This document shows positions 1 through 11,382 of a DNA stretch of 11,382 bases, in pieces (positions within the stretch are counted from its first letter, which is position 1; each line of letters begins with the position of its first letter). The translations under genes were made by a program, and so were the position numbers. Source of the stretch: Thermotogota bacterium (GTDB lineage: Bacteria > Thermotogota > Thermotogae > Petrotogales > Petrotogaceae); assembly GCA_051748045.1 (NCBI GenBank), contig JBNJGY010000052.1, positions 1-11,382 on the forward strand, in the 5' to 3' direction. A model generated the notes under the pieces. It did not search any database. It had not been told where the DNA came from and saw only the letters and a list, made by a program, of their open reading frames with translations.

Positions 1-24
1 ATTACTCAGGGGATTAGGGGTAAA

Positions 25-126
25 TTAGTATCTCATTAACTCTAAAACTACATTAGAATGGTTATTATATAAATCTTGTCTAGCGTTATCATAATTTTTA
101 TCAATTCTTTTATTATTTCTAAACAT
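25..126 (-). CDS. Small peptide, 33 aa (MFRNNKRIDKNYDNARQDLYNNHSNVVLELMRY), function unknown
   Basis: Hand-translated: ATG at 126, TAA at 27-25. Strong SD AAGGAGG (140-134) lies 7 nt before the ATG. Similar to the neighbouring 30-aa ORF. Confidence 0.7.
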   Translation of the reverse strand: MFRNNKRIDKNYDNARQDLYNNHSNVVLELMRY

Positions 127-153
127 GTCAATCCCTCCTTTAAAAGAAAGTGA

Positions 154-246
154 TTAGAAGCTTCTGATTAATTCCGCAGCAACGTTTGAATATTGGTTCA
201 TGATGTTTTCATTTGCACTAGTCATTTTTCTATTTCTTTTAGTCAT
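154..246 (-). CDS. Small peptide, 30 aa (MTKRNRKMTSANENIMNQYSNVAAELIRSF), function unknown
   Basis: Hand-translated: ATG at 246, TAA at 156-154. SD AAGGAGG (260-254) lies 7 nt before the ATG, and a promoter lies upstream. Shares an A-x5-N-x2-SNV-x2-EL-x-R pattern with the 33-aa ORF. Confidence 0.72.
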   Translation of the reverse strand: MTKRNRKMTSANENIMNQYSNVAAELIRSF

Positions 247-288
247 AATAACTCCTCCTTAGAAGTAAGTATTTATATTTTCACTAAT

Positions 289-319
289 ATTATAGTTCGT
301 GAAGTAAACCTTATGTCAA
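289..319 (-). promoter_or_regulatory. Sigma70/SigA-type promoter for the small-peptide pair
   Basis: Minus strand reads TTGACA (319-314), a 19-nt spacer, then TATAAT (294-289). Both hexamers are perfect consensus, but the spacer is long. Confidence 0.55.
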
Positions 320-448
320 GGAGAAAAACATAGTAATTTATGTAAAACTTCAATTAAATGTAGGGTGTACTCCACTAATTATTTCGTAACATTCATATAG
401 AAATCAAAGATTTCTGTTGGGAGAGTGAAAAGGTTGAGAACTTTTTCA

Positions 449-483
449 GATGGAGGATGGGAGTTGGATGTTGGAAGATAGAA
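449..483 (+). repeat. Degenerate heptamer tandem repeat (5 units, consensus GWTGGAR)
   Basis: GATGGAG GATGGGA GTTGGAT GTTGGAA GATAGAA, directly after the hairpin TGAAAAGGTT-GAG-AACTTTTTCA (426-448). Confidence 0.55.
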
Positions 484-507
484 AAAAATGTTAAAAATAT
501 CCACAGC

Positions 508-576
508 TGTCATTTCGACTAAGATGCGTAGCATCGCACGGAGAAATCCAATCAGTAAATTTCACATAGTGAAATT
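508..576 (+). repeat. REP-like structured intergenic repeat, copy 1
   Basis: TGTCATTTCGACTAA-[GATGC GTA GCATC]-GCACGGAGAAATCCA-ATCAGT-A-[AATTTCAC ATA GTGAAATT]. Aligns with 2521-2581. Confidence 0.7.
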
Positions 577-588
577 AAGCTTTTAAAA

Positions 589-658
589 CAATTCCGAAAT
601 ATAAAAAAACAAATATTATCAGTATTTAATTTTTAATTTTTCCAACAATATTATTGAT
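589..658. repeat. Truncated, decayed copy of the left arm of the 2301-2491 element
   Basis: 589-607 is identical to 2301-2319 (CAATTCCGAAATATAAAAA). 643-658 matches 2350-2365 at 14/16 positions. Confidence 0.65.
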
Positions 659-682
659 ACAAATAAAATATTTTGATATAAT
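654..682 (+). promoter_or_regulatory. Sigma70/SigA-type promoter of czcD
   Basis: TTGATA (654-659), 17-nt spacer, TATAAT (677-682), with extended -10 TG at 674-675. Confidence 0.75.
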
Positions 683-687
683 TGAAA

Positions 688-707
688 ATATGAATAGGTA
701 TTCAAAT
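688..707. promoter_or_regulatory. ArsR/SmtB-family (CzrA/SmtB-type) metal-responsive repressor operator
   Basis: Palindrome TGAATA-GG-TATTCA (691-704) has the TGAA-N6-TTCA core of CzrA/SmtB operators. It lies between the -10 and the RBS of a Zn CDF exporter. Confidence 0.75.
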
Positions 708-727
708 ATAAATAAGGGGGAGAAACA

Positions 728-1624
728 ATGTCTCATAATCACAATCATGATCATGGACACAGTCATGATACAAGCAATATGACAGATAAAAAATTATTTT
801 TTTCTGTGTTTTTAAATCTAACTATTACAGCAGCAGAATTTATAGGTGGTTTTATATCAAATAGTTTAGCTTTACTTTCAGATGCAACACACAACTTAAA
901 TGATTCAATGGCTATATTAATAAGTTATGTAGCGAGAAAAATATCAAAAAAAGAAAAAGACGAAAAAAGAACATATGGTTATAAAAGAGTTGAAATATTA
1001 GCAGCATTTCTAAACACAGTCTTTTTAATTGCTATTGCTATAATTCTTATTTTTGAAGGTATAGAAAAATTAATGTCTCCTGGTGAAATAGACGGGCAAC
1101 TTATGCTTTGGGTTTCATCAATTGGTTTAGCGGGTAATTTAATAACAGCTATTTTACTTTTTAAAGATTCAAAAGATAATCTAAATATAAAAGCCACATT
1201 TATCCATATAATGAGCGATACATTAAGTTCTGTGATGATAATAATTGGAGCTATTTTTATAATGAAGTATAATTGGTATATACTAGATCCTATTTTTACA
1301 TTTGTTATTAGTTCGTATATTCTGATTCAAAGTTTTAGACTTATAAAAGAAATAGCAAATATTCTAATACAAGGTAAACCAGTAGATGTAAATACACAAA
1401 AAATAAAAGAAGAGATAGAAAATCTATCTTTTGTTGACAACGTTCATCATATACACGTTTGGACGACAGATGGAGTTGACTTATACTTTGAAGGACATGT
1501 TTCTTTGGTAAAAGAGTGTGAATATAAATTAGATAGATATATAGAAGAAATCAATGAAATTTTGAAAGAAAAATTCTCTATAAACCATTCAACAATTCAA
1601 TTAGAACAAGAATTATGTGAATGA
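728..1624 (+). CDS. czcD: Cation diffusion facilitator (Zn/Co/Cd efflux), CzcD/ZitB-like
   Basis: His-rich N-terminus (SHNHNHDHGHSH), SLALLSDATHNLND signature, TYGYKRVEILAA, TM5 HIMSD (HD-HD zinc site), and C-terminal HHIHVW and HSTIQLE. SD AAGGGGG upstream. Confidence 0.93.
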   Translation: MSHNHNHDHGHSHDTSNMTDKKLFFSVFLNLTITAAEFIGGFISNSLALLSDATHNLNDSMAILISYVARKISKKEKDEKRTYGYKRVEILAAFLNTVFLIAIAIILIFEGIEKLMSPGEIDGQLMLWVSSIGLAGNLITAILLFKDSKDNLNIKATFIHIMSDTLSSVMIIIGAIFIMKYNWYILDPIFTFVISSYILIQSFRLIKEIANILIQGKPVDVNTQKIKEEIENLSFVDNVHHIHVWTTDGVDLYFEGHVSLVKECEYKLDRYIEEINEILKEKFSINHSTIQLEQELCE

Positions 1625-1642
1625 TAATTAGGAGAGGGTTAA

Positions 1643-2233
1643 ATGATTTTTAGTTATGATAAACTTGCCCCATATTATGATAAACTTTTGTCTATAGTAG
1701 AAGAAAGATCAATTAAAAAATATAGAAAAAAATTTGTTCCTCTTATAAGAGGAACAGTACTCGATATAGCTGCTGGGACTGGAAATAATATAGAATATTA
1801 TCCAGAAAATTCTGAAGTGACACTTCTTGATTCTAGCAGTGAAATGTTGAAAATAGCGAAGAAAAAAGCAAAAGATAGAAAAGATTTAACTCTTGAATAT
1901 ATAAGTCAAAGAATAGAAGATTTTGAATTACCAGATAATTATTTTGATACGATTCTTTCTATAGATGTTTTTTGTTCTGTTCAAGATCAGGACAAGGCTA
2001 TGCAAAATATAAAAAGAGTTCTTAAAAATGATGGGAAAATTATCTTTGTAGAACACATGAAAACAGAATCTGTTTTAAAAAACATACCTTTGTATTTTTC
2101 AAACCTTTTTACATATCCAACTGTAGGTTCTTCTATGGTGAAAGAAACAGATAAAAAAATAGAAAAATATTTTAAAATTTTGGAAAAAGAGAAGTTGAAT
2201 TATTCTTTTAGATATTATTTAGTGACTAAATAA
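1643..2233 (+). CDS. Class I SAM-dependent methyltransferase (UbiE/PmtA-like fold, substrate unknown)
   Basis: Motif I VLDIAAGTG, then LLDSSSEML, FDTIL..VFCSV, KRVLK and IFVEH. SD GGAGAGG; starts 18 nt after czcD. Confidence 0.88.
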   Translation: MIFSYDKLAPYYDKLLSIVEERSIKKYRKKFVPLIRGTVLDIAAGTGNNIEYYPENSEVTLLDSSSEMLKIAKKKAKDRKDLTLEYISQRIEDFELPDNYFDTILSIDVFCSVQDQDKAMQNIKRVLKNDGKIIFVEHMKTESVLKNIPLYFSNLFTYPTVGSSMVKETDKKIEKYFKILEKEKLNYSFRYYLVTK

Positions 2234-2265
2234 CAAATTCTCGTTTGTTTGTTGATAGTTGTTAA

Positions 2266-2286
2266 GATTTTTCTGAAAGAAAAATC
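2266..2286. terminator. Perfect 9-bp hairpin downstream of the methyltransferase; possible terminator or repeat module
   Basis: GATTTTTCT-GAA-AGAAAAATC, flanked by GTTGWTA heptamers. The stem is AT-rich and has no clear U-tract. Confidence 0.3.
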
Positions 2287-2300
2287 GTTGTTAGTAAAAC

Positions 2301-2491
2301 CAATTCCGAAATATAAAAACTCAAAGTAGGTCGTTTTTTAACCTTCGTTCAACAATAAAATTGATGTACAGCTCATATTATCCATCCGTGGATAAATTCG
2401 CATGAAAAACATCCGTGTTTTTCAACATCAATTTTTATATTGTTTCACTCAGTAAAACTCCAATACTTTTCATTTTTATATTTCTTCATTG
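2301..2491 (-). ncRNA. TwoAYGGAY-like structured RNA/repeat element
   Basis: Two terminal hairpins (2378-2395 and 2403-2424) both have the loop ACGGAT on the minus strand. They are closed by stems 2351-2367/2425-2444, 2323-2328/2464-2469 and a perfect 12-bp stem 2308-2319/2473-2484. Confidence 0.65.
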
Positions 2492-2520
2492 TTTAATACA
2501 TCGTTGAAAACTTTTGTGTA

Positions 2521-2581
2521 TGTCATGTCGACTAAACGAAGTGCATGGAGACAACTCATCAGTTAATTTTCGAAGAAAATT
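2521..2581 (+). repeat. REP-like structured intergenic repeat, copy 2
   Basis: TGTCATGTCGACTAA-[AC GAA GT]-GCATGGAGACAACTC-ATCAGT-T-[AATTTTC GAA GAAAATT]. Homologous to 508-576 with a compensatory change. Confidence 0.7.
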
Positions 2582-2624
2582 TTTTCATTTGGATGAAAAA
2601 AACATTGTTAAAAAGATTTGCTAA

Positions 2625-2700
2625 TGTCACCCTGAGCTTTGTCAAATGGTATAAATTTAAAATTTGCAAAGCAATTTGATAAGTTTTATATTTCGAAATT
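2625..2700 (+). repeat. Degenerate TGTCACCCTGAGC-type REP-like element followed by an inverted copy of the 17-bp element end
   Basis: TGTCACCCTGAGCTTTGTCAAATGGT (2625-2650), a TTGC-AAA-GCAA minihairpin, and TTTTATATTTCGAAATT (2684-2700), which is the reverse complement of 2302-2318 with 1 mismatch. Confidence 0.5.
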
Positions 2701-2805
2701 TTTTAATTAAATGTTTTTTATTTATTGTTTTATAGAACTTATAAAATAACAAAACAACCCACATTTTATTTTTACAAAAAAGAAATAAAAATTTAATAAT
2801 CGAAG

Positions 2806-2814
2806 TGGTATAAT
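2806..2814 (+). promoter_or_regulatory. Extended -10 promoter of the ABC operon
   Basis: TGGTATAAT (TGnTATAAT) about 85 nt upstream of the probable start codon. No recognisable -35. Confidence 0.6.
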
Positions 2815-2900
2815 TTATGTCCACTTGTTACAGTGTTTGCTGGCTACAAACGCTGTTTTAAAGAGCCTCTTTATTATCTTAATTAAGGAGGTGCTTTTTT

Positions 2901-3665
2901 ATTACTTCTATAGCACTAGCGAGATCTTCTTTCAGGAGAAACAAGATCTATCTTCTCAATCACTTTGTTAACAACATTGGTAGTTTTGTGTTTGGTTATA
3001 TCTACGTAATGATTTGGAAAGCATTAGCGGGAGATAATCCCGAAAACTATTTTATGATCACTTACGTAATGGTTAACCAGGCGAGTCTTTGGGTAACTAT
3101 GTTTTTACCCAGAGGAACTTACATCCCCCAAAAGGTTTTAGATGGAACAATAGTTTATGAGTTTATAAGACCATATTCTCTTTTATTCGATTCATTTTTT
3201 GAAACCCTTGGGCATATATTCTACAACTTTCTTTTTAGATCAATCCCTATTTATGTTTTTGGTATTTTACTATTAAATACTCAGCTACCCAGTCTATCTA
3301 ACCTTATACCCTTTCTAATTTCTGTTTTTTTAGGATTTTTAATCGCATTTTTTCTGAACTATTTTATAGGTTTGTGGTCAATATTATTTATCGATTATTC
3401 CGGAGCTCATAATTTCTATTTTTTCCTCATGAATACCTTTGGAGGGAACTATATTTCTTTGGAATTTTATCCAGAATTTCTACAACCACTTGTAAAATGG
3501 ATGCCTTTTTCTGGAACGAGTTATATTCCAGGAAGTATTTATCTTGGTAGAATTTCTCTTGTTTATGCTTTTACTCATCAAATTCTATGGGTAATAACTT
3601 TGTTTTTAACAGGGATGTTTTTAACCAAGAAAATTCATAAATACCTTCAGATTCAGGGGGGATGA
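2901..3665 (+). CDS. ABC-2 family exporter permease (DUF990/ABC2_membrane_6-like), probable ATT start, 254 aa
   Basis: The frame is open from a stop at 2880. SD AAGGAGGT (2885-2892) lies 8 nt before ATT at 2901. The added N-terminus (ITSIALARSSFRRNKIY..HF) fits the family. Motifs DGTIVYEFIRP, SLEFYP and WMPF...YIP are present. The ORF track start (GTG 2988) has no SD. Confidence 0.85.
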   Translation: MTSIALARSSFRRNKIYLLNHFVNNIGSFVFGYIYVMIWKALAGDNPENYFMITYVMVNQASLWVTMFLPRGTYIPQKVLDGTIVYEFIRPYSLLFDSFFETLGHIFYNFLFRSIPIYVFGILLLNTQLPSLSNLIPFLISVFLGFLIAFFLNYFIGLWSILFIDYSGAHNFYFFLMNTFGGNYISLEFYPEFLQPLVKWMPFSGTSYIPGSIYLGRISLVYAFTHQILWVITLFLTGMFLTKKIHKYLQIQGG

Positions 3666-4441
3666 GTATGGGGATATTTTTTACTTTGTTCAAAGCGAGT
3701 ATGAAAAAACAAACTCAATATAAAACAGATTTTATAATGAGTATAGTAATGTCTGCGTTGATATTGGTGAGTGATTTTATAGTTTTATTTTTTCTTCTTA
3801 CTAAATTTAACAGTATAGAAGGATGGAATATATACGAAATAGCTCTTATTTATTCAGTGGTTGAATTTGGTCATGGTGTATACAGATTTTTTGCAAATGG
3901 ACTCAATGTCTTTCAGAATCTAATAATTTCTGGAAGATTCGACGGGTTATTAATAAGGCCTATTTCAACATTGACTCAAGTAATATTTCAACGAATAGAG
4001 TTTAAAAGACTTGGGTTTATCATACAAGCTGTGGGGGTTGGTATTTTTGGAATACTGAATTTAAACCTTTCTTTCAATCAGATACTAATATATTTATTTC
4101 TTCTTTTACTATCACCTATAATAACTTTGGAAATAAGTATAATAATAGCTTCAACAGCTTTTTGGATGACAAAAAATGACGATTTAATGGTTTTGGCTTT
4201 TTACTCCACAAAAACAGCTGCAGTCTATCCTACAAGCATATATGATAAATTTTTCCAATATATTTTAACTTTCGCCATTCCTCTTGCAACTGTTGGTTAC
4301 TACCCTGTTCTATATTTAACAGGAAAATCAGAAAATATATTAACACTTTTTTCACCGGTAATAGCTATTTTGATTTTTGGTCCCTTGAGTATATTTATAT
4401 GGAATTTAGGGTTAAAAAAATACACATCTACAGGAACTTGA
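3662..4441 (+). CDS. ABC-2 family exporter permease (DUF990-like), second subunit
   Basis: QYKTDF, SIEGWN..E, GRFDGLLIRP, YPTSIY and IPLATVGYYP motifs, with about 6 hydrophobic segments. ATGA overlap with the upstream gene. Confidence 0.9.
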   Translation: MSMGIFFTLFKASMKKQTQYKTDFIMSIVMSALILVSDFIVLFFLLTKFNSIEGWNIYEIALIYSVVEFGHGVYRFFANGLNVFQNLIISGRFDGLLIRPISTLTQVIFQRIEFKRLGFIIQAVGVGIFGILNLNLSFNQILIYLFLLLLSPIITLEISIIIASTAFWMTKNDDLMVLAFYSTKTAAVYPTSIYDKFFQYILTFAIPLATVGYYPVLYLTGKSENILTLFSPVIAILIFGPLSIFIWNLGLKKYTSTGT

Positions 4442-4454
4442 GGAGGGAAAAATA

Positions 4455-5405
4455 ATGGCATATATAGAAATTAATAATTTGAAAAAATACTACAAAATAT
4501 ATTCAGGTAAATTTTTTAAAAGAACTAAAAAAGTAGTAAAAGCGATAGATGGAATTAACTTAAAAGTTGAAAAAGGAGAATTTTTAGGTTATATAGGTCC
4601 AAATGGAGCTGGAAAGAGTACTACAATTAAAGTTCTAACGGGAATATTGAAGCCTGATTCTGGAGATGTTGTTGTAAATGGACTCAGCCCTCACAAAGAC
4701 AGAAAAAAATATGTTCAAAATATTGGAGCTGTTTTTGGACAAAAAACACAAATGTGGTGGGATTTACCAGTAATTGAAACTTACAAACTATTGAAAAGTA
4801 TATATAAAATCGATGCGAAGGATTATAAAAACCATTTGGAATATCTTATAGAAAGGTTGGACGTGAAAGACTTTCTAAACCAACCAGTGAGACAACTTTC
4901 TTTAGGACAAAGAATGAGAGCAGAATTGATATCTTCCATGATTCACAAACCAGACATACTTTTTCTAGATGAGCCTACAATTGGTTTGGATATTGTTTCA
5001 AAGCATAAAGTTCTCGACTTCTTAAAAGAAGTCAACTCATTTGGAACGACAATATTTCTCACAACACACGATTTAAAAGATATAGAAAAACTATGCCAAG
5101 AGATTATGATTTTGAATAAAGGAAAGATAATATACAAGGGCCATCACAGTAACTTAAACGATCTAACAAAAATACCTTCAAGATTAAAAATAGACATAAT
5201 AGATTACAGATTAAACGAAACTCAAAGAAAAATAATAAAAAACTATAAAGCAGAGTACATATCAGAAAACAAAGAGATAATAATCCCTATAGATGGCTAT
5301 AAGCCAGGAGAAGTTGCAAAAGAATTTTTTCAGTATTTTGAAATAGAAAATTTTAAAGTTGAAGAACCCGGTATAGAAGAAGTAATAAAAGAATATTATT
5401 CATAA
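4455..5405 (+). CDS. ABC transporter ATP-binding protein (ABC-2 drug/viologen-exporter-like)
   Basis: Walker A GPNGAGKST, FGQKTQMWWDLP, signature LSLGQRMR, Walker B ILFLDEPTIGLD, and H-loop TTHD. SD AGGAGG. Confidence 0.95.
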   Translation: MAYIEINNLKKYYKIYSGKFFKRTKKVVKAIDGINLKVEKGEFLGYIGPNGAGKSTTIKVLTGILKPDSGDVVVNGLSPHKDRKKYVQNIGAVFGQKTQMWWDLPVIETYKLLKSIYKIDAKDYKNHLEYLIERLDVKDFLNQPVRQLSLGQRMRAELISSMIHKPDILFLDEPTIGLDIVSKHKVLDFLKEVNSFGTTIFLTTHDLKDIEKLCQEIMILNKGKIIYKGHHSNLNDLTKIPSRLKIDIIDYRLNETQRKIIKNYKAEYISENKEIIIPIDGYKPGEVAKEFFQYFEIENFKVEEPGIEEVIKEYYS

Positions 5406-5430
5406 TTAGGGCTGCATTTGCAGCTCTTTT
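5362..5430 (+). repeat. 69-bp direct repeat, left copy (3' end of the ABC ATPase gene plus terminator)
   Basis: 67/69 identical to 9838-9906. Confidence 0.95.
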
Positions 5431-5433
5431 TTT
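5408..5433 (+). terminator. Intrinsic terminator of the ABC operon
   Basis: AGGGCTGC-ATTT-GCAGCTCT hairpin running into a T7 tract, just after the stop codon. Confidence 0.85.
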
Positions 5434-5437
5434 ATAT

Positions 5438-5470
5438 CATCATAAACCCATCACAATAATTTAATAGAAT
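5438..5470 (+). promoter_or_regulatory. Putative OmpR/PhoB-type tandem boxes and -10 of the cassette promoter
   Basis: CATCATA (5438-5444) and CATCACA (5449-5455) have an 11-bp period and cover the -35 position of TAGAAT (5465-5470). Confidence 0.5.
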
Positions 5471-5498
5471 ATATTTAAAAAAATAGGAGGTTGAAAAA

Positions 5499-7754
5499 AT
5501 GAAAAAATTATTAGTTATTTTTATTGTATTCATTAGTGTTATAAGTATTTCCAATTCTTATGTATTAATTAATGGAAAAAATGAATTTTCAATTGAGCCA
5601 GAAACATTAAAAGTAGAAATTGAGAAGGACGGAATAAAAGAAACAATATCCTTTGCCCAAGAAAAGAAAAATGTGAGTGATTTAATTTTTACAAAGCAAA
5701 ATATATCTTTTCAAAGAGAAAATATTGACTTTAAATTTGAAATAATAAAAGATCACTTAAAAGTAAGTATAAATTCGAAAAATAAAAGTCAAATAAAATT
5801 CCCAATAGTTTCTGCAAAAGAATATCTTATCCCAATAAAAGAGGGAAAATTAATTCCCGCGAATGATGAAACATATTTGGATTTTTATAATGGTTTTTCA
5901 GATGAAGCTTCAAGATTTTTATCTATGAGCTTTATTGGAAATTATTATGAAAACTATGCTTCTTTGTTTGTATACGAAAACCTTTTTAATAATAAAATTA
6001 ATTTTGAAAATAAAGATAATAAATTAAACTATAATTTTATTCATACATTTACAGCTTTAGATAAAACTGAAATTGTTTATAAGTTTTATATAAAAGACAA
6101 GAATATAAATGATATCGCTAAAGAATATAGAGAGTATGTGATTCAAAAAAATATGTTTAAATCATTGGATGAAAAAAATAAAGAAAATTCAAATGTATCC
6201 AAGCTATATGGAGCGCCTCATATTTATTTATGGGATAATAGTATTCTTTCAGTTAACAATGTAAAAAATTGGAGAGGGCTCCAACAAAAGCTTAAAAAAG
6301 ATTTAAATTCAGATACTGATAATTTAACAAAAAAATTATTAAATATATATGAAAATAATCTCATAGAAGAATCAAAAGAACTTGAAAAAACTTTATTAGA
6401 ATTCACCAATGCTGAATGGGTCTACAAGTATTTACAAGCATCAATAGTAACTGGAATAACAAGAAGTATGTATTTAAAAGAATTATATACAGATGAATTT
6501 CATAAATATATATCCGATAAATCTTTGTTAAATCCGAAGACAACAGCAGAAATAGTAAACTTAAATAAAAATTTGGTATATAATTATTATAAGAATTATG
6601 TTGAAGAAATTGAAAATTGGGGAGATGGGCTTTCTAATTATTTAATAAACGATTTATACAATAGTGGTATTCAAAGAGCATGGCTAGGAATAGATAATTG
6701 GGAAACAGGATTCGGAAGTGATCAAATAATAAAAAATGCGAATGATAAAGGCTATATAATAGGGGCTTATGATTCATATCATTCTATACATAAACCAGGG
6801 AAAGCAAGATGGATAACTGCTGATTTTCAAGACAAAAAATTATTTTATTCATCAACATTTAAAAATGAAAATGGAGAATATCTTACTGGTTTTTTAGGAG
6901 AAGGAAGACTTTTAAATCCTGTTTATTCGATAGAAGCTGTAAAAAATAGGATGTCAAACATTATGAGTAACAATATAGCTTATAATTCTTGGTTTGTAGA
7001 TGTTGATGCAACAGGATTTTTTTATGAAGATTACACAAAAGGGCATGAAACTACTAGAAAAATGGACATGAAGTTTAGATTAAAACGAATGGAATATATT
7101 AAAAATGAGTATAATTTAATAATGGGATCTGAAGATGGTTTTGATTTTGCAAATAAAGTAATAACCTATGCACATGGAATGACATCACCAGTAATGGAAT
7201 GGAGCGATCCTGATTTAAGACAAAAAAAAGATTCTAAATATTATTTGGGTAAATACTGGGCTCCTAAAGGAGTACCTTCAAGATACATAAAAGAAGTACC
7301 ATTAAAAGAAAGACATAGAACAGTTTATTTTGATATGAGATATAATGTACCTTTATATGAGCTTGTATATCACGATAGTCAAATTTCATCACATCACTGG
7401 GAAATGGGAAGTATGAAAGCAGTAGAAGAAGTAAAAAACGTTAAGTTAAAAGAAATATTATATGCGATTCCACCATTGTATCATCTTGATAGAGAGTATT
7501 GGGCAAAGTATAAAGAAAGTATTGTAGATCATATAAAAGTATGGGGAGAACTTCATAGCAAAGTTGGAAACAGAGAAATGACATCATTTGAAAATTTGAC
7601 TAAAAATAGATTAATTCAAAAAACAGAATTTGATGATATAAAAGTTATTGCAAATTTTTCAGAAGTAAATTATAAATATGATAAATATACAATAGAGCCA
7701 ACTTCAGCAATAATAATTTATGAGGATAAAATAGTCAATTACAAACCAAAATAA
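5499..7754 (+). CDS. Secreted putative glycoside hydrolase, GH129-like (Glyco_hydro_129)
   Basis: N-terminal signal peptide (MKKLLVIFIVFISVISIS). Motifs LYGAPHIYLW, GYIIGAYDSYHSIH, SWFVDVDATG, GSEDG, YAHG and VPLYELVYHD are ones I recall from this family. SD AGGAGG. Confidence 0.72.
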   Translation: MKKLLVIFIVFISVISISNSYVLINGKNEFSIEPETLKVEIEKDGIKETISFAQEKKNVSDLIFTKQNISFQRENIDFKFEIIKDHLKVSINSKNKSQIKFPIVSAKEYLIPIKEGKLIPANDETYLDFYNGFSDEASRFLSMSFIGNYYENYASLFVYENLFNNKINFENKDNKLNYNFIHTFTALDKTEIVYKFYIKDKNINDIAKEYREYVIQKNMFKSLDEKNKENSNVSKLYGAPHIYLWDNSILSVNNVKNWRGLQQKLKKDLNSDTDNLTKKLLNIYENNLIEESKELEKTLLEFTNAEWVYKYLQASIVTGITRSMYLKELYTDEFHKYISDKSLLNPKTTAEIVNLNKNLVYNYYKNYVEEIENWGDGLSNYLINDLYNSGIQRAWLGIDNWETGFGSDQIIKNANDKGYIIGAYDSYHSIHKPGKARWITADFQDKKLFYSSTFKNENGEYLTGFLGEGRLLNPVYSIEAVKNRMSNIMSNNIAYNSWFVDVDATGFFYEDYTKGHETTRKMDMKFRLKRMEYIKNEYNLIMGSEDGFDFANKVITYAHGMTSPVMEWSDPDLRQKKDSKYYLGKYWAPKGVPSRYIKEVPLKERHRTVYFDMRYNVPLYELVYHDSQISSHHWEMGSMKAVEEVKNVKLKEILYAIPPLYHLDREYWAKYKESIVDHIKVWGELHSKVGNREMTSFENLTKNRLIQKTEFDDIKVIANFSEVNYKYDKYTIEPTSAIIIYEDKIVNYKPK

Positions 7755-7789
7755 AAATAACAAGCAAAAAATTAATTGGAGCTGATTTT

Positions 7790-8446
7790 ATGGTCTTTAA
7801 GGTTTTACTTGTTGAAGATGATAATAAAATTTCCTATATTGTAAAAGAATACCTCGAAGAAGAGGGCTATAGTGTTGATGTTTTAGATAATGGTAACCAT
7901 GTACTTGAAAAAGTATATGAAAATAATTATCATCTCATAATACTTGATTGGATGTTACCTTCAATTTCTGGGATAGTTTTATGTAATCAAATAAGAAAAA
8001 ATTATACAACACCAATTATAATGCTAACTGCAAAAACTTTGGATGAAGATCAAATCAAAGGTTTTATAAGTGGTGCTGACGACTATATAACTAAACCATT
8101 TAATCCAAACTTATTATTACTAAGAATAAAGAATTTATTTAATAGAACATATGGCCTAGAAAACATAATAAAGATAGATAATATACTTATAGATTTTAAT
8201 GCAAAAAAAATTATAAAAGATAATAAAGAAATAAAATTCTCACCTAAAGAATATGATTTGTTAATTTATTTCATAATAAATAAAAATATATTGCTTTCAA
8301 GAGACAAAATATTGTCAGACGTATGGGGATATGATTTTTTTGGTGATGAAAGAACTGTAGATACACACGTAAAAATGATAAGAAAAAAGTTAAACAACAA
8401 TATAATAAAAACTGTTAGAAAAAAGGGTTATATATTAGAATTATAA
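7790..8446 (+). CDS. OmpR/PhoB-family DNA-binding response regulator
   Basis: LLVEDD, phospho-acceptor LDWMLP, IIMLTAK, GADDYITKPF, and winged-helix RTVDTHVKMIRKKL..IKTVR..GY. Confidence 0.96.
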   Translation: MVFKVLLVEDDNKISYIVKEYLEEEGYSVDVLDNGNHVLEKVYENNYHLIILDWMLPSISGIVLCNQIRKNYTTPIIMLTAKTLDEDQIKGFISGADDYITKPFNPNLLLLRIKNLFNRTYGLENIIKIDNILIDFNAKKIIKDNKEIKFSPKEYDLLIYFIINKNILLSRDKILSDVWGYDFFGDERTVDTHVKMIRKKLNNNIIKTVRKKGYILEL

Positions 8447-8464
8447 AGCTTTTTATTGTAAGTA

Positions 8465-9826
8465 ATGGGGGGATTTATGTCTTTAAAACAAAAGAATATT
8501 TTAATTTTTATATCTTTGTTTATATTTGTTTTTTTATTCATGTTTTTAATTACAAATAATTATATGGAGAAATTTTATATTTGGGAAAATAATAGACAAA
8601 TTAAAAGTTTGTTGAGTAATGATTTAGAATTTTTTGAAAATTATGAAAAACAAGATATCGTTATTAATATATTTGAATATACAGATGATGAGCGAATTTT
8701 TAATGATAGATTAAGACTGGGTTTTCATGATAAAAAATTGAACCTTACACGAATTTGGCTTATAGAAGAAAGGTTAAAAAATTTAAGCAATAAATATGAA
8801 ATAATCAACTATAGTCAGCCTAACCTTCAAACCTCAATATTAGTTGGTATAAAAAAACAAGATAAAAAAGTTATATCATTAGCAAAACCACTACCTTTTT
8901 TTGATGAAAGTATAAAAACTTTGAATAAATTTAATTTGATCATTTTTCTGTTTTCGTTGATTATTATAATTTTAGTTTTATTTTTATATAGTAATCATCT
9001 TATAAAAAAAATAAATAAAATCAATAAACAAGCAAAAAATATATATGATCTAAAATTCGACTACAAACCTTATATAAAAGGAAAAGACGAATTATCTAAC
9101 TTATCTTTTTATCTAAACGATGTATCTGAAAACCTTGAAAAGTCTATAAATGAGCTGAATAATAGGGTAGATTTTTATAAAGAAATGATCGATAAACAAA
9201 AACAATATGTATCTAGCCTTGGGCATGAATTAAAAACCCCTTTAACAGTTTTAAAAAGTTATACCCATAGGTTGAATGAAAAAAACAATCAAGATGATTT
9301 AAATATTTATATTAATAATATAATAGAGGAATCTGATAATTTGAATGATTTAATATCTTTATTTCTAAACTTCATTAAATATGATTATTATAATTTGGAT
9401 TTAAAAGAAAATGATATTAATGAAATATTGAATGAAGTAATTAATAGATATGCTGTTTTTTTAGAAGACAAACAACTTATCTTAGATACTTTTTCTGCAA
9501 AAAAGAAAGTTGATAGAGATTTAATTAAAATAGTCTTTGATAATTTAGTTTCTAATGCTATAAAATACGGGGAAAAAGAAATCAAGATAGAATTTAAGAA
9601 CATAAACGATGATTTGATTATCAGTTTCATTAATAAAGGAAAAATAAAAGAAAAAGATATTGAAAGTATTTTTGAACCATTTTATAGAATTGATAAATCG
9701 AGGAATAAAAAAGTTTCTGGTCATGGATTGGGACTTTCTATAGCAAATGAAATAATCAAAAAACACAATGGATTGATAAAAGTAAAAAATGATAATAGAA
9801 ATATTGTTTTTAGTATTATATTATAA
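8465..9826 (+). CDS. Membrane sensor histidine kinase (2 TM, HAMP, HisKA, HATPase); the start may be ATG 8477
   Basis: H-box HELKTPL, N-box NLVSNAIKY, F-box IFEPFYR, G2 GHGLGLSI, two TM helices, and a HAMP-like KDEL..L segment. Confidence 0.95.
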   Translation: MGGFMSLKQKNILIFISLFIFVFLFMFLITNNYMEKFYIWENNRQIKSLLSNDLEFFENYEKQDIVINIFEYTDDERIFNDRLRLGFHDKKLNLTRIWLIEERLKNLSNKYEIINYSQPNLQTSILVGIKKQDKKVISLAKPLPFFDESIKTLNKFNLIIFLFSLIIIILVLFLYSNHLIKKINKINKQAKNIYDLKFDYKPYIKGKDELSNLSFYLNDVSENLEKSINELNNRVDFYKEMIDKQKQYVSSLGHELKTPLTVLKSYTHRLNEKNNQDDLNIYINNIIEESDNLNDLISLFLNFIKYDYYNLDLKENDINEILNEVINRYAVFLEDKQLILDTFSAKKKVDRDLIKIVFDNLVSNAIKYGEKEIKIEFKNINDDLIISFINKGKIKEKDIESIFEPFYRIDKSRNKKVSGHGLGLSIANEIIKKHNGLIKVKNDNRNIVFSIIL

Positions 9827-9837
9827 AAATGATTTAA

Positions 9838-9906
9838 AAGAACCAGGTATAGAAGAAGTAATAAAAGAATATTATTCATAGTTAGGGCTGCATTTGCAGC
9901 TCTTTT
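9838..9906 (+). repeat. 69-bp direct repeat, right copy (orphan 3' fragment of the ABC ATPase gene plus terminator hairpin)
   Basis: Encodes the same EPGIEEVIKEYYS* and the same hairpin. Begins 11 nt after the kinase stop codon. Confidence 0.95.
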
Positions 9907-9923
9907 CATTATCACGTTATAAT
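9894..9923 (+). promoter_or_regulatory. Possible ribokinase promoter
   Basis: TTGCAG (9894-9899, inside the repeat hairpin), 18-nt spacer, TATAAT (9918-9923). Confidence 0.45.
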
Positions 9924-9944
9924 AGAGAAACAAGGGGTGATAAG

Positions 9945-10874
9945 ATGATAGGAATTATCGGCAGTACTAACATAGACGTATATTTAAAAACAGATCACTT
10001 TACAGAACCAGGCGAAACTCAAAATTCATTAGATTATAAAATATTTTATGGTGGAAAAGGAGCCAATCAAGCTTCTACAGTTTCTAAGCTATCTAAAAAA
10101 CAAACAGCCTTTTTAACTTGTATTGGGAATGATTTTTATGGGACTGCTCTTCAAAAAGAATTTGAAGCAAATGATCTTATTGGATATCAAATATTAAAAG
10201 AAGAAAAAACAGGAAGAGCATTTATTGAAGTAGAAAAAACTGGTGAAAACAGAATAATAACAGCACCAGGAGCTAATCATAAAATGAAAAAAGATATGGT
10301 AGATGATTTTTTAGATAGATTTAATAAAGATTTAGATATAGTTTTAATTCAAAACGAATTACCAAAAGAAATAATAGACCATGCCATAACAAAATTAAAA
10401 GAAAAAAATATTAAAATATTTTACGATCCAGCGCCAAAAGAAAAAACAGATTTAAACAATCTGGATAATATCTTTGTCTTGACTCCTAACCTAAATGAAT
10501 TTTCATATATATATGAAAAAATAATAAATAAAAAATTTGATGAAAATAATATTAAAGAACAATTATCAGAATTAAAGGAAAAAACAAAAATAGATAATAT
10601 CATTATCACGCTTGGTAAAAAAGGATCACTATATATAAATAAAAATAATGAGATAAAAGAAATAGATACATTTAAAGTTAAACCATTAGATACCACAGCA
10701 TCTGGAGATGTTTTTAACGGAACATTAGCATTAGAATACTTTGAAACAGACGATTTAGAAAAAAGCATTAAAAAAGCCTCCGCTGCAGCAGCTTTATCCA
10801 CAACAAAAATAGGAGCACAAACTTCAATTCCAACAATAGAAGAAATAGATGATTTTTTAAAAAATAATGGTTAA
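9945..10874 (+). CDS. rbsK: Ribokinase (PfkB family)
   Basis: IIGSTNID, PGET, GGKGANQA, GENRI..APGAN, LIQNE, DPAP, TPNLNE and DTTASGDVFNG. SD AAGGGGTGA precedes ATG 9945, whereas the ORF-track start at 9894 lies inside the terminator. Confidence 0.9.
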   Translation: MIGIIGSTNIDVYLKTDHFTEPGETQNSLDYKIFYGGKGANQASTVSKLSKKQTAFLTCIGNDFYGTALQKEFEANDLIGYQILKEEKTGRAFIEVEKTGENRIITAPGANHKMKKDMVDDFLDRFNKDLDIVLIQNELPKEIIDHAITKLKEKNIKIFYDPAPKEKTDLNNLDNIFVLTPNLNEFSYIYEKIINKKFDENNIKEQLSELKEKTKIDNIIITLGKKGSLYINKNNEIKEIDTFKVKPLDTTASGDVFNGTLALEYFETDDLEKSIKKASAAAALSTTKIGAQTSIPTIEEIDDFLKNNG

Positions 10875-10888
10875 TGGAGGTTAGTTGA

Positions 10889-11382
10889 GTGAGAAGGAAA
10901 ACAAATTTATCTTTACTTTTTGCAAATACAATTATAATAATCTTAGGAGTTTTAAACTTCTTTTCAATTGATTATAAAATAAACACCCACTTAGGTCTAA
11001 TAATGAGTATAGTATTAATTATAGATTATTTAAGTATCTATTTTTTCAATTACAAGCAATTAAAAGCTTACAAATATCCAAAAGTTTTTCTTTACTTTTC
11101 TATAATTGGCTTTTTTATGATGATGGCGGGAAATGTACTAAGGATGAACCACTATGATTATAATTCAGTAGAAGTTTTTAGATATCAATTACTAACTTAC
11201 GCAGGATTTATTATTGTTTTTGGTTCTGCAATTTTCAATAATTTAAAAACACTTTCTTACAACAAATATTTTAGAAAACCAAAAGAAAGTAAATTAGGGT
11301 TTATAAAATATATATTTGCTTTAATAAATATAGCAATATTGTCTTATCTTGGAATAATATTATATTCGACGACCTATATGGG
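10889..11382 (+). CDS. Hypothetical polytopic membrane protein, 3'-truncated by the window edge
   Basis: SD GGAGG (10876-10880) lies 8 nt before GTG 10889. The frame MRRKTNLSLLFANTIIIILGVLNFF... stays open to the end, with about 5 hydrophobic segments. Confidence 0.75.
   Translation, partial: MRRKTNLSLLFANTIIIILGVLNFFSIDYKINTHLGLIMSIVLIIDYLSIYFFNYKQLKAYKYPKVFLYFSIIGFFMMMAGNVLRMNHYDYNSVEVFRYQLLTYAGFIIVFGSAIFNNLKTLSYNKYFRKPKESKLGFIKYIFALINIAILSYLGIILYSTTYM

Follow-up and report, generated by a model that had tools for sequence, protein, structure and literature searches.

In a Thermotogota genome, a three-gene module encoding a GH129-family glycoside hydrolase, a response regulator and a histidine kinase is inserted between an ABC transporter ATPase gene and rbsK, where it is bounded by a 69-nt direct duplication of the ATPase gene end and its terminator. 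The same site is found empty, with a single copy of the 69-mer, in a related lineage. General or microhomology recombination probably brought the cassette in, and the repeated target would then be a side effect of the capture and not a dedicated att site.

Organization of the Locus

The window analysed here is a whole contig of 11,382 nt from a draft assembly of 158 contigs, and all the features described lie on its forward strand. Positions 2234-9882 have no counterpart in a genome of the same genus (G001) and comprise dispersed repeats, an ABC-2 operon, the left repeat copy, the cassette and an ATPase-tail remnant. Two permease genes of the ABC2_membrane_6 family (2988-3665 and 3662-4441; Pfam) precede the ATPase gene (4455-5405; Pfam ABC_tran, E 5.2e-28), whose final 44 nt belong to the left repeat and which has orthologues in G006 and G003 (other genera of the same family) and in the metagenome contigs L023 and L024. 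The real start of the first permease gene probably lies upstream, at the ATT at 2901: in sequence comparison the 29 codons upstream of 2988 are conserved, and the GTG at 2988 is a GTC in L023.

The left repeat copy (5362-5430) contains the functional ATPase tail, the TAA stop and a terminator hairpin (5408-5427). It is followed by a junction zone formed by a T-run and TATCA (5431-5439) and by what reads as the cassette's own upstream region (5440-5498), with a ribosome-binding site and a promoter-like site; the latter, TTTATA and AATAAT separated by 18 nt, covers 5431-5460. The cassette genes follow in the order GH129 (5499-7754; Pfam PF11308, E 1.9e-108, residues 386-709), OmpR-type response regulator (7790-8446; Pfam Response_reg and Trans_reg_C) and membrane histidine kinase (8465-9826; HAMP-like, HisKA and HATPase_c in Pfam). 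An 11-nt spacer (9827-9837), within which the cassette meets the duplicated target on the right, separates the kinase stop at 9826 from the right repeat copy (9838-9906), where a non-functional remnant of the ATPase tail (13 codons and TAG) precedes the native terminator hairpin (9884-9903). The native promoter and ribosome-binding region of rbsK and the PfkB-family sugar kinase gene itself complete the locus (9907-10874, gene at 9945-10874; Pfam PfkB, E 1.2e-54), and this region is collinear with G001 (81%) and with L023 and L024 (86%). Rfam returned a single sub-threshold match, away from the repeat-cassette locus.

The Duplicated Gene End

A repeat search of the window recovered the pair at 5362-5430 and 9838-9906, spaced by 4476 nt and identical at 67 of 69 positions (97%), exactly as an earlier sequence-only reading of this DNA had described it. 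Since the next repeat families in the window are shorter (at most 51 nt) and less identical (67-78%), the pair lies far beyond chance. The left copy spans the final 13 full codons of the ATPase gene together with its stop and terminator; the terminator-like hairpin, which has an 8-bp stem and is the only structure in the fold of the repeat, is identical in both copies. Orthologues from two other genera conserve the ATPase tail, which marks the right copy as a real gene-end remnant. Within its own genome the 69-mer gives two matches, both in the window contig, and searches that allowed up to 5 mismatches in the tail and up to 3 in the hairpin revealed no third copy of either; the genome thus holds none of the further copies for which the earlier reading had proposed a search.

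Both differences between the copies are silent, as had been claimed: C or A at 5369/9845 (CCC and CCA, both Pro) and A or G at 5405/9881 (TAA and TAG). A longer repeat was also considered, since BLAST extends the pair to 5319-5430 and 9799-9906 at 84% identity. The extension was rejected: to the left of the right copy 93 of 1000 shuffles reach the observed score, so that the added part lacks significance, and the sequence there codes for a kinase C-terminus of the same form as in G006 and G003.

Empty and Nested States in Related Lineages

The empty allele predicted by the sequence-only reading (ATPase gene, one 69-mer, rbsK) was found in L023 and L024, two metagenome contigs from a relative that is about 85% identical, neither of which has the cassette. 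Positions 13-2683 of L023 correspond to 2765-5439 of the window and positions 2607-3348 to 9838-10579, and L024 aligns alike. Each contig has a single 69-mer and the same 63-nt spacer ahead of rbsK, and the two differ from each other at 5 of 1730 nt. The uninterrupted site in relatives makes the insertion a real and fairly ordinary gene-gain event. The other eight of ten loci in the metagenome search are 33-52% identical. A search of genome contigs with the ATPase C-terminus gave 11 loci (best 50% identity), none informative on the site, and among species-representative genomes none of 90 pattern matches was confirmed as a close GH129 relative.

An earlier state is preserved in G001, which lacks both the ABC operon and the cassette: there 9 nt separate the stop of the methyltransferase gene from the terminator, and rbsK comes next (positions 25489-27074 of its contig C11 correspond to 652-2231 of the window, and 23979-25479 to 9883-11382). 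Permease 2 was not found in G001 or in G002. The right-copy terminator is orthologous to those of G001 and of L023 and L024. Because G001 has the terminator before rbsK yet no ABC operon, this half of the repeat is native to the locus, and the 69-mer is therefore a composite of the ATPase tail and a locus-native terminator. One locus is thus seen in three nested states in close relatives: with no insert, with the ABC operon only, and with the ABC operon and the glycosidase-sensor cassette.

Where did the second copy come from? Each copy is identical to the empty-site sequence at 62 of 69 positions, and the two have six derived states in common relative to the empty-site lineage. Together with the locus-native terminator half, these states point to a second copy that arose here or in a very close relative, and not from a foreign element's own att site. 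Polarisation of the two differences against the empty-site sequence assigns one change to the functional left copy and the other to the non-functional right copy. As the left copy is functional, only a silent change would survive there, and the change in the right copy would be neutral whatever its kind. The earlier proposal that the copies are the ends of two functional alleles is thus not needed.

It is also conceivable that the right copy is what is left of a mostly deleted paralogous ABC operon, as the earlier reading had itself considered, or that an assembly artefact joined an empty site to a separate 4.4-kb circle. The draft state of the assembly, with the window forming a whole contig, leaves room for such an error, as do the breaks inside the repeats in the k=31 contigs from the probable source run. 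However, similarity to the ATPase gene ends abruptly at 9838, the genome lacks a second permease gene and its ATPase paralogues do not exceed 37% identity, and the empty allele carries one copy in the exact register of the duplication. The two differences, 36 nt apart, should in addition phase the copies for any k above about 35. In the probable source run, two contigs (2534-5404 and 5401-6489) follow the path from the ATPase gene to the GH129 gene with 0 differences from the window, and the first bears both left-copy states. Either explanation is accordingly highly improbable.

Comparison with Known Mobile Elements

Repeats at a gene end with cargo between them recall several classes of mobile element. 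The usual target duplication of a transposase is 2-14 bp, far shorter than 69 nt. The cassette has no transposase domain and no terminal inverted repeats (its end-to-end inverted similarity is equalled in 259 of 1000 shuffles), which sets it apart from transposons and insertion sequences. Integron gene cassettes differ too: the repeat shows no attC-type fold, just the terminator stem, the insert comprises three genes and brings its own upstream region, and neither of the two tyrosine recombinases of the genome lies nearby, as an IntI platform would.

A further parallel is with the CIMEs of streptococci, elements without integration and transfer genes that are defined as keeping attL and attR (PMC5704250). 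Like the CIMEs described there, the cassette has no integrase in cis and consists of cargo between direct repeats at the 3' end of a protein gene (PMC5704250). It could then be an integrase-less element mobilised in trans, with the 69-mers as attL and attR and a 4476-bp circle that excises and reintegrates at the ATPase 3' end. The restored gene and an empty site holding exactly one repeat copy would fit such an element, as would the loss of integration and transfer genes in the CIME definition (PMC5704250). In contrast to CIMEs, the cassette shows no relic of an ICE or IME: only the GH129, regulator and kinase genes lie inside, and no remnant of an integration, transfer or other mobile-element gene was detected. 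Only 59 nt before the GH129 gene and 11 nt after the kinase gene part the repeats from the cassette genes, so that there is no space for arm-type att sites. The terminator within the repeat is native to the locus, and the genome offers neither a cognate integrase nor a second element with the same site, such as a third 69-mer that a helper could share. The best plasmid matches are to single genes at about 65% identity and cover no more than 15% of the query; phage records gave no match.

The genome encodes two tyrosine recombinases, neither near the cassette, and 0 serine recombinases. Its only phage-type integrase resides in a separate 5.6-kb element on contig C85, whose perfect 99-nt repeats are unrelated to the 69-mer and form one of six low-copy pairs among the ten pairs in a scan of the genome for low-copy direct repeats (40-400 nt, at least 88% identity). 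Like the cassette, this segment of about 5.5 kb lies between direct repeats. Its repeats are 100% identical, however, and 15 nt from one of them it encodes a tyrosine integrase of the lambda type with arm-binding, SAM-like and catalytic domains, whereas the GH129 cassette has no integrase and its repeats differ at two positions. The trans-acting site-specific recombination envisaged in the earlier reading has therefore left no sign here, and a CIME-like origin appears unlikely; the short-homology branch of the same proposal is a live candidate.

Metagenome contigs bear on this question from another side. In run X2, pieces of the cassette differ from the window at 13 of 2821 nt (99.5% identical), whereas pieces of the ABC and methyltransferase genes differ at 263 of 2900 (about 91%). 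The divergent pieces extend as far as 5270 and the near-identical ones start at 5792, which places the switch in identity within a few hundred nucleotides of the left repeat. A near-identical cassette alongside flanks diverged by about 9% hints at recent exchange and would suit a CIME-like element, though the cassette and flank sets of X2 may come from different organisms or sites. The protein cluster look-up, with six of the eight window proteins in the collection, adds no second line on the X2 discontinuity, because the ATPase, GH129, regulator, rbsK and methyltransferase clusters are singletons. Run X4 contains ABC-like pieces at about 87-94% identity, and the depth of 0 in several of its cassette bins is no evidence that the cassette is absent. 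The contigs of X1, X2, X4 and X5 (k=31) break inside the repeats, so that those of the source run would not resolve a circle or an empty form, and neither form was seen there. No joint of 5430 to 9907 is among those listed for these runs; the listed joints have sides of 20-42 nt or fall within dispersed repeats and were treated as spurious.

Taken further, the cassette would be a discrete recombinase-free mobile unit that uses the 69-nt gene end and terminator as a portable attachment site, is acted on by a host or helper recombinase and moves between lineages diverged by about 9%. This is quite improbable; if true, it would represent an operon cassette mobilised in trans that always regenerates the target gene end and its terminator. 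If the X2 cassette turned out to lie at this site and the identity to change at the edges of the repeats, the short duplicated gene end would be seen to act as a portable landing pad. Otherwise the locus records a routine gain of accessory genes at an intergenic terminator.

Probable Capture of the Cassette

How, then, could the cassette have entered? A self-contained GH129-regulator-kinase module of about 4.4 kb (approximately 5440-9837), with its own upstream region, was inserted just behind the post-ATPase terminator and before rbsK, most likely by general or microhomology-guided recombination. The target was duplicated over 69 nt and perhaps as many as 78, made up of the final 44 nt of the ATPase gene with its stop, 2 nt of spacer and the terminator. 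The ATPase C-terminus is thereby kept, each operon has a terminator at its end and the rbsK promoter is left intact. One possible route is a single crossover of a circular intermediate bearing the 69-mer. Alternatively, a single template-switch or illegitimate event may have re-entered the chromosome about 70 nt upstream of its exit point. The repeats would afterwards allow RecA-type loss of the cassette and could serve as a portable patch of homology for transfer into relatives with a single 69-mer.

The first route has a precedent in E. coli, where single crossovers between a circle and the chromosome gave duplications of 109-950 bp of the homologous segment in the cases reported (PMC3240628). 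As in such Campbell-type integration, the segment repeated directly on either side of the insert is exactly the shared one, present once in the empty site; the target gene is restored, and recombination between the repeats would reverse the event. Unlike those cases, the homology here is just 69-78 nt and neither a circle nor a vector was observed; a circle carrying the cassette and a 69-mer would itself need an illegitimate join.

Homology-facilitated illegitimate recombination offers a related explanation, in which the donor was a close relative with the cassette already downstream of the same ABC operon. The left end would be homologous, within the ABC genes, and the right end illegitimate, 44 nt upstream of the recipient ATPase stop, so that the right copy would be the recipient's own tail and terminator. 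The left copy is indeed continuous with the ATPase body and the right copy with the native rbsK, a difference at 2 of 69 positions could be that between two close alleles, and homology at one end with an illegitimate join at the other is a mechanism described in PMC3240628. On the other hand, an earlier, unobserved donor is needed in which the cassette had inserted without duplication, so that more events are required, and no donor-derived tract is marked in the ATPase gene. We regard this origin as unlikely.

Several points weigh against capture by general or microhomology recombination. A length of 69 nt is short for RecA recombination, above all between diverged lineages, and the identity switch near the left repeat in X2 would fit a discrete unit moved site-specifically as well. 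The case for microhomology at the left junction is statistically weak. Positions 5431-5439 resemble both the empty-site sequence after the terminator and a T-run and CATCA upstream of the GH129 gene in G006, and this zone may accordingly be microhomology; 47 of 2000 shuffles reach the G006 score, and a second comparison gave 287 of 2000. A conserved motif upstream of GH129 was rejected on the same figures as a marker of the cassette's left end. The nested states and the base-exact borders make the insertion a clean natural case for studying the entry and spread of recombinase-free, cargo-only operons.

Cassette Content and Related Trios

Only the GH129, response regulator and histidine kinase genes were identified between the repeats with Pfam, in agreement with the earlier description of the interval as a hydrolase, a regulator and a kinase without a recombinase in cis. 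The GH129 protein matches PF11308 with 362.8 bits (cut-off 25.6) over profile positions 2-323 of 324, and its N-terminus has a signal-like hydrophobic segment. Judged from these features, the cassette is a predicted secreted glycosidase together with its two-component sensor. The comparison of GC content suggested by the sequence-only reading gave 23.9% for the cassette and 28.2% for the genome, which places the cassette at the 2.8th percentile of same-size windows and speaks for a foreign origin.

The same trio is conserved in G006 and G003, away from the ABC operons of these genomes. Genes and order are alike in both, with amino-acid identities for GH129, regulator and kinase of 46, 63 and 37% in G006 and 33, 53 and 36% in G003, and the cassette kinase has a complete C-terminus beside theirs. 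These trios differ from the cassette in being located elsewhere, with no adjacent ABC operon and no flanking repeat. In G003 the kinase is followed by an ORF that, judged by eye, resembles UvrA; in G006 a tRNA-like sequence, also read by eye from the DNA, follows the kinase.

Organization of the Locus

The window is the complete contig C52 of a draft genome of 158 contigs (2.41 Mb, 28.2% GC). It encodes a CDF cation efflux protein (728-1624), a SAM methyltransferase (1643-2233), two ABC2_membrane_6 permeases (2988-3665 and 3662-4441), an ABC ATPase (4455-5405), a GH129-family hydrolase with a signal-like N-terminus (5499-7754; PF11308, E 1.9e-108), an OmpR-type response regulator (7790-8446), a HisKA/HATPase_c histidine kinase (8465-9826), a PfkB-family sugar kinase resembling RbsK (9945-10874) and a membrane ORF (10889 to the contig end). 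In a repeat search, the only long direct repeat is that of 5362-5430 with 9838-9906, at a spacing of 4476 nt and 67/69 identity. Its chance origin is not an issue, since the remaining repeat families in the window reach at most 51 nt and 67-78% identity. The left copy spans the end of the ATPase gene (13 full codons and the stop) together with its terminator; 11 nt separate the right copy from the end of the kinase gene at 9826. Both contain the same terminator-like hairpin, and folding of the repeat gives this stem only. The ATPase tail is kept in the orthologues of G006 and G003, two genomes from other genera of the family, which confirms that the right copy is what remains of a gene end. 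The sequence-only reading had described the repeat in these terms, and its two silent differences are borne out: CCC vs CCA (both Pro) at 5369/9845 and a TAA vs TAG stop at 5405/9881. It was also right that the cassette lacks a recombinase: the interval 5431-9837 holds only the hydrolase, regulator and kinase genes, with no recombinase- or transposase-like content. The search it proposed for further copies found the 69-mer in its own genome at just two sites, both in C52, and no looser copies of the tail half or the hairpin half elsewhere in the genome.

Three Nested States in Relatives

Relatives display the locus in three nested states. In the same-genus genome G001, one contig matches 652-2231 (82%) and, after a gap of 9 nt, 9883-11382 (81%), so that all of 2234-9882 is absent; at the junction the methyltransferase stop is followed by 8 nt, a hairpin orthologous to 9884-9903 and the rbsK promoter region. 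The permease 2 protein finds no match in G001 or in G002, the latter only 68% complete. The second state is the empty site that the sequence-only reading had predicted, found in two metagenome contigs of a related lineage, L023 and L024, which carry both permeases, the ATPase, one 69-mer and rbsK but not the cassette. They differ from each other at 5/1730 nt and are both ~85% identical to the window (L023 13-2683 corresponds to 2765-5439, and L023 2607-3348 to 9838-10579). The window itself, with the cassette and two 69-mers, is the third state. Because G001 keeps the terminator before rbsK though it lacks the ABC operon, the 69-mer is a composite, its tail derived from the ABC operon and its terminator from the ancestral spacer upstream of rbsK.

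The ABC-2 operon is itself variable, being absent from G001 (C11 25479-25489) and present at this site in the L023/L024 lineage. The difference may reflect gain of the operon at this site or its loss from G001. In the public metagenome runs X2 and X4, ABC-like pieces ~88-95% identical to those of the window also occur. Window 1-660 and 2234-2700 consist of modular dispersed repeats, with ~40 BLAST pieces each genome-wide, many at contig ends; copies occur at 90-97% identity in G001 and at very high depth in metagenome runs. One module matches the TwoAYGGAY RNA of Rfam (2326-2465, minus strand) at 34.7 bits, below the gathering score of 43. The 7.65-kb segment absent from G001 has its left border exactly at these repeats.

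Origin of the Duplication

Each copy of the repeat is 62/69 identical to the empty-site sequence. With 67/69 identity to each other and six states in common that are not those of the empty-site lineage, the copies are sisters. This points to a second copy that arose at this locus or came from a very close relative, not to one brought by a foreign element with its own diverged att site. With the empty site as reference, the changed base is that of the left copy at position 8 and that of the right copy at position 44. In the functional left copy only a silent change could survive, whereas in the right copy, a dead remnant, changes of every kind are neutral. The history of two functional alleles that had been proposed is thus not needed to explain why all differences are synonymous.

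How was the second copy generated? The insertion is real: an insert with a duplicated target that is single-copy at the empty site, the characteristic product when a circle enters the chromosome by a single crossover. The circle would have carried a 69-mer; in E. coli, events of this kind left 109-950-bp duplications (PMC3240628). Alternatively, a single template-switch or illegitimate event, exiting after the terminator and re-entering ~70 nt upstream, or homology-facilitated illegitimate recombination with DNA of a close relative would give the same end product. One of these three routes, which are not separable from one another, probably accounts for the insertion. That the right copy is instead left over from a paralogue, or that the structure is an artefact of assembly, is very improbable. 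Contigs of run X1 agree with the assembled ATPase-to-GH129 path but break inside the repeats, so that they speak neither for nor against an excised form.

Site-specific mobilization in trans, as for a CIME (a decayed integrative element that keeps attL/attR but no integrase of its own, in the sense of PMC5704250), is unlikely. The genome encodes two tyrosine recombinases but lacks serine recombinases. One is a 294-aa open frame, putatively Xer-like to judge from its size. The other is a lambda-type integrase of 424 aa that has arm-binding, SAM-like and catalytic domains; on contig C85 its gene is flanked, at a distance of 15 nt, by the right-hand member of a pair of perfect 99-nt direct repeats. 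An integrase beside repeats is how a site-specific element looks in this organism, and in the C52 cassette relic genes are absent, arm sites would not fit, the site is common to no other element in the genome and the repeat is locus-native. Since the 69-mer is confined to C52, the C85 repeats do not contain it. Plasmid records cover at most 15% of the query, as single genes at ~65% identity, and phage records give no match to it. The strongest argument for mobilization in trans is where identity to the window switches in run X2 (see below). The C85 sequence (L044 1-5797) is a putative integrative element of 5.6 kb, with repeats at 1-99 and 5608-5706; besides the integrase it encodes one protein with DUF6291 and one of zinc-ribbon/bPH_2 type, and it has two ORFs that belong to no family and no tRNA gene.

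Of the sampled words, 94% are present in public run X1, the probable source, and 43% in X2. Among the X2 pieces listed, those of the cassette differ at 2/558, 3/1106, 1/455 and 7/702 positions (13/2821, 0.46%) vs 48/453, 24/462, 111/1300 and 80/685 (263/2900, 9.1%) for methyltransferase and ABC pieces. Contig depth is alike (5-9 for cassette pieces, 7-15 for flank pieces) and, judged from G006, the cassette genes evolve no more slowly than the ABC genes. This hints either at recent exchange of the cassette between lineages or at two sets of pieces from different organisms.

The Cassette and Its Borders

The cassette is a direct-repeat-flanked genomic islet, a known general kind; the appeal of the locus lies in its exact borders, three nested allelic states and possible recent transfer without a recombinase in cis. 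The GC comparison that had been suggested gives 23.9% against 28.2% for the genome, a value equally low in 2.8% of its same-size windows. The cut is tight, leaving the cassette 59 nt of upstream sequence of its own and 11 nt beyond the end of the kinase gene. Terminal inverted repeats are absent from the cassette (259/1000 shuffles score as well). At the left end, 5431-5439 (a T-run and TATCA) resembles both the empty-site sequence and the T-run/CATCA before GH129 in G006, faintly suggesting a microhomology junction; 47/2000 shuffles reach the G006 score and 287/2000 the G003 score.

GH129 occurs in 3/26 family genomes, including this one. The hydrolase gene adjoins its own two-component system, an arrangement kept in G006 (46/63/37% amino-acid identity for hydrolase, regulator and kinase) and G003 (33/53/36%), in both far from the ABC operon. 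From its family membership, the product would be a secreted GH129-type glycosidase; the characterized member of the family is an alpha-N-acetylgalactosaminidase of Bifidobacterium.

Two observations concern the neighboring genes. Permease 1 has a probable start at ATT 2901, 9 nt past AGGAGG, in a frame open from 2883. Since the 29 codons upstream of GTG 2988 are protein-identical in L023 despite synonymous changes, and this GTG reads GTC there, the start appears to be the non-canonical ATT. Within the terminator hairpin, a -35-like TTGCAG is followed after 18 nt by TATAAT (9894-9923), a layout that by eye is also kept in L023/L024 and in G001. Promoter and upstream terminator may thus overlap in front of rbsK, and the left copy duplicates only the putative -35 half of the promoter.
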